From IMG/VR virus record IMGVR_UViG_3300015371_000017, positions 11,101-75,100 of that record: a DNA stretch of 64,000 bases, one strand, 5' to 3'. Below are positions 1 through 64,000 of the stretch, in pieces (position 1 is the stretch's first letter; the number at the start of each line of letters is the position of its first letter). A model generated the notes under the pieces. That model was not told the DNA's origin and searched no databases. It worked only from the letters and a program-made list of their open reading frames with translations. A program made the position numbers and the translations under genes. This stretch comes from a virus.

Positions 1-1919
1 TGGTTTCCGCTGACTGGGTGTTCAAATACTGAACCTTCAAAATACTGGTTTACTATCGTGAGTAAGGTTGTATTTGAAGTAAGAACGTCCGCCGTGCTTC
101 CCGATGCGGCGATCACCAGAACATACTGTAAGCGTCCCCTTATTAGCCCATTACTAAGTTCGCTTATTTCGGGTGATGAATACGCATACCACGCAGACGG
201 CCCGCTTGTTCCGTTCACATATCGCTCAATGTACAGATTGAGATCAATTACTGTAGGCTGCGTGACTTCTAAAATTTTGGGGCATAGTTCAATGATGAAG
301 TCGCCAGATAGAGGTCTAAAGCCCCGCTGCCCAAATAAAGCTGTACCACATTTGGAAATTGAAACTCGGCCATTAGTACGCGTATGCTCGGAGATCGATG
401 CTCCATAGTAGTACCCATAAATAGAAACATTCTCTAATAAGCTTTCACTGAAGTTGGAAACAGACGGCATGTAAACGCCTACCGCCTCGCTGTGGGTTGG
501 TTGGCTAGCAGAAGGAAATGCTATTCCCGTATCAACCATTACGTTTTTCAGGGTCGCATCAATAGCGTTGTGAAACTGAACTCCTCCCAGAGTTGGGTTG
601 TCTGCTGTGCGCCAGCAGATGTTCTCCACCACAGGCACTACAGCATTAAAGGTCGTGGGATCGTTGAAGGTATCGCCTAAGGCGTGAGCCGCAATGATAG
701 CGGGAGCGGTTCCTGAGCCAGTTGACGATCCGGCTTTGATGATGACTCCGGTAGAGGGAAGCGCACTGCCTGTGCGGGCGACTACTTGCCCTAAGAAGTG
801 CATAGTGATAAGCGGGTTCCCATAAGCATTATTGGGAATGGTTAGGAGTGAGTTGTACGTTCCATCTAAAGTGCCATCTACGATGTAGATTCCCACCGGG
901 AAATAGACTATCCCTCCCCCGGCGCTAAACACCGCCGCGATAGTCGCTTGAATGGCTGACTTGGAATTGGTCGAGTTGTCCCCGACTGCGCCCCACCAAC
1001 AAACCGAATAAGGCTGACCTGCTCTGTTTCCCGAAAGGCTAATCGTACCTTGACCGGCGGCTGAGTTATAAAAGATTTTCTGATTCAGAGGGGCGCGAAT
1101 GAATCCCGCAATCGTGATCGTGTTTCCTGTGGTGACGCTTAGACTCCCTCCTTGAAACTCTAAGGTCAACGTACTAGGGACACTAACCGTGGTGGCGGTC
1201 ATTTGCTCCGTGACAACTAAAACAGCCGTAGTGCTCCCAATCGCCGTGATTGCCGCGTTGAAATTAGCGAACTTACTTGCGTAGTAAACGGGCGGCGCAA
1301 CTCGCGCATCGTCATTTGAAACAACCTGAGAATCATTAGTGGTAGTTGTAACAATCCCCGCATTCGTTATAGATGCCAGGTCGTTTTTGCCCACAGCAAT
1401 GGGGAAGCCCGGATCGGCAGCATCTACGCTGATGGCCGTCATGCCAATTTGCGTGACCGAGGCTGTCCGTAGATTCCCTATTGCCTGATCGATCCACGCC
1501 CTTACTTGTACGTCAGTAGGTGAAGTAGCAAACAACTGCATGGGAAACTGCGTAAATAATGTCAGCAGTTCCCAAGTCGTAGTAGATGGAGTTGCAGGGA
1601 CTCCGAAGTTCTGAAGCAACGTCGCTACACTCCGTCCTTGTGCCCAGATTGTCGCGGCGTATAAGGCTACGGGAAGTGAAGAATCCGACGTTGAATCAAT
1701 CACAATGGACGGGATATTCAACACCGTGCCACTGTTGGTGAGAGTTAAGGGGACTTCGACATAAAACGCTCCTGCGCCATTACCAAAAATAGGTAGGACT
1801 AATTCACCTGTAGAAGCATAGAACGGACTGAGGGAAGCAATTTGCAGGGTGGGATCGTCGCCATCTTCGACGTGCCATGATGGAGTGGTGATTAACGGCT
1901 GTATGGTGATTTTAGCCAT
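1..1919 (-). CDS. Tailspike / depolymerase with pectate-lyase-3-like beta-helix (partial, runs off left edge)
   Basis: Not in the ORF track. ATG at 1919 (MAKITIQPLITTPSWH...), frame reads open to the window edge. Contains WWGAVGDNSTNSKSAIQATIAAVFSAGGGIVYFPVGIYIV, the typical start of tailspike beta-helix domains. Confidence 0.8.
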   Translation of the reverse strand, partial: MAKITIQPLITTPSWHVEDGDDPTLQIASLSPFYASTGELVLPIFGNGAGAFYVEVPLTLTNSGTVLNIPSIVIDSTSDSSLPVALYAATIWAQGRSVATLLQNFGVPATPSTTTWELLTLFTQFPMQLFATSPTDVQVRAWIDQAIGNLRTASVTQIGMTAISVDAADPGFPIAVGKNDLASITNAGIVTTTTNDSQVVSNDDARVAPPVYYASKFANFNAAITAIGSTTAVLVVTEQMTATTVSVPSTLTLEFQGGSLSVTTGNTITIAGFIRAPLNQKIFYNSAAGQGTISLSGNRAGQPYSVCWWGAVGDNSTNSKSAIQATIAAVFSAGGGIVYFPVGIYIVDGTLDGTYNSLLTIPNNAYGNPLITMHFLGQVVARTGSALPSTGVIIKAGSSTGSGTAPAIIAAHALGDTFNDPTTFNAVVPVVENICWRTADNPTLGGVQFHNAIDATLKNVMVDTGIAFPSASQPTHSEAVGVYMPSVSNFSESLLENVSIYGYYYGASISEHTRTNGRVSISKCGTALFGQRGFRPLSGDFIIELCPKILEVTQPTVIDLNLYIERYVNGTSGPSAWYAYSSPEISELSNGLIRGRLQYVLVIAASGSTADVLTSNTTLLTIVNQYFEGSVFEHPVSGN

Positions 1920-1924
1920 TGTTT

Positions 1925-1966
1925 ATAAAACTGCGCGACCCGCATACTGAGACACGGATCGCGCAG
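1925..1966 (-). terminator. Hairpin followed by a short U-tract upstream of the tailspike gene
   Basis: Minus strand CTGCGCGATCCG...CGGGTCGCGCAG followed by TTTTAT. Confidence 0.45.
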
Positions 1967-2000
1967 CAAAAGGAGAAACGTGTGTTGCGCGCCGCTCTCC

Positions 2001-2315
2001 CTAAGAAGTCCTTCCGGTCAGATACCATGTATTGAGGCCATCGCTCTCGCAGTAACCAATAGCACCATCGGTAATAGCAATGGTTGTATCGTCATTTCCG
2101 AAAGTGTCAGGACTCGTCACCGCCACTGTAGTTGCTGCGCCCGCTCCTACCACGCGGATGATGTTATTCCCCTGTTCCAACGTACAAGTGCGAGCTAATG
2201 GCAGAGTGATCGTCTTGCTGCCCGCGGTAACTTTCACAACGTCTGTTCCTGCGGTGACAGTCAGATTATCAGCCGTGGAAACAATTACTTGAAACGGACT
2301 TCCGAGTAATGACAT
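2001..2315 (-). CDS. Small virion beta-domain protein, paralogue without collagen tail
   Basis: Shares the T..D.V....TLP.A..C...SDG..W pattern with the next two ORFs. AGGAG RBS. Confidence 0.6.
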   Translation of the reverse strand: MSLLGSPFQVIVSTADNLTVTAGTDVVKVTAGSKTITLPLARTCTLEQGNNIIRVVGAGAATTVAVTSPDTFGNDDTTIAITDGAIGYCESDGLNTWYLTGRTS

Positions 2316-2364
2316 GACAGTTCTCCTTGATTAGCGGGGCAGCCTATATCACCCCGCCTTTGAA

Positions 2365-2916
2365 TTACGCGCCAGAGACGCCTGAGAATCCAGACTTGCC
2401 TGATGCCCCAGAGAATCCAGAGATACCCACAGCGCCAGAGACTCCTGAAGTCCCGCTAGCACCGCTGGCTCCACTAGCTCCGGTGAACCCGCTGGTTCCT
2501 ATGGCTCCCGAAACACCTGTGAATCCAGAGACTCCCGTGAATCCTGAAACACCTGTAAAGCCCGATTTACCCGACGCCCCGGTGAAGCCGGAAGTTCCAG
2601 CAACCCCGCCACCGCCCGTACCTGACCATGTAGCAGTTCCATTGCTGGTGACGGTCACAACCTGTCCCGGCTCGACAACTCCAACTCCAACAAGGTTGTT
2701 ACCAGAAGGAACGACAATGGTGACGTTTCCTACGGATGACGCATCGGAACGGATTTCTTTCTCACTCCGCTGATTCATCAAATTACACAATCCCGCAGCC
2801 GGAAGCGTGGCGTTACGTCCAGTGGTGATTAGGAATGTAATCACATCATCAGCAGGGAGAACTGTATAAGCTGCGTCTCCCGCTGCAATTTCCCGCGTGT
2901 ATGGTGAATTCAACAT
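2365..2916 (-). CDS. Fibre/decoration protein with C-terminal Gly-X-Ser/Thr collagen-like repeat
   Basis: Paralogous N-domain followed by GTSGFTGASGKSG... triplets. Confidence 0.7.
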   Translation of the reverse strand: MLNSPYTREIAAGDAAYTVLPADDVITFLITTGRNATLPAAGLCNLMNQRSEKEIRSDASSVGNVTIVVPSGNNLVGVGVVEPGQVVTVTSNGTATWSGTGGGGVAGTSGFTGASGKSGFTGVSGFTGVSGFTGVSGAIGTSGFTGASGASGASGTSGVSGAVGISGFSGASGKSGFSGVSGA

Positions 2917-2930
2917 CGCTAATCTCCTTG

Positions 2931-3506
2931 TTACGGTCTGGCTCCAGAGAAGCCACTAAATCCGCTTTGACCAGAAACTCCAGAGGTTCCCGAAGCGCCT
3001 ACCGCACCACTCGTCCCAGAGGTTCCAGCAAAGCCGCTCGTTCCGGCAAAGCCACTGATACCACTGACTCCGGTAGTACCTGAAAATCCCGATGTCCCTA
3101 CGAAACCCGACTTACCTGACGATCCAGTAAACCCTGACGCCCCAGAACCGCCGCTGTACCCAGAGATACCCGAAGTTCCCACACCACCATTGATCGTCCA
3201 GATATTCACTCCATCACCTGAGCACGTTGCTACTTCACCTGCCGCTAAGGTCTGTGCAGCGCTAGAAGCAGTCGCACCAAGTAACGTATCTCCCGACTGC
3301 ACAGCAATAGTGAGAGTATTCGAGGACGTAGAATCATTCGAGATGACTTTTTTATTCAGACCTGAAATAACTGAGCATTGAGAAGCGTGAGGAAGCGTGG
3401 CTGTCTTACCTGTGGCGATAACGAAATTAACCACCTTGTCGGCAGGGTCTAACGTATAATTGTTGGTCTTCGCTTCAAATACAGAATATTGATCGATTGG
3501 TGGCAT
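2931..3506 (-). CDS. Fibre/decoration protein with C-terminal Gly-X-Ser collagen-like repeat
   Basis: Paralogous N-domain followed by GTSGISGYSG... triplets. Confidence 0.7.
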   Translation of the reverse strand: MPPIDQYSVFEAKTNNYTLDPADKVVNFVIATGKTATLPHASQCSVISGLNKKVISNDSTSSNTLTIAVQSGDTLLGATASSAAQTLAAGEVATCSGDGVNIWTINGGVGTSGISGYSGGSGASGFTGSSGKSGFVGTSGFSGTTGVSGISGFAGTSGFAGTSGTSGAVGASGTSGVSGQSGFSGFSGARP

Positions 3507-3518
3507 TGTGAATTCTCC

Positions 3519-3998
3519 CTAGAGCGAAATCGGAGCCAATGAAGCCCCGATGCCTGCGATATTTGAAGCAGTTGACCACGGGGACTCGCTTTGAACAGTT
3601 GTCCCGCTAGTTGTCCCTGATTGAGTACCTGACGAAGTACCTACACTTCCTCGCGTGAGCCCAGCAAGAGCAAGATTCTTAGCTTGATTGATGCGATTTA
3701 CGTCATACTGTCCGGCCCGCGTTTCTGCTCCCGCCTCTTGCATTAATCCGCGCTGCCCAGAACGCCTAATGGCATCCCGAATCGCTGGCGAGACATAGCC
3801 TCCAGTGGGATTAACGAGCGATTCGTTTAGCTGGCGCTCTTTCTCTCCCAGCCTATAACCTATTGATGGGTCGATTTGTGCGCGGTCTGCGCGAGCGGCA
3901 ATGATGTCTGGAGTGTCAGGGACAGATGTGGTATTAGTCCCACTGTAGTTAGTGGTTGATGTTCCGGTACTCTTTTGTTTTTTGTCGCTGAGGCCCAA
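3519..3998 (-). CDS. Putative small ejection/pilot (internal virion) protein
   Basis: Ser/Thr/Gly/Gln-rich with a hydrophobic Gly/Ala C-terminus, next to a GNAT gene as in podovirus ejection modules. Positional inference. Confidence 0.4.
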   Translation of the reverse strand: MGLSDKKQKSTGTSTTNYSGTNTTSVPDTPDIIAARADRAQIDPSIGYRLGEKERQLNESLVNPTGGYVSPAIRDAIRRSGQRGLMQEAGAETRAGQYDVNRINQAKNLALAGLTRGSVGTSSGTQSGTTSGTTVQSESPWSTASNIAGIGASLAPISL

Positions 3999-4006
3999 TT
4001 AAGGGT

Positions 4007-4498
4007 TCACCCACGGTAGCCATATTTGACGAATTCCTTCATCACGGCGGGAAGTGTACCCGAATGCGCCGCGTCTTGTCCAGCACTTTGTATCGCTAAG
4101 ACACGCCGTTCGCCCTCAGCGAATCCTAATGACTCTAAGTATCGTTTTAGGGCTAGATTCCGCTTTGTGACCCATGCATTCAGTTCGACTGCTCCATTTT
4201 CCATGAACGCATCTCGAATCTTCAGCCCTGCCTCGACCAAGGTTTCCCTTGAAGTTCCTCGCTTGGAAGTGAAATGCGCCGAAAACTCACCGGGCGAATC
4301 CTCATAGAGAAGGAACATGGCGAAGTATTCACCGTTAAATACTCCAATGGTTATCTGATGGGGATCGTCACTGAGTAAGTCTTCCAAGGTAGATTCGTTT
4401 GCTCCGACATGGCGTTTACGCCGTCGCCACTTATGGGCTTCGCGGAATAGTTCGGTATCTTTGGCGGGATCGAGAATTCTTAATTCTATGCTTGACAT
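4007..4498 (-). CDS. GNAT-fold acetyltransferase-like morphogenesis protein
   Basis: LNAWVTKRNLALKRYLESLGF GNAT C-terminal motif. Likely start is ATG 4498 (MSSIELRI). Confidence 0.6.
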   Translation of the reverse strand: MSSIELRILDPAKDTELFREAHKWRRRKRHVGANESTLEDLLSDDPHQITIGVFNGEYFAMFLLYEDSPGEFSAHFTSKRGTSRETLVEAGLKIRDAFMENGAVELNAWVTKRNLALKRYLESLGFAEGERRVLAIQSAGQDAAHSGTLPAVMKEFVKYGYRG

Positions 4499-4527
4499 TA
4501 GCGAAGCGGTTCGGTATTGTTCTTCAC

Positions 4528-4725
4528 ATGGAAACCAAATCATCAATGATAACAACGAGAGTTCAGCATCTTCTTAGTTCCTATAAGCTTTACGAAGAAG
4601 CGTGGAATCAACGTCCTAGACGTTCGGGATTTATCGACCAGCAACTTGAGGTAATCGAGAAGCATGAATTTATTCGCACTATGGCAATTTTAGACGCTAC
4701 GCAACCACATAGTGATGAAAAGTAA
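4528..4725 (+). CDS. Moron gene 1, hypothetical (probably leaderless)
   Basis: TTGACA(4492)-N17-TATTGT(4515), with ATG 7 nt downstream. Opposite strand to the surrounding operon. Confidence 0.5.
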   Translation: METKSSMITTRVQHLLSSYKLYEEAWNQRPRRSGFIDQQLEVIEKHEFIRTMAILDATQPHSDEK

Positions 4726-4837
4726 AGTCTCGCAAGCTGCCGCCATTTTAGGCCGCAAGGGTGGCAAGGTAAAGAGCGAAAAGAAGAAGGAAGCCGCACG
4801 GCGAAACGCTAAACTTCCAAGAAAGAGGAGGCAATGA
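4715..4837 (+). CDS. Moron gene 2, 40-aa basic LGRKGG-motif protein (putative DNA-binding regulator)
   Basis: MKSKVSQAAAILGRKGGKVKSEKKKEAARRNAKLPRKRRQ, similar to 55074..55256. Confidence 0.6.
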   Translation: MKSKVSQAAAILGRKGGKVKSEKKKEAARRNAKLPRKRRQ

Positions 4838-4881
4838 TTTCAACTACAACTATCATCGTAACGGTTGTGATTATGCAAATC

Positions 4882-5469
4882 TTATTTGCCCTTGATGTTG
4901 CCTGCTACTTCAAAGCTACTTATCCTGCTCGGCAACGATTTATGTACGTGCCTATCGTTGGTGGTTTTATTGCTTTGCTGGCTTGCGGCAAGCAGTCTCA
5001 GCGGCGCGGTTAGAATTCTTTCCACTGCCCACACTGCTTGTCTAGCGGGGACAAATACAGACGGATCGTGAGGTTCGTTGTGCCAGTCACAATACTGAAA
5101 TTGTCGGAAGTTCTTCTCGCTGACAAAGAGATTTTCGTTTTCAGGATAACCGAAAATGTAAGGCGAACTCTTGCCCCATAACACTACGCCGTTTTTCAGT
5201 TTGTAATACGCGCATAGATGCGGCAGGAAACTATCTACGCTCACCCAGACATCACACTCGCCCACCAAGTCTCGAATCCGTGTTAAAGGTAGACCAATAC
5301 GGAATTCGTCTACTCCTTCAATTCGCTGCTCGCCTTGAATGCCAATCTGGATAATATGATGCTCGTTGGCTTTCAGCATGGTAACAAGTTCGGGCCAGTG
5401 CGGATATTCCTTGGCGGACTTCGCGCCGCTTGGAAGTTTAGCAGGGTATGGCGCGATTAAAATCTTCAC
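4882..5469 (-). CDS. Glycosyltransferase, GT9/heptosyltransferase-like C-terminal (GT-B) half
   Basis: AKEYPHWPELV...IIQIG...VSVDSFLPHLCA...GVVLWG...IFGYP. GTG 5469 overlaps the upstream TGA and has a GGAGG RBS. Confidence 0.75.
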   Translation of the reverse strand: MKILIAPYPAKLPSGAKSAKEYPHWPELVTMLKANEHHIIQIGIQGEQRIEGVDEFRIGLPLTRIRDLVGECDVWVSVDSFLPHLCAYYKLKNGVVLWGKSSPYIFGYPENENLFVSEKNFRQFQYCDWHNEPHDPSVFVPARQAVWAVERILTAPLRLLAASQQSNKTTNDRHVHKSLPSRISSFEVAGNIKGK

Positions 5470-6440
5470 GCCGCATACCTCCACACATAACCCTTAGATG
5501 TTTCCCAAGTACCACGACAGCATTGGTTGATATTCCGCGCTCCCGTTGTTCTAGCGGCGATCTGGATAGAAGGGTAAAACGCTACGATTCCGTTCTTCGG
5601 ATCGATTTGAACAACAGCCCTACGGCGGGAAGGGTAAACCAATCCTTTATGTGCGGTGCTTATATTGGCCCGTGCTTGAGCATCCATGCACCGACCTTTA
5701 TTCCACGCTCCCATCAACCCCTTAGTGCCCTTATTCCACGGTACGCGGCCTTTAAGCGAGTTATTCAGTTTTCGTCTAGCCTCTTCGCTCATTGGGACGC
5801 CTTTATTCCAGCTAGGAATACCTACCTTTTTACCTTTATTGGACGCGCTAATTTTTTGTCGCGTTTCAGCCGTAACTATTCGGCCCTTGTTCGCTTCACT
5901 GATTTTCTTTTTATGTTCATCTGTTAGAGGCCCGAAAGTTTGAGCCGCTTTCCATTTAGCAATATGCTCTGGCGATAATTTTCTGCCAGTTAGTGCCTTA
6001 CTTACCTTTGCGTATGTTTCGGGTGTTCGGATGCGAATTCGTTGGGCTGCGCTAATTTTGGCTCTAACTTCTGGAGGGTGCTTGTGACCCATGTGGGCTT
6101 TGCTGAGTTTAGCTCGCATCTCAGCAGTTTGGAATGTTTTATGCGCCGTGGGCCAGATATTATAACCATGCGCTCTTTTGGCAGCCTTGTGTTTATCAAG
6201 GTACTCTTGCTCTATATTTAATAGGGCGCTTTCTTCACATTGTGCCAAGATAACAAATTCAAACGCAGCTTCGCCGTGGCGATTAAAAGCATTTTGAAAA
6301 TAGTCGTTATCGTGAACGCCGCGTCTCAAAAGGCTAAGGTGGGTTCTCTTGCGGCTTTCAATCCAATTACTACTGCCAATATAAACTTTTCCGTCTATCG
6401 TATTTCTAAACCAATAGACTCCGCATGTACGTGTCTTCAT
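5466..6440 (-). CDS. Free-standing GIY-YIG homing endonuclease with NUMOD3 repeats and NUMOD1-like C-terminus
   Basis: GVY...KVYIGSS, conserved R/E/N residues, repeated H..E.RAK.S.A and PWNKG motifs. Confidence 0.9.
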   Translation of the reverse strand: MKTRTCGVYWFRNTIDGKVYIGSSNWIESRKRTHLSLLRRGVHDNDYFQNAFNRHGEAAFEFVILAQCEESALLNIEQEYLDKHKAAKRAHGYNIWPTAHKTFQTAEMRAKLSKAHMGHKHPPEVRAKISAAQRIRIRTPETYAKVSKALTGRKLSPEHIAKWKAAQTFGPLTDEHKKKISEANKGRIVTAETRQKISASNKGKKVGIPSWNKGVPMSEEARRKLNNSLKGRVPWNKGTKGLMGAWNKGRCMDAQARANISTAHKGLVYPSRRRAVVQIDPKNGIVAFYPSIQIAARTTGARNINQCCRGTWETSKGYVWRYAA

Positions 6441-6443
6441 CGC

Positions 6444-8084
6444 TCAGTCCAGTTCATATAAAGCCTCAAACGCTTCGACTATTGGACGCTCCCAATTCTT
6501 CTCCCATGCGTACTTATAGGGATCAAGATGCTCGATATTTCCTAGCCTCATTTTAGCATCCGCGATGCTGATTATCTCAACATTTTCACCTTCAAATACT
6601 TCGGGATAACAAACTGCTAACAAGGGCGTCCCGTACTTCTTAATGAAGCGCGGGAGCAGTCCTCGGAAGATGTAGTGATCGCCAATTCCGCTGTCCAAAA
6701 CCGCGATTTTCCGTTGGGTGAACTTCTCGCCCGTCGTTGCGCCTAGCCACTCAACAAAAAGTTTATTATCACGATCCCACAAGCTGCCGTCACTAAAAGA
6801 GCGTACTCCGCCTTCGGGTTGTTGGAGATGCCACGCTTTTGCAAACGGAGTTACCGCAAGCCGAAATCCTGCGGCTCTAATCTTCATCGAAAACCAACTG
6901 TCTTCGCGGAAGCTGACGGGAGACAGTTTAGGATAACCCCCTGCTTGCCGCCCGGCCTTAGTTCTATACATAAATGCCGAATATAAATGCTGGGTTTCGC
7001 GCACCGCTCCGTTGAATGAATACCATTGAATGTTCACCCCGTTGAATATGTCTTCCACGTTGCCCTTTATGTGATCAGGAAGGGGCTGAACATGGCCGGG
7101 GGAATGAATTAGCGGAGCGATAGCGCCTAGTGTTTCGTCTGCCTCCAATTCCTTCAAAAGCTCTTCTATGACATTCGGCTCTAAAACTATGTCGTCATCC
7201 ATGCGCATCAGATAGTCTGTCGAGGCCGTGCTAAGGGCATGTTGTCGGTTAGTAGCGAGTCCGAGGCGCGGAGTAGTGAACGTCTCAATCTCAATTCCCA
7301 CCTGTTCGAGAAGTTGAAAGAGTTCTCGATAAGGTGATATGTCTCTTAGCTCTTTTTGCTCCCCATCGTCATACAGGACAAATCGCTCAGGTTTGCGAGT
7401 TTGGGTTGCGATTGACGCGATGGTTGCAGGAAGCGTGGTGAAGTATCTTCCGATTGTCGAAATCTCAACTGTGACGGTAGGCGCTGTTTTGGCCGCTAGT
7501 TTGAAGTGACTGCGCTCCATATACCGCTCACGTTCCGGGGTTGAATCACCGACTTGTTTAATTCCCGCAAAGTACAAATCTTCCATATCCCCACGGTATC
7601 CGAGATAAGATTTAGAAAAGAGATCGGGAGATAAGACTGAAGCGAAGTCTTCTACTGAAATGTTTCGATAGTGGTCAGTAGTAAACGGACTGGCGAAAGC
7701 GTCGTGGTCTGTTGTTCCATGCTCCCAGCGATTCGGAGCGGCGCAAGTAACCAAAAACAACCCTCCGTCTCTGAGGTTCCGGTACATCTGGCGTAACGAT
7801 AATTCCCAGTGTTGGTCGTGCTCCAACATCTCCGTGCAAATAATGACGTTGTACCAGCCCGGACATTCCCATTCGTGCGCTTTAGAAACACAATCAACTC
7901 CCACACCTTCGCCTAAATCAATTCCTATGTAATCACAGTCAGTAAAGAACTCCCGCGCCCCGCCGTCTATTTCCAGCGAGCCAACATCCAAGACTTTCTT
8001 TCCCGAAAAGAATTCAGGGTATTCAGCCTTGACTTGCTTGATGAACCATTTCGCTTCTCGATGCAAAGAATCCTCCAAATCCAA
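6444..8084 (-). CDS. SAM methyltransferase + GT2 glycosyltransferase + GT9-like N-terminal half fusion
   Basis: VLDVGS...YIGIDLGEG...EMLEHD (methyltransferase), YDDG and RMDDD, REDSWF (GT2), DSGIGDH (GT9 N-lobe-like). Confidence 0.8.
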   Translation of the reverse strand: MDLEDSLHREAKWFIKQVKAEYPEFFSGKKVLDVGSLEIDGGAREFFTDCDYIGIDLGEGVGVDCVSKAHEWECPGWYNVIICTEMLEHDQHWELSLRQMYRNLRDGGLFLVTCAAPNRWEHGTTDHDAFASPFTTDHYRNISVEDFASVLSPDLFSKSYLGYRGDMEDLYFAGIKQVGDSTPERERYMERSHFKLAAKTAPTVTVEISTIGRYFTTLPATIASIATQTRKPERFVLYDDGEQKELRDISPYRELFQLLEQVGIEIETFTTPRLGLATNRQHALSTASTDYLMRMDDDIVLEPNVIEELLKELEADETLGAIAPLIHSPGHVQPLPDHIKGNVEDIFNGVNIQWYSFNGAVRETQHLYSAFMYRTKAGRQAGGYPKLSPVSFREDSWFSMKIRAAGFRLAVTPFAKAWHLQQPEGGVRSFSDGSLWDRDNKLFVEWLGATTGEKFTQRKIAVLDSGIGDHYIFRGLLPRFIKKYGTPLLAVCYPEVFEGENVEIISIADAKMRLGNIEHLDPYKYAWEKNWERPIVEAFEALYELD

Positions 8085-9372
8085 GCATTGATTCTGAAAC
8101 TAAAGGTGTCTCTAATGCGCGCCAGATGCCCGTATTAGGCACTTGTTCCGCGATTACCAACGAGTCAACCGCTTGAATTACACCAGGCCAATCAGAAGTG
8201 TAATCATGGCCGCAAAGTAACCCATCAGCAGTTAGACATGGACGCCAATTCATAATGTCCGCCGTGACTGAATCTACGTCATGTGCTCCGTCCACGAAGA
8301 TCATATTTACTGAGATTCTCAGTTGCCGCATCAACTTGGACGCAGCTAGGCTGTTCATGCGAAGGGGAATGACTCGCCCTGCGTCAATATGATCCCAAAG
8401 GTTTTTGCAAAACTGAAGGTATGCGCCGTCACCGTCATATTCCCTTGAAGCACTGAATGCCGGATCGTCACTCATCGCCCACGAATCAACTGCGTATAAT
8501 CGTCCGCCTTCTGGTAGGTTGTCAGCTAACGCTCGCGTACTGCGACCCATCCAGCTTCCAATTTCTACAATGACGGGATGCGTCTTTGCGGACTCCGCTA
8601 GCCATTGCAGTTCACTCTCCGACATCCAACCTTCGATTTGTTTGGCTCGTTCAATATCCACTGAACCATATCGCTGTCTCAGTAACTTCCGGTTTCTTTC
8701 AACCACTTCTACGTGATTTGGCAACTGTCCGAGCGTGGATTCTCCCTCATGTGAAATAGGAAATGACCCAACCCATCTTGATCGCTTCCACTCCGGTAAA
8801 TGCTCACTATTTGGTACGTGTTCTAATCGGCACTCTTCACCTACGGGAACTTGTACCCATTTCCATCCTGCTTGTTCTGCACGAACACAGAGATCGATGT
8901 CCTCGCCATAAAAGGGACTAAATTGCTCATCCAACCAACCGATCTCATTCAACATCTCTCTTCTTAACATCGCACAGAAGAAGATAATAAATTCATGTTG
9001 TGCGTCTTCACTCCAGAGTTTGTGTGAACCTGTTATTCCTACCTTTGGATCGGAGAACGGATCGGAGAGTAAATTAAGCCAGTGATTCTTTTCTTGAGTG
9101 AGAAGTTCGCAGTCGTCATTTAAGAGTACGACGTATTCCCCTTGCGACTCTTTTATCCCCGTGTTTACGGCGCGACTAAAGCCTTGTGGCTCATCAAACC
9201 AAAGTAATGTGAGAGGTATGCCCATTGACATAATCTCTCGCGTCTCAGGCGGAGCGCCATTTGCACATACGACAATCTCGCAATCATTCAAGTCCGTATA
9301 TTGAACAATAGATTTTAAGAGGGTTTTTAAGCCTCCTGTATTGAGGTACGTTGGGATGATAATACTTTTCAT
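8023..9372 (-). CDS. GT2 glycosyltransferase + class I SAM methyltransferase fusion
   Basis: SIIIPTY, GFSRAVNTG, LLNDD, YGEDIDLC (GT2), VEIGSWMGRST, FVDGAHD, CGHDY (Methyltransf_24-like). Confidence 0.85.
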   Translation of the reverse strand: MKSIIIPTYLNTGGLKTLLKSIVQYTDLNDCEIVVCANGAPPETREIMSMGIPLTLLWFDEPQGFSRAVNTGIKESQGEYVVLLNDDCELLTQEKNHWLNLLSDPFSDPKVGITGSHKLWSEDAQHEFIIFFCAMLRREMLNEIGWLDEQFSPFYGEDIDLCVRAEQAGWKWVQVPVGEECRLEHVPNSEHLPEWKRSRWVGSFPISHEGESTLGQLPNHVEVVERNRKLLRQRYGSVDIERAKQIEGWMSESELQWLAESAKTHPVIVEIGSWMGRSTRALADNLPEGGRLYAVDSWAMSDDPAFSASREYDGDGAYLQFCKNLWDHIDAGRVIPLRMNSLAASKLMRQLRISVNMIFVDGAHDVDSVTADIMNWRPCLTADGLLCGHDYTSDWPGVIQAVDSLVIAEQVPNTGIWRALETPLVSESMLGFGGFFASRSEMVHQASQG

Positions 9373-10907
9373 TCAGCCTCCCACATAAACACTTGCGCGC
9401 CGGGCGATCCGGTGACAGTCCACGCTATATCAAAAGTCGTTGCGCCGATGTTTTGCACGATTCCCACTACGCCTACGTTTGCTGCTGTGCTTATTACAAT
9501 ACCATTTGTGGTAGAAGTTGCAGCGGCCTGAGTAGTGGTGATGGCGGCTGTATTATAACTCTGAGATATGCTTCTATTCCCACTCGCATTAGCAACCCCG
9601 ATAGAAACCGTTGTTGGGGTAGCGGAGTTGTTGCCAGTAAAAGTTCCCATTCCATAAATTCTAATTATCTTTGGCGTTCTCCCCAAACCATGGGTTACGG
9701 ATGTTGTTTGCGTCGATGTAGAGGTAGTGCCCACCCCTGCTGTTGAGCCTATCGTTCCGGTTGCCCCAGACGTTCCCGAGAAACCGGAGACGCCAGAAAA
9801 TCCCGATGTCCCGCTTGCCCCTGAAGTCCCTGCGCCGCTTACCCCGGTGAACCCGGACGTGCCAGAAAAGCCAGACACTCCACTGAATCCAGAAATGCCG
9901 CTTGCGCCAGTAAAGCCTGAGATACCCGACGCGCCTGTAAATCCTGAGACTCCCGAAAAGCCAGAAGTACCTGCGGCCCCGCTGACACCAGTGAAACCTG
10001 ACTTGCCACTTGCTCCACTCGCGCCAGATACTCCGTCAGCACCAGTTGCGCCTGCTTGTCCACTCACCCCTGAAAACCCGGATGTACCCGACGCGCCACT
10101 TATCCCTGAGTCTCCTGAGAAGCCGCTTACGCCTGAAGCACCATCCGCGCCTGTTGCTCCTGCTTCACCGGAAAATCCAGATACGCCGCTAGCCCCGCTT
10201 GCACCGGAAGCCCCGTCTACTCCTATCGTTCCCGCTTCCCCGCTTACACCTGAATAGCCGGAAACACCTGAGTATCCAGAATCTCCCGAAGCCCCTGAAA
10301 CCCCACTGGCACCGGGATTCGCCCCACTAAATCCAGACTTGCCGGACGCTCCAGACGCACCCGAAAAGCCTGAAGCTCCATCAGCCCCAACTACCCCGCT
10401 TGCTCCGGTAAAACCTGATGTCCCTGAAGCGCCCGACGCCCCAGACGCTCCGGGGTTTGCGCCACTAAAACCGGACGTTCCAGAAGCCCCTGAACCTCCC
10501 GTGAAGCCACTAACGCCGCTGAACCCACTCTTACCACTTGCACCACTCGCTCCGCTTATTCCCGTGCCGCTGAAACCTGACTTACCGGAAGTTCCCGAAT
10601 ATCCACTGACACCACTCGTTCCCGGAGCGCCGGGGTTAGCTCCGCTATACCCAGACACACCAGAATAACCAGAGACTCCTGAAAACCCGGAAGCACCCGG
10701 ATTGGCCCCGCTGTATCCTGATTTACCTGAGTAGCCTGATTTGCCGGAATAACCTGACTTGCCTGAGAAACCTGAGTAGCCTGTATTGCCTACCGTAACG
10801 ACGCGGATTACTTGATCGCCCTGAACCTCAACTGTTTGAGTGTCGGAAACAGTGATGGTAGTTGGCGAACCAACTTCCTGAATAGTGATGTTGACGAGTT
10901 GAAGCAC
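9369..10907 (-). CDS. Long Gly-X-Ser/Thr collagen-like fibre protein
   Basis: About 350 residues of G-X-S/T triplets with GANP interruptions and a C-terminal beta-rich tip (VTHGLGRTPK). ATGA overlap with the GT2 gene. Confidence 0.85.
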   Translation of the reverse strand: MLQLVNITIQEVGSPTTITVSDTQTVEVQGDQVIRVVTVGNTGYSGFSGKSGYSGKSGYSGKSGYSGANPGASGFSGVSGYSGVSGYSGANPGAPGTSGVSGYSGTSGKSGFSGTGISGASGASGKSGFSGVSGFTGGSGASGTSGFSGANPGASGASGASGTSGFTGASGVVGADGASGFSGASGASGKSGFSGANPGASGVSGASGDSGYSGVSGYSGVSGEAGTIGVDGASGASGASGVSGFSGEAGATGADGASGVSGFSGDSGISGASGTSGFSGVSGQAGATGADGVSGASGASGKSGFTGVSGAAGTSGFSGVSGFTGASGISGFTGASGISGFSGVSGFSGTSGFTGVSGAGTSGASGTSGFSGVSGFSGTSGATGTIGSTAGVGTTSTSTQTTSVTHGLGRTPKIIRIYGMGTFTGNNSATPTTVSIGVANASGNRSISQSYNTAAITTTQAAATSTTNGIVISTAANVGVVGIVQNIGATTFDIAWTVTGSPGAQVFMWEAE

Positions 10908-10919
10908 ACGTTTATTCCA

Positions 10920-11255
10920 CTAGGAGCACTCGTTGACGAAAATTTTCCCTTCTATTAAGCACGGATTCGCATCGCCACTCTCAACAACACTTAGCTTATA
11001 AGTTCCGCTTGTCCAAGTAAGTGCCGCGGTATCCGCAGCAGTTAATGCGAGATCGTAAACACCGGGTGATGCGTTTGTGAATTTCCCATTTGCTTGTGTC
11101 CAGCTAAACGCCGCAGCGCCGTTTGGAGTCACGTCAATCTGCGCGCTACTAAGAGTAAGGGGCGCTCCCGCGTCATCGGTAAGAATGAAGGTTTTTTGAA
11201 ACACCCCACCTTTAACGATAACCGCCGTCCAACTGCTGACTTGAGTAGTTGCCAT
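10920..11255 (-). CDS. Fibre adaptor / BppU-N-like small virion protein
   Basis: FILTDDAGAPLTL...GVYDLALTAADTAAL...GTYKL...IEGKIFV pattern. Likely start is ATG 11255. Confidence 0.45.
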   Translation of the reverse strand: MATTQVSSWTAVIVKGGVFQKTFILTDDAGAPLTLSSAQIDVTPNGAAAFSWTQANGKFTNASPGVYDLALTAADTAALTWTSGTYKLSVVESGDANPCLIEGKIFVNECS

Positions 11256-11257
11256 AA

Positions 11258-11731
11258 TTAAGTAATTTGTTTCCAAACTGCCGCGCCGGTACTAGCGTCT
11301 ACGGATAAATATCCATTCTGCAAAACCGTATCCACCCACACACTTCCTATTGGATATCCGGCTGCGCCATCATCCGTGATCGCCGGAGCAACCGTCGCAG
11401 TGTGAATACGCGGAACTTCTAAACTCGATCTTGCTCCTGCTGCCGTATTTGCATTTGTGCCGCCATTGGCAATCGGCAATACGCCGCTCGGCGTTGGCGT
11501 TCCGGTTAAAGTTACCGATCCGCCTACTGCCGTAAAACTTAATCCGGTAGCTCCGCCAGAGAATAGAATCGTGGGGCCAGTTGCGCCCGCCCCTGAATCA
11601 CCATTGATCGTTGTGACCGCACCGCCCGAACTTGCACCTGAAATGTTAGTAATATCAGGCGGCGGTAATACCTCGTATGCCTGATAGGTGATTTGCGAAT
11701 CAAGCTGCGAATTGTAGTCCTCAGAACTCAT
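11258..11731 (-). CDS. Tail fibre-like structural protein
   Basis: LPIANGGTNANTAAGARSSL repeat unit and APAITDD..GY.IGSVWVDT motif common in phage fibres. Confidence 0.55.
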   Translation of the reverse strand: MSSEDYNSQLDSQITYQAYEVLPPPDITNISGASSGGAVTTINGDSGAGATGPTILFSGGATGLSFTAVGGSVTLTGTPTPSGVLPIANGGTNANTAAGARSSLEVPRIHTATVAPAITDDGAAGYPIGSVWVDTVLQNGYLSVDASTGAAVWKQIT

Positions 11732-12102
11732 AATGATTCTTCGGTTAATACCGCATCAGGAAACTTCTCTTTCAATTCAGCTAACACTTGATCTCTCTCG
11801 GACTCTTGAAATGATCTACTTTGCAGCATGGCGTTTTTCAACTCTATAACCCCCGATGGATTCTCCGGGTTAGGGGTAACTTGCGCTGTGCCGCTCTTCA
11901 CAAAAATCTTGTATCGGAACAATTTTGGTTTCTGAATCTTCACGTCTCCACGGCGTTCAATTCTAATTGCCCCATCAGGGTGATCGGCACGTAACTGATT
12001 CATTATCTTTACGGCTGTAAGTTCACCCACGCCATGACGAATAGATTCTCCCACCCATTCAGTAGACTTTACCCCGACAACATGAAAGCGAATTTGACTC
12101 AA
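11728..12102 (-). CDS. Hypothetical protein
   Basis: ATGA-coupled on both sides within the structural operon. Confidence 0.5.
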   Translation of the reverse strand: MSQIRFHVVGVKSTEWVGESIRHGVGELTAVKIMNQLRADHPDGAIRIERRGDVKIQKPKLFRYKIFVKSGTAQVTPNPENPSGVIELKNAMLQSRSFQESERDQVLAELKEKFPDAVLTEESL

Positions 12103-14213
12103 CGCCGTGCCCCCATTTGTGCTCGTTCGTACTCGATAAGATCAACGCGGTCAAGTCTGCCCGTGTCCGTACAGTCACCATCTACGCGGATTGTGTGTTC
12201 CATCGCGTTTTTAACGTTAATCTGATATCGCTTACTAAGTGCGACCCCAGTAGTGTCAGCTAATGCCATCGCCCCTGTTGCACTACCCGTTCCGGCGTCA
12301 ATAGCGTCCACGTCAATTACCTCGTTTGGCCCCCATTTGTAGACCATAAAATGAGCGGCAGTGAGCTTCCCTTGAACCCGCACAGCTTTTATGATGTCGT
12401 CTCTCAACCCACTAGACACGACAGGCGGCGTAATAAACCACGGCGTTCCTTCGCCTGCGTCGAATCTCTCAGTAGTTGAGCTTCCCGCATCAGTTCCCGT
12501 GCGTCCTCCGATAATCAAGTCCAGCCTATCACCTACGGTTGCTACACCACTTACTATCGAGTCTTTGGTGTCGCTGCTGAGATACCCATGTGAAATCCAT
12601 GCATTCTGTGAAATCCCAAACATCAGCCAACGAGTACGCCAGAACCCCGCATCATTCAAACTGTCCCCTGAGTGAAAGAACACCACGCCATCGTTGAACG
12701 GATCGTATCCTACTAGCACTTGGCCGGGATTCCAGCCGGGATTACCTATAGAGCGATCACCTAAGATTATCTCCGCTACATCCTCGGCCCAGTCTCTTTC
12801 TGCGACAATTTCATCACCATCCCCGACTGAGCGACTTGGCCCTGCGACTGGAAATCCGTAAAGAGTTCCGTTGACAAAAACTAATTGATAACGATTCGCA
12901 AACCCATCTTTCCAGAACGGACGAATGATAATAGGCACAGCATCACTCGGGGTAGATTGTGCGATTTGCAGATGATTGTAGGTAAGTAAATACAGTCGGC
13001 CCTGAGCAGTGACTACTCCAATGATCGTTTCAGGCGGTGAACTGGAGAATGCTAAATCCAAAGGCGCGGCTTCGATGTTATTTGGCTTAGACGGAACGAT
13101 GAACGGCCCCGGCGAAGTAGCTGTAGGATGGCTTGGGTTTCCCTGTCCCTGGCAGCTAATGTAAATCAGCACCGCATTCATGGACGCAACGAATTCCGCG
13201 TCCGTTGGGGGATCGTTATTAAAACTAACTATCTCATTGTTCTCTACTTCCGCGTCATACCACTGAAAATCAAAGTCACCCCCCGCTGGGCTTACCTGCG
13301 TATCATCCACCATAACTAGGTAGTGCCACGGGCCGTTAAGATAATTCAGATCAGCCCCTAAGTTATCGGCATAAGTTGTCACCCACACTTTCCACGCATT
13401 CTGTCCGTTAGTTGTGTCCATTGCGGGAAAAGTGATGCGGATTACGTCGTTTGTGGCAATCGTAACATCTGCTCGTTCGGAGGGGTTGTTGTAACCGCCT
13501 GTTTCTTTACGCGCGGGAGTGATTACAACCGAGTAGTTCCCTGCTTGCATTTTGCTACCACCACCTACCGCCGTAGCGGTTGGTGCGGTAGGTGTATCCA
13601 TTCCTAACGTGAAGTTTGTGTAATTACCCGTCGCCGCATCAAACAGGGAAATCTGAGGAGCACGAGTCATGGTCAAGGACGAACCTTGCAAGGGTGCTCC
13701 GTTAACCTGAAACTCTCCGCTTCCAGCCGAGACATACGATCCGCGATCCAGTTTCAAGGCATCGCCTGTTAGTCCCGTACCTCGTTGATCGTTTACCGCC
13801 CAGATGCTTGAAGCACGAAATCCCGTCACACCTGAAACTGTGTCTCCGGGCGCTTTCCAGACCACCATTGAATCATCAGCATCTATTCGGCGCACCACTA
13901 ACAACCACGAGTTGTCATCTTTGATAGCGACTATGAATTGACCAAGGTGACATTCATCAAAGAATGCTGTTCCTGCGCCTGTGACAGTTGTAGAGCCAGC
14001 AGTGAATTCAAGAGTGCCAGTGAGAGCAACTAAGTTCAGAGGTTCATTCAGATCGCCTAAACCTGAGAAATTTTCCTCATAAAACTTCCCCTCACGCCCG
14101 CGCGTCACCATGTTGCTCTTGCGCCAGATAACGGGAAAGTCATCACCCGTGCGCGGCAACGTCGGCACAAACGGCCCTGAGCGCATAACTCGTGGTGGTT
14201 TCTCTTGTCCCAT
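12099..14213 (-). CDS. Tail nozzle / tail tubular protein B-like
   Basis: 704 aa, beta-rich, downstream of adaptor-like genes in a podovirus-type module. Positional inference. Confidence 0.5.
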   Translation of the reverse strand: MGQEKPPRVMRSGPFVPTLPRTGDDFPVIWRKSNMVTRGREGKFYEENFSGLGDLNEPLNLVALTGTLEFTAGSTTVTGAGTAFFDECHLGQFIVAIKDDNSWLLVVRRIDADDSMVVWKAPGDTVSGVTGFRASSIWAVNDQRGTGLTGDALKLDRGSYVSAGSGEFQVNGAPLQGSSLTMTRAPQISLFDAATGNYTNFTLGMDTPTAPTATAVGGGSKMQAGNYSVVITPARKETGGYNNPSERADVTIATNDVIRITFPAMDTTNGQNAWKVWVTTYADNLGADLNYLNGPWHYLVMVDDTQVSPAGGDFDFQWYDAEVENNEIVSFNNDPPTDAEFVASMNAVLIYISCQGQGNPSHPTATSPGPFIVPSKPNNIEAAPLDLAFSSSPPETIIGVVTAQGRLYLLTYNHLQIAQSTPSDAVPIIIRPFWKDGFANRYQLVFVNGTLYGFPVAGPSRSVGDGDEIVAERDWAEDVAEIILGDRSIGNPGWNPGQVLVGYDPFNDGVVFFHSGDSLNDAGFWRTRWLMFGISQNAWISHGYLSSDTKDSIVSGVATVGDRLDLIIGGRTGTDAGSSTTERFDAGEGTPWFITPPVVSSGLRDDIIKAVRVQGKLTAAHFMVYKWGPNEVIDVDAIDAGTGSATGAMALADTTGVALSKRYQINVKNAMEHTIRVDGDCTDTGRLDRVDLIEYERAQMGARR

Positions 14214-14786
14214 TTACGCCGCTGCTCCAGCCAGCTTCGCGATCTGTCCTCGTAAAGCCTCAGATAATGCTTCGTCTAAATCGCTGAGAACCTCATCCGT
14301 ACAATCAATATCGTCCGTCGCAAGTGTGGGTTTGGAAACGGCGCACGGAACTACGAGAGTACGAGCACCCGTTGCTGCTAAAGGCACACTGAAATTTGCG
14401 TTAGGTTCAACTACTTGTAACGTACCCCCACCTCGCAAAGTGTACTTGCCTAATCTTCGATCACTAGAGCGGATGAATTGAGGATAATCCCGCCATGCGT
14501 ATTTTTTACTTAAAGCAGCAGGATCGATCAGAGTTGAATCAGCAATATATTTCGTGAGGACATCACTAGTTAGAGTTGCCGTTCCTGCTACCAACGTAAT
14601 TGACTTCTCACGTCTCAATAGAGAGCGCTTGTATTCATCCGCAGCCGCCGCTTCACTAACAGACTGAGAGACAATAGGGAATAAAGTATCAGCAATTCCC
14701 ACCGCATCTATCGCGGCAGACTGTTCAGGCGGTACGCCGTGAAGCGCGTTATTAACTGAGGACAGAAGTAAATCCTGATAGCGCAT
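14214..14786 (-). CDS. Head-tail adaptor / ring protein-like
   Basis: 190 aa, helix-beta-helix layout (ITLVAGTATL), directly upstream of the nozzle gene. Confidence 0.45.
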   Translation of the reverse strand: MRYQDLLLSSVNNALHGVPPEQSAAIDAVGIADTLFPIVSQSVSEAAAADEYKRSLLRREKSITLVAGTATLTSDVLTKYIADSTLIDPAALSKKYAWRDYPQFIRSSDRRLGKYTLRGGGTLQVVEPNANFSVPLAATGARTLVVPCAVSKPTLATDDIDCTDEVLSDLDEALSEALRGQIAKLAGAAA

Positions 14787-15476
14787 CTATGCTGCCTGAC
14801 TTTCCATTACCGCAGGTGGAATGCTTGCTATTGTGCTCTGAAAATACTGCGCCCAGAGTTGGGACTGTTGAAGAAATTCGTCGTCCCTGACGAGAGCGGC
14901 GCATCCGCCACAAATCACTGCCTCAACCAACGAATCAGCTAAGGTGAAGTCTCCGTTTTGATCGTAAATTGCCGTTTGAACGTCGGCATCCCACACGCAG
15001 CCGATTAAGGTTGCCGTGGTTTGAGTATGTAGAATTTTATCAGGTGTCAGAGCAAAGTAATCTGCGGGTGCTAAGTATAGCGCGGGAGCTAACAGTCTGT
15101 TTCTCACTACGGCCACGGGCATCCGCGTTAGGGTCACGCCATCTTGATCTACTGCCCCGCCAAAGTTGCCGATAAACGGCGCGCCTGTTGAATCGGTTGA
15201 AGGTAAATCCGCGCCCGACGCTAAGGCGGCAGACGTTCCCCGAAGATATGCACGTAAGACTCGGTTGCCTGAGAGTGCAATAGCTTGAGCTAGTTTCCCT
15301 TGTGCTTGAACCAGCGAATCTCTTATCGCGTTAAAAGGGAAAATGCTGGAATCGAAAAGCTCGTCAACGAGCGGGCGCGTAGAATAAGTAGTCTGTAATT
15401 CTACGGGATCAGTGCCGACTAATGCGTTGACGCGCAGACTTGCGGAAGCGATTAAATCATGGCATTGTATAGACAT
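14787..15476 (-). CDS. Head-tail adaptor / ring protein-like
   Basis: 229 aa with C-terminal EAVICGGCAAL..DDE...W.QYF, resembling adaptor C-termini. Confidence 0.45.
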   Translation of the reverse strand: MSIQCHDLIASASLRVNALVGTDPVELQTTYSTRPLVDELFDSSIFPFNAIRDSLVQAQGKLAQAIALSGNRVLRAYLRGTSAALASGADLPSTDSTGAPFIGNFGGAVDQDGVTLTRMPVAVVRNRLLAPALYLAPADYFALTPDKILHTQTTATLIGCVWDADVQTAIYDQNGDFTLADSLVEAVICGGCAALVRDDEFLQQSQLWAQYFQSTIASIPPAVMESQAA

Positions 15477-16194
15477 GCTTCAGCCTACGCCTCCTGTGAG
15501 CGGATTGCTCACCCCTGTCAGATTCATCGAGAAACGTGGACGCCGCAACTTTTGGCTATATCGTTGTGAGTGTGGTAATGAAAAGATTTTACGATCCAGC
15601 ACAGACGCCAAATCATGCGGCTGTTCTCGTAAAGGGAAAGGCGCAACACATGGACTATGGGGTACGCGAGTATACTGGGCTTGGGCCGCCATGCTCCACA
15701 GAACGCGAACGACAAAGGGTACTATGTACGAAAAATACGGCAAGCGTGGAATTGGCGTATGCGAGCGATGGCTGAAGTTCGAGAACTTCTTTGCCGACAT
15801 GGGACATCCGCCCGTTGGCCCGTACTCGGTCGAGCGAAAAAACAACGACAAGGGATATAGTCCTGATAATTGCAAATGGGCACTTCCACCAGAACAATCA
15901 CGAAACACTAGGCGCAACGTCCGTCTTACCGTTAACGGACGCACCCAAGTCTTAATGGATTGGGCGATTGAAACGGGTATTCCCCACAGAACGCTGTCAG
16001 GACGCTTCAAGCTTGGCTGGACTCCAGAAGAAATCATCGGACTTGCGCCACGGCCATCAGATCGGCTGCTCACTCTAAACGATGAGAGCCACACCCTTAC
16101 TGAATGGGCAAGACTTCGCGGAATTAAACACCAGACACTTAGCTGGCGTTTACGCAACGGCAAAACACTTGCGGAAGCTTTAATTTCCATATAG
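15475..16194 (+). CDS. HNH homing endonuclease (inverted in the structural operon)
   Basis: WLYRCECG, KSCGC, YGKRGIGVCERWLKFENFFADMG, SVERKNNDKGYSPDNCKWA, two HTH-like C-terminal repeats. Confidence 0.9.
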   Translation: MLQPTPPVSGLLTPVRFIEKRGRRNFWLYRCECGNEKILRSSTDAKSCGCSRKGKGATHGLWGTRVYWAWAAMLHRTRTTKGTMYEKYGKRGIGVCERWLKFENFFADMGHPPVGPYSVERKNNDKGYSPDNCKWALPPEQSRNTRRNVRLTVNGRTQVLMDWAIETGIPHRTLSGRFKLGWTPEEIIGLAPRPSDRLLTLNDESHTLTEWARLRGIKHQTLSWRLRNGKTLAEALISI

Positions 16195-16195
16195 C

Positions 16196-16456
16196 TCACA
16201 AGCTTTTCATTCCCGCGCCGCCAAAGCCCTTCGCTTCGTGTCCGCCAACACCAGCAGGAACACTTGTATGTTCCGGCATCGTTATAAGATTCGTTCCGCC
16301 ATGTCCCATGTCGGGATGCCCCGGTGCGGGTTTCTTATTACTCGCAAATCTGCTCTTTAGAGCTTGAGCAAATGGCCCTAAGTCCGGCGTTTGATTTTGT
16401 TCATCTTCATCAAACTGAACCCACTCAGGAACGTAGTTACCAAATTGATCGATCAT
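16196..16456 (-). CDS. Hypothetical protein
   Basis: 86-aa ORF within the structural operon. Confidence 0.5.
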   Translation of the reverse strand: MIDQFGNYVPEWVQFDEDEQNQTPDLGPFAQALKSRFASNKKPAPGHPDMGHGGTNLITMPEHTSVPAGVGGHEAKGFGGAGMKSL

Positions 16457-16481
16457 GGCGTCAGTTTACTCTACTTTCCTT

Positions 16482-19400
16482 TTATGGTGCGGATAAAAAT
16501 CTTCGTGAAAACGGACTGCTAGGCTTTCTCTTTTGTGGGTTCACCGGCGTGATTCCCAAAGCGTTTATGCGTTGCTGAAAGTCAGCTTTCTGCTTTTCTG
16601 TAAGCGCATCAGAGTGAATAAGGCTCCATGCCTTCTTTGCCATAATGTCCGCCACCTCATCTGCGCGCGGGTCGTTGTACTTTCGCAGTCTTTCGTATTT
16701 GGTTAAGGCTTGGTCATTAAACATATTTTCAAACGTCGATTGGTAATCTGAATTCGCACCCTGTTTCTCAATCGTCCCTGCGTGGTGAGTTACTTCACCC
16801 GTTTTCGGATTCGTCGTGTCGTAACCGGCTTCACTCTTAGTGAGCACGTCTTGTTCGCGCATGGCATCAAGATCATCTTTGGTAATCTTCCCCGCGCGAA
16901 AGTCTTTAACTAGCTGGGCATCTCTGGCCTGCTTCGCCGCTTTATTTTCCTGCTCAGGGCTTGGTTTGTAAGAATGCCCCACGCGAATACCTGTCGCGGC
17001 AACTGCCATTACGGGAGCAGCCCTAGCTAATGCTTTGAGTAATCCTTTAGTCCGACCTTCACTCATTCCTTGTTCACGCATTGTGTTGTAGACATCACGA
17101 ACGCCTTCACCTATCGGAATAGGAGTCTGCTGACTTAAAACGTATTCCAACCACGAATAACGAGGTAATCGTTCAGTTCCTTCTTGTTGAGAAATCGGTA
17201 GCGGTCGTCCTGTGTAGTCAGAACGCAACGCTATATCCGCTCCTGTGCTGAATAACGGAGATAGCTTCGACCGGCCATAGTAGAAGGTTGTCTTCGCCAT
17301 ATCCTCAGCGGCCTGTTTGGGCTTCTTTAAGTCAGCATTCTTAGCTTGGCTTGCAAGAGTTCCCATGAAGCGAATAGCTGTCAGCATCCCACTCGCGGGA
17401 CTAATTGTTCGTCCTGCAACCTTGAACGCGAGAAAGTCTGATTTCGTTGGATCGGTAAAGTTGATTTTGTCGTCGCTCTTCGTCGCGGTTAGTAAACCTT
17501 GATTCATTGCCAACAGAGAGGCGTAGGTAACGACTAATTGCGCGTTCCGTGCCGCAACTCTTTTAGCCATGTAGCGAGCTTCGGGGGTGGCCTTTTTCCA
17601 ATTTCCAAAGGCTTGCAAGGCGCGAGCATTATCTCTGACTAAAAACTCCCAGCGTGAGGCTTCCAATGGAGCGGCAAACATTGCTTTACCGAGAAATCGA
17701 CTCGGCCAACCCTGCCCACTTAAAGCCTTTGAAGCGCCCGTGGAACTATTTATCTCTTGTGCAAGTAGTTCCGCCATTTTTGAGCTTCGATCTGCTTCAG
17801 GTAGTCGATTCCACGCCGAATCAAACAAATCCTGTCGCATGGTCTTGAGTGAATCGAATGCTCGGTTTCCAGAAATACCTATCTTGCCAAGAGTCTTAGC
17901 CATCCACGGGCTTTGATATTCGTCATATCCCCTTCGCGGATCGTTTGCTAATCCCGCTCTTTTTGCCATGATGTAATTTGGCGAATGCTCCAAATCCACC
18001 ATCGCTTGTTCGTGACCGCCTTTATCAACCAAAAACTTGTATGTGCGTCCAAAATTCGGCCAGAACTCCGCCCAACGAGACGGAATAAACAGATTTACAG
18101 GAGCGTGAGTAAACGGAGCTACTACACCGTGCCCTAACGTCGCTTTAATGAAAAATAACCGTCTCGCGTCCTCGAATCGTTTAGCAAAGATGTTCTGATC
18201 GGCTTGACGTACCCAACTCTCAGCATTTTGCTTCGCTTGCCGCCTGTCCGCCATCCTTTTCCACATCTCATCACTGATTCGTCTAGTGGCGGTGGTGTTA
18301 GCAAGCGAGCGTCTTACCTGCTCGGGGTTAATACCTAAATCACTCGCCACCTTCTGAGTGACATCGGCAAAGTCCGTGTTTCCTTGGTCAACGTAATTCT
18401 CCCTCGCGTATTTCCAGACTTCAGAGGCGTCTTTAGCGGAAATCTTCTTGACGCCTTGTAACCTTGCGCCAAGTGCTTCTCTGGCTTCCTTGGTTGTGTA
18501 GTCTTTTACTTCCTGACGGACACCTGTTTTTAGTTTTGCCCACTCGCTTTCAGCACGTTCTCTCTTTGGAAGTCCCGCACCCAAAATCGCTTCTGCCACT
18601 TCTCTTCTCGTTACATCAGCGAAGTCCTTAACGGTAGAATGAACATCGTCAATTAACTGTGCCGCATCGGTTACTCCCGCCTTCGCGCGATTCTTCGCAT
18701 AAGCAACTAGCTGTTTAGTGATCTCACCTTCGGGATCGAGTCTTGCTATTCCTGACGGTTGAATGCCTGTTTGAGACTTAACCTTCTGAAACGCCGCGGC
18801 AAGATTTGTCTTAATTACTGCCGCTTCATCATCAAGAGACTTACGCGTTTGCTTTCTTCCCTCACGACGAAATTCGCGAGCAGATTGATCGATAAACCTC
18901 TTGACCGCCGTTTGAATTTCTTTCGGAAGTTCAGCAATCCCCGCAGCCTTGTCTAGTTCTGCGGCTAGTCGGCTACTCAAGTCTTTAACATCAGATTCGG
19001 CTCTTGCGCTTCTGGTAGAAAGGTTCTGAAGCGTTCGTTGCTCTTGAGGAGTAGGTTCGCGGGTATGAGCATTCTTGAACGCTCGATAGAGTCCGTAGAA
19101 TGTCCCTGTATCAATATCTGTTTCGCCTTGCTGCGCGCGGCCAGTGTTTGACCACGCAGTTTGCATCGGCTTAACTGCATCATCGTAAAATTGTTGGCGA
19201 GCCTTTTCAGCGGCCTTGAATTCAGGGCTATTTAAGCCGCCCTTATCAAACGCTTGATTAGCCACACGAGCGAGTTCTTCGTGTTTGGCACGAACTAAAG
19301 CCATCGACTCGGCAGAGATCGCACCTGACTTCTGGAAGCTATCAATGGCTTCTTGTGGATCATTACCTTCGCGGAGTAGTTCTCTACCGCGTTCAACTGA

Positions 19401-22400
19401 TTCTTCAGCGCCAATAGCCTTACCGCGTATTGGTTCTTCACCTCTCGCTGCGGTTTCTACGCGATGGGCTATGCCCGTAGTAGACGGCGGCGGTTCTGGA
19501 GTCTCTTGCGGAGGCTTGGCTTCCTCTATAGGAGGAGCAGGGGAGATTGGCAGTTCATCAAGCGACGTCCTAGATTCCGGCACGGCCAACTTGAGCGCTC
19601 GTCCGTATTTACCGCCAGTCGAGCCGCCGCGGAGAAACTTAAATTCAGTAATTTCTGGATGTGCATTTTGTATGTACCGCTTCATTGCCAGAGCCGCGCG
19701 GGTGCCCATCTCTACGCGAGGCACTCGATAGTTACCCTCGTCTGCTTCTACCATAAACTCCCCACGAGGCGGCCCTATGAGCACCGTCGCGCTCTTACCT
19801 TTAATTCCTAGCATTACGCGAATAGTGGGCTTGTTTGGTGGGTTGATATCATAAGACACTACGCGATCCCATGAAGTCTTTCCTTTATCATCAAACACCT
19901 TGCGAACGCTGCCGAGAATGGCCTCAGGGGACTGATTGTGGGCCACCTGCACGCGTTCGCTTGCTGTAACGTAATTTGCAGGGTTGGCCCACGGATCAAC
20001 GCCTTCAGATGCCCTCGCTGACTTTTCAATGTAACCAGTTCTATCTCTAAGAATGCCCTGCACTCCCCAAGGGCGACCTTGTGAATCTTCTATGAACCAC
20101 CCGCCGTGCCTATCGGCTTTGACTGTCCCAGATCGTTCGCGTTCGGCATAAAACGTAACCGCATCACCTTCCTCTATGCCCGCGTTTTGTAGACTTAGAT
20201 TTGAAGGATTGTCTTTAGCGGGAACACGATTATTCACCATATCCCACTCGCCATAAGGCTTCTTATTGAACACTGCTAACTCACGCTGCAAATCAGCGTA
20301 AGTAATACGCGCGGGAGGGATGGCCGTTGTCTCTGCTCTGACAGGGTGAGCGGCCTCTGGCGGTTGTTCAGCAGGGGATGTAGCGGTTTCTGGAGAGGGC
20401 GTATTAATTCCTCTCGGCGCAGGTTCGGGAGTAGCGGACTCTGGTTTTAACGGAATAGCACTTTGATTCCGCATTGTCGAAGGTTTAATGATTACATGCG
20501 TGGCTTCAGGATTATCGACTTCGCGTACTCTAATCTCGCCTTTCGGTACTCCTGATTGATCTTCAACTGATTCCACTCGTCCGAATTTAGAATGAAGAAA
20601 CGGCAATGCTGCAAACGGAAGATTCTCAACAATCGCCTGAGTAGGCGATTCTCCGCGTTGCCATGCTTCAAATGCAGGCTGCCCCACCATCGCCCCGCCT
20701 GTAACAATCTTGCCCGTAGTTGGCAATCCTGCTTCATTAAAGGCCGCTGGCGCGCCGCTTAATACAGCTTGAGCACTTGCGCCTTGTAGTCCGCCTCTCA
20801 ATCGCTCTTCGGGTGTAGAACCTTCCAGAATCCCCAATGCAGCCAACTGCGCAGGGCCGAGCTTGTGAGTGGCAATCAGCATCGCAGCAGTAGGAACGAG
20901 TCCGCCTATCCCGGCCTTCACTTTCTCGCCAGTTGTTGTTAGTGGAGATTCTTTGTTTAGTTGTTCGCTTGCGGCTCTCTCGACTGCTGCCTGACGTTCA
21001 AATTCATTTCCTAACGAACCCGGAATGACCGATCCAAACGCTTGCGCCGCGCCCGCCGTGCCGCCGATCATTCCCCTGAGAAACGGAGAATTCTTTCCTG
21101 TTTGCATCGCTGTTTTGGCCTGAGCAACATCAGGTTTTGCGGCTTCGTAGGCTTTGTTCTGCGCAGCGATCAACTCGTCAGCTTGGCGATGGGCTTCTTG
21201 CGCTGCTACATCACTTCCTTTGGCGTAGGCGTTGATAAAATCTATCGCGCCTTTAGTCGGGCGAACATAATAGTTACCTTTGTCGTCTTGTTTTAGTGTC
21301 CCACCACCAAGGGTTAAGATGTTGTGTCCCGTTTCCTCTTTATATCGCTTGCCCAGTTCGACATAATCTTTTCCGAGCGTACCCAGATAAGCATCAACAA
21401 CCGCATCCTCATTTGGAACTGAGTCTTTTGGTAAGGGCAATGCAACCCGCTCGCCAACCTCTTGAGACGGCGTGAATTCGTATCTTCGCGCTTGAAGTCC
21501 TGCAACGCCTTTCGGCACGACTTGCCCACCAGAAGTTGCCTCGTAAACATCCTCAACGGGATTGAGGCTTACAGGCTTCGTGCCTTTGCGAAACTCAACA
21601 GGCCTCAGGACTTTGGACGCCGCGATCTCTTCTGGTGATGCCATCTCAGCACCTTCACCTAATTTTACAGAGACTTTAGGAGTCTTTAAGGGAGCGATTG
21701 AATCTAGCAGATCATCGTACTCGTCGCCTTGGCTGGGAGGAATAAACTTGTCCCCCTCCCAATGTCCTGCTTTGGCAGCATCAGCCCCTACTGCGTATTG
21801 GCTCTCGTTACTGAACGTCGGATGGTTTGGTTTCTTAAAAGTATCAGGCCAGTGCCCCGTGCGTGGATCAGGCTTCAACCCTGCTTTGAACGCGCCTCGT
21901 AAATCGTAATCCCCACCACTGTCTTTTGGCGCATACTGTTGCTTCCAGATTTGAAACTGACGTTCTTCTTGGGGCGATAATTTCGTATCGTAGCTTGACG
22001 TAGTAGGCTTGGGCGATTGTTGGCCTACACTGTCGAGTAACTGATCGTACTGGTCGCCCTGCGGTGCAATTTTCTGTACATAGTTACGAGTTTCTGGGAT
22101 GTTCTGCATCGCTCGTCGCGCTTGCTGCGGAGTAAACCCCGTTCCTGCGTTGTAAGCAGCCAAGGCTAGTCTGTTATCACCGTATTTATCAATCAAGTCT
22201 TTCATCAGTCGCGCATGGGCATCTGCGGCTTTCTCAGGATTGAACCTGTCATCCCGTCCTTTGCCAACATACAGGCCATACTTTCTCGCCGTGTCGGGCA
22301 TAAACTGTGCGATTCCCGCCGCGCCTTTAGGTGAGCGCCCTGGCCCAAAAACGAAATTAGGATTGAAATTTATTGATTCATGTTTGGCTTGATTGTAGAG

Positions 22401-22535
22401 AAGATCGGGATCAACTCCGTGCTTCGTCCCTACATCGTTATAGAGCTGTCGGAAATCAACCGTAGGTCTGGTTTTCGCCCCTTTAGATTTAGGGGTCGAG
22501 AGAGAATCTAACAAAACATCGTAATCATCTGTCAC
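16482..22535 (-). CDS. Large internal virion / DNA ejection protein with N-terminal lytic transglycosylase (SLT) domain
   Basis: HES..FNP...SPKGAAGIAQFMPDTA...LALAAYNAG...ETRNYV, followed by about 1800 aa of mostly helical sequence. Confidence 0.85.
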   Translation of the reverse strand: MTDDYDVLLDSLSTPKSKGAKTRPTVDFRQLYNDVGTKHGVDPDLLYNQAKHESINFNPNFVFGPGRSPKGAAGIAQFMPDTARKYGLYVGKGRDDRFNPEKAADAHARLMKDLIDKYGDNRLALAAYNAGTGFTPQQARRAMQNIPETRNYVQKIAPQGDQYDQLLDSVGQQSPKPTTSSYDTKLSPQEERQFQIWKQQYAPKDSGGDYDLRGAFKAGLKPDPRTGHWPDTFKKPNHPTFSNESQYAVGADAAKAGHWEGDKFIPPSQGDEYDDLLDSIAPLKTPKVSVKLGEGAEMASPEEIAASKVLRPVEFRKGTKPVSLNPVEDVYEATSGGQVVPKGVAGLQARRYEFTPSQEVGERVALPLPKDSVPNEDAVVDAYLGTLGKDYVELGKRYKEETGHNILTLGGGTLKQDDKGNYYVRPTKGAIDFINAYAKGSDVAAQEAHRQADELIAAQNKAYEAAKPDVAQAKTAMQTGKNSPFLRGMIGGTAGAAQAFGSVIPGSLGNEFERQAAVERAASEQLNKESPLTTTGEKVKAGIGGLVPTAAMLIATHKLGPAQLAALGILEGSTPEERLRGGLQGASAQAVLSGAPAAFNEAGLPTTGKIVTGGAMVGQPAFEAWQRGESPTQAIVENLPFAALPFLHSKFGRVESVEDQSGVPKGEIRVREVDNPEATHVIIKPSTMRNQSAIPLKPESATPEPAPRGINTPSPETATSPAEQPPEAAHPVRAETTAIPPARITYADLQRELAVFNKKPYGEWDMVNNRVPAKDNPSNLSLQNAGIEEGDAVTFYAERERSGTVKADRHGGWFIEDSQGRPWGVQGILRDRTGYIEKSARASEGVDPWANPANYVTASERVQVAHNQSPEAILGSVRKVFDDKGKTSWDRVVSYDINPPNKPTIRVMLGIKGKSATVLIGPPRGEFMVEADEGNYRVPRVEMGTRAALAMKRYIQNAHPEITEFKFLRGGSTGGKYGRALKLAVPESRTSLDELPISPAPPIEEAKPPQETPEPPPSTTGIAHRVETAARGEEPIRGKAIGAEESVERGRELLREGNDPQEAIDSFQKSGAISAESMALVRAKHEELARVANQAFDKGGLNSPEFKAAEKARQQFYDDAVKPMQTAWSNTGRAQQGETDIDTGTFYGLYRAFKNAHTREPTPQEQRTLQNLSTRSARAESDVKDLSSRLAAELDKAAGIAELPKEIQTAVKRFIDQSAREFRREGRKQTRKSLDDEAAVIKTNLAAAFQKVKSQTGIQPSGIARLDPEGEITKQLVAYAKNRAKAGVTDAAQLIDDVHSTVKDFADVTRREVAEAILGAGLPKRERAESEWAKLKTGVRQEVKDYTTKEAREALGARLQGVKKISAKDASEVWKYARENYVDQGNTDFADVTQKVASDLGINPEQVRRSLANTTATRRISDEMWKRMADRRQAKQNAESWVRQADQNIFAKRFEDARRLFFIKATLGHGVVAPFTHAPVNLFIPSRWAEFWPNFGRTYKFLVDKGGHEQAMVDLEHSPNYIMAKRAGLANDPRRGYDEYQSPWMAKTLGKIGISGNRAFDSLKTMRQDLFDSAWNRLPEADRSSKMAELLAQEINSSTGASKALSGQGWPSRFLGKAMFAAPLEASRWEFLVRDNARALQAFGNWKKATPEARYMAKRVAARNAQLVVTYASLLAMNQGLLTATKSDDKINFTDPTKSDFLAFKVAGRTISPASGMLTAIRFMGTLASQAKNADLKKPKQAAEDMAKTTFYYGRSKLSPLFSTGADIALRSDYTGRPLPISQQEGTERLPRYSWLEYVLSQQTPIPIGEGVRDVYNTMREQGMSEGRTKGLLKALARAAPVMAVAATGIRVGHSYKPSPEQENKAAKQARDAQLVKDFRAGKITKDDLDAMREQDVLTKSEAGYDTTNPKTGEVTHHAGTIEKQGANSDYQSTFENMFNDQALTKYERLRKYNDPRADEVADIMAKKAWSLIHSDALTEKQKADFQQRINALGITPVNPQKRKPSSPFSRRFLSAP

Positions 22536-23950
22536 TGAATCAATCCACGCTTACGAGCGCGTTCAACTGCCGTATCAGGGTTAAGTCCTTTTGCTTTTGC
22601 CGCGTCACGAATTTGCTGCTCAGTTACACTGGTAGGCTTCCCGTAAATCGGATGATCCAAATCGCTAGAACCTTGACGTGGCTTGGTATAAGGATACCCA
22701 CCCGTTCCCGATCCCCATTCGTTGTCAGGGTCAATACGATTCATCTTGTCTGCGTTAAGCGCACCTTCTTCAACCAAGTCTTTGCGTTTATTTTGCAGCA
22801 CCCTTAACTTGTTTGCGTCTTTCTCGTTTTTGATTTGATCATCTATCGCAGTCAACTTACGGTGAACACTATTTATCACCGCTGCTGTTTCTGCCATGTC
22901 CTTACGTTCAGCAGGAGTAATCTTGCGACCTTGCCCCGCGTTCGTTCCGCGCATTGCTGCCCGTTGATTCGCTCCCGTTTGCGCCGCCGCTGCGCGTCTG
23001 TTACGTCCGGCTTCTAGTGTGTTTTGCATGGACGCCACGGGCTTTTCACCTTGCAATACAGGTTTGTCCGCGCCCGTTCTCTTGTTCACTAAAATGTAAT
23101 TTCCGCTGGAGTCAACCGCTAATTGACCTTGAGTACTAGGTGGTAACTTAGTTCCCACAGGCAATCCCATGCGGCTTGCAATCTCGTCTCGCAAATCTTC
23201 ATTGTCATCAGCCGCGCCTGAGTTATAAAGTCTCTGGGCATCCTGAGCAGCTTCATGTTTAGCCATCGTATCCCATCGTTTGTTATGGGAGTCCATTTGC
23301 TGACGGCGAATCGACAGAGTTCCTTGCTGGCCTTGTTGTCTGCTTGCCAACACCGCCGCTGATTTCGCAGGTACTTGAGTCCACGTACCATCAGGAAGCT
23401 GAAAAGGAACCATCTGCCCTTGCTCTATCGCAACACGATTCTTATCTAATGCAACATCCCGCCCTAGTCGGTTTTCAACTTCACCCGCATCTCTTTGTCT
23501 GCGAGTCGGAAGAGAATGATAACCAAGATTAGTAGCGACGTTCTGAGCAACTAATCCTAGTTTCCCTCTTAGTCCTAAAGGTTGACTTTCAATCTCGCGA
23601 AGATGTTCCGCATCAAATGAAGTTGGATCGGCAATGCGCGGTCTGGTTTGTCCTTGAGTTAATCGATCAATGAACGGACTCTTAGTTACAGTGCGCGGAC
23701 GTGTGACGTTCTCTTGATTTGTTGGTGTAAGAACCTGCCGTTGCGGTTCTTGCGGAATATTTTCCCACTGCTGCGTTGTGTCATTGTAAATCGGATCGGA
23801 TTGAGACGATTGTTGGCCTGTGACCATTCGGGGGCGTGTTGGCTCTTGAGGCACACGTTCTAACAGGTCACCCAAATCGCCACCAGCAAAACCGGGAATG
23901 TCGTATAGAGTTGGTCGTCGTTTGCGGTTGAATGCGTCTAAAAAGGCCAT
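22532..23950 (-). CDS. Putative ejection (internal virion) protein
   Basis: Gln/Arg-rich, between portal and the large SLT protein, GTGA-coupled to it. Confidence 0.5.
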   Translation of the reverse strand: MAFLDAFNRKRRPTLYDIPGFAGGDLGDLLERVPQEPTRPRMVTGQQSSQSDPIYNDTTQQWENIPQEPQRQVLTPTNQENVTRPRTVTKSPFIDRLTQGQTRPRIADPTSFDAEHLREIESQPLGLRGKLGLVAQNVATNLGYHSLPTRRQRDAGEVENRLGRDVALDKNRVAIEQGQMVPFQLPDGTWTQVPAKSAAVLASRQQGQQGTLSIRRQQMDSHNKRWDTMAKHEAAQDAQRLYNSGAADDNEDLRDEIASRMGLPVGTKLPPSTQGQLAVDSSGNYILVNKRTGADKPVLQGEKPVASMQNTLEAGRNRRAAAAQTGANQRAAMRGTNAGQGRKITPAERKDMAETAAVINSVHRKLTAIDDQIKNEKDANKLRVLQNKRKDLVEEGALNADKMNRIDPDNEWGSGTGGYPYTKPRQGSSDLDHPIYGKPTSVTEQQIRDAAKAKGLNPDTAVERARKRGLIQ

Positions 23951-24047
23951 AACGTCACACTAATCCCGTGTTATAATTCAGCCTGCGAGAGCGCGGTAAA
24001 CGCCCCCGCAGACCTGCCACATTCTGAAAGGAGATAGCTTTCAAAAC

Positions 24048-24602
24048 ATGAGTAACGGCAAACCTAACCCTGTTCCACCACAACTGACAAGCGAACAAAT
24101 TCTGCGATTTTGGTCTTATGTCGATAAGACTCCCGGCCAAGGGCCAAATGGTGAATGCTGGGAATGGAAACGCTCGCTTAGACGTGGCTATGGGCGTTAC
24201 AACCTTGGACACAGAGGGCGAACATTGAAAGCAAATCGCGTAGCAATGTTTTTGACAACCGGAATATGGCCTACGCAAAACGCTCTGCATCATTGTGACA
24301 ATCCACGCTGTTGCCGTCCTAGTCATCTGTTTGAAGGTAGCAATCGAGACAATACTGAAGATGCAATGAAAAAGGGACGCTTGGCCTCTGGAGATAACAA
24401 CGGAATGAGAAAACACCCAGAAAGCGTTAGACGCGGAAGTGCCAGCCCGCGCGCCAAGCTGACGGAGAGCGAAGTGATCAAAATGAGGCAGCTTTATGCT
24501 ACGGGCAAATATGGGCATAGGACTCTAGCTCGACGGTTTGGCATTGCTCGAAGTTCAACATGGCGCATATTAAAACGAAAAGGTACGTGGTTACATGTCT
24601 AG
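24048..24602 (+). CDS. HNH homing endonuclease with C-terminal HTH (inverted)
   Basis: RFWSYVDK..CWEW...GYG...ALHHCDNPRCCRPSHLFEGSNRDN...AKLTESEV. Confidence 0.9.
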   Translation: MSNGKPNPVPPQLTSEQILRFWSYVDKTPGQGPNGECWEWKRSLRRGYGRYNLGHRGRTLKANRVAMFLTTGIWPTQNALHHCDNPRCCRPSHLFEGSNRDNTEDAMKKGRLASGDNNGMRKHPESVRRGSASPRAKLTESEVIKMRQLYATGKYGHRTLARRFGIARSSTWRILKRKGTWLHV

Positions 24603-27202
24603 GCAGCTTTTGGTTTCACTTTAGGTTTGGCTTTCTGGACTTTAAGAGCATTTTCGCCAGCTACCTTTGCGCTTTCTATCGCGTTTTGCCCTTGCTGCTT
24701 GGTCACGGCCAACTGGATATCACCCTCTAGTGCTTTCGTTTTAAGTTCGTGCTCTTGTTTCGCAAGCTGACTATGTGCCTCTAGTTCTCTGTCCTGCGCA
24801 TTCTGATCGGCTTCGTGTTGGGTAGTATCCTGCTCAGGCGACTCTTGGCCTTGCAGCATCGCGCCGCCGATTGCCGCGGGTGCTGCCCCAGCGGCTTGAA
24901 CCATTCCCGTATTGATCGCTTGTGGTAACGCGGCCTGAGTCATCAGATTCTCATGTAAATTCCACATGCCCTCTGCGGCCTGACGCAATACAAGCGGCGC
25001 TTTCTGCGCAGAGTCAAGATCAAGCCAGTCGCTCCACCATTGCTGTTTCTCTTTCTGTTTGGGTTCATACCTACTTGGCGGTGGAGTAATCATGGAAACT
25101 AACTCGTTCGGATCGTTAACCCCTGCTTCAAAGTTCTCTTTCATCTGCTCTAATCGAGTTAGACACAACGTAGAAATCTCGTCCGCACTTTCTACACCTA
25201 ACTGAAGCCCTGCAAACGGTCGCGTAATTGCCTTGAATAATTCAGGGTCAGTCTGCTTCAACTGTGACAATAAAATCGGGTTTCCACCAAAGGCTTGCAG
25301 CAACGCAGTCACATCGGAAATCTGAGAATAAGGCGTAACTGGTAAATGACTGCCTTCAGCCAACTCAAAAATCACCCTACCTTTAAGCGACTTCGCATCT
25401 ACTTCTCGCCCTCTTGCGTCTCCTTTACCGGGAAAGAACCTTGATACCACACCAAATTTAGCTTGAAGACTAACAATCTTCTTGGCTATCTCCACTCTCG
25501 ATTCAGCCTTGCTCATTAACATTGGCCCATACAAAGAATTGGCGAGCGCAGCAGAAATCTGCGCGCCTGTGGCTGTCCGATTATCAATAGAAAGTAAATC
25601 TGAGAACTCCACGGCAAGAGAGGAAAGATTCGCCATGTTCTTGCCTAAGAACTCAGTTCCATAGGCCATGAACTGCTGAGAAACCTGTCCCGGTTGGGGT
25701 AAATAAATCGCATCCTGCATTCTCATTCCCACAGGAAGCATAGAAAGGTTTACGTTGTGATTTACCCCCGGCTTGAATAGATAGTTTCCACTATCCTCTC
25801 TAAGCATTCTTAGATCAACAAACACCGGAGGGGTTGCAGTGGTAGCAAGTCCCTGATAAATCTGTCCGTCTACTGCGTTAAAACGTCTCTGAACAGCGGC
25901 GGTGTCTTCCATGCCCCGCCCAGCCCCAGACTCCGCATCCATGTACCACTGGCACGTTACAACCTCTTGTTGTTGACTCTCTCCGGCGTAGGTAGCGAGA
26001 ATTAACGCCCCATCATTAAATCCCACAACACAAATTGGTTGCCCTTGGAAGAAATTACTTATCCTTCCTTTGGGCATGGTCACGCCGCAGATCGTCTCCC
26101 CTTCGTCACACTCAATCTCTGCTTGGTCTTCAGGGCTTAACCACGCCTCAAACATTGTCGGACGCTCTTTACTTTGGTCGCGTCCATATTGCGCGGTCAT
26201 GGACTGGCCTTGAAACGCTTGGCCGCTGTAGGTAAGAGCGTGAAGGATGTCTAGTCCATAATCATCTGAACTCGCACTGGCAGGGATCACCACATCACCC
26301 AAAGCTAATTTAATCGTGCCGGGAGTAACGTATTGGCGTTTAATTGCCCAACTGGATTTCTCTAAATCTACTGCCAGATTCCATCTCCACGATGCGAGAG
26401 AAGATGAAATAATCTCCGGCTCGCCCGTAGGTTGCGGTGCGCCCATTGAAATCTGACTTAGAGTTTGTGTCTCAGGCGGTCTTACGTCTGTAGCTTCACT
26501 CTGACACTGAGGACACGTATATCCAAAATCGTTCGGCTCAAAATCTTCTGCCGCGCCTTCAAAGTCACAGTCCGCACAATGCCCTTCGCCCGGATCAACT
26601 TGTTGATCTATCTTTCCTACTTGGCGAGTAGGTACAGACATTCCCTTAAAGGGATTCCACCGAACTTGATGAATGAAAATCCCGTCTGTGAGTAATCGGA
26701 TTGCTTCTCTGCGCGTAAACTTTGCCGTGTACCAATCAGTCTCATAACAATCAACTACAGGCCGACACGCTTGCGCAGCGGCGATAGCTTCCGGGGTATC
26801 GTCACCCGGTCGCATGTTCACCGTGGGATTGACGGCCATCAGTTTCGACTCGCTTATCTGCGAATGAAACGTCATCAGGTTCATTGCCGTCTGACGATAA
26901 GTATCATCATTCTGAATTGGACGGACGTAATACCCAACCTGCCCAAATGGACGACGCATTAAAAGCTGATCGCCCTTTCTGAATAACGAAACTAGCTGTG
27001 CTCGCGAGTAATGCTCATCCCAAACACGCTTTTCATAATTCAATTTGGCAGTGAGCCACTTTTGGAAAGACTCCTGAAATCTCCCTTGGGTCTTGGGGAT
27101 TTTCCGACTTTGAATTGTCTCTTCTATTGGCTTGCGAGGCGCGAAATTCGGACTAGTTCTACTGAGAACTACTGAGAGATTGGTAAAGGGATTGTCGGCC
27201 AT
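24599..27202 (-). CDS. Portal protein (P22-like long podovirus portal, with inserted CxxC/CxxC segment)
   Basis: 867 aa, RTATGAQI motif, Gln/Glu-rich C-terminal barrel, downstream of TerL. Confidence 0.75.
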   Translation of the reverse strand: MADNPFTNLSVVLSRTSPNFAPRKPIEETIQSRKIPKTQGRFQESFQKWLTAKLNYEKRVWDEHYSRAQLVSLFRKGDQLLMRRPFGQVGYYVRPIQNDDTYRQTAMNLMTFHSQISESKLMAVNPTVNMRPGDDTPEAIAAAQACRPVVDCYETDWYTAKFTRREAIRLLTDGIFIHQVRWNPFKGMSVPTRQVGKIDQQVDPGEGHCADCDFEGAAEDFEPNDFGYTCPQCQSEATDVRPPETQTLSQISMGAPQPTGEPEIISSSLASWRWNLAVDLEKSSWAIKRQYVTPGTIKLALGDVVIPASASSDDYGLDILHALTYSGQAFQGQSMTAQYGRDQSKERPTMFEAWLSPEDQAEIECDEGETICGVTMPKGRISNFFQGQPICVVGFNDGALILATYAGESQQQEVVTCQWYMDAESGAGRGMEDTAAVQRRFNAVDGQIYQGLATTATPPVFVDLRMLREDSGNYLFKPGVNHNVNLSMLPVGMRMQDAIYLPQPGQVSQQFMAYGTEFLGKNMANLSSLAVEFSDLLSIDNRTATGAQISAALANSLYGPMLMSKAESRVEIAKKIVSLQAKFGVVSRFFPGKGDARGREVDAKSLKGRVIFELAEGSHLPVTPYSQISDVTALLQAFGGNPILLSQLKQTDPELFKAITRPFAGLQLGVESADEISTLCLTRLEQMKENFEAGVNDPNELVSMITPPPSRYEPKQKEKQQWWSDWLDLDSAQKAPLVLRQAAEGMWNLHENLMTQAALPQAINTGMVQAAGAAPAAIGGAMLQGQESPEQDTTQHEADQNAQDRELEAHSQLAKQEHELKTKALEGDIQLAVTKQQGQNAIESAKVAGENALKVQKAKPKVKPKAA

Positions 27203-27206
27203 TCAT

Positions 27207-27608
27207 TTAATTGGTCGCGTAAGGCTCATCATTGATTGGGATGCGCCGATTTTCAAGTTCAAGTAAAAACTGCTGTCTTGCTTGTTGCTCTGGAACTCCC
27301 GCTGCCGCTGCGTCAGCCTTCCAGAACATCTCATACTCTTGTTTGTCTGCCCAACTTAATCCATCCCACGGGTCGGTAAATTGAGTTAGTCGCGGCGGTG
27401 CGTTCACTTGCTTGACTTGCGCGGGTTCACCTCGTGCTGGCATTCCCCACAACCCACCGAGTCTCATAGGAACTGTGACTAAAGTATCTTCTCTTTCGCG
27501 ATTGCGTAGCATCTCCGCTTCTAACTTACGCTCGGCGTTTACCGCGCGCCGTCGCCAGTAGTGATATCTCCATCGCCAGAACTGCCAGCGAATAAGTCGT
27601 CTTATCAT
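27207..27608 (-). CDS. Hypothetical protein
   Basis: ORF between the TerL cluster and portal, ATGA-coupled. Confidence 0.5.
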   Translation of the reverse strand: MIRRLIRWQFWRWRYHYWRRRAVNAERKLEAEMLRNREREDTLVTVPMRLGGLWGMPARGEPAQVKQVNAPPRLTQFTDPWDGLSWADKQEYEMFWKADAAAAGVPEQQARQQFLLELENRRIPINDEPYATN

Positions 27609-28051
27609 GCGTTCAGTGACTTGGCATCAGCCTTGAGACGTTTCTTGATTGCCTTTTCCGCCACTGGGCCAATACCTTCAATCGTGGTTAAGTCTTCCAC
27701 TTTGTTCAACTGTCCGTAGGTATTTATTCCGGCTTCGTGTAATTTGTTGTGCGCGGGAAAGTCCTTCGGCAGCGGCCCTTTCAAATCCAAGTGCTCTTTT
27801 TCTTCCGGAGTCGTGGGTTCTTCAGGCTCATCATCCACGCGCTCAGGTTCACTTTGACTCTTTGGCCGTGTTAGGTCGTAAACCCTTCCCTCAAACGCTC
27901 CGAATGGCCCATCGGTAATCTGACCATTCATTGCGCCTGCTGCTCTCTGAGCTAAGAGATTGCGATACTCCTCAACTAGATCGTCATAGTCAGGTTGGGT
28001 AGGTTTCTTGGTCGCGTTCCATGCTTCCCTGTAAATTGCGATGTAGTCCAT
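27605..28051 (-). CDS. Helix-hairpin-helix domain protein
   Basis: LHEAGINTYGQL...LTTIEGIGPVAEKAI HhH motif. Confidence 0.65.
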   Translation of the reverse strand: MDYIAIYREAWNATKKPTQPDYDDLVEEYRNLLAQRAAGAMNGQITDGPFGAFEGRVYDLTRPKSQSEPERVDDEPEEPTTPEEKEHLDLKGPLPKDFPAHNKLHEAGINTYGQLNKVEDLTTIEGIGPVAEKAIKKRLKADAKSLNA

Positions 28052-28070
28052 CGTTCATCCCTCTGGGAAT

Positions 28071-28250
28071 TTACTTTTTCTTTCGGAGGCCGCGGAGAAC
28101 TAATGCGAATCGTGCGCGTTGCCCGGTTTTGCCGCTATCGTGCTTATGAGACTCAGCAAACGCCATCGGACTTTGACCAACACGTTTCGCAGATGCGGTT
28201 AGTGCGCCCGGCTTTTTGATGGCCGACTTAATCCAGTTGACCTTAGCCAC
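28071..28250 (-). CDS. Small basic phage protein (59 aa)
   Basis: Not in the track. MAKVNWIKSAIKKPGALTASAKRVG...GQRARFALVLRGLRKKK, GGAG RBS, GTG start. Confidence 0.7.
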   Translation of the reverse strand: MAKVNWIKSAIKKPGALTASAKRVGQSPMAFAESHKHDSGKTGQRARFALVLRGLRKKK

Positions 28251-28259
28251 GACACGCTC

Positions 28260-28607
28260 CTAACCGTAGATGCCGACGCCAAGATGAGACGTATTCGGGT
28301 CTTCAGAAGCCCAAGTGTCCTGAACCAGTCCTTCGACCGTAGTTGCCGCTTGGATACGACCGTCAGAAAGATCGCCAAGCGCAGCACCACGCCGAATTGC
28401 GTTGATGATGTTGATCCGTTGCGCGCCTGCTTCGGCACCCGCGTCTACAACAGCACCCTCAACGTCGGAGACTAAGTCCTCTGCCGTTGTCGCCGCCGCT
28501 ACCTGCGCGTCAGTCAAAAACCCTGCCGTGCCTGCTTGTCTTAGTGAGTAGCCGACCAGCGATGAAAGTACTCGATTTTCCGCCGGATATGTTAGAAGTC
28601 CAGAAAT
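28260..28607 (-). CDS. Hypothetical protein with internal repeat, probable ATT start
   Basis: Frame is open 30 codons upstream of TTG 28517. GGAGGT lies 5 nt before ATT 28607. Confidence 0.55.
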   Translation of the reverse strand: MSGLLTYPAENRVLSSLVGYSLRQAGTAGFLTDAQVAAATTAEDLVSDVEGAVVDAGAEAGAQRINIINAIRRGAALGDLSDGRIQAATTVEGLVQDTWASEDPNTSHLGVGIYG

Positions 28608-28644
28608 GGCACACCTCCCGTGTTAAGCAACCTAAGTTGCGTTG

Positions 28645-28836
28645 TCATTTGCCCATCACGCACACGTGCTTTAATCCGCGCTTCTTCTTGGAAGCGGATT
28701 CGGGCAGTCCTTTTGGTGATTGATGCCCTAACATCTCTCCGGCTTTTTCGGCTGACATTCCCGGCGCGCGAACACTTCCTGATTGCACCGCCCGGAAGAA
28801 CCGATACTGCCTTTTACTGACTGCTTTGTTCGGCAT
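28645..28836 (-). CDS. Small basic phage protein
   Basis: MPNKAVSKRQYRFF...KGLPE. TACTAT -10 box 7 nt before ATG (leaderless). Confidence 0.65.
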   Translation of the reverse strand: MPNKAVSKRQYRFFRAVQSGSVRAPGMSAEKAGEMLGHQSPKGLPESASKKKRGLKHVCVMGK

Positions 28837-28880
28837 CGCCGCGATAGTAACACTCCGTAGCCTTTTGACACAATCAATTT

Positions 28881-30791
28881 CTATTTAAGCGGCTGGCCCC
28901 AGCAGTCAACCTCTTTTGGCGCGTCCTGCTTCACGGTCTTCCTTGCTAACCACAAAGCTAACTCTGCGCTCATTGCTGCTCGGCTAGGATCGACATCAGA
29001 TCGCTTCTGTAGCTCATCAAATCTGTACCCAGCGGGTATTGCCGCCTGAAGTTTCTGCGCTGGTGTCATACCCACACTTATTGGCCCAAAAGTTACCATC
29101 AGCATTCTCGTGGCGTCGCAAGAATCCTCGTCTTTCTTCATCGGCTGTTCAACCGTCATTCCTGATTTCGTCTCTTCAACCTTGCGCGACTTCCATTTGT
29201 AGGATTGATCGCGATGGGTTTTTAGTCCTAAGTCATCTTTAAGGCGCGCCACTGGAAACTGATCGGAGATCGTAATATCAAACCATGAGGGGCATCCGAT
29301 CTTCCACAATCCGTCCAGCTCCTTTTCATCTCTATGAAACGGGTGCGGCCTTTTTCTGTCAGGATATAAGTAGTGACGCCATTGAGACACACCAGCCCAT
29401 TTATCGCTGTCGCAAGGCTGAAAATGCCATCCTAATTCTTCGTTTAGCGTAATTCGTTCGCCTCGTTTCTCGTGCGACATGAATTGACGTTCTATTTTCT
29501 CATCAGGCCACATTCTTGCCCGCACTTGAGGCTCCATTGTGTTGAGACTGGTATTTGTAAATACACAGCCACGATAGCGAAAAATGCTCCCCGCTAACGG
29601 ATAACCCTCCGGAACTTTTGTTAAAAACGTCCACGCTGTTTGGTGTCCGGTCGTAAAACCCAAATCAAGTCCGACATCGCAAGCCCACTCAGACGGTATA
29701 CGACGTACTCCGTACAACGCCTCGAACTGATCCCAAGTAATTAGATGGGTCTTATTAGCCCGATCATCATACTCTGGCAAAACTCGGTCAATCTGTTCAC
29801 CGGAAAAATCGTGTTGGTACTCCGCCACGAACCCTTCGTATCCAGAACGATCCAGAAACGATTGACATTCAGCCATATCGATAAACGGCCACGTTGGTGT
29901 ACCTCCTACAATCACACTACGCGGCCCTTTGTCTGTCTGTTGATGCTCAATTTCAATTTCATCAAACGCCTTGATCGGATTGTCTCCGCGACGTAACGCA
30001 AGAATATCCGTTTGCCGAGTGTGTATCCGATTGAGAACCGAATTTGAGTGAATGAGATTCTGGGCAAAAACTACTTTGGTTCTTGCTGTGCCCATCGGCA
30101 AAATCTTTTTAGATATGCGCTTCTCTTTTTTAAGGATAACTTCTGGCGAGTCATCATCATCGTCAATGTCGTCAAGGATGATAAGCGACACACGAGTATC
30201 CCCACGCTTCCAACCACGAATTGCTTTATCCAAACCTACGGGCCGCACAGCCCACCCGTTACCCGTCATTAGATAATCTTGCCGCCAACCGTAGGCCGCG
30301 CCTTTGCCCTTTTTGTGCTCGCCAATTTCCGGCTTTTGCATCCCCGGATAAGCACGAGATAATTCACCCTCTGCTTCAATACGCTCTCGAATGGCCTCTA
30401 CGTGCGCTTCCGCTTGTTCCGCCGTGCCCGATACATACAATACAAACCCTTTTCCAATTAGGCATCCTTCGGCTATTGCAAGCCATTCTGCGTTTGTGCT
30501 TTTTCCTAAACCACGCCCCCATATTGCGAGATAAGTCAGGTCTTCCAAATCCATCGCTTGCCCTGCGCGTTGTTTGTTAGTAAGCGGCCAATACCAATCC
30601 CATATATCGCGATGGAAATCAGAGAAATCCCCACTGAAACTATGCGGCCCAAGAGTCTTCAGCCACGTCTCCCACCCTTGTCTCTCAAGTAACGCTCCCT
30701 TCGACGGACGAAACTGCCCACTTGCTCGTATCCGCAGGACTTCTTTTTGAATCTCTCTGAGTGTTTCAGGCTTCATCACATTCAACGTCAA
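28881..30791 (-). CDS. terL: Terminase large subunit
   Basis: Walker A GRGLGKST, Walker B IILDD, nuclease GLDLG and DEDSCDATR. Confidence 0.9.
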   Translation of the reverse strand: MTLNVMKPETLREIQKEVLRIRASGQFRPSKGALLERQGWETWLKTLGPHSFSGDFSDFHRDIWDWYWPLTNKQRAGQAMDLEDLTYLAIWGRGLGKSTNAEWLAIAEGCLIGKGFVLYVSGTAEQAEAHVEAIRERIEAEGELSRAYPGMQKPEIGEHKKGKGAAYGWRQDYLMTGNGWAVRPVGLDKAIRGWKRGDTRVSLIILDDIDDDDDSPEVILKKEKRISKKILPMGTARTKVVFAQNLIHSNSVLNRIHTRQTDILALRRGDNPIKAFDEIEIEHQQTDKGPRSVIVGGTPTWPFIDMAECQSFLDRSGYEGFVAEYQHDFSGEQIDRVLPEYDDRANKTHLITWDQFEALYGVRRIPSEWACDVGLDLGFTTGHQTAWTFLTKVPEGYPLAGSIFRYRGCVFTNTSLNTMEPQVRARMWPDEKIERQFMSHEKRGERITLNEELGWHFQPCDSDKWAGVSQWRHYLYPDRKRPHPFHRDEKELDGLWKIGCPSWFDITISDQFPVARLKDDLGLKTHRDQSYKWKSRKVEETKSGMTVEQPMKKDEDSCDATRMLMVTFGPISVGMTPAQKLQAAIPAGYRFDELQKRSDVDPSRAAMSAELALWLARKTVKQDAPKEVDCWGQPLK

Positions 30792-31034
30792 TCGTCACTA
30801 AATTTCTCGTGTGATAAATTTTCTTGCCTCGGATCGTGTACAGATAAAGATGCCGTAGAGCCATCTGATTTCCATTCATCAACATTTGAATCTCAGATTC
30901 ATGCAAAGCTCCGCGACGCAATGGAGTTCCATCTCCATCGTCATAGACGTTTCCATATTTAACTATTTTCAGGGATGTACTTGAACTCGGATGAGTTGGA
31001 AGGTCTGCGCCGTTTACGAGAGGTTCTGTTTCAT

Positions 31035-31790
31035 TCATCCCACGCACGGATTCCACCTGCGAGTGAGTGCAGGCCCAGAAAAGTTAAGCGCCGCCGCCTC
31101 GAATTGCCGTGTCAGTTCTCTTTCTTCTGCCGACAAGCTCAGCATCAGTCCTTGACGGCGTTCTGCGTTGTAAGCACGGCCATCTTTCGAATCAGCCGCA
31201 TCCCACTCTGTGAGCGGGAGTAAAGCAAGAGCACTCCGTACTTCTATCAGGTCTGCGTCTTCTGACCACTCTGGCGAACTTGAAAGCGAGTCCGTGTATG
31301 TTCCTGAATTATTCTGAAGATACTTAATTTGATACTGAGCCACCAAAAGAGGAAGTGGTTGAATTTCAATGAATGCCTGATTGTTTCGCCAATAGAACGC
31401 CACTCTCTGCGCAGTGCAATTCGATCCATCGTAAGGAATAAAAGCTGCCGCTGCGATGTTTGTCGGCCATCCCCAATCTAGCGGCATGTTCTGAGGTTGA
31501 AAGAACGGAATCAGTCGCGGAATCCACGTCACCAAATTAGGCGCGTAAGTAATCACCGCTAGAGGCGTTCCGAAATCAGCAGCGGTAATCTGATAAGTTG
31601 CCAAATTCGGCCGAACTGAGATTATCAGATCGTTGTAATTCCAGACGTTTCCAGTGTTGTGCTTATGTCGGAGGATCGTGCGCGTCTGCGTCATCACTTG
31701 ATTAAGGATGGCGTAGTACGAAGGACGCTGCGCTCTGGGGTCGCCAAGGCGCAGCATCACATTCGAGCACATTTCTTCGATGTTAGGCAT
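31035..31790 (-). CDS. Head-tail adaptor / tail tubular A-like protein
   Basis: N-terminal helix V.LRLGD, VRPNLATYQI, IEIQPLP...YQIKY pattern. Confidence 0.55.
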   Translation of the reverse strand: MPNIEEMCSNVMLRLGDPRAQRPSYYAILNQVMTQTRTILRHKHNTGNVWNYNDLIISVRPNLATYQITAADFGTPLAVITYAPNLVTWIPRLIPFFQPQNMPLDWGWPTNIAAAAFIPYDGSNCTAQRVAFYWRNNQAFIEIQPLPLLVAQYQIKYLQNNSGTYTDSLSSSPEWSEDADLIEVRSALALLPLTEWDAADSKDGRAYNAERRQGLMLSLSAEERELTRQFEAAALNFSGPALTRRWNPCVG

Positions 31791-32982
31791 TCTTCTTTAG
31801 TTCACACCATTTTCGCTCGTGAAGTGCAAGGCCTTGAGCGGTTGGGAAACTCTTACCGCAGTCACAATCAAAACTTGGCGTTTCGTCCGTGGCTGTTGCC
31901 GCCATCGTGTCCTTGTTCACGGGCACATAATGCGCTTTAACATCATCAACCGAGAACTCTTCGCCAACAATGCCAGCAGCTTGTAGACGCTCTGTTGGGG
32001 TCACTGGAACGTCTGCCCTCTGAGCTTTCCGTTCCTCGGCAATGGCCTTTGCCTCTTCAAGCTGAAGCGCGACTAGTTCCTTCTGCATCTGAGCAAGTTC
32101 AGCATCGCCTTGTGGGGCGACTTGAACGCTCTTGCGAATGTTAATGTCTTGTCGCTCCATTCCTAGCTGTTCCAATAGAACAAAATCCAAATCACTGTAT
32201 TGAGGAATGTAGCCAGTTTGAGACTTCGCTCCCAACTCCCTCATCATGTAATGCTTCTGCTCTACTGTTGCCGCGGCATAGTTCCGAAAAGCCGAAAGAG
32301 AACTCAGCATCTCGTCAATGATCGGGCGAAGCAGAGTATTACTTTGCGCAGTAAGGAGAATGTCTTCCGTCTCGTTCAAGAGAACAGGAATGAGCGGCCA
32401 CTTCGGGAAGATCGTGGTTTGAATCTTCCAAATCTCAGGATCGTGGTTTATCCCGTTACCTAAATCAGTTGGATTGTAGGGCTGCCCTCGGAGTGTCTTT
32501 AATTCCACGATGCCCATGTTGCGTCGCATCAGCGCATTGGAGCTTCCATTCACAATCGCATTGATTTGATCGGCGGGATAGGCCATCTTGCCGTACATTG
32601 GTTGAATGACAGATTTTGCCCCTGACTCGTCCTTATCCGGCGCGACGTACCCTTGAGGAACGGGACGAAGGAAAAAACTCTGATCGCTATCAGTGGCTTT
32701 CCTCCAATAATCTTGCGTCACCCAGTTATGAGTGTCTTTCAGAACCGGAGTAACTCGACCTTTACGAAGGAAGTGCTTAACGAACTTGAGACAAGAATTG
32801 TGAACCTCTATCCCGCCGTACTTAGTCCACCAGCGGTTTTGGGCAATCTCCGCTGTAATAGTCGATCCTAAGACCGTAACGAAATGCGGAGCTTCGCGGT
32901 CGCGGGATAGTTGGGGTGGTTCAAAAGGCGTCCCTTCGATAGGATAACCTTCGCTAATCTGTCTCTCAATAACGGCTGACAT
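31783..32982 (-). CDS. Hypothetical protein with C-terminal C2H2-like zinc finger
   Basis: CDCGKSFPTAQGLALHERKWC. Confidence 0.6.
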   Translation of the reverse strand: MSAVIERQISEGYPIEGTPFEPPQLSRDREAPHFVTVLGSTITAEIAQNRWWTKYGGIEVHNSCLKFVKHFLRKGRVTPVLKDTHNWVTQDYWRKATDSDQSFFLRPVPQGYVAPDKDESGAKSVIQPMYGKMAYPADQINAIVNGSSNALMRRNMGIVELKTLRGQPYNPTDLGNGINHDPEIWKIQTTIFPKWPLIPVLLNETEDILLTAQSNTLLRPIIDEMLSSLSAFRNYAAATVEQKHYMMRELGAKSQTGYIPQYSDLDFVLLEQLGMERQDINIRKSVQVAPQGDAELAQMQKELVALQLEEAKAIAEERKAQRADVPVTPTERLQAAGIVGEEFSVDDVKAHYVPVNKDTMAATATDETPSFDCDCGKSFPTAQGLALHERKWCELKKNA

Positions 32983-32991
32983 ATTCCTCCT

Positions 32992-33759
32992 TCAGTTTGG
33001 CAGTAACAAACCGGAATTTGATTCTTTGAATCCGCTGGTTGACACTGGCTTCCGTTTCCAGTGATCCAGCATAAACTCATTCAATGCGCGATCTTCTTCA
33101 ATCTTCTTTTGCTGGCCTTCAATCAGTTGCGATCTTAATTTCATTTGCGCCCGTGCGGATTCTAAATGTCTAATGTCTTGAGTGGGATTAACATCTGGGT
33201 CACGTAATGCTTCCCATGATGTTTTTCTGATCCAATCAAGTAACCTTTCATTTGGTTCTAAGTATCGCCCCCAGCAATGAAAATACTCAGGCCCACATTT
33301 ACATTCATCTCCAAGACACGGACAGCACTTGCCGTCATGGTAGCACCATGCTTTCAGTTCGACATATCTTTCTGTCGGGCATGGCCCTGCCCAATCCCAT
33401 AATCGCAGAGTCTCACCGTCTGCTCCGTACATCGAATAACGAGTTGCTTCCCACGTCGGAGCGTATTGCTCAGGTTCGATTCTTTCCAAGAGAACCCAAC
33501 GGGGAGCAGAAACTTCGTTCCCTTCCGAATCGTGATAGGCAATGAAGATCGGAAAAGTGTAGCCATGAGGCTCTGTGCCGTGAGGGTACGGACGCCAGCG
33601 TAATTCCTCTGGTGCCCACGCAAGCTTAATGATGCTGCGGCCATCCCTCGTGCCGACGATTTGATCAATCAGCCTTTGGTAGGCCGCAACATCGAAATTA
33701 GACGGGCGCGGTTCGTTGGGAACCCAGCGTTCCGCGCCGTCCTGTGGTGCTAGTTTCAT
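32992..33759 (-). CDS. Hypothetical protein (Cys cluster)
   Basis: 255-aa ORF downstream of the capsid genes. Confidence 0.55.
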   Translation of the reverse strand: MKLAPQDGAERWVPNEPRPSNFDVAAYQRLIDQIVGTRDGRSIIKLAWAPEELRWRPYPHGTEPHGYTFPIFIAYHDSEGNEVSAPRWVLLERIEPEQYAPTWEATRYSMYGADGETLRLWDWAGPCPTERYVELKAWCYHDGKCCPCLGDECKCGPEYFHCWGRYLEPNERLLDWIRKTSWEALRDPDVNPTQDIRHLESARAQMKLRSQLIEGQQKKIEEDRALNEFMLDHWKRKPVSTSGFKESNSGLLLPN

Positions 33760-34007
33760 GGGAAGCCGATAATCCTCAGAGTCTCACTTCCGGTTAGAGA
33801 CGCGCCGCTAATGCTCGCCGTCTGTCCGCTGAACGTAACGACAAACGGCCCTAGAGCGCGAATCGGTTGTTTCACGAATTTTGTAACATAGCTACCGCTC
33901 GTGTCACCACTCCCAGTCACGGTTACGTCTTCGTAAATCATTCCTGAGCCGTCGTTGTTCTGTCCCGGCCCCGGCTGGTAGGAAGCTAACGCAGTTGTAT
34001 ATGACAT
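33756..34007 (-). CDS. Putative capsid decoration protein
   Basis: 83 aa, beta-rich, directly after the capsid gene, strong GGAGG RBS. Confidence 0.45.
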   Translation of the reverse strand: MSYTTALASYQPGPGQNNDGSGMIYEDVTVTGSGDTSGSYVTKFVKQPIRALGPFVVTFSGQTASISGASLTGSETLRIIGFP

Positions 34008-34018
34008 CGTTATCCTCC

Positions 34019-35314
34019 TTACGCGCCCATGCCAACGTCAACCTGGCGGACAATGTTTGTACTTGAAGCCCGTTTGACTGTACTCACCGCGAGTGGTTTG
34101 TTCAAGCCAATAGTCCAACTTGTTCCCCACATGCGGTAGTAGTTGCGCGAACCAGTCAGGTTTACGCCGGGAAGATTTCGCCACTGGAGGTTGTCAGGTT
34201 GAATGTCGCCAAACGCGAACTCAGTGCCCTTTTCCAATGCGTCACCCTTGAAGAACGAGGAACGATCCTCTTCCCAGTTGGACATTTCAAGAATGCGAGT
34301 ACCGTCAGCGTCTTTGTAGCCACCAGCGATGTCTACTACAGGTTCATCACCGCCGGTGCGATGGAAACCATAACCCTGCACTCTCAAATCAGACATTAGG
34401 CCGGGAGTGACGAGATTCGTTAATCCCGCTCTCGCCCCCTTGTCGATGTTGAGAACGACTAATTGGGTTTTGACCTTCTCCCGATCCGAAACCGTGAACT
34501 TCGTGCCATTCAAATCAATCGACGGACAGTTAAGAACTGTGTCCACCGAAGTATCGCGGCCTTGGAAAATCCGGTTGTTGTCGTCAATACATCCCGAAAC
34601 ACCCATCGGCGCGGCCATATATCCGCCTACGTCACAGATCGGATTTCCCGACGTAACGACACCGGACAAAAGCGTAACCGTAGCTTGGGTTTTGTTATTT
34701 GACGACGTAACCAGAATCGTTCCTTCAGGAAGTCCGGTGGTTGTATCGAAACTCTGATAATACTGATTCTGCTTCAGTCTCACCGCGCCCTTGGTGTGGC
34801 CCGGTGTGGCGTCTGCTGAAGTATCACAGGTCAAAGTCTGTCCTGCGCCCACTACGGTCAGCGAAGCAGACGAATAAGCCAAAGCGCCCGTACCGTCACC
34901 ACAAGCGAAGAACTCCTGATGTTGGGCGGCAGCGTCAACGGTCTGCTTAACAATCTCTTGGATATTAAACATTGCGTTGGCTTTCTTTGGGCCGCGATCT
35001 CCTCCAGCATCCACCATCAAAAGATAGTCGATAACCATTGAGATCGAATACATCTGCGGGACAACCCACATCGAGTCTGACTGACTTGGAATTGCCCGAT
35101 TGTTATCCGGCGAAGCAAGAGTCGGTAGGGAATGCCCTCCTGCTTGGGTTTTCACGAAGTAGTACCGCCAACCCCGTTGAGAGGTTTCGACGGCGTTAGT
35201 GATCTCACCGATTGAATTCCACAAGGGGGCAGCAAGCACCGACCAATCTTGCGAGCGAATAAGCTGCTGGGCGTAGAAATCGACCCAGTTGTTTACACTA
35301 TCAACTTCTGGCAT
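34019..35314 (-). CDS. Major capsid protein
   Basis: 431 aa, FFACGDGTGALA and GVSGCID motifs typical of P22-coat-like capsids. Follows the scaffold gene with an AAGGAG RBS. Confidence 0.75.
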   Translation of the reverse strand: MPEVDSVNNWVDFYAQQLIRSQDWSVLAAPLWNSIGEITNAVETSQRGWRYYFVKTQAGGHSLPTLASPDNNRAIPSQSDSMWVVPQMYSISMVIDYLLMVDAGGDRGPKKANAMFNIQEIVKQTVDAAAQHQEFFACGDGTGALAYSSASLTVVGAGQTLTCDTSADATPGHTKGAVRLKQNQYYQSFDTTTGLPEGTILVTSSNNKTQATVTLLSGVVTSGNPICDVGGYMAAPMGVSGCIDDNNRIFQGRDTSVDTVLNCPSIDLNGTKFTVSDREKVKTQLVVLNIDKGARAGLTNLVTPGLMSDLRVQGYGFHRTGGDEPVVDIAGGYKDADGTRILEMSNWEEDRSSFFKGDALEKGTEFAFGDIQPDNLQWRNLPGVNLTGSRNYYRMWGTSWTIGLNKPLAVSTVKRASSTNIVRQVDVGMGA

Positions 35315-35325
35315 TTGATTGCTCC

Positions 35326-36903
35326 TTATCCGAATTGACGCTCAATTTCCTGTCGTGTCAGAAATATCTGACCCGCAGGGCGTTGAGCGGGGGCGGTTGC
35401 CGGATTGAAGCCTGTACCGTTTACCGGGGGTCGCACCGTAGCCGCGCCGTTCAAGGTAGAGTTGTAGTTGCCAGCTTTCATCTCAAAGAAATCACTCAAC
35501 AGGGCTTTCACCGCTTTAGTAATGGCATTTCCATTACCCTTCAGGTTACTGGCGGCTTTACGAGCGTTGGACTGTAATGTTCCCAGCCCGCCCGGTACGT
35601 TACCATTCTGCCCATAACCTAATTGCCCTGCGTCACGAGTGTTGTTCGCGTACTCTTGTCTTGCTGCGTTGAACTTCTGAAGTATTTCATCAGTTACTCC
35701 CAGTCCCTTGAGTACGTCTTGAGCAAGCCAAGATGTATCAGGAACAGAAAGCGCGGCAGTGACTAGAGCCACGAAGTTTCCTACACCCGCATTTACCTGT
35801 TGAGCTTTTTGATTGAACTGCGCCACTGCCTCCGGCCCCATCTTTTGTGCCTCCGGGGACTGAGGATCGATCGGCGCGATGAATTTGCTGTTCTCTACAA
35901 CATTATCGCGATACTCGGTAAACAACTGCCTAAACCCTTCTTCCACAGCTTTGTGCCCAGCCTCTTCCGCTTGTTGGGCGTGATAGGCTTCGGCTCGTTG
36001 CTGTCGCTGGGTCTCAATTTCCCTCGCCTTCCGATTTTCCTCTTTCGTTTGGAATTGGTCTTGTTTCTCCTCAAGATATTCCTTAATGAATTCGGGATCG
36101 TTTAGCTTTAGGGATTGCCGCTTATCGTAAGGCAAATCTTTGTAGACTTTCTGTAGTGCCTCCTCTTGCGGAGTTAGGTTATCAGGGTCTACAGCGATTG
36201 CCGCCGTAATTTGCGACATCTCTTGTTCAGTTGCTTGCCAAGTTGGTGCTATCGAAGTCGGTTCAACCCCACCCAAGAGTTTTAATGCCGCTGCGCGTCT
36301 TTCTGGATCGCGTCGCATTTCTTCCAGCGCCAGATCAATTCGGGGAATCTCTCGCCCATCGTCGGTACGAGTGAGTCCATTCATTAAATCTGCGGCTAGA
36401 TAGTCTGCGACTAAAGGATCGCGTTGCGCTAACTCTTGAGCTACCTTTTCAGTGGCGGGAACAAGTTGACCATCAACCCGTTCGTATGTACCGAAAAGCT
36501 TGTCATGCCACTCAACGGCTGCTTGGAGTTCTTCAGAAGTCTGAAACCGATCTAAAATCGGTTCAGCTATCTTTAGTTTCTCTGCTTGCTCGCTAAGTTG
36601 GGGTTTGAAAGTCTGTTCAATAGCTTGCCGCATCTGTACCAGCGACTTTTTGTACTGAAGATTGTCATCTAACTGGTTGAGTTCGTCTAATGACGGAACA
36701 CCAGCGAGAATGTCATCTTCAGTTGTCGTGGTTTGAGTTGCGGTTCCTTGAACATTGGCGGTCGTATCGTGACCTTGCGATTGCTCCGTAGGTTGTGGAG
36801 CGCCAGATGTATCCGTTGTGGAGCTTGGCGTGTACTCCCCGCCTGTTGAGGCGGCAACGTCGGACTGTACGTTGGGTGCGCCAATAGAACTTTCTACTTG
36901 CAC
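35326..36903 (-). CDS. Capsid scaffolding protein
   Basis: Disordered acidic N-terminus, coiled-coil core, upstream of the capsid gene. TTGCGT-N18-TATCGT lies 7 nt before GTG 36903. Confidence 0.6.
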   Translation of the reverse strand: MQVESSIGAPNVQSDVAASTGGEYTPSSTTDTSGAPQPTEQSQGHDTTANVQGTATQTTTTEDDILAGVPSLDELNQLDDNLQYKKSLVQMRQAIEQTFKPQLSEQAEKLKIAEPILDRFQTSEELQAAVEWHDKLFGTYERVDGQLVPATEKVAQELAQRDPLVADYLAADLMNGLTRTDDGREIPRIDLALEEMRRDPERRAAALKLLGGVEPTSIAPTWQATEQEMSQITAAIAVDPDNLTPQEEALQKVYKDLPYDKRQSLKLNDPEFIKEYLEEKQDQFQTKEENRKAREIETQRQQRAEAYHAQQAEEAGHKAVEEGFRQLFTEYRDNVVENSKFIAPIDPQSPEAQKMGPEAVAQFNQKAQQVNAGVGNFVALVTAALSVPDTSWLAQDVLKGLGVTDEILQKFNAARQEYANNTRDAGQLGYGQNGNVPGGLGTLQSNARKAASNLKGNGNAITKAVKALLSDFFEMKAGNYNSTLNGAATVRPPVNGTGFNPATAPAQRPAGQIFLTRQEIERQFG

Positions 36904-37015
36904 GGCCAAGACGATACACTTGTTTACTAAGAAAACGCAATACTCTTTTCGGGCTGTGTTGAATTGACCCTAGAGGAAGGGTAGATAGAAAGGTGTTAGT
37001 TCGTGGAATCCTCAG

Positions 37016-38413
37016 TTAGTAAACCCGATTCCGGCTCTGATAAGCGCGGCACACATGAAGAAAATCACGGCGGCGATCACCAGCAAGGATAACAGGCGCA
37101 AACGAATCGCCAAGATACCGACGTAAACGCCAAGGCTGCCCATCAGTGCGGCAAGAATAAAAAGTGACAGGGACTTCATTGTTTCTCTCTAGCTGCAATT
37201 AGAGCACAGACAGCACGCTCAAGTTCGACGCTGAATCCGTATTTCGATAGCGGTTCATTGTTGCGCGCTGCTGCGTACTTACAGGCTATCGCCGCCTCGA
37301 TTACTGCTTCTTCTTTCCCGCGCAACGTATCAGGATGGCTGGGGAATCGACGTTCGTGTTCAGGGATGTCAAATATGCTCTGGCTCATTCGGTTACGTAC
37401 TCCGCATCTAAAATATCTTCGAGAACTATTTCAGGCCACTCATCTTCTTGCGGAAAATGTCGCGCATGAAGTTCGATCACTTGCCGTGCGTAGTATTCTT
37501 GCAGATCGCGCCAATAGTCGCCAGGGTCTAGGTAGGCCATCACGTTAGCCCCGGAACATCACGCCTGATAGGTTGGCGATTTCCATGCGGTCAAACATGT
37601 CCGGTACGAACGGGGCAGCTTCGACGTACCAACACAACTCTCCGCCCGTAAGGTCATGCCATAACTCATAACACTCACGCATTATCTCAAGTTGCAGTTC
37701 GTAAATATTTATTCCACCCATTTTTACCTCGCCGTTTACAATTTCCAAGATGAGTGCTCATTTAACTTATGCTCCGATGGCTCAGAGTGATCTAAGCCGC
37801 GTGGTTCCATTGGTGAACGCGAATCGATGTAAACAACGGGATCGCCGGATACACAGTCAGTGCTTAGCTGAATTTCGCGCTCGCCGACAACTTCCGCATA
37901 GCCTTGATTTGTGATCGCGAACTTTACAAAATCAAGTTTCTGATCATTCGGCGGAAAGACGCGAACGACACAAGAACCGTCTGGTTCAGGATGGTCGCCT
38001 ACTAATGCGCCGAAGTGCTGAATTGTTTGCTCCAACGCTTTAGGATTTGGCGTCCTAACGAGTAATTCTTTCATTTCTCAGCGTCCTTTGGTGGTATTAT
38101 TCATTGGTTCTTTGAATCGGCAAAGGTTGAAATTCGCGTCGCACTTTTTGCAGAACCAAACCGGATTAGCAATGCCAGATCGCGCCAAGTCGTTATGCAG
38201 ACAGTCAACGGACGGGAGCGCGATGTCGGGCTGGATTTCTGCTTCAATTATCGGCGCAACGATTTCCACGAACGCATCCGCGATGTCGCCAAAGTCTGAA
38301 GCATTGCCCAAGAGAGCGCGGGTTATTTCGTGAATCGGCGCACCTGTGACGTGGCTCTGATTTAAGGCGTAGGCGATTTCAAAAGCTGCTTGTTGTGATG
38401 GTTGTCGGCTCAT
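37016..38413 (-). CDS. Cluster of small hypothetical ORFs (37176-37388, 37385-37540, 37545-37748, 37736-38074, 38078-38413)
   Basis: Tightly coupled short ORFs. No recognisable families. Confidence 0.45.
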
Positions 38414-38817
38414 TTCATCCCCTCACACTGCTTACAACCGGGAACAGGCCGAACTCCTGAGTGCATCGCGTGCGGTCTCACCCGTCCCTGAGAATCTAAC
38501 GCTTGCTCCGCCGATCCAATACCGTGATTTTCCGGCAATGGCAGTGGCTCAGTCGCGGAGTCGGAAGGGTTAAAATTTACCGCAACACTCTTCTTCTTCG
38601 CGCGACCAACCGTAATCGTTCCCTTAACAGGGGGCGCGCCAGTTTTCCAACTCTCAGGCGTAACGTCTCTCAACTCTCCCGCCACCAATCGAATCGCCTT
38701 CGACGGCATCCCTAAAGCCTGACGCAAAAGCTGATTCGCAGAAAGCTCATGCGCCTGCACTGCTTTCCATACCTCATCCTCGATCCGAAACGACCTGCTT
38801 CTTAGCTCGGTTGCCAT
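38410..38817 (-). CDS. Ribbon-helix-helix-like regulator
   Basis: RSRSFRIEDEVWKAV...SANQLLRQAL. Promoter TAGACA-N18-TACGGT carries TACCGT/ACGGT repeats. Likely start is ATG 38817. Confidence 0.5.
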   Translation of the reverse strand: MATELRSRSFRIEDEVWKAVQAHELSANQLLRQALGMPSKAIRLVAGELRDVTPESWKTGAPPVKGTITVGRAKKKSVAVNFNPSDSATEPLPLPENHGIGSAEQALDSQGRVRPHAMHSGVRPVPGCKQCEGMK

Positions 38818-39053
38818 ACCGTCACACCGTAACACAGTCCTACGGTAGCTGTCTATGTCTTATTTCGTATGCCCTCTCGTGGAAATCAGTGGAAAACGCC
38901 CTATAGCGAAGTCGTGGTGAAAGAGTCCCGGCTTGCGAAACCCGGCATGGCCTCCAACTATCCGCCAGCAGGGAAGATCAAGGTGGCAGGGGGCCTGAGT
39001 AGCTTAGTATCAGTAGGTTAGCGACACTATGGCCGCACGGCACACAGCTATCT

Positions 39054-39081
39054 GCGTCTGATAATGTCCATTATGTAAAGG
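39054..39081 (+). other. dif-like XerC/XerD recombination site
   Basis: GCGTCTGATAA-TGTCCA-TTATGTAAAGG, 11-6-11 layout, compared with E. coli dif GGTGCGCATAA-TGTATA-TTATGTTAAAT. Confidence 0.6.
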
Positions 39082-39187
39082 GTGTTAAACGAGCTAACTG
39101 GCTGAGGCTATTAGGGTTGGCTGTGTACGGTGTTGACATAATCTCGATTTGCCGACCCAGAAGTGTTGAAACCACAATAGGTAGTAG

Positions 39188-39883
39188 TCACTGTTCTAGA
39201 TTGCTCTCTTGCGGCGCTAACTCATTGCTGGTGTTAGACTTATCGAGCAATGAACCGCTGGGCCACACCTCTGGATGCACACTCGCGTCCAGGTCAGCAG
39301 AGTAATCCTCGTCTGACTTGTCGGCGTAGCTTATTTGATATTCTCGCTCAATCTCAAGAGGATCATCGCCGGAGTTACTGGCTAATTTAGCGATATTACG
39401 GGACATTTTAGCTTTGAAGGATGAGAAGTCGAAGGAAGAGACCGAAGACTCTACTTTATCAGTGAATAATGCGTGGATTTTACCGACATCGCGCTGAGCT
39501 TCGTGAGCGGAGTAAGTTTCCAATCCGATGACTTTGCCAGAGTCCTTATCAAACTTCAGTGATTTGATTAGTTTTGATTTATTGCGGGCTTTTGCTGAGG
39601 AAATATTAAAAGAGCCATCAGGCTCAAGAACATCAGCAATGTCAGCGCGGGCAATATCTGAGAGTCTTTCGACAACCTCGTCAGCGTCCATTTTGGCCTT
39701 ACGAAGAGCCGCTTCAGTTACTTGGTTAATCATAGCTTTGATTTTAGCGGATTTAAGCAACCGATGCGCAGTTACTCCGGCTGCGAAGTATCCTTGCTTA
39801 TAACCAGCTGCGAATACCGCCTGAACGCCATTGCCGCCGTTTCTAATGTACTCAGCAGCGAATAGTCTGTGTTGCGGCCTCAA
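39188..39883 (-). CDS. terS: Terminase small subunit
   Basis: FAAEYIRNGGNGVQAVFAAGY...AHRLLK...ADEVVERLSDIARAD...GKIHALFTDKVE (Terminase_2-like). Confidence 0.85.
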   Translation of the reverse strand: MRPQHRLFAAEYIRNGGNGVQAVFAAGYKQGYFAAGVTAHRLLKSAKIKAMINQVTEAALRKAKMDADEVVERLSDIARADIADVLEPDGSFNISSAKARNKSKLIKSLKFDKDSGKVIGLETYSAHEAQRDVGKIHALFTDKVESSVSSFDFSSFKAKMSRNIAKLASNSGDDPLEIEREYQISYADKSDEDYSADLDASVHPEVWPSGSLLDKSNTSNELAPQESNLEQ

Positions 39884-40119
39884 TGTCTCGTGCCTCGTTG
39901 TGCATAGTTCAGAATCAGCCGACAGACCGCGATAAACTCATCATAAGACTTAGCCCGATTGATTCGCCATGTTGTTAATACCACATTTCCCTTCTGATAA
40001 GGTAGAGAACTGTCAAGGTGATCAATACTAAGCGAGTCTAATCTAATAAGCACCGTCAATCGTCGTTTCCAGCTTGAGCGGTAATGACGTTCGCCGGTGA
40101 ATTTAAGAACGGGATTCAT
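39880..40119 (-). pseudogene. Truncated HNH endonuclease remnant
   Basis: SIDHLDSSLPYQKGNVVLTTWRINRAKS resembles an HNH C-terminal core. The N-terminal part looks unrelated. Confidence 0.5.
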
Positions 40120-40306
40120 GTAAAATCTTCACTCGAAATAGAGTGTTGCTTGGCTTCAGTGTAAGAAATTCACTCCAAATAATCAATAGTCTTTTCAATG
40201 ACTTACAAGAATCGTGTAAATTATTCATTCCAAACGGAATAGCGTTACAAATGGTGACGCGTTTTTGTTAGGGAATTTCACTGGTTTGCGTGGCATACGC
40301 TTCGCT
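40119..40306 (+). promoter_or_regulatory. sigma54-like promoter with three upstream direct repeats and an IHF-like site
   Basis: TGGCATACGCTTCGCT (40291-40306) has GG-N10-GC spacing. TGTAA-N4-TTCAYTCSAAA at 40119, 40160 and 40215. TTTCAATGACTTA at 40193. Confidence 0.5.
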
Positions 40307-40377
40307 GTAGAAATAACTGAAGACGCCAATCACGGCAAGCGGCCAAGCGAATCTTGGACAAATAGGAGCGAAAACGA

Positions 40378-40764
40378 ATTGAATTAACCCTTCACCGCTG
40401 GGCAGAGGCCGAATGCAACGGTGAGATTCAGCGTGAGGAAATCCCCGCTTATAGCTGTTCGATTTGCGCAGGCGAACCAACGCTTGAAATTTGCCCAGTT
40501 CACCCGGCAACGTTCGAGAAGATCTATTTGGAAGGCAAGCCACGTCGTTACTACGGTCAGAACATGGATCATAGCTATTCGATTGCCGACCGTGAGGCTG
40601 GCGCACTCAAGCGACTGAACAAGATCATGGCCGCACACCCTGACTGGCTTGCTTACCATCAAGGCGATCCGCGCGGCTGTGCACTCTACATTATCCAGAA
40701 AGAGCGGCTGGGCAACCGACCAATCGATTCTTACTACTCACAAGGCTTCAGAGTCTGCTTCTGA
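40378..40764 (+). CDS. Early phage protein (HRWAEAECNG...YHQGDPRGCALY), ATT start or 5'-truncated
   Basis: Frame is open 50 codons upstream of the track ORF 40528. AGGAG lies 9 nt before ATT 40378 and an in-frame TAG lies just upstream. Confidence 0.55.
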   Translation: MELTLHRWAEAECNGEIQREEIPAYSCSICAGEPTLEICPVHPATFEKIYLEGKPRRYYGQNMDHSYSIADREAGALKRLNKIMAAHPDWLAYHQGDPRGCALYIIQKERLGNRPIDSYYSQGFRVCF

Positions 40765-41140
40765 TTTTCAAAGATCGCAGCCTGAATTATACACCTATTC
40801 AGGTTGTGACGTTTGAAAACTTCCGGCCTGTGACGCTTAACACTATCGGACTGAGACTCCGCTCCGTGAAGAGCATGAGTCAGATGCGCGAAATGATCCG
40901 AGCGGGCCGGTACACGCAGCAACCAAAGGAGCAGAAGTGATGATTAAACAAGGGAATTATAGCTTTAACTCCCGTACCGTAGGAGGTCACATTGACCGAG
41001 AATAATCACGTTAGGTGCTTGACTCCCGCACTAGAATTTGAGAGAATCAGGGTGTTCAAAGAAGCGGCCCTGCCAGTGTTACAGCACCGACAAGGCCATA
41101 GCCACAACCTGATTCACCGTGTTAAGGAGAAAATCAAGTC

Positions 41141-41557
41141 ATGACCAACCCAAATTCTAGTGAAGAGCCGCTCCGGTTTCAAGTGTATTACTCTGGCGGG
41201 CCGGGCACTGTGCCCGAATGGTATTTAGTCTCTGAATGGGCCTCGCAAGCTGCGGCTGAGGACTACATCAAACATCACGACCATTACGGTGCGCTGTGGG
41301 CCGTAATTGATTCCTTTTCTTGCGGCATCAAACATGAAATCTCGTGTGATAGCGACTGCGGTGCGGAAACAAACGGCCTAAGCCTATCGCCCGACCCGGA
41401 GAGCAATCAATGGTACGCTTTCTATTTGCATGACACCGTAGGTCGTGATGGTTACTTCGGCGCAGCGTCCCAAGTTGTAGCTGGCCCTGTACCCACCGAA
41501 TCGTCACTCAAGGCACTGATCGCAGTGGTTGGCACTGACGGGAGGTTCCGCCAATGA
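41141..41557 (+). CDS. IS passenger gene 1, hypothetical
   Basis: Inside the TIRs. AAGGAG RBS and TTGACT...GAGAAT promoter. Confidence 0.65.
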   Translation: MTNPNSSEEPLRFQVYYSGGPGTVPEWYLVSEWASQAAAEDYIKHHDHYGALWAVIDSFSCGIKHEISCDSDCGAETNGLSLSPDPESNQWYAFYLHDTVGRDGYFGAASQVVAGPVPTESSLKALIAVVGTDGRFRQ

Positions 41558-41841
41558 CCGACGTAGCTTGCATTTGTCCCGTAGTAGAAATCCGCGATAG
41601 CGGCGATTTCGTTACTGAGGCTATGATGCTGAAGATCGCCCGTGATCTGAGAGCTACCGTCACGCTGTCAAATCCGAAGTCGCACAGAACGGTATTCGGC
41701 AAACACCTGATGACTTGCCCTTGCTGGACGCGATCATCTGAAGGCTTTAAGGCGGGGCTGTGCGTAGGCCGTTTTGGAACTAACTCAGATGGGTGTACGA
41801 AGTGCGGGCTGTCTCGCGCAGATCACGGGGAGGCGCAATGA
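41554..41841 (+). CDS. IS passenger gene 2, Cys-rich hypothetical
   Basis: ATGA-coupled to passenger 1 and to the transposase. Confidence 0.6.
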   Translation: MTDVACICPVVEIRDSGDFVTEAMMLKIARDLRATVTLSNPKSHRTVFGKHLMTCPCWTRSSEGFKAGLCVGRFGTNSDGCTKCGLSRADHGEAQ

Positions 41842-42755
41842 GCCGCAGCACAATCTCAACCTTCCAACTATTCGAGTTAATCCCTGACGCAGAGTCGGCC
41901 CGTCTCTACCTTGAGGGCCGACTGTGGCCCAACGGTGCGACGTGTCCGACTTGCAAAAAGGGCGACCGCATCACAACGCGGAAAGGCGGTTACTATCGCT
42001 GCAACGCTTGTCAGTTGGATTTCACTGTCCGAACGGGAACTATCTTTGAGCGGTCGCATATTCCGCTTCACAAGTGGGTTTATGCGATGTATCTCATGGT
42101 GACGGCCCGCAAGGGCATTTCGTCGCTACAGTTGGCGAAGGAGATCGGGATCGGCCAAAAGGCTGCATGGTTCATGCTTCACCGTCTCCGCGAGGCTTGC
42201 GGGAAGGATATAGAGAAGCTACGCGGCATTATCGAAGTTGATGAGACGTTCATCGGCGGTCGTGAGTCTAACAAGCACGAGAACAAAAAGCTGAAACAGG
42301 GACGCGGTTCGGTTGGCAAAACTCCAGTGCTCGGAATGCGAGAGCGCGGCGGCAACACTAAGGCGTTTGTTCTGGACGGTTCCGATCTTGGCACGATTCA
42401 ACAATGCCTTTTCGATAACATCGAAATCGGATCGACCATCTACAGCGACGAGCATCACAGCTACTCTGGCCTTGACGGGCTTTTCTTCAAACACGCCGCT
42501 GTCAATCACAGTGCTGGACACTTCGCACGCGGCCCGGTTAACACGAACAGCATAGAGTCTGTTTGGGCCGTCATGAAGCGCGGCGTCAACGGCGTCTATC
42601 ACCACATCAGCAAGAAGCACACAGAGCGTTACGTTGACGAATTTACTTTCCGGCTGAACGCGGGTGACGTGCGCCGTCACACCTTAAAGCGGCTCGATTC
42701 CTTCATTGATGCCGTTAAGGACAAGCGCATCACTTACGCGGAGCTAACAGCATGA
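41838..42755 (+). CDS. IS1595/ISXO2-like DDE transposase
   Basis: Zn ribbon CPTC...CNAC, GTIFERSHIPLHKW, EVDETFIGG, IYSDE, NSIESVWAVMKR, YVDEFTFRLN. Confidence 0.95.
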   Translation: MSRSTISTFQLFELIPDAESARLYLEGRLWPNGATCPTCKKGDRITTRKGGYYRCNACQLDFTVRTGTIFERSHIPLHKWVYAMYLMVTARKGISSLQLAKEIGIGQKAAWFMLHRLREACGKDIEKLRGIIEVDETFIGGRESNKHENKKLKQGRGSVGKTPVLGMRERGGNTKAFVLDGSDLGTIQQCLFDNIEIGSTIYSDEHHSYSGLDGLFFKHAAVNHSAGHFARGPVNTNSIESVWAVMKRGVNGVYHHISKKHTERYVDEFTFRLNAGDVRRHTLKRLDSFIDAVKDKRITYAELTA

Positions 42756-42889
42756 AACCGCGTGAGGCTTTAGACGCGATCACGGACATTGTTTTGACCT
42801 ATCGCCCGAAGTCTAAAGAGAAGAAACCCCGCAAGCGTAAGACGAAGAAGAAACGGAAGAAAAATGAGAAACGGGAGTCAAAGATATAA
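42752..42889 (+). CDS. 45-aa basic ORF ending in the right TIR
   Basis: MKPREALDAITDIVLTYRPKSKEKKPRKRK..., ATGA-coupled to the transposase. Confidence 0.55.
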   Translation: MKPREALDAITDIVLTYRPKSKEKKPRKRKTKKKRKKNEKRESKI

Positions 42890-43181
42890 TTCCCTTAAAC
42901 AAGACGACCGTACAGAGGCGCAGAAAGCAACTCATCAATGGGGCGTAGTTGCTAAGGATAAGTTTATGTCTGGCTGGGGCGGTGCAAGCAATGGTGCGTC
43001 TCGCTGTGCTTGGGCTTGTGCGCCTGATGTCAACATTGACCGTGTTGAGAATTGGGTTCGCAGCCGCTCGGAAATGATCTACGTGAACGTGGTTGACCTC
43101 AACACCTATCGGCCACCAGCAGGAACGGCTCATTTCCGCATTTACGTGGCTAATGCAGATCATCCGGCAGCGAGATACTAA
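42864..43181 (+). CDS. IS-interrupted early gene, in frame with an ATG in the IS right end
   Basis: Original start is ATG ATT AAA CAA at 40940 with an AAGGAG RBS. The body continues GAC GAC CGT at 42903. Confidence 0.7.
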   Translation: MRNGSQRYNSLKQDDRTEAQKATHQWGVVAKDKFMSGWGGASNGASRCAWACAPDVNIDRVENWVRSRSEMIYVNVVDLNTYRPPAGTAHFRIYVANADHPAARY

Positions 43182-43218
43182 CCAACACACAGCAGCAACA
43201 AGCAAAGGAGAAGGGGCA

Positions 43219-44450
43219 ATGACGGACAGCAACAATTACAAGATAGAACTAACCGAGGCCGAAACACAGCGTTATCGCTCAGGCGACAAGAACGGGCTAC
43301 AGTCCGAGGCAGAGATGCAAGCCAACTCGCGCCTGTGTGATGTCTATCTGATCGCAAGCGACGGCAAGACTTTGTTTCGAGCATATCCGCAAGACAGACG
43401 TAACAGTCAGTGACGGTGCGCTTTGGTAGGTTAGCGGCATCTTCGCTGAGGATGTCGCTACGTATGAACAAGCAACCAGTCAAGGAGAAACAATGAACTT
43501 ACCATCTTGGATGTACAGTCAGATTATCACCGATAAAACCACTAAGGCCGTCTGGTGCTACTGCGGTGCCCCTGCAATCACCTATTGCAACGGATCGCAA
43601 TTCGTTTGCGACGGCGGTGGCTTAAGCCACGGCCTGAGTACCAAGAGCAGTTAGAACAGGTTTGCAAGGACGCACTAGCTAAGGCTCGCGGTGACTCTAT
43701 GCGAAAACGGAAACCACGGAAAGCAACGAGAGACGCCTACGGGCAGAAAGGTTGAGACAATGGGATTCGTCGGACAGGTAGGATTTAGACCGGGCTTTGG
43801 GCCAATCTACCGCGCTGAGAAAGTTGACGAGCCTGCGGGTTTTACAGGCCGTACCTTGACTGTTTCCTACCGATCTGAGACTTACACGCGACTGATTGAA
43901 CTTGGTAGGCCTGACCTCGCTAAACACCATTTGATTCAGATTGCCCGCAATGGCCGGACGGTTTACGCCTCGAAACAAAGTGCTTTAAGAGACGCACGAC
44001 GACGATATCAAGGATGAGATGCCCGAGCGGCAGAAAGGTTGAGACAATGGACAACGAGCCGAATCCTAACAAGTTCTACAAGTGGACAGTGGAAATAGAA
44101 GTTAGCGAGGTTTGGGTTGCTGATGGCTTTGAAGTAACCGCCGAGCGGCTTCAGGAAATGTTGCAAGAGGCTATCGGCTTCTCGCACGAGAATGAAACTC
44201 GCGTTCGCGTAGTTAAAGCGCCGACCGTCAACGCAATCCGTAAGGCGCAAGGGTACGAGGCTGCATAACATCAAGAAAGAGAATCACCATGAGCAATTCA
44301 GAAATTGTTGAAGCGGTAAAAGCAAAGTTTGATGAGTTAACGCGAAGCATTCCGTTAAGTGACTACGCTGAGGTTTGCGCCGAGCTGTCTGATGACTTCA
44401 GCGTTCGATCCGAAGCCGCAGAAGCAGACTTGGAAAGCGGCCAAGAGTAA
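43219..44450 (+). CDS. Small early genes (43219-43413, 43493-43654, 43760-44017, 44047-44268, 44289-44450)
   Basis: Short ORFs with purine-rich RBSs, separated by hairpins. Confidence 0.5.
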
Positions 44451-44706
44451 GCCGACTGACCGCATCCCTTACGGCGTCCGCGTGAGACGAGGATTTAGAG
44501 ACTGAAACCCTGAGAGGATAAGGTTGAGTGACGCGGAGCAGTAGCCACTCACGCTGCTGGATTTAATTCAGACCAGTCAGACTGTGCGGCCACGGGCCAG
44601 TAAAGTCAGACCCTTCCAGGTACATGCGCCGTGTTATAATAGCCAAAGTCGCCAACGGGTTCTGTCCGCTGACGACTCATTCCAAAACCTATGATGGAGG
44701 TTTCAG

Positions 44707-45181
44707 ATGGCTATTCCAAATCCTAGCACTAAACATGGACATTGCAAGCAGAAGGCAAGCCCAGAATATAACGCATGGGCGCACATGAAAGACCGCTGCT
44801 TGAATCCTCAGAATCATGCCTATAATTCTTACGGAGGTCGCGGTATTCAAGTTTGCGACCGTTGGCGCGATTCATTTCGAGGACTTTTTAGCCGATGTAG
44901 GACCTCGGCCTAGCTCAGATCATTCACTTGATCGCTATCCCGATCCAAATGGAAATTACGAGCCGAGTAATATTCGGCGGGCTACAAGAGTGGAGCAAGG
45001 CCGCAACAGAAGTAACAATCTGCGCGCCACGCTAAATGGTCACAATCGGACGGTGGTTGAATGGGTCGAAGAACGGCAGCTTGACTATAACAACGTGCGT
45101 TCACGCATCGCGCGAGGCATGACACCAGAAGAGGCGCTAACCAAGCCGTTTCGATCACGTAAACGCAGAGAACGAAACTAG
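44707..45181 (+). pseudogene. HNH endonuclease split by a +1 frameshift
   Basis: Frame 1 YNAWAHMKDRC...YGGRGIQVCDRWRDSF joins the +1 frame FEDFLADVGPRPS..HSLDR.PDPNGNYEPSN at TCA TTT CGA (44872-44880). Confidence 0.85.
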
Positions 45182-45462
45182 CCCGTAACGCCGCCAATCT
45201 CTTCGCAGAGTTCGATTAGTTCAGTAACCTTGGCGGGCACTTGATCCTTGTGCGAGTTTGCTTCATCTTCAAACCAATGAAGAATCGCACTGAGACGATT
45301 AGCATCCGCTTCAGTGAGCGAGTCGCCCATAAACATAGCGAGATTGCGGGCGGCGGCAGAAGCGGACGAGACTTTTTCTTTTAGGTTAGGCGAAAGGGAT
45401 GAATCAGCGAGCGCGATCCCCACTTCCGAATCGCAAATAATTATGTACGTTGCTTTGGACAT
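45178..45462 (-). CDS. Hypothetical protein
   Basis: AGGAG RBS, last gene of the minus-strand cluster. Confidence 0.55.
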   Translation of the reverse strand: MSKATYIIICDSEVGIALADSSLSPNLKEKVSSASAAARNLAMFMGDSLTEADANRLSAILHWFEDEANSHKDQVPAKVTELIELCEEIGGVTG

Positions 45463-45478
45463 GTCGGGGGAATTCTCC

Positions 45479-45919
45479 TTAGTTTTGTTTGCGTTTGTCG
45501 ATTAGGTCGAGTTGCTGCTGGCTTAACATGCCCTTGATTTCTTTCAAGTTGCCATTCATAACTTCGCGCCACGCTTGCATCTCGTGCTGATTGTCGGTGT
45601 CCTCTTTTTGTTTAGCCATTAAGGCTTCCTTAGTGAGTTTGAGTTCGGTCTTAATCTCGATCATGGCGTCGTGGTCGGTTGACCGTGCCCACCACGACTG
45701 CCCCATGAAAGCTAAGAACGCGCCAAGTATGCAAACAGCAACCCACTTGGGCATCGTTACCGAGTCAATTTGTTTGTTGACTGTCACGTGCTCCCAATTA
45801 GTCGGTGAAAGTGCCGCGACAAATTTAGATAGCACTCCTTGCGGCGTTTTCGGCAATGTAGTTCCGCTCCCGTCCCTAACGTGAGGGACAGCGCGAATCT
45901 GGGATGCTGGTGCTGACAT
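45479..45919 (-). CDS. Membrane-anchored coiled-coil protein (lysis-associated?)
   Basis: One TM segment WVAVCILGAFLAFMG followed by coiled coil. Confidence 0.5.
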   Translation of the reverse strand: MSAPASQIRAVPHVRDGSGTTLPKTPQGVLSKFVAALSPTNWEHVTVNKQIDSVTMPKWVAVCILGAFLAFMGQSWWARSTDHDAMIEIKTELKLTKEALMAKQKEDTDNQHEMQAWREVMNGNLKEIKGMLSQQQLDLIDKRKQN

Positions 45920-45978
45920 GTGTTCAACTTACACCTCTAGCGAGAGATGGAGTATTACAGTCACGTTGTATTTTCAGT

Positions 45979-46158
45979 TTAGGCCGGAGGCGGATTCAGG
46001 TCTGCGTCTGCCGCGTCGATTGCGCTCTTGAGCGTATCAAGGTCGGCTGATTCGATTGCTTGCCCAGCGTCCACCTGTGCCTTGAGCGCGTCCACCTTTG
46101 CTTTCACGTCCGCTACGAATTTTGCGAAATCATCTTTTACGTCCTGAAGTGTTGCCAT
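45979..46158 (-). CDS. 59-aa coiled-coil protein
   Basis: Not in the track. MATLQDVKDDFAKFVADVKAKVDALKAQ...LNPPPA. Confidence 0.6.
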   Translation of the reverse strand: MATLQDVKDDFAKFVADVKAKVDALKAQVDAGQAIESADLDTLKSAIDAADADLNPPPA

Positions 46159-46549
46159 TTTACTTATGCTCCTTCTGTTTGGTTAATTGCCTCATCTGCT
46201 TTGTCAATCAAATCCTTGAGTTGATCGAGGTCAGCAGACTCCTTGTTTTGTGCGGCGATGACTAACGTGCGGCGATCATAAGATCGCTGCCACCCTTCGA
46301 TGCCCTTGTTTACGGCACCCAGAAACCCGCGCAGCAGAAAATCAAGATTGCTGCCGTGCTCAACTTCGTGAAAGATTCTCATGCTTGACCCTCAATCTCG
46401 CCGCACGACAAGAGATTACACTATAATCATCTGCCTTGTCGCTCTTTATTCTGCAAGCTAAGCACTCCTCATCTAATGGCGAAATAAATTCCCGCGAAGG
46501 CTTGCGTTCTAAGCATTTCCAGCAGAGTTTCCAATCAAGGTCGTCCATT

Positions 46550-47347
46550 TTAATGAAGTCCGCCTCTGCCTACGATAAACGCAAGGATCGCGAGTGTTAA
46601 CCCCAAAACGGCAATCAGGTATTTACTATTGTCCCGCTGCTCAATTTTAGTTTCTTGCGTTCCAACTGTCCGACCTTCGCCGCGATCTAAGCGTGATTTG
46701 AGATCGTTGATCTTGTCGTTCATGCTGCTAGCCGTTGAACCAATGAGCGTTCCTATTTGGTCGATTTGTTTTGTAAAAGCACTCTCACTTTTGGCAATGG
46801 CCGCTGCGTTGCTCACGTTTGTTGCGACCGCTGATTCCTTCTGCGCTTGAAGTGCGGCGGCGATAGCGGTCTTGTCAGCTATCGAAAGCTGTTCAGTTCG
46901 CTTATCACGTTCTGTGAATTGAACCTCGATACTACGGAACTTCTCATCGTCAACTACTCTGTGCTGCGCAAACTTTTCATCAACCGACTTGATCATTCCT
47001 TCAAACTTCTCGTTGACTCGTTTCTCCGCGTCGGTTAGGGCATTGCGCTGTTCGGTCTGAACCTTATCAATCGAAACAACGATACTCTTCTCGGCCTTGT
47101 CTAGTCCGGTCTGAATGTTCTGGGCAGCAGCAACCAAGGCTTCCTTGCTTCCAGTTTCAAAAGTATTGATTCGTTCGGTAAGCGCCCTCAACTTAGCTTC
47201 AAAGATTTCAGAAAGCGCGGCAATCTCCCGCTCAAGCTGGCGAGTTGTAAGTGTGGTTGGATCGGGGCGGGGCACTATGTCGCCGTGATCAACAACGTCA
47301 TCGCGGGGAATTTGGTGCTTGTCTCTGTCTTCGTCGCTTTGTCTCAT
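46550..47347 (-). CDS. Coiled-coil protein with C-terminal TM helix
   Basis: Long heptad region, AIAAALQAQKE, C-terminal LIAVLGLTLAILAFIV. Confidence 0.65.
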   Translation of the reverse strand: MRQSDEDRDKHQIPRDDVVDHGDIVPRPDPTTLTTRQLEREIAALSEIFEAKLRALTERINTFETGSKEALVAAAQNIQTGLDKAEKSIVVSIDKVQTEQRNALTDAEKRVNEKFEGMIKSVDEKFAQHRVVDDEKFRSIEVQFTERDKRTEQLSIADKTAIAAALQAQKESAVATNVSNAAAIAKSESAFTKQIDQIGTLIGSTASSMNDKINDLKSRLDRGEGRTVGTQETKIEQRDNSKYLIAVLGLTLAILAFIVGRGGLH

Positions 47348-47606
47348 TCACGATTCACCTTCTGTCTGAGGACGTAAAGGTTTGCCACAATAAGAACATG
47401 CGTATTGCTCGGATGAATTTTCCTCACCGCAATGCGAACACGTTACTGCCACCGCCTAACCACCTTCCCAAACAGTCCCAGCGGCACAACCACAAACACA
47501 AACAACAATAGACCGAAGATTAGTTCGATGCGTCCCACGATCTTATCCGTGGCGCTGACATCAAGCCTGTCGCCCGCAGCAAGTTTCACAGTGTAGACGC
47601 TTCGCT

Positions 47607-48053
47607 TCAATCTTTCGGTACGCCGTTCTTGCACTTCTCTGGATAATAACCACAGCCCCAGACCGGCTTAGCAGCGTACTCCGCCAGCACTGAGTTCTCT
47701 TGGCTCGCGATAATCGACGGCGCAGGCGGAAAATGATTCAACAGAATATGGAGGCCGATGTCTACGAGTGCCAGCCCTCTGCTTTGACCATGCTGGGCAA
47801 CGAAGGCATCGAACCGTGGCACAAAGGCTCTCAACAGACCAGGTACGATGTCCTTCTTTCCGTTGCGCACAGCATCGCAGATTACGTGTCCGTCTCTGCT
47901 CAACTCCGCGAAGATAGGATCGTTTGGAAACTGAGTTGACGCTAACTGAAATCCTGTCATTACGTCATCACAGAGCATAGCCTTGTTGCAGCTAAAACCA
48001 AGTGTTGCGTAAGCCAGGACTGCGACTAAAGCAATCGATGTGAGTCTTTTCAT
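47607..48053 (-). CDS. Putative lipoprotein (spanin-like?)
   Basis: MKRLTSIALVAVLAYATLGFSC signal ending in Cys. Confidence 0.55.
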   Translation of the reverse strand: MKRLTSIALVAVLAYATLGFSCNKAMLCDDVMTGFQLASTQFPNDPIFAELSRDGHVICDAVRNGKKDIVPGLLRAFVPRFDAFVAQHGQSRGLALVDIGLHILLNHFPPAPSIIASQENSVLAEYAAKPVWGCGYYPEKCKNGVPKD

Positions 48054-48062
48054 AGATTCTCC

Positions 48063-48284
48063 TTAGCAAATCGAATGTAATCCACCCTGCGCGAACTGAA
48101 TCAAAAGGATCAGTAACAGAATCAGCGCGATCACTAATACGATCCACTGAGCGTAAGCGTTGATTGGCGCGGGTAGTTTGCTCAGAATGAGCCACAGAAT
48201 CAAAAGAAAGACGACGACAATCAGCGCCCAAATTAGAAGGGTTGGCAAACACGACAAGCCTAACCCTGCAAGTAATAGAATCAT
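48063..48284 (-). CDS. Small multi-TM membrane protein (holin-like)
   Basis: Almost entirely hydrophobic, 2-3 TM helices. Confidence 0.55.
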   Translation of the reverse strand: MILLLAGLGLSCLPTLLIWALIVVVFLLILWLILSKLPAPINAYAQWIVLVIALILLLILLIQFAQGGLHSIC

Positions 48285-48429
48285 TTCTCTTCCTCCTGCT
48301 TTTTTGGTTCAGTATCGAGGGGTTCGATGTAGACGGTTTGATGTAGATCAGTCTCGTCTCTAGTCGAGACTTTATGAGTGCGCCGATTGATCGGAATTAC
48401 GATTGTCTCGTCGTCAGGGTCGATTACTT

Positions 48430-48585
48430 TCACCGCGCCTCCATCTCGGCACAATCCGCGCAAACCCAGCGTGTCCACCTCCGTGAACCTGATTCATTGC
48501 GAAAGCGCATAACTCCGCGCCGATGAAGGCGGAATAAACAGTGAAGCCAGATACCAATCTTATAGCCAATGGGTTGAGTTCGCAC
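48430..48585 (-). CDS. 51-aa Cys/His protein, leaderless first gene of the membrane cluster
   Basis: TAGACA-N18-TACAAT lies 6 nt before GTG 48585. HCLFRLH...CADC. Confidence 0.5.
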   Translation of the reverse strand: MRTQPIGYKIGIWLHCLFRLHRRGVMRFRNESGSRRWTRWVCADCAEMEAR

Positions 48586-48643
48586 GGGCGGATTGTACGC
48601 CGCATTTAGTAGGGATGTCTATGAAATTCAATGAGGTTGCTGG

Positions 48644-48726
48644 AGAAACACGAAACCCGCTAGGTGCTGCTTAGGAACCTAACGGGCCGTGCTGATTGTT
48701 GAGATCAGGTTGAACGAGCTTGCTCA
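48644..48726 (-). ncRNA. Candidate antisense sRNA (locus A)
   Basis: Promoter TTGTAA-N17-TAGGCT, 5' hairpin GAGCAAGCTC, seed TTCAACCTGATCTCAACA, terminator CCCGTTAGG/CCTAGCGGG followed by TTTCGTGTTT. Confidence 0.55.
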
Positions 48727-48785
48727 CTTAGAAGCCTATCAAAAAAAGTGTTGCGTTACAACTTAAATCGGCGTATCTTGGGCAT

Positions 48786-49195
48786 GTTGAGACTAGGTTG
48801 AAAATTGAAGTCCTTCCGATTCCTTTCAACCCGTACTAAATCAACTTTTGTCGGATGCTTTACCTATGACGCTTTTGAGTAATAGCGTAGAACCCTATCG
48901 GTTGGCTGCTTGGCTGATAGGAAAACGTGCCGCAGGGCGCAACGGAAGTTGCGGGGCAGACTGTCTGAAACTTCGGTAATTCCGATCCCTAGTAACGTCC
49001 CCTGACCATAGTAGGGCCGCAAGGATAAGACAAAGCAGCGCGCGAAAACTGAGACACCTCAGCGGGCTCACACCTTAAATCCGACAAGACGCAATCGCGG
49101 TTAAATCTTTGCGCCGTTTAGTAGACGCCGTGAAGTTGGGCAAACCACGTACTTACGTTGCCTAGCGTCTCACACCTAAAAGCGAGAGGATGGTT
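48786..49195 (+). ncRNA. Candidate long structured RNA / leader (locus A)
   Basis: Promoter TTGCGT-N17-TATCTT. No ORF of 60 aa or more. Several hairpins with G-U pairs on this strand and GNRA loops. Confidence 0.5.
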
Positions 49196-49200
49196 GAGTG

Positions 49201-49524
49201 ATGGCAATAGACAAGATTCCGAAGGTTGGACGGTTCCTTTTCACGGAAAGTATGTTACGAGATGGCTTCTTCCGACGCACGGGAACAATCACTAAAATAT
49301 CGGGTAAGCGCATTTACTACGACGAGCACAAGGACAGCACAATTAACACTGAGCGGTTTATTCATCGTAAGACGCTTGCCGCCGTCTGTGACACGTCGGA
49401 AGAAATTGAGGCGTTGCGATCATTCAACAGCCGCGCCTTAGCGGAAGTGGGCGCACTGAAAGCACGTCACAAAGAGGAAGCCGCAAGATTTTTTGACAAT
49501 GAAGTGTCTGATTTGCCGAAATGA
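49201..49524 (+). CDS. Hypothetical protein
   Basis: GAGG RBS at the end of the structured leader. Confidence 0.55.
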   Translation: MAIDKIPKVGRFLFTESMLRDGFFRRTGTITKISGKRIYYDEHKDSTINTERFIHRKTLAAVCDTSEEIEALRSFNSRALAEVGALKARHKEEAARFFDNEVSDLPK

Positions 49525-49726
49525 CGCCGACTACGGCGACGTATGTAAGAGTTGCTATCGCGGTCTTGAGGCGTTCAAGCGAAACACAAAGTATCTTGGG
49601 CGAGCGATAAGTTATCTGAAAAAGAAAGCGAAGCTGATAACGAAACACGACCGCCGCGCGAGGCGAAAAAGAGCGGTAGAATTACGCAAGTTGATCGCGG
49701 AACAAAAAGCAGACCGTAGATCGTGA
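49499..49726 (+). CDS. Endonuclease-VII-like C-terminal fragment protein
   Basis: CLIC...VCKSCYRGLEAFKRN...LGRAISYL. Confidence 0.4.
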   Translation: MKCLICRNDADYGDVCKSCYRGLEAFKRNTKYLGRAISYLKKKAKLITKHDRRARRKRAVELRKLIAEQKADRRS

Positions 49727-49743
49727 AGTGGCATGACAGATGA

Positions 49744-50196
49744 TCACCCAGAGCTATCGTAAGTGGCTTCAAATCCGCAATCAGGGCACTTTACGTGCTG
49801 GTCGTGCATTCGCGGTGAGTCCCATTTCCAATTTGGATGCTGACAGCCCAAGAGATAGAAATGCACGTCGTAACCATAGCCGTCGCCATCTTTGCTGATC
49901 CACGTTCCAGCCTTTGGCGGATCATCCGATTTCTTCATATAGCGTTCGGCTACCGCGACAGCTTCACGATGAAAAAAGTAGTAATGCCACGAATACCACC
50001 ATTGACGGTCATTAGGATCGGCATCGGGCAGCGGCGCGGAGCCACCGTAGTTCAATCCTTCCAATCCCCAAGGCCCACAATGGAAGTAACGAATAAAATC
50101 ATTCTGAGAGATTTCAGTTAGCGGCGATGCCGCTCGATTCGGGCCGTTCTCCCATTTGATGCCGAAAATATCAGGCTTGCTCCACTGGATTCTCAT
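49744..50196 (-). CDS. Hypothetical protein with C-terminal Zn ribbon
   Basis: GGAGGAG RBS before the ATG, CQH...KCPDCGFEATYDSSG. Confidence 0.55.
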   Translation of the reverse strand: MRIQWSKPDIFGIKWENGPNRAASPLTEISQNDFIRYFHCGPWGLEGLNYGGSAPLPDADPNDRQWWYSWHYYFFHREAVAVAERYMKKSDDPPKAGTWISKDGDGYGYDVHFYLLGCQHPNWKWDSPRMHDQHVKCPDCGFEATYDSSG

Positions 50197-50353
50197 ATTC
50201 TCCTCCACCACCTCAACAACCTGCGCCAAAGAGGAACAGGCGTGTCTTGAAGGGCATAGCTGGCAACCTTCTTCTCGTAATTCAACACGATCTCATTTGG
50301 TATAAGGCGTCCTAGATGTCGCATGGTTACTCCTCTCAGCCTTGAGTATTGAA

Positions 50354-50458
50354 GTTGCGCGACCCGGCTTCGTCATGAAACCAGCCTGAGCGTATCGCCC
50401 TTCCTAGGTGACGACCGCCTAACCCGCTACGGCAAACCGCAGGGACGGAGCCGCGCAA
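50354..50458 (-). ncRNA. Candidate multi-stem ncRNA
   Basis: Closing stem TTGCGCGGCTC/GGGTCGCGCAA encloses three hairpins. Confidence 0.4.
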
Positions 50459-50481
50459 AACTTTTCAAATATCAGGACAGT

Positions 50482-50579
50482 TGCGCAGCGGACAGGACTC
50501 GAACCTGCAATCGAGCACCTCATCGCGTTTAGTGCTCACGGGCATTCCGCGCGTCTGCCATTTCCGCCACTCGCCGCGC
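50482..50579 (-). tRNA. Atypical tRNA-like RNA (Leu-type D arm, no canonical anticodon arm)
   Basis: D arm GGCGGAAATGGCAGACGC, T arm GCAGG-TTCGAGT-CCTGT, acceptor GCGCGGCG/CGCTGCGC, no encoded CCA. Confidence 0.6.
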
Positions 50580-50636
50580 AACATCTGGTAGGCCGAAGCT
50601 GTCCTGTTCGGTAGCGGAAAGCCTCGACCTGAAAGT

Positions 50637-51260
50637 TCAACCTTCGAATTGAAATACTTCCTGACTCATTCGCTTCGCTGCTATCTCGCAATACTTTTCT
50701 GACTTTTCTATGCCGATTGCCGTTCTGCCGAGATCCTTAGCGGCTCGAAGAGTTGTGCCTGAGCCCATGAACGGATCAAGGATCGTTTGCGCTTTCGTTC
50801 TGTTAATAAGCCACTTTGCCCACTGAAGAGGCTTCGGGCAAGGATGACCATTCGGCGGTACTGGTTGAGCATAAAAGTAATCGTGCATCTGAAGCCCCTG
50901 AATCTTTCCGTAAACTAGCAGAGGCTCCCAATCATTGAATCCGATATACGCTGCGTGTCCGGGCGATCCTTTGTACCAACAAATCAACCAATCGGGCGGG
51001 ATTGTTTTATAAATCCACTCGAGCTGATTTATCTGACATGACGGCAAAATGCCCATGTCGGCATTCGCTTTCACCCATCCCACAAGAAGCAGCATCAGAG
51101 TGCGCCAACCTTCCAAGTTGTCATCGTGCGAATCATATTGAAAATCCACGCCATAAGGCGGGTCAGTCAGCACTAAATCAACCTTCGGCAAAGACAGCAG
51201 AATCTCACGACAGTCTCCGTGGTAAATCGTTACTGCTTCGTCTTGGTAATAAGGGGTCAT
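50637..51260 (-). CDS. Orphan DNA N6-adenine/N4-cytosine methyltransferase (beta class)
   Basis: DLVLTDPPY precedes HPCPKP and ILDPFMGSGTT...AIGIE. Confidence 0.9.
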   Translation of the reverse strand: MTPYYQDEAVTIYHGDCREILLSLPKVDLVLTDPPYGVDFQYDSHDDNLEGWRTLMLLLVGWVKANADMGILPSCQINQLEWIYKTIPPDWLICWYKGSPGHAAYIGFNDWEPLLVYGKIQGLQMHDYFYAQPVPPNGHPCPKPLQWAKWLINRTKAQTILDPFMGSGTTLRAAKDLGRTAIGIEKSEKYCEIAAKRMSQEVFQFEG

Positions 51261-51924
51261 TCCCACACGCTTGCGCGTCAGCTTCGACCAGAAGTTTAAT
51301 TCACAATCGTGCGCACTTCTTGAAGTCGCTGATTATAGGCCGTAGCAGCCTGATCGCGGTCAAGATACATTTGAGTCAGCCGTTCGATTGTGTACGGCGT
51401 AAATTCGTCGTCCGGATTTCCTCTGTAGTGAAGAATCCCGTTAATCACTTTTTCTTCGTAGTACATCTGATTCCCCTTTCGCAGCCTGCTCCTTAACGTA
51501 ATCGTCGTAAGCACAATCAGCACACAAAGCAGTCGCTCCTCGGTGGCAATGCGTCAATGCGCAGTCCTTGTCCTCTTCGCAGCGCGGACAATAATGAGAA
51601 TGAAATCCGTTAACCATCTCACCCCTCTCAACTTCGATAAATTCCAAATCGAGTAGCGATGCTCAGGCGTGTCGTCGGCATCGCATCCGGCCTGTCGGAC
51701 ATGTTCCCGTTCAGGCTTCGCATAATGGCCGTTATCCCGAATGCCCTCGTTAAGCATCGCTAGTTGTCACGCCCCAATTCAGCGACTCTAAACCGCCTTA
51801 CTCATTCGGAATGCAGGCGGTCGATTGTCTTGATAGCTGGCTGAAAACGATCCAGCTCAACGGCCTTGGTGAATCTCGATTTCAAAGAACTAGCGCCTCT
51901 CAGCTTCGACCAGAAGTTAAAGAA

Positions 51925-52335
51925 CTAATCCTTAGTCGCATAATCTGGATGTTTCGTCGTCATGTGCTGATGTAGATTGCTGAATGAACGATTGCAGCAC
52001 GGGCAGACACCTTTCGAGACTCGGTTCTTGAGTTTGGTAATTTGCCCCTTCTTGGCAATCAACTGTTTCTCGGCAACCAGCCGTTGCCCCTTTTGCCATT
52101 CAATTTCCCGTTGACTGCTTGCCTTCACGCGCTCAAGCTCCGCCCTGAGTTTGTCCACTTCTGACTTTATGAATGCCTGACTATGACCGTTCGGGCAATA
52201 GAATGAATCGCCAGTTTCACGAAGGCGGCGCAAGAAGTCCATCGGCATTCCAAACACCATCGCGCACTTGTAGCACTCAATCGTGTCGATCCAAACGCTG
52301 AAATTTAGTAGCTTTGCTGTTTTCGCCATCACCAC
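51925..52335 (-). CDS. Zinc-finger coiled-coil phage protein
   Basis: CYKC...FYCPNGH...GVCPCCNRSF.NL..HM..KHP. Confidence 0.65.
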   Translation of the reverse strand: MVMAKTAKLLNFSVWIDTIECYKCAMVFGMPMDFLRRLRETGDSFYCPNGHSQAFIKSEVDKLRAELERVKASSQREIEWQKGQRLVAEKQLIAKKGQITKLKNRVSKGVCPCCNRSFSNLHQHMTTKHPDYATKD

Positions 52336-52352
52336 TCCTTCACGCTGAAAAT

Positions 52353-52568
52353 CTAACGCTTCTTTTTAGGCCGACTACCGTTTTCGCCATTACCCGACTT
52401 CGCCCGATTGCGTTTTAAGCCAGCAACGGCCTGTGGCGTAAAGAATGCCTGCCGCCCAACGATAATCTCGGCCTCGATGTCGCCCCGTTTGTACATTTTG
52501 ACGAATCCTGGCCGTGTCACGCCGAGTATCGCCGCTGCCTGCTCGGGATTTAGTAAGGTTTTGCTCAC
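52353..52568 (-). CDS. HTH (excisionase/MerR-like) DNA-binding regulator
   Basis: LLNPEQAAAILGVTR...RGDI winged HTH. Confidence 0.75.
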   Translation of the reverse strand: MSKTLLNPEQAAAILGVTRPGFVKMYKRGDIEAEIIVGRQAFFTPQAVAGLKRNRAKSGNGENGSRPKKKR

Positions 52569-52643
52569 GGAAACAGACCTTAACAGAAAAGTTTCAGAGA
52601 TGCAACTTATTTCCTTGACTCTGAGTTTCTTTTATGAAACAAT
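52569..52643. promoter_or_regulatory. Divergent promoter switch with GTTTC/GAAAC operator half-sites
   Basis: Plus strand TTGACT-N17-AACAAT, minus strand TTGCAT-N17-TAAGGT, inverted repeat GTTTC-TTTTAT-GAAAC. Confidence 0.55.
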
Positions 52644-52673
52644 GCCCTTGCTCGTTTAGGGCAGATAAACGCA

Positions 52674-54350
52674 ATGGCAACTTGCTTCATGCAAACAAAC
52701 CCTTCCGCCGGATTCATTGGCGACCATGCAGCCAAGTGCGCCAACGTAGTCGCGCATCTTGATGGCGAAATAACCGTCAACGGTCACTCAACCCATCACG
52801 TTCAATACGGAATTGCAAAAGAACATCAGAACGGCGCGGGTTGTATGTTGGTGTGCGGGAAGTGTGCTGCGAAATATGAGAAGCGAAATGATTGCGTCAT
52901 AACGGAGGCAAAATGAAAAGTGGTCAGACGTTACATCTTGTGATTGCAATCGATTACGCGGAACGGCTACCGGACCTGAGCGAGTTATTTACCGTCGAAG
53001 GCAAACCGTCAACAGATGCCGAAGTTCGCGCAGAGCTTCAAGAACTAAAGGCCGCTGGCTTTGAGTTCATTCCCGCCTGTGATGATTACGACGAAAAAGG
53101 CAGATGTCGCGGCCATCGATTCGAGGCGAAATTGAAACAACTAGCATGGATTGACGTGAGTTCCTGTGATGAGCGAATGCACCCTGAGACTGTGTGGAGG
53201 CAAAAATGAGAACCCGCAAATTTCATCGGTTTATTTTCGCTGACGAGGCGTTGTTAGCTCGTGCCGCTTTGGAGTTGAAGCACTGGCACATGCCGGATAG
53301 CTCGTGGTGGCTAGGAAGCGAGGATCGTTCGTTAATCACTCGCAGTAGCGATGTGCTTGATGTCATCACGGAAACATTCGGCTTCGCAGACCCAAACACG
53401 CACAGCAATCAAAACTACACTTACGACAGAATCGAGCGCGAAAGCAAAAGCAATGAACAACCTACTGCCTGAAACTGATCTAGTTGCAATCTCAGAACGT
53501 GAAGTAATTGAGGCGGCGCGGATTTGGGTAAAAGAGTGTAATTCGTTTTTCGCAACACATCCTTACTTGACCGTGCTACCTAAACTTGAAAACTTACTTG
53601 CTGCTGTTTCACTGCTTGAATCTCGTGAACAAATACGTAAACAGTTGGAGGCGAAGAATGAAGGTAAATGAAGACAAAAACCCCCTAGCCAGTCTTGAAA
53701 GTTCCCCGCGTCCCGCGCCGGAAAGCAGTCTCATTGCCCGACTGATTTCTGAGCAGTTAACGGGCACAACCGAACATGCCGACGCGGTGGATAAGCTGAT
53801 TCGCGAGAATGGCGATGTAACTTGTATCTATTGCGCAGAACTGACGCTCCACGGGCTGACACTGAACGAACAGGGATTCTGGGAGTCAACCGCAAAGCAG
53901 ATAATGGCCGATCACATGATGGCATGTCCGAAGCGGCCAGAGAAGAAACTACTTGAGAAGATTGAGGAACTTGAAAACCGCGAACACAACGCCCAAGCCA
54001 TCTTAGACGCTATTAGAACCAAACTGAGGGACTGGGCAGGTGACGATAACGCCAATTCTGCTGAGGTACTACTAGTTTCGATTATAAACTTGGCAGCCGG
54101 AAAAGATGAGAACGGAAACGATATTGAGTGATTGGAGGGAACGATGAAATTACCTGTTCGATACGTTCCAAATGAAGATAACTACCTATTGCGGACAGAC
54201 GAGCTAACTGAAGAGGGCGTTGCGGGGTCGATCATTGACGCTGAAGACAATTACATTGCGCGAATCTGGTTTGATTGGGCCGACGACGTAGAAGCCGGAC
54301 ATGAAACGGGGAAACGAATTGCAGCGGCCTTAAACTCAGAGCTGAAATGA
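52674..54350 (+). CDS. Operon of small hypothetical genes
   Basis: Six overlapping ORFs from 52674 to 54350. No recognisable families. Confidence 0.5.
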
Positions 54351-54394
54351 TCGCAGCAACAAATATAGTCAGTCTGCATGTTGCGACACAACGC

Positions 54395-54830
54395 TCCTTT
54401 TCCTGCGGCTCAGGGAGTTGATTTTCAGTAGAGACAAATTCACTTATCCCTCGTGATCCCCTCTTGAGAGTTCTTTGAAACTGTTTTAACGAGAAAGTAA
54501 GATCGCTATTTCAGATCGAAGACCGCTTGCTTAGTATTTGCCCTTCTCCGCGAAGGTCACGTTTGGACACACGCGCTAAGTGCTCGGTCGTTAGCCGAGG
54601 AAACATCAACCAGTTTCAGCGTTGGTGCGATTAGTTTTCGCAATGCAGTCCGTCAGCCCCTTACTGACATTTCCGGTCACTCTCCGTCGCAGATGCGATT
54701 GACTCGATGATTTTGTGTTTCGGTATTCACGAGTCTTGAGAAACCTGAGCCTCGTGGCTCTCTTTCCCGTTGACGGTTTGTGCTATGGGTTTGTGGAATT
54801 AGAAAAGCAAGAATCCCATAAACTACAAGC
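54395..54830 (-). ncRNA. Candidate long structured RNA (locus B)
   Basis: Promoter TTGCAT-N18-CATACT. No ORF of 60 aa or more on either strand. Many stems (TATGGG/CCCATA, GAGCC/GGCTC, GACTCG/CGAGTC, GTCAG/CTGAC, CTCGG/CCGAG, CCTTC/GAAGG). Confidence 0.5.
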
Positions 54831-54889
54831 GAAATGAGTATGCGCCTAAACTAATTGAGAATGCAACAACTTTTTGCTATTGTTCTTTC

Positions 54890-54984
54890 TGCCGCGCCGT
54901 GGTTCACCCAGCCTACTCCGGTAGACTACAAGCAAACGGTGCTAAGAAAGCCGAGGGGCCTGAACCACCCCTCGGTATTTCTTT
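54890..54984 (+). ncRNA. Candidate antisense sRNA (locus B)
   Basis: Promoter TTGAGA-N17-TATTGT with extended TG, seed TAGACTACAAGC, terminator CCGAGGGG/CCCCTCGG followed by TATTTCTTT. Confidence 0.5.
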
Positions 54985-55073
54985 GCGCAGCTACTCCGGC
55001 AACCTCTCAAAATAAATCAAAATTAACTTGACAGATACGTGACCGCTACTGTATTGTGCATTCGTAACCGCTT

Positions 55074-55256
55074 ATGAAAAAGAAACGCAAAGACCCGAAC
55101 GCCGTAGCCCTTGGCAGGAAGGGTGGGCTTAAGGGCGGCCCGGCTAGGGCAAAATCAATGACCGCAAAGGAACGCAGCGATTCGGCGCGAAAGGCAGTAA
55201 ACGCAAGATGGGCGAAGCACAAGGCAAACAGTGGAGCAAGTCGCCACTCGAAATAG
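55074..55256 (+). CDS. Small basic LGRKGG-motif DNA-binding protein
   Basis: KDPNAVALGRKGGLKGGPARAKSMTAKERSDSARKAVNARW. TTGACA...TATTGT promoter. Confidence 0.7.
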   Translation: MKKKRKDPNAVALGRKGGLKGGPARAKSMTAKERSDSARKAVNARWAKHKANSGASRHSK

Positions 55257-55564
55257 TCAGAGACTACTTCCCCGAAGCGGACGATGGATTCGCCGAGTGC
55301 GTCTTGTGGGAGCGAACTGGCTGGCCTGCGTTTTGGTCGGGCGATCCGGAAGAATGCTTACGGCGACAATTACAAGAGTTCAAAGACGCACCGCCCAATT
55401 GCCGATTATGCGATTTTTGCAACAAACCCGCGATGGAAAACAACATTCTTTGCGAGTCTTGCGATAGAAGTTGGGAGCAACTACGCCTTGAACGACACTA
55501 CCAAGACGTTTACGAAATTGTGGCAATCGCGAGAGGCAAGACAGCGAAAGGACGGAAGGCGTGA
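55208..55564 (+). CDS. Hypothetical Zn-binding protein
   Basis: VLWERTGWPAFW and CDFC...CESC. Confidence 0.55.
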   Translation: MGEAQGKQWSKSPLEIVRDYFPEADDGFAECVLWERTGWPAFWSGDPEECLRRQLQEFKDAPPNCRLCDFCNKPAMENNILCESCDRSWEQLRLERHYQDVYEIVAIARGKTAKGRKA

Positions 55565-55606
55565 GTCTAACTAAATCAACATCACCAGACGGAGTAGGAG
55601 GCGAAG

Positions 55607-56944
55607 ATGAGCGAGAAGATACCGAAGAACAGCGAGATTGAAATTCCCGACGATCTTCGCATTGTTCAACTTGAGGGTGAAAACGTTAAGCGTCTTTACG
55701 CGGCGGCAATCTCACCAACCGACGAGCTAACGAAAATCGGCGGCTGGAATGAAAACGGGAAATCGTCGCTGATTGATTGCGTTAGCTATACGCTATGCGG
55801 TGGCCGCGCTCTGCCAGTTGAGCCTCTGCGACGGGGCGCGAAAAAAGGACGTAGTGCCTTAAAGATTGAGAGTCGCGAGTCTGATTTCGGACTGACTGCC
55901 GAGCGTCGCTTCACCAAAAAGGGCGATACACTCGTCATTAAATTTGACGGACAAGACGAGCCAGTTAAATCCCCGCAAGAGTTAGCAAACCGCTTTTACA
56001 ATGCAAGCGCCGCGCAGCCAGACGACTTTCTGCTGAAAGGCAGTAAAGAGCAAGTGGAAATCTTGCGCAAAACGGTCGGCATTGACTTTACCGATCTTGA
56101 CGCTCAAGCCTCTGCTTTGTACGAAGAACGCAAAGGAGTTAACCGCGAAATCAAGCTTCTCGAAGGGCAAGTAGCCGGAGCCGAATACTACGATGACGTT
56201 CAGGCCGTAGATGTCGCAAGCATTCAGCAACAACTAAAAGCGGCGGCGGAGCACAACGAAAGCGTTGAAAGCCACAAGCGCGACAGCGAACGCCGCGCTA
56301 TGCAGATCGATAATCTAACCGAACAAGCAAGCCAATGCGATGCTGAAATCGAATTGCTACGTAAACGAGCCGTTGAGCTAAAGGAAAAGGCAGCAACTCT
56401 ATGGGCGCAAGCCGCTGAACTTGCCAGCGCGGAAATGACCAAAGCCCCCGAGCCGATTGATACATCTGAACTTCTAACTCAACTATCAGAAGCAGAGGAA
56501 ACCAACCGCAAGGTTACCGCCAATGAACGCAAGCGAGAACTTGAAAAAGAACTCAGAGCGAAGAACTCCGAGTCAACAAAACTCACACTTGCCTTAGAGC
56601 GCATTGACGAGACGAAATCTGAGCAACTGGCAAAGGCGAGGTTTCCCGTTCCTGGACTTTCATTCTCGGATGACGGTGTTCTGTTAAATGGGATCCCCTT
56701 TGAACAAGCATCACAAGAACAGCAAGTCATTACGGCGGCGGCGATCGCGCTTGCTCAACAGCCGAAGCTCAAGGCAATTTTAATGCGCCGCGGATCGCTA
56801 TTAGACCCGCAACACCAAGCCGCATTGCGTCAGTGGGCAAAAGATAATAAGTGCCAGGTGTTTTTGGAAGTAGTCGGCAAGGACGCCGATTGTGAATTCA
56901 TTATCGAAAACGGCATGGTAGCCGAGAAGGATGAATGGGAATGA
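55607..56944 (+). CDS. SMC/Rad50-like ABC ATPase
   Basis: ENVKRL, GWNENGKSS Walker A, coiled coil, ASQEQQ signature, GSLLD D-loop. Confidence 0.8.
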   Translation: MSEKIPKNSEIEIPDDLRIVQLEGENVKRLYAAAISPTDELTKIGGWNENGKSSLIDCVSYTLCGGRALPVEPLRRGAKKGRSALKIESRESDFGLTAERRFTKKGDTLVIKFDGQDEPVKSPQELANRFYNASAAQPDDFLLKGSKEQVEILRKTVGIDFTDLDAQASALYEERKGVNREIKLLEGQVAGAEYYDDVQAVDVASIQQQLKAAAEHNESVESHKRDSERRAMQIDNLTEQASQCDAEIELLRKRAVELKEKAATLWAQAAELASAEMTKAPEPIDTSELLTQLSEAEETNRKVTANERKRELEKELRAKNSESTKLTLALERIDETKSEQLAKARFPVPGLSFSDDGVLLNGIPFEQASQEQQVITAAAIALAQQPKLKAILMRRGSLLDPQHQAALRQWAKDNKCQVFLEVVGKDADCEFIIENGMVAEKDEWE

Positions 56945-57822
56945 CGAAAGACGAAAGAACTTCTGGGTTTGAAAACCACGTATTAGAAATCGCTCGTATC
57001 GCGAAAAAGACGGGAGAGGTATTAGACCTCAAGGCCGACGCGCAGCAAGCATGTTTCGCGACGATTATGATCGCGGCTGGCAATCAAGGAATTTTCTTTG
57101 CCATTGCTAATCCTGAATTGCCGCCAAACGGCCACAGCGAAGCCGTCACCAAAGATGCGGCAGCGGCAGCAAAAGCAGACGCGCAGATTCAAGACGCTCC
57201 GCGCAACCCCACACCTGAGCAAGCTGAGGCGGGAGCAATGACGGCGCTAAAGGATGGGGTTAGGAAAGCGTGTCGCTTGCTGAATGCGGAGGGCTATATG
57301 CCGCCCCTGCGTCCGGCCACGCTTGACGCCTACATTAAGAATGAAACCGATCTTGGGAAACCGTTCGCGGAGTTTGACAGTGAAGATATGGAGGCGTTGA
57401 TCAAGAATCTTTCATTCAAACTCACCGAACTGCAAGAAAAGAAAAAGTCCAATGAGTCAAAGGCCGGATTCTAAATGCCGTTTACGGAGACACGCGCAGA
57501 CATTTCCCGATGGTCGAGGGAGTATGACGAGCTATCAAACGAATATCGCACCGTCTGTCTTGAAGCCGAGAGGTATAGAGATGAATACGATCTCGCCAAG
57601 GCTCATGCAATGCTCAAGTCTCCACCTGAATACAAAGTTGACGAAAAGAAAGCTCACGTCACGATTATATGCAAAGAGGAAGCGGTCAAGGCTCATACCG
57701 CTGAGGCATCAAGAGAGTGGCACAAAGAGCGACTGAGGGCACTTGCGGCGCTATTAAACGCCGCGCAGAGCCAAGCCGCTACAGAACGTGAAGAACTTAA
57801 ACTGATGAATTTCAAACCATAG
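56941..57822 (+). CDS. Two hypothetical recombination-module proteins (56941-57474, 57475-57822)
   Basis: Coupled ORFs between the ATPase and the SSB-like gene. Confidence 0.5.
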
Positions 57823-57830
57823 GAGGCAAC

Positions 57831-58481
57831 ATGCCGTTAGTAGAACAACGAAGTGGCGAGACAAGATTAGCCGCGAAGTATTTTTCGCTTTGCCAGGTAT
57901 CGAAAACCCCACGAGACGGATTCGAGGCAATCACTGTCCAGAACCCCCAAACCGAGGACGAAGTAACAAAGTACGTTAAGCGCTACGACAAGGTGATCGG
58001 CTACATCACGAAGATCGAATGGCGCGATACGGAAGATAAGTACGATCAACAATTCCTAAGCTGGAACATTCATCTTGACGATGGCGAGGGAATGAAGGTT
58101 GTGCTATCCCTTGATTTTGATTCTGCTCCGTCGTCGCGGTTTATGAACCTTGCCGAAAACATTGATTTCACCAAGCCGGTAGAATTCAGCGCATGGCGTG
58201 ATAACTCAGGCAAAGCGCCTAAAACGGCGTTTGCAGTCAAGCAAGACGGTCAGAACGTGCCCCAGAAGTACACGAAAGACAATCCTGGCGAGCGACCGGC
58301 AATGGTAAAAGAGTTAGGCAAATGGAATTCTCGCACTCAAATGATCTGGCTGCATGGGCGAATGATGAACGTCGTCATTCCGGCGGTAGACGCAGCGAAC
58401 GCAAAGCGAGAATTCACCAGCAACGGATCGCCAACAACGTCCGAAAACGACGGGTGGGACGATGAGGGCGCCCCCTTCTAA
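57831..58481 (+). CDS. Putative single-stranded DNA-binding protein
   Basis: Beta-rich core with an acidic C-terminal tail WDDEGAPF like SSB tips. Confidence 0.55.
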   Translation: MPLVEQRSGETRLAAKYFSLCQVSKTPRDGFEAITVQNPQTEDEVTKYVKRYDKVIGYITKIEWRDTEDKYDQQFLSWNIHLDDGEGMKVVLSLDFDSAPSSRFMNLAENIDFTKPVEFSAWRDNSGKAPKTAFAVKQDGQNVPQKYTKDNPGERPAMVKELGKWNSRTQMIWLHGRMMNVVIPAVDAANAKREFTSNGSPTTSENDGWDDEGAPF

Positions 58482-59823
58482 CCCAAAGGGGTGTCGGGAG
58501 TTGGTAAAGCGAAATTAACAACTGAGAACCATCCCTGAACAGGAGGAAGTAGTAATGGCTGAGACGAAATTCACGTTCTTTTGGCTTGATGGTAAGCGCG
58601 AAGTGCTTGAGGGCGCAGATAGCGCAGACGCTCTGAATCGCGCGGGTTACGGCGCGGGTGCAGTGCGAGCGTTGGACTTCTTCGCGCATGGCGATAACGA
58701 CAATTACGTTTGGGACGCGCGCACAGGCGGATGGGAACGAAAGGATCGCGAGGTAAAGCATGGCTGAGACTACTGAAATTGCAGAGGCATTGACGCTCGT
58801 GGAGCAAGTTCGCGCCATGCTGAATCGCGAGGCGTACCACTATTGCGCCGACTGCAAAGGGCATTGCCGGCAAACAATTCTTGCGGTTGAGGCTCTGAAA
58901 GAATTGTTCCTTTTACCCATTTACTCAGCCTCACCTTCTGCCCGAATTGCGGCTGCGCATTCTCCCGCTTCGTATTCTTGTAACGAGAAGTTGGATTTCC
59001 CGCGTATTGAATGAGCCGCCAAAACCTCGCCCCGGTGTCGTTCTTTCCGCTTGTCGCAAATCCCTGCGTCGGCTTCCCGCTGTTGGGAACCTGACGATTG
59101 TGTACGGTTGTCATTGCGCAGATTTAATTCACGAGACGGAATACAAAGCGCGCATGTGTTCTTTGTCCTGTGTGCCGCGAACCACGGCCATCCGAAGAGG
59201 CAGCGTTAAATTGCGCTCGCCATCATACAGAAGGTGAGGCAAATCATGGGTGAGAAACCAGCAACAAAAACTGTTTACGTTCTGAGAGTCAGGCCTGTCG
59301 GCTGGCTACCGCTTGATGCGCTTCCCGATCCGCCTATTCGTAACGAGGTAGAACCATGAGTCTAAGAGAGCAAATTGGCGCCCACAATCATCTCGGCGGA
59401 TTCGACAAAGACTGCGCTGAATGTAACCCCGTCGATTCAGAACGCACAGCCAGTAAGCGCGTCTGCGCGGAGCACTGCGGACACGACCCCGAGTTAACGT
59501 ACAAGGGAATCTGCCGCCATCAAGCAACGATAATGGCTGACATCTGCGGTCATAGGTGCTTCTCTGAGAGCGAGCTACGGCACAACTTCGTGCGCGGTGA
59601 TGGAGGCGGATTGTGCTACTACGAATTGCCTGACACCGATCTCCAAGTCTGTGGACGCCCACGAGACGATGAGTGCCACGTACCGCCAGGCGGGGAATAG
59701 AACGATGCCGATTTGGATAATCATTACTCGCGATTATGAGCCGTGGGCTTACGTCAAGGCCGAATCCCCATGTTGGAAAGGTGAATTGCGGATACCGCTT
59801 CTAGTGTTCACTTTAACGATAGG

Positions 59824-60684
59824 TTGGCAGCAGAAAGAAAAGCGATGACAACATTTGACGATAGTTACAACGCTCTACGCAAAGCAGACAAGAAGCTAAC
59901 TGCAATCGCAGCCGAGACAGGCCAACCCGCAGCGGCGAGCGAAGTTGAGCAACCGTCACTGGCTCGCGTCGTTCAGCGTTTCTTGGACAAGGAGTGGTGC
60001 GGCGTATTGAATGAATGTCAGCGCAAGCAGATAGCGAAAGATATTGAGTTCCATTGGGAGCTTGCCAAGTTAAGCACCAGTGCCGCAGAACCTTGGCGCA
60101 CCGAACGAGCGCGACGATCTGAATCATCTGCCGCCGACGATCACGACATCCACGAACAACCTACGATCAACGAAATAGTAAACGCTTATGTTGAGCCTGA
60201 ACCCGCAGCAAGTGAGCCGTGGTGTGCGCCTTGTCAGAGCTATCATCCTTATCCGCGAACAATCGAGCATTGGCACGAGTTACAATGCAAAGCTGACCGC
60301 AGAGATTTTGAAGTTCAGGCAGGCCAACCCGCAGCGGCGAATGCTCACGCGCAGAACCCTCAAGCCTTCTGCCTGGCGTGTAACGAGCACCCATGCAAAT
60401 TGTTAAGCGCAGCAAATGCTTCACCTGCCCAAGTCTGTGCGCAATGTGAAAGCAATGCGAGATGGAACGAAGCAGGTGGCTACCACGCTGCCGCTTTCAA
60501 GTGTCGTGAATACTGCCGAGCCGGACACAGACCGTACCACTCTGCCCCTGCCCCAACTGAAGCCGCAGCACGACGCGCAGCATGGGACGCGGCGATTGAG
60601 ATTGTGATCGAAGCGCGGTTCTCTGGCGGTAGTGACTTGCGAGACATTATCAACCAACTTAAAGCCGCTCGCGATCAGGGTTGA
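59824..60684 (+). CDS. Mosaic Cys/His-module protein
   Basis: Short modules joined by repeated GQPAAA/EPAAS linkers. Confidence 0.55.
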
Positions 60685-60690
60685 CAGGTG

Positions 60691-60823
60691 TGTTATGATT
60701 ACTACGTGCAACAGTATAGAATCCACTTTCGACAGGGCGGCGATCCTAATCGGGTCACAACGCGATTCCTTCGCGGCTGTTGCACACTGCCCTGTCGATT
60801 TTTTCTTCAGAGGTGCAACAGTG
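60691..60823 (+). promoter_or_regulatory. C4/CI-like antisense-attenuator leader
   Basis: GTGCAACAG at 60706 and 60813, complement CTGTTGCAC at 60777 inside a terminator stem followed by a T-run. Confidence 0.55.
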
Positions 60824-61315
60824 AAAGAAATCCAACTAAATCACAATAAGGTCGCGCTTGTTGATGATGAAGATTACGAGCGCGTGTCTCGGTTAACGTG
60901 GACTGCCTTCAAAAACCCGCTCGGAAAGTGGTATGCGAAAACTGGCGGCGGACGTAGCCAGCGCAGACTTCATCGCTTCATCCTAAATCTCACCGACCCG
61001 TCTATTAAGGTTGACCATAAAGACGGCGACGGCCTGAACAATCAGAAGCACAATCTTCGTATTGCGACTACCGCCCAAAACGGATGGAACGTAGGGCTTT
61101 ATAGAACTAATTCATCTGGCTTTAAGGGCGTAAGCTGGCGAGACAACAGACACAAGAATCACTGGCTTGCCAAGATTGAAGCAAATCACAAGATTTTCCG
61201 GTTAGGCGCGTTCGCAACAGCGGAAGAAGCAGCCCGTGCTTACGATACGAAAGCGCGAGAGCTTCACGGCGAATTTGCGCGACTTAACTTTCCGCAAGAG
61301 GGATCAAATGAGTAG
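60821..61315 (+). CDS. HNH-AP2 homing endonuclease
   Basis: [55 protein letters not shown]...HGEFARLNF. Confidence 0.9.
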
Positions 61316-61886
61316 ATTTGAAAAGGTCGCACAAAAGGCAGCGGAGAAGATTTGCGAGAGCGATAAAGATGAGTGCAAGTGCGGACATCCGCGAACGTGG
61401 CACGGCCCGCCGCCGCTAAGACAAGGATGTGCTGGCACTCAAAAGCATATCGACACAGGCGGTGAGTCTCGTTGTTGGTGTCTTGCTTTCGAGTTAAGCG
61501 AAGCGTGGGAAGAAGAAAGAATCGCAGAGGTCGCCGCTATTATCACGTCTGAATCAGCCGGTGAAGCCGCACTGACAGTAGAGGATGCGCTGGCGGAGTT
61601 GCAGGCTGCGGACGCTGACAAAGGTGTGCGAATTGTGATTACGCGGTATGTCGGCGGCGCGACTGGTTACGACCTCCAGAGATTCCACAGACATCCCGAC
61701 GATACGTGGCGCAGCCTTGCGAATGCTTCTACGCTTGCTGAGGCTGTCCGCGACTATAAGGAGAAAGAGAACAATGGGACTACATAGTGCGTTTCAAGGC
61801 TGGCGGTATGCGCTACTACCACTGGCGTTTGTGTTTCTAATTCTGATTGTAATGGTACTCGTTGAGATTTTTGGAGGAGCATCCAA

Positions 61887-63014
61887 ATGAGCAGTAATGA
61901 ATCAAACGTAGCCACGCGGCTCTTGGATCGATGCACAGTTCTACTTAACGGCAAAGCTCAGTGCATTAACCACAAGAACCACGGGCCTGACATTGAACAT
62001 CAATACGATCCCGCCGAAATTAAATCCGCATTCCCAAAATGGAGTGACGAGCAGTGTCAAAAGGCGAGTCGAATTGCATCACAAGAATCAGCCCACACAG
62101 CCGCACCGCCTGAGCGAATCTCGATTGCGGCTTGTGATGCGGGCTATGAATCGAGTTCGTGGTATCGACGCGCACCGCGTAACGCAAGGGAGATCGAGTA
62201 CGTGCGAGCCGATCTTGCTGCTACTCCGGCGCGGGTGAAATCCGTCGAGGAAGAGACTCGCGATACGCCTTGGCCTGAATGCCCAATCACCCGCCGCCCA
62301 TTCTTTATGAACATGGAACACCCTGAGATGGGTGAAGTTCCAACCTTCGGCGGCCCGTTTGATAGCTACACAATTCCAGAAGTTGACGACGATGGGCAGT
62401 TGCAGCTTGAGCGATATGACCACGATGCGGGAATGTGGATTGAAGGCGGCGAGCCAACGCAAATCTATTTAACCACTGAGCAACCCTGCAATCACGACTT
62501 GCCGCCATTCCTGAAACGGCACAGCGAGCCGGAAGTTTTGTGTGAGCACGGGGCTGCTCCCTCCCGCGATGAGCAGGAGACAGCGGGTGATGAAATCGCT
62601 GAAATTCAAAAGCGGGTTGAGAAGGCAACGCCGGGGCCGTGGACACTTTATCTGGACGGCAATATAAGCGCACAAGAAAACGGCGGGAGACGCGCCATCG
62701 CAAAAGTCGCTTTTCCGCAACAATCTCAGGACATGGTTGACGGTTCGTTCATCGCCCACGCTCCCGCCGACGTTCGCCGCCTACTAGACCTCTACCATCA
62801 GCAGACCGCCGCGCTTGCTGAGTCTCGGAGTGCAGCGGAGACGGGGTTGAACCTGCTGCGTCAACTCGTTGGCGGCAAGAATGCGTTGCGAGAACTTGAC
62901 GTGTTCCAATGCAATCAAGCCGAGCACGATCTTGGCTGCGAGTGCTTCTGGGAACAATGCGAAGCGTGGGCAAAAACTGACGCGGAGCACGCCACACTAT
63001 CAGAGGAGAAGTGA
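61887..63014 (+). CDS. Mosaic protein with Ead/Ea22-like segment
   Basis: EIQKRVEKATPGPW...FIAHAPADVRRLL. Confidence 0.55.
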   Translation: MSSNESNVATRLLDRCTVLLNGKAQCINHKNHGPDIEHQYDPAEIKSAFPKWSDEQCQKASRIASQESAHTAAPPERISIAACDAGYESSSWYRRAPRNAREIEYVRADLAATPARVKSVEEETRDTPWPECPITRRPFFMNMEHPEMGEVPTFGGPFDSYTIPEVDDDGQLQLERYDHDAGMWIEGGEPTQIYLTTEQPCNHDLPPFLKRHSEPEVLCEHGAAPSRDEQETAGDEIAEIQKRVEKATPGPWTLYLDGNISAQENGGRRAIAKVAFPQQSQDMVDGSFIAHAPADVRRLLDLYHQQTAALAESRSAAETGLNLLRQLVGGKNALRELDVFQCNQAEHDLGCECFWEQCEAWAKTDAEHATLSEEK

Positions 63015-63017
63015 ACG

Positions 63018-63311
63018 ATGGCAAAGTTTAGGAAGAAACCAATCGTAATTGAGGCTGTTTGCTGGGATGGTACGGAACCCGTTCGCGGTGAACTCAATCG
63101 CTGGGTTTCTGGAAACGTCTTATGTTGGTCAAGTGACGATGCGCCGTGCTTGAAAACTTTGGAAGGCACGATGCGCGCTGAAATTGGCGATTGGATCATC
63201 AAGGGAGTTAAGGGCGAGTTCTATCCCTGTAAGCCTGATATCTTTGCCGCAACTTACGAACCGGTAAACGAATCAACACAGGCGGATTACCACGCCGGAA
63301 TCGGCAGATAG
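63018..63311 (+). CDS. Conserved phage protein (KKPIVIEA...TLEG...GDWIIKGVKGEFYPCKPDIF family)
   Basis: Widespread phage motif string. Confidence 0.8.
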   Translation: MAKFRKKPIVIEAVCWDGTEPVRGELNRWVSGNVLCWSSDDAPCLKTLEGTMRAEIGDWIIKGVKGEFYPCKPDIFAATYEPVNESTQADYHAGIGR

Positions 63312-63318
63312 GAGTCAA

Positions 63319-63720
63319 ATGCCTAACGACGAATCAAAGGAACTGTTGCCCAAGTATGTGTCAGCCTACTACTATTCGTTTCAACTGACAGGTGACGACA
63401 AGATAGACGCGATTCTTTCCGCCGTTGCGAGCGCGGGGAAGGCATACCACCACACGGAAGATTGGAATGAAATCAGCAAGCGAAGCGGTCTCAGCTATAT
63501 CGAGACGATCCAACAAGCCGCTAACGCTGCCGCGCGAAATGAGAAGTCGCCACCTGAAGAAGCAGGAGCAAAAGCAGAGAAGGTAATCAACGTTCCGGTA
63601 GTGGATAGAGGCGGAGAGATCGGATGGCTTAGTCCGGCGCAATACTCTGACTTAGTTGATCGCATCACTACAGCATTAGGTGGCGACGAAATCAAAAGAG
63701 GGATTAGGGTGAGTGACTGA
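63319..63720 (+). CDS. Hypothetical protein
   Basis: AGGAG RBS, AYYYSF..TG...IDAILSAVA.AGKAYHHTEDW. Confidence 0.6.
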   Translation: MPNDESKELLPKYVSAYYYSFQLTGDDKIDAILSAVASAGKAYHHTEDWNEISKRSGLSYIETIQQAANAAARNEKSPPEEAGAKAEKVINVPVVDRGGEIGWLSPAQYSDLVDRITTALGGDEIKRGIRVSD

Positions 63721-64000
63721 GCAATCACTTTTCGATCAGCCAAAGAGCCAGTCTCAGCTTATCTTGGCGCCCCCATCTTCAGGCCGGTGGGACGCTGACT
63801 GTCCTCGATGCTATGGGCGAGCCGTTTCGCTGCTATGCCCTTTCACAACGCTGTGGAGACTTACGCAAGGACGGATGGAATGTAGTTAGTCAGATGGTCA
63901 AGCTACCTTCAGGAAAGAGGGTCGCGAGATATTCAATACCAGCAGATAAGCAGAGGCTTGAGGAGTAGATAAGGTGGGCGACGCGATCCAAACAGTTGAA

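Follow-up and report, generated by a model that had tools for sequence, protein, structure and literature searches.

Introduction

Antisense RNAs are familiar regulators of plasmids, transposons, temperate coliphages and type I toxin-antitoxin loci. In IS10, the RNA-OUT and RNA-IN transcripts overlap and are fully complementary over ~35 nt, a cis-antisense arrangement in which the target is the transposase mRNA. RNA I of ColE1 is also cis-encoded and fully complementary, and its target RNA II primes replication at a defined origin. The put RNA of phage HK022, ~70 nt long and without a partner sRNA, is a cis-acting antiterminator RNA at the head of an operon, and in the par locus of pAD1 the two transcripts (RNA I and RNA II) converge and share a terminator, RNA I encoding the Fst toxin. 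As far as we are aware, almost nothing is known about the RNA regulators of uncultured soil phages.

The phage cassette that we describe here, ~450 bases long and gene-free, looks like a real and so far undescribed unit of RNA-on-RNA control, which recalls each of these systems in some respects and departs from them in others. With the divergent-sRNA type I toxin-antitoxin loci (zorO-orzO, tisB-istR-1 and shoB-ohsC), it shares an sRNA gene that diverges from its target and, with the neighbor's long 5' untranslated part, a complementarity of ~18 nt that derives from a direct repeat in the DNA; OrzO, for example, has 18 nt of complementarity (PMC3919570) to the 174-nt 5' UTR of zorO (PMC5397157). 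This type I feature, a divergent sRNA with a short 5' complementarity, is present here between predicted RNAs, at 16 of 18 positions in the phage under study and 14 of 14 in a distant relative. In contrast to the type I loci, there is no conserved small hydrophobic toxin ORF and the pairing is located at the extreme 5' end; the predicted target, a folded RNA of ~315 nt, has unrelated genes behind it in the two phages. As in IS10, the 5' end of the target is predicted to pair first with the loop of the antisense RNA and the promoters are close and opposite; the transcription units of the cassette, however, do not overlap, are complementary over 14-18 nt and precede genes that are not transposases. 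The likeness to ColE1 lies in a small antisense RNA directed at the 5' part of a longer, folded and non-coding RNA, with a change of fold as the predicted consequence, but here non-overlapping units stand back to back, complementarity again extends over 14-18 nt and there is no Rfam match. Similar to put, the folded RNA lies just downstream of an early promoter and appears portable before different operons, whereas its length (~315 nt), its predicted partner sRNA and the lack of a family match set it apart. Finally, as in pAD1 par, complementarity comes from short direct repeats in the DNA and not from overlapping transcription. Features that define the systems it resembles are missing from the cassette, in which a toxin ORF, overlapping transcription and a family match are all absent. 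We argue below that, more likely than not, a divergent antisense sRNA invades the 5' hairpin of a ~315-nt structured RNA that heads an early operon.

Results

The window, by which we mean the whole 64-kb stretch of DNA that was analyzed, corresponds to bases 11101-75100 of a 75.1-kb IMG/VR virus record that is judged complete and originates from rhizosphere or soil samples; among the sequencing runs found to contain the stretch, none is an RNA run. It belongs to a tailed phage, recognizable by its small and large terminase, its tail fibers and an internal virion protein of 2017 aa that contains a lytic domain; for most of the early genes, family searches of the window returned no known family. 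The cassette is found in a ~590-nt gap between leftward genes, which reach 48478 or 48605, and a rightward two-gene unit (49198-49726, plus strand). It would form a self-contained RNA control element of ~450 bp (48644-49100), made of two facing transcription units.

A homologous cassette was identified by scanning a viral collection with the two stem arms of the leftward terminator (see below). It is carried by L028, a region of a complete 73.9-kb record (G001), and in a blastn alignment L028 4510-4936 corresponds to window 49098-48645 with 72% identity. The two phages are distant: their large terminases share 42% identity at the protein level, to be compared with the 72% DNA identity of the cassette. 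Within 7.7 kb, the cassette is the only similarity that is not a transposase, the other one being an IS1595-like transposase (window 41793-42755; L028 1357-2037) with ~45% protein identity. In L028, the sRNA is followed by an HTH/excisionase-like gene and then by the NinB and Erf recombination genes, and the long RNA is followed by six small unknown genes with their own near-consensus promoter in front. This promoter (TTGACT, 17 nt, TAGAAT) lies between the long RNA and the next operon, at L028 4405-4480, and is itself followed by a hairpin with arms resembling those of the sRNA terminator, a U-rich run being found after the hairpin on the opposite strand. The gene type directly behind the sRNA terminator of L028 has a homolog in the window, a 71-aa HTH_17 (excisionase/MerR-like) gene at the main divergent early promoter region (52353-52568 and 52569-52673). 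Neither the window cassette nor the L028 cassette matched any GenBank phage, and exact seeds (the repeat and three core segments) gave chance matches or none in IMG/VR and GTDB genomes.

The leftward unit is a putative sRNA of ~82 nt (48644-48727, minus strand), with a predicted start near 48727 and a predicted end near 48646. The minus strand of 48640-48735 folds with a z-score of -3.25, and the plus strand with -1.1. An intrinsic-terminator-like hairpin (48644-48693, minus strand; upper stem 48655-48687, U-rich tail 48644-48655) alone reaches z -4.9, none of 200 shuffles being as stable. Terminator and tail are nearly identical in L028, where two lower-stem changes result in U.G and G.U pairs when read on the minus strand, whereas a plus-strand transcript would have A x C at these places. 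Upstream in the transcript, a stem-loop (48692-48708, minus strand) that presents the 7-nt loop CUCAACA (48697-48703) is predicted in both phages; one stem pair is changed from U-A to C-G in L028, and the loop and a 13-nt core (48694-48706) are invariant. The L028 homolog maps to 4851-4941, and a covariance model of the sRNA finds one copy per genome. A preliminary description of this DNA had proposed a leftward RNA of about 80 nt with a hairpin, a seed and a terminator, an anatomy that is supported by the fold scores and by its retention in L028.

Could the leftward unit be a terminated leader, that is an attenuator or antitermination cassette whose similarity to the rightward RNA is secondary, rather than a trans-acting sRNA? 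The late promoter of lambda produces a comparable short terminated transcript, and in Q-type cassettes the promoter and initial transcribed region are the most conserved part. The same part is the most conserved here, and genes of the same orientation come after the terminator in both phages. These genes are nevertheless unrelated between the two phages, and a separate promoter-like site stands between the terminator and the next gene in both (48592-48621, minus strand; TAGACA, 18 nt, TACAAT, which at 10/12 is the best of the region; TTGACT, 17 nt, TAGCTT in L028), which weakens the leader reading. It would also leave unexplained the three-way co-variation with the rightward RNA that is described below. 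We consider a terminated leader unlikely; judging from these sites, the sRNA is instead predicted to be an autonomous unit.

The template of the sRNA seed (copy 1, 48697-48714) and the first bases of the rightward RNA, which are the target of the seed (copy 2, 48785-48802, plus strand), form a direct repeat that matches at 16 of 18 positions and flanks back-to-back promoter-like hexamers, both mismatches being in the center of the 18-mer. The extent of the match and the place of copy 1 agree with what had been noticed previously, but copy 2 is located one base further left. A dinucleotide-shuffled window yields on average 0.225 direct pairs of this quality within 150 nt, compared with six in the real window; the 48697/48785 repeat is the only non-coding pair because the other five are collagen-like coding repeats. 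The leftward promoter-like site (48733-48761, minus strand) combines TTGTAA (48756-48761), 17 nt and TG-n-TAGGCT (48733-48741), scoring 7/12 with an extended -10 TG; L028 has an identical -10 block and retains TTG in the -35. The rightward site (48751-48779, plus strand) combines TTGCGT, 17 nt and TATCTT (7/12), and L028 has TTGCGC, 17 nt and CATAAT (8/12) at the same place. The predicted rightward start (G48786 in the window) is the G of GTTGAGA in both phages. The back-to-back promoters suggested earlier therefore have their hexamers where they had been placed, with positions kept in L028, but they are weak (7/12 each) and a promoter scan of the region listed neither.

In both phages, the CUCAACA loop of the sRNA is complementary to the GUUGAG at the 5' end of the long RNA, an end that is predicted to be single-stranded, and the complementarity continues for 14-17 nt into the 5' arm of the first hairpin of the long RNA (48796-48831, plus strand; arms 48796-48803 and 48824-48831). 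Although the phages differ in the second half of the repeat, the same change is present in both copies: counting from the G of GUUGAGA, target positions 10, 12, 13 and 14 changed together with their sRNA partners (A-U to G-C, G-C to U-A, U-A to G-C and U-A to G-C), and 14 contiguous pairs are therefore possible in L028 (14/14, one of them G.U). The cognate duplexes reach -23.0 kcal/mol here and -24.9 kcal/mol in L028, which makes them 5-10 kcal/mol more stable than the cross-phage duplexes (-18.1 and -14.5 kcal/mol). Thus, the seed complementarity proposed at the outset is conserved in a distant phage, by way of four compensatory double changes. The 3' arm of the hairpin changed along with the repeat, so that 4 of the 5 consensus pairs of the 5' hairpin are compensatory, and the sRNA and this 3' arm compete for the same target bases. 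Between these arms, the 19-nt loop (48806-48824) is 100% identical in L028. The two internal complements that had been reported in the rightward RNA were both located, TTTCAACC at 48824-48831 and TCAAC at 48841-48845. All co-variation counts come from one pairwise comparison, because full-length sequences are available from two phages only. Just before 48806, 17 nt of a contig from another soil run (X10) do not correspond to copy 2; this contig ends short of the sRNA.

Three other sites in the window match or beat the duplex of the seed with its proposed target (-24 kcal/mol in this comparison). One of these is the GGAGGAG ribosome-binding region of a 161-aa gene (50196-50225, minus strand), with a predicted -28.7 kcal/mol; the seed is also predicted to pair with the ribosome-binding region of the 108-aa gene downstream of the cassette (-16.8 kcal/mol). 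According to these duplex energies, the two regions are possibly additional targets of the sRNA, or else chance matches.

The repeats might alternatively act as DNA, serving as operators or iterons for a phage protein at divergent promoters, or as an origin, with no pairing of RNA. Direct repeats on both sides of a promoter region would suit such a function, as would the position of copy 2 over the predicted start site, which is operator-like, the two mismatches in the middle of the 18-mer and a GTTGA density that is the maximum of the window at this locus (6 in 200 nt). However, there is no further full repeat site in the window, the sole other GTTGA-N6-GTTGA being within a gene, and the copies occupy non-equivalent positions and orientations relative to the two promoters. 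A DNA site also gives no role to the conserved stem that presents the loop or to the strand-specific wobbles of the terminator. In L028 the GTTGA-N6-GTTGA layout is lost (its second half is GGTGG) and the inverted arm co-varies, pairing there with bases that only copy 2 has. The operator reading is weakened by this loss of layout together with the hairpin-specific co-variation, and we give it a low probability, similar to that of a terminated leader. A wider GTTGAG regulon was also considered and rejected, the hexamer not being enriched upstream of starts (2/54 sites, rank 706/3677).

The rightward unit, which in the favored reading is the target of the sRNA, is non-coding by several measures. 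ORFs within 48606-49197 reach 58 aa at most, and a collection of 5.8 billion proteins has no gene call in this stretch. Plus-strand ORFs in 48786-49197 encode 25-45 aa that are not hydrophobic; they are broken by indels in X10 and are not common to L028, and comparing 48786-49197, X10 and L028 did not reveal any conserved small hydrophobic toxin ORF in the rightward RNA. The relatives carry indels that are not multiples of three (1, 2, 2, 2 and 1 nt in the X10 contig), and read-through frames of the stretch have no Pfam or PHROGs match. The earlier statement that the RNA has no sizeable ORF consequently holds, L028 having different ORFs. A decayed gene was rejected as well: one read-through frame ends with six codons like those of a nuclease found in a relative (L015, see below; RTYVA/RTYVS and a shared stop), but it has no Pfam or PHROGs match, and tblastn with the L015 nuclease fragment found nothing in the window. 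As for known RNA families, which would have contradicted the suggestion of a new RNA class, Rfam 15 gave 0 matches at gathering score in the whole window and 0 in 48300-49400 at E-values up to 5.

An ORF-free, portable and conserved cassette whose antisense RNA would target a folded RNA at its 5' end could also be read as a replication primer or origin transcript, the sRNA setting copy number or timing in the manner of ColE1 RNA I. No replication initiator or origin is recognized in the window (the lack of an initiator had already been remarked), which leaves room for such a function. On the other hand, neither an AT-rich unwinding element nor an iteron array is present, the sRNA is not encoded in cis and Rfam gives no match to its RNAI or RNAII family. 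Moreover, the L028 cassette is found in an early control region, close to an HTH regulator and recombination genes, and not with replication genes. A primer function appears improbable to us, somewhat more so than the DNA-site and leader readings.

Conservation of the ORF-free rightward RNA defines a core of ~315 nt (48786-49100, plus strand) that is 72% identical to L028 and has a consensus fold. The 400-nt RNA of the preliminary description is ORF-free and probably folded, as had been seen, but its conserved core ends near 49100 (at 49173 in one relative) and not at 49200; a terminator scan of the region found no terminator at the 3' end. The many stems that had been read from the single sequence are no better than those of shuffled sequences: the whole RNA scores z -0.87 and its segments of 120 nt range from -1.7 to +1.5, for a phage background of -0.28 +/- 1.17. 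The helices of the single-sequence minimum free energy fold were discarded, as the variants of runs X10 and X13 give them no support. Structure becomes apparent through the comparison with L028. The two-sequence RNAalifold consensus has 63 pairs, all standard in both phages, of which 8 changed on both sides and 3 are one-sided wobble changes. When 200 control alignments were made by shuffling columns within conservation classes, 0.5% were as good as the real consensus energy (z -3.0) and 1.5% reached 8 or more compensatory pairs; on the minus strand, too, the region folds better than its shuffled controls, at z -2.3. Beyond the 5' hairpin, a long-range helix (48848-48855 with 49080-49087, plus strand) closes a multi-helix domain, with 8 pairs in both phages, one of which goes from U-A to U.G. 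The tip of one hairpin (19 nt, 48931-48949, plus strand) is variable, being deleted in L028 and the place where five substitutions cluster in X10; the remaining indel spots of X10 and X13 are those of L028 and fall in linkers or at the tips of hairpins. Loops without change, stems with compensatory changes and variable tips make up the pattern of a functional RNA, which these two full-length sequences suggest with moderate strength.

We also considered that the region might be a spacer shared through recent recombination, its repeat and stems being chance or functionless relics. The phages are mosaics in which homology stops abruptly at 49146 and 49173, the single-sequence fold is ordinary and a 16/18 direct pair within 150 nt occurs in about one in five shuffled windows. 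Nevertheless, a functionless spacer is unlikely given that the cassette is 72% identical in DNA when the large terminases are 42% identical in protein; in addition, the invariant loops adjoin compensatory stems, the same spots are variable in three lineages and cognate pairs are more stable than cross-phage ones. Of all readings weighed here, we hold this one to be the least probable, and a very small chance is what we would grant it. The comparative data support a complementary sRNA facing a structured RNA, with the predicted sRNA anatomy kept, a target hairpin that co-varies and a consensus fold that exceeds its controls.

Further relatives inform on the edges of the cassette. Among Logan contigs from two other soil runs, X10 covers 48806-49159 and X13 covers 48972-49071 with several small insertions. 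Homology to relatives breaks in a junction segment (49146-49173, plus strand): X10 diverges after 49173, and L015 and the X7 form differ up to 49146. L015, one of two relatives obtained from a metagenome scan (with L016; both have little upstream DNA) and also present in the form of run X7, is 98% identical to the window from 49146 onward. In both L015 and X7, an ORF of the endonuclease VII/HNH type extends up to 49146 and directly precedes the 108-aa gene; in L015, positions 3-248 are the 3' end of this ORF (phrog_1035, E 3e-5), whose last six codons lie in sequence shared with the window. By its position and family, it looks like a free-standing homing-nuclease insertion at the cassette edge. 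A ~1.17-kb segment of the window (50088-51256) is missing from the otherwise 98% identical L015 and, being absent there, is an insertion or deletion module; it contains a 95-nt tRNA-like gene (tRNA-Gly GCC by ARAGORN, 50483-50577, minus strand) and a DNA methyltransferase gene (50637-51266). Other features of the surroundings were noted. The arms of a perfect 12-nt inverted repeat (48389-48400 and 48976-48987, 575 nt apart) fall within a 65-aa leftward ORF and within the long RNA, respectively; beside it is a second inverted pair (12/16), in non-nested order. Finally, a 14-nt string in the IS element (41847-41860, minus strand) equals the 5' flank of the X10 contig at the join with the cassette (TTGAGATTGTGCTG).

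Downstream of the long RNA, the two-gene unit encodes a 108-aa beta-barrel-plus-helix protein (49198-49524) and a 77-aa zinc-ribbon protein (49493-49726). The former belongs to a family of ~100 representative small proteins without a Pfam family, and its AlphaFold model (pLDDT 92) is a five-stranded SH3/Tudor/Sm-like barrel with a long helix, for which a fold search returned generic small beta-barrels only. A ProQ-C-like identity, suggested by the ESM Atlas (score 0.86), is unsupported (Pfam, 2/45 members, E 0.025). Searching for relatives through the 108-aa and 161-aa proteins gave none. Three distant IMG/VR members of the 108-aa family are in tight operons without a long upstream gap, and the idea of a leader that travels with this gene family was abandoned. 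The long RNA is not an obligatory leader either, since a strong promoter intervenes in L028 and the L015 nuclease directly adjoins the 108-aa gene.

Discussion

How could the two RNAs interact? In the mechanism that we favor, back-to-back promoters would produce, to the left, the ~82-nt sRNA, ended by its strong intrinsic terminator and, to the right, a folded, ORF-free RNA of at least 315 nt at the head of the operon behind it. That operon would comprise the 108-aa and 77-aa genes here and six other small genes in the related phage. The sRNA loop would first dock on the unpaired tail at the 5' end of the long RNA, from where pairing would spread into the first hairpin, displacing its 3' arm. 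This displacement would open a protective 5' stem-loop and free the invariant 19-nt loop. The freed loop (48808-48821) could, in both phages, pair with 48851-48861 in competition with the long-range helix, and the domain would unfold. Such a pairing is found in a constrained single-sequence fold of L028 and not in the consensus fold, and when the consensus was computed with the 5' end blocked, no clear conserved alternative fold emerged. The likely outcome would be down-regulation of the long RNA and of the sequence co-transcribed with it, either by cleavage and decay of the duplex or by refolding.

Because different operons follow the long RNA and the L028 operon has its own promoter, the long RNA is more readily seen as an independently active module than as a plain leader. 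It is tempting, although distinctly speculative, to see in the cassette a new portable phage RNA device, in which a folded RNA acts on the transcription or replication machinery and the sRNA is an off-switch that works by toehold invasion, together forming a protein-free timer. Processive antitermination of early operons or R-loop priming would be examples of such a device.

The cassette is non-coding, yet it is better conserved than the large terminase and precedes different genes in different phages. A small RNA paired with a large folded RNA that has neither an ORF nor an Rfam family is unusual. If the pairing is confirmed, the cassette would provide two short invariant motifs with which further members could be found in metagenomes, and it would represent a new RNA family and a simple, portable RNA switch.

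Follow-up and report, generated by a model that had tools for sequence, protein, structure and literature searches.

The 723-bp gap between positions 54351 and 55073 (gap B) is a non-coding control region of a soil phage. On balance, it is probably the control region at the boundary between the early-right operon (52674-54350) and the recombination/replication operon containing an ATPase gene (55074 onward), and it consists of a gene remnant, a spacer, and a boundary cassette. A cassette built to the same order lies in mirror orientation before the lysis/structural operon (locus A), so that the regulatory plan of the phage can be read as a divergent early region bracketed by two motif-sharing terminator-promoter cassettes. 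As this phage is very distant from studied ones, a readable plan helps the annotation of a soil lineage and provides a defined candidate for a small RNA and another for a regulator site. On present evidence, the region does not open a new class of RNA system. Throughout, the window is the entire 64,000-nt stretch that was analyzed, which runs from base 11101 to base 75100 of an IMG/VR virus record (75.1 kb, rated complete by CheckV) originating from rhizosphere or soil. The features discussed below are collected in Table 1.

Table 1. Sequence features of the two loci, in window coordinates.
Feature	Position	Strand	Details
Locus A: mirror cassette	48592-48802	-	before lysis/structural operon
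Locus A: direct repeat	48785-48802 / 48697-48714	-	16/18
Locus A: promoter TTGTAA-17-TGA-TAGGCT	48761-48756 / 48738-48733	-	spacer holds GCAACACTTTTT (48754-48743)
Locus A: terminator with T-run	48686-48656	-	CCCGTTAGGT / ACCTAGCGGG then TTTCGTGTTT; z -2.9
Locus A: 13-mer CTCCAGCAACCTC	48645-48633	-	copy of the gap B 13-mer
Locus A: strong promoter TAGACA-18-TACAAT	48621-48592	-	10/12 matches
Gap B: 24-codon ORF remnant	54347-54421	+	ATGA-coupled to preceding 72-aa gene; stop at 54419
Gap B: weak terminator-like hairpin with T-run	54399-54426	+	after early-right operon; 7 pairs, 3 G-C; tail TTGATTTTCA
Gap B: patch shared with a soil contig	54457-54571	unstranded	~85% identical to low-coverage 151-nt contig, 2019 soil metagenome; indels 1, 1, 1, 4 nt
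Gap B: motif AAACCGTCAACGG	54767-54779	-	further one-mismatch copies 52771-52783 (+) and 53003-53015 (+)
Gap B: left copy of 20-nt direct repeat (16/20)	54814-54833	unstranded	'target' of the original prediction; at chance level
Gap B: proposed leftward promoter TTGCAT-18-CATACT	54837-54866	-	7/12 matches; not called by scan
Gap B: promoter TTGAGA-17-TATTGT, extended -10 TGn	54855-54883	+	-35 54855-54860, -10 54878-54883; called by scan
Gap B: shared motif GCAACAACTTTTT	54863-54875	+	in spacer of the 54855-54883 promoter; counterpart GCAACACTTTTT in locus A spacer
Gap B: candidate short RNA, ~95 nt	54890-54985	+	right repeat copy 54917-54936; ends at intrinsic terminator
Gap B: 13-mer CTCCGGCAACCTC	54994-55006	+	just after terminator; one other exact genome copy, 48633-48645 (-)
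Gap B: tandem A-rich 10-mers (UP-element-like)	55007-55026	+	precede strong promoter
Gap B: strong promoter TTGACA-18-TATTGT	55028-55057	+	10/12 matches; into recombination operon

Genomic context and relatives

The divergent early region has a small HTH gene on the minus strand (52353-52568) in its midst. To its right, beyond gap B, an SbcC-like AAA_23 ATPase (55607-56944) is encoded among the plus-strand genes that start at 55074. To its left, gap A (48285-49197) separates the lysis/structural operon from two small plus-strand genes that encode proteins of 108 and 77 aa. The minus-strand gene block at 3-48300 contains a 2017-aa ORF as well as very hydrophobic small ORFs adjoining locus A, and we read it as the structural and lysis genes; the three large ORFs of this block that were tested gave 0 family matches in Pfam, and most proteins of the phage have no family match.

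Relatives were sought in several collections. Identity between the ATPase and proteins of GenBank phages never exceeded 33%, blastn and tblastn against GenBank phages returned nothing close, and ATPase homologues at 49-79% identity exist in Logan contigs of up to 65 kb. Searching IMG/VR with the ATPase, an ATPase alignment, and the 181-aa and 108-aa proteins identified only one relative (L002, 32%), which has no gap comparable to gap B, and an IMG/VR search with the DNA pattern of the two motifs described below gave 0 matches. The genome collection that was searched gave no relative; in the metagenome collection, the ATPase retrieved none and the 108-aa protein retrieved one contig (L012). Near-identical DNA is present in rhizosphere metagenomes from 2012 and a relative in a soil metagenome from 2019, and the metagenome DNA contigs that matched are either identical to the window or from an L012-type relative.

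Gap B as non-coding DNA

The original prediction had described gap B as lacking ORFs of at least 60 aa, and indeed none is found in it. The period-3 signal is low, and a search of 1.84 billion representative proteins gave no family for the longest ORF (58 aa), its only matches being two spurious ones to repeat proteins. None of the small ORFs checked in the gap is hydrophobic or preceded by a Shine-Dalgarno sequence, and none is a credible gene. Other candidates were dropped as well: recoded stop codons, because each of the three is frequent in every one of the six frames; a MITE or repeat element, because the genome holds no second copy; and a tRNA or tmRNA, because none was called in the gap. 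The Rfam 15 covariance models gave no match at the gathering score in the 64-kb window, and with E-values up to 10 allowed they gave only noise in gap B (E >= 0.86) and nothing in gap A.

About 450 nt (54422-54854), running from the gene remnant to the cassette, have no demonstrable product. Within this stretch, the patch at 54457-54571 is ~85% identical in another soil phage, represented by a 151-nt contig that diverges after the patch, so the patch is shared and behaves as non-coding there too; it holds a promoter-like site on the plus strand (TTGAAA-17-TAAGAT, 54475-54503). Given this conservation, the stretch may have a function that was missed. The motif AAACCGTCAACGG is found at three sites with at most one mismatch, compared to an estimated 0.09 or so by chance. 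Its two near-copies are inside genes and in different reading frames, and it is not found in L012; it is possibly bound by a protein in connection with the early region.

Two mirror cassettes at the operon boundaries

The right end of gap B carries a promoter, a hairpin followed by a U-tract, and a second, stronger promoter, all on the plus strand. Scored against the sigma-70 consensus, which is assumed to apply in the host, the first promoter (54855-54883) has 9 of 12 matches, and sites with at least 10 of 12 number five in the 75.1-kb genome (150 kb with both strands counted). Two of these five best promoters lie 19-44 nt past the terminators of loci A and B, each pointing into a large operon. 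The terminator in gap B has a stem formed by 54950-54958 and 54968-54976 (GCCGAGGGG / CCCCTCGGT) followed by the U-tract (ATTTCTTTG), as expected of an intrinsic terminator for the promoter on that strand. It is one of few compact G+C-rich hairpins with a U-tract in the genome, and the 103-nt stretch that contains the hairpin (54950-54976) folds with a z-score of -3.7. At locus A, a hairpin and then a U-tract are likewise found on the strand of the upstream promoter. The chances that a discrete RNA of ~95 nt is made from the promoter at 54855-54883 are, in our estimation, about even.

The start codon of the first ORF of the recombination operon (60 aa, basic, phrog_2384) is the ATG at 55074, and the -10 box of the strong promoter at 55028-55057 ends 16 nt before it. 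Because no Shine-Dalgarno sequence was seen on reading the letters ahead of this ORF, the mRNA from the strong promoter is predicted to be nearly leaderless.

Aligning loci A and B in the same transcriptional sense gave a common order: a TGn promoter with GCAACA(N)CTTTTT in its 17-nt spacer, a variable body of ~60 nt, the terminator, the 13-mer CTCCRGCAACCTC, an A/T-rich stretch, and the strong promoter. The cassette measures ~200 nt, and the short RNA would be roughly 85-95 nt in both loci. The likeness between the spacers of the two small-RNA promoters, which had been claimed before, was confirmed, in that GCAACA(N0-1)CTTTTT (motif 1) occurs only at 54863-54875 and 48743-48754 in the 75.1-kb genome. 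The 13-mer (motif 2) also has only two sites in the genome, one in each locus. As a colinear pair, the two motifs have a p-value of 0.006-0.011 against random segment pairs; taken alone, motif 2, the better of them, is matched in about 6% of such pairs, and motif 1 coincides in part with features common to promoters, as a T-tract precedes the TGn of its extended -10. An A/T-rich stretch of 11 nt in locus A and 21 nt in locus B separates motif 2 from the -35 box. This 10-nt difference corresponds to the tandem 10-mer that is duplicated in B, so the helical phase is kept. The mirror-image architecture originally proposed for the two loci thus holds within the ~200-nt cassette, where the two motifs are colinear, but not for the long-RNA part.

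A model for the cassettes and its relation to known systems

From these signals and their mirror arrangement, both of which are directly observed, we infer the transcripts, a regulator, and the timing. The first part of gap B would be a truncated remnant of a displaced gene that marks a module-exchange junction, and the second would be spacer DNA. In the third part, a sigma-70-type extended -10 promoter would give rise to the ~95-nt RNA, which would stop at the strong intrinsic terminator; the conserved 13-mer, the A-rich tract, and the strong promoter presumed to serve the next operon would follow. The cassettes at A and B, in mirror orientation, would bracket an early region of 6.3 kb, and their terminators would stop transcription coming from the early region and from the small upstream promoters, thereby insulating the strong promoters. 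Both shared motifs contain GCAAC, motif 1 in the spacer of the small promoter and motif 2 some 50-60 bp upstream of the predicted start of the strong promoter, with its A and B copies one helical turn apart. The GCAAC motifs are putative sites for one regulator that would time both operons together, and the short terminated RNA might in addition work as a small RNA. Candidates for such a regulator are the HTH protein encoded at 52353-52568 and the zinc-ribbon proteins of the early operons.

In phage lambda, the Q protein binds between the -35 and -10 boxes, and the early terminators tL1 and tR1, together with nutL and nutR, flank the immunity region. The layout found here resembles the latter arrangement in that two mirrored, motif-sharing sites bracket a divergent early region with an HTH gene and have the recombination/replication and late genes beyond them. 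Unlike the lambda nut sites, no boxA/boxB-like pair was recognized and no N-like factor was found, and one shared motif lies downstream of the terminator. Lambda PR'-6S RNA-tR' and its counterpart in Stx phage likewise have a promoter, then a short RNA, and then a strong intrinsic terminator directly ahead of a major operon; in Stx phage, the RNA that starts at PR' and ends at the terminator, StxS, has a small-RNA function (PMC7547250). An antitermination-controlled leader of the PR'-6S-tR' or N/nut type, in which the small promoter would be the regulated entry, the ~95-nt RNA a by-product, and a phage factor at the spacer motif the means of read-through, would agree with the presence of this order before both large operons, with the StxS precedent, and with the position of the shared motif between -35 and -10, as for Q binding. 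The segment 54892-54906 can moreover pair with the 3' arm of the terminator (12/15), which would form an antiterminator. We nevertheless regard such a leader as unlikely, because the strong promoters (10/12) between each terminator and its operon make read-through unnecessary, and the operon without a promoter of its own after the terminator, as in Q-type systems, is found at neither locus. Also, in a phage most of whose proteins match no family, none of about 30 ORFs near the loci matched an antiterminator family in Pfam or PHROGs, no Q-like gene was found among them, and reading alone detected no obvious -10-like pause element in the first 25 nt. A further difference from PR'-6S-tR' is that the unit occurs twice, mirrored, before the recombination operon and before the late genes.

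The proposed long RNAs and seed pairing

The model of boundary cassettes differs from the original prediction, in which a rightward small RNA in gap B faces a divergent leftward long RNA of ~430 nt and pairs with it through a seed of 12-20 nt, locus A being an orthogonal copy and the RNAs possibly serving as replication primers. We judge that earlier model to be improbable, although the mirror cassette on which it drew is real. The -35 boxes that it described as abutting and divergent do abut, with TTGAGA (54855-54860) adjacent to ATGCAA (54861-54866), which is TTGCAT on the minus strand, but the leftward promoter has just 7 of 12 consensus matches and was not called. With no minus-strand terminator seen for the leftward RNA in B and a z-score of only -1.3 for its fold, a long RNA in this direction was not borne out. 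For whole regions, the z-scores are -1.3 (B minus), -0.3 (B plus), and -1.6 (A plus). In sliding windows, values of -3.3 and -3.1 were reached once each, one per locus, among about 80 windows and are strand-specific, but these windows with z < -3 weaken when shifted and were not reproduced. The AT skew of 54400-54850 is slightly negative, as expected of a region whose sense strand is the minus strand.

Nor was a single family of two long RNAs borne out. BLASTN of one gap against the other found no shared sequence (best E 1.4), and RNAalifold found no shared fold, with 33 consensus pairs at -16 kcal/mol compared to about -125 kcal/mol for each sequence alone. The three short words said to be common to the long regions are present, but the shared 8- and 9-mers are equalled or exceeded in 18-23% of random segment pairs and are not colinear, with two of the three words in swapped order between A and B. 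The GGCG at the end of both long-RNA spacers is a mere 4-mer and not above chance. In addition, where long RNA A would lie, the relative L012 has a gene for a putative HNH endonuclease, and gap B is missing from it, as described below.

The predicted seed pairing was found as letters: TAGACTACAAGC (54922-54933) is complementary to TAAACTACAAGC (54819-54830) with one G-U pair on the proposed strands. In a region-level test, it is at chance. When single random 41-nt windows are used as the reference, RNAduplex places the pairing of the short RNA with the proposed 5' end in the top 1.8% for B (a 13-bp helix with 2 G-U pairs) and in the top 1.2% for A (17 of 18 positions paired), cross pairs between A and B are weaker, and both transitions within the 13-bp core of duplex B read as G-U pairs when the proposed strands are taken, all of which would suit the earlier model. 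When any site in the 300 nt of the divergent neighbor is admitted, pairing as good as this is reached by 28% (B) and 5% (A) of random regions, and the pairing is therefore not evidence at locus B. In line with this, ACTACAAGC occurs twice or more in 7 of 100 shuffles, and the B direct repeat scores below a threshold that is reached 66 times among close direct repeats genome-wide. With the collagen-like genes set aside, the A repeat (16/18) belongs to the few best close repeats genome-wide. An ungapped genome-wide scan for complementarity ranked the B target about ninth and the A target tied first. With the B pairing at chance and the A pairing borderline, orthogonal seeds do not stand out as a designed feature. 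In a further reading, the two mirror cassettes would be a new phage timing device, in which each short RNA would pair through its own seed with the 5' end of the divergent RNA, a 410-nt leader of two small genes in A and an antisense RNA to the end of the early-right operon in B, and so couple early shut-off to the firing of the recombination and late operons; we consider this quite improbable as well.

A similar layout is that of zorO-orzO (PMC3919570, PMC5397157), in which a divergent small RNA has 16-21 nt of complementarity to the 5' part of an RNA with a long leader and duplicated sibling copies can occur; tisB-istR-1 likewise places a small RNA divergent from a long-leader RNA, as in the proposed layout. 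The ORFs of the B leftward region and of the A leader, checked as type I toxins, are hydrophilic or neutral, and none has a Shine-Dalgarno sequence. Thus, unlike in zorO-orzO, there is no small hydrophobic ORF, the complementarity in B is at chance, and the A leader precedes ordinary genes of 108 and 77 aa.

Replication primers and origin

The primer RNA II and antisense RNA I of ColE1 overlap and are fully complementary. The original prediction appears to be modeled on this system, with a structured long RNA opposed by a short one close to replication functions, but the RNAs proposed here are non-overlapping divergent units and lack both origin features and, for the long RNA, support. A role as replication primers finds no backing in gap B, which has no skew inflection, iterons, or AT-rich block. 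The minimum of the cumulative GC skew is found at about 52.6 kb, together with the switch in gene orientation, rather than at A or B. DnaA boxes and iterons had been entertained for gap B and were dropped after reading and a repeat search. It is very unlikely that gap B is an origin of replication next to the replication/recombination genes. Its place directly upstream of the recombination module, the patch at 54457-54520, which reads as the most AT-rich part of the gap, and the AAACCGTCAACGG site with its two near-copies upstream would suit an origin; the gap as a whole nevertheless has 47% GC compared to about 50% around it, tandem iterons are absent, the skew does not change at the gap, and the AAACCGTCAACGG copies are 0.2-1.8 kb apart and inside genes.

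A module-exchange junction and other differences from relative L012

L012 is a 5.6-kb soil contig whose 108-aa and 77-aa genes are 95-97% identical to those of the window phage at the amino acid level. It is colinear with the window as far as 53982, beyond which come 2.8 kb of other genes; the match to the window resumes at 58482. From their sequences, we read these other genes as including RecT-like and YqaJ-like proteins, which replace gap B and the AAA_23 ATPase module; at this place, L012 lacks gap B, the ATPase module, and any sizeable non-coding stretch. By blastn, L012 3713-3759 matches 54346-54386 with 79% identity (E 1e-5), and by tblastn MIAATKANIVSPHVA aligns to MIAAT--NIVSLHVA. The first 15 codons of the remnant in gap B match the start of a 129-aa ORF of L012, which in the window phage meets a stop after 24 codons. 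As homology to the start of the L012 ORF extends over the first 40 nt of gap B, the gap begins at a module-exchange junction. A pseudogene extending past the first 15 codons was considered and dropped, because tblastn found no further remnant of the displaced 129-aa gene in gap B.

The gene remnant at the left edge and the absence of the region from L012 are also what would be expected if gap B were decayed or leftover DNA from the exchange, with the strong promoter alone functional and all signals upstream of 55007 fortuitous, and the counts of promoter- and terminator-like sites in the area do equal those in shuffles. This explanation seems rather unlikely to us, since compact G+C-rich hairpins with a U-tract, such as this terminator, are few in the genome, the terminator has a mirror twin at the same position relative to a strong promoter, the two colinear motifs have a p-value of about 0.01, and the displaced gene left no further trace by tblastn.

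At the other end of the early region, L012 and the window diverge at 49146. There, where the window phage has the proposed long RNA A, L012 encodes on its plus strand (3-248) the C-terminal part of what we read, from the motif DHIVPL...N...H, as a putative HNH endonuclease, ending 31 nt upstream of the 108-aa gene. Within the plus-strand 77-aa gene, the minus strand has terminator-like hairpins (49645-49666) that may end the early-left operon where it is convergent with the pair of 108-aa and 77-aa genes.

Further differences from L012 were observed within the early region. The 1.17 kb at 50088-51260, which holds a 95-nt ARAGORN 'tRNA-Gly' call and an N6/N4 DNA methylase gene, are missing from L012, which has 20 other letters instead. 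A 22-nt direct repeat (21/22) at 51278-51299 and 51900-51921 flanks a 622-nt segment with two small minus-strand ORFs; L012 contains this repeat only once, without the 622-nt segment, an arrangement that suggests insertion or recombination at a boundary sequence. Outside the window (window position -9871), the perfect 19-nt direct repeat CAAGTGCCAATATGGAACT lies at 1230-1248 and 1311-1329 of the genome with a spacing of 81 nt; if the collagen-like genes are set aside, no close repeat in the genome is stronger.
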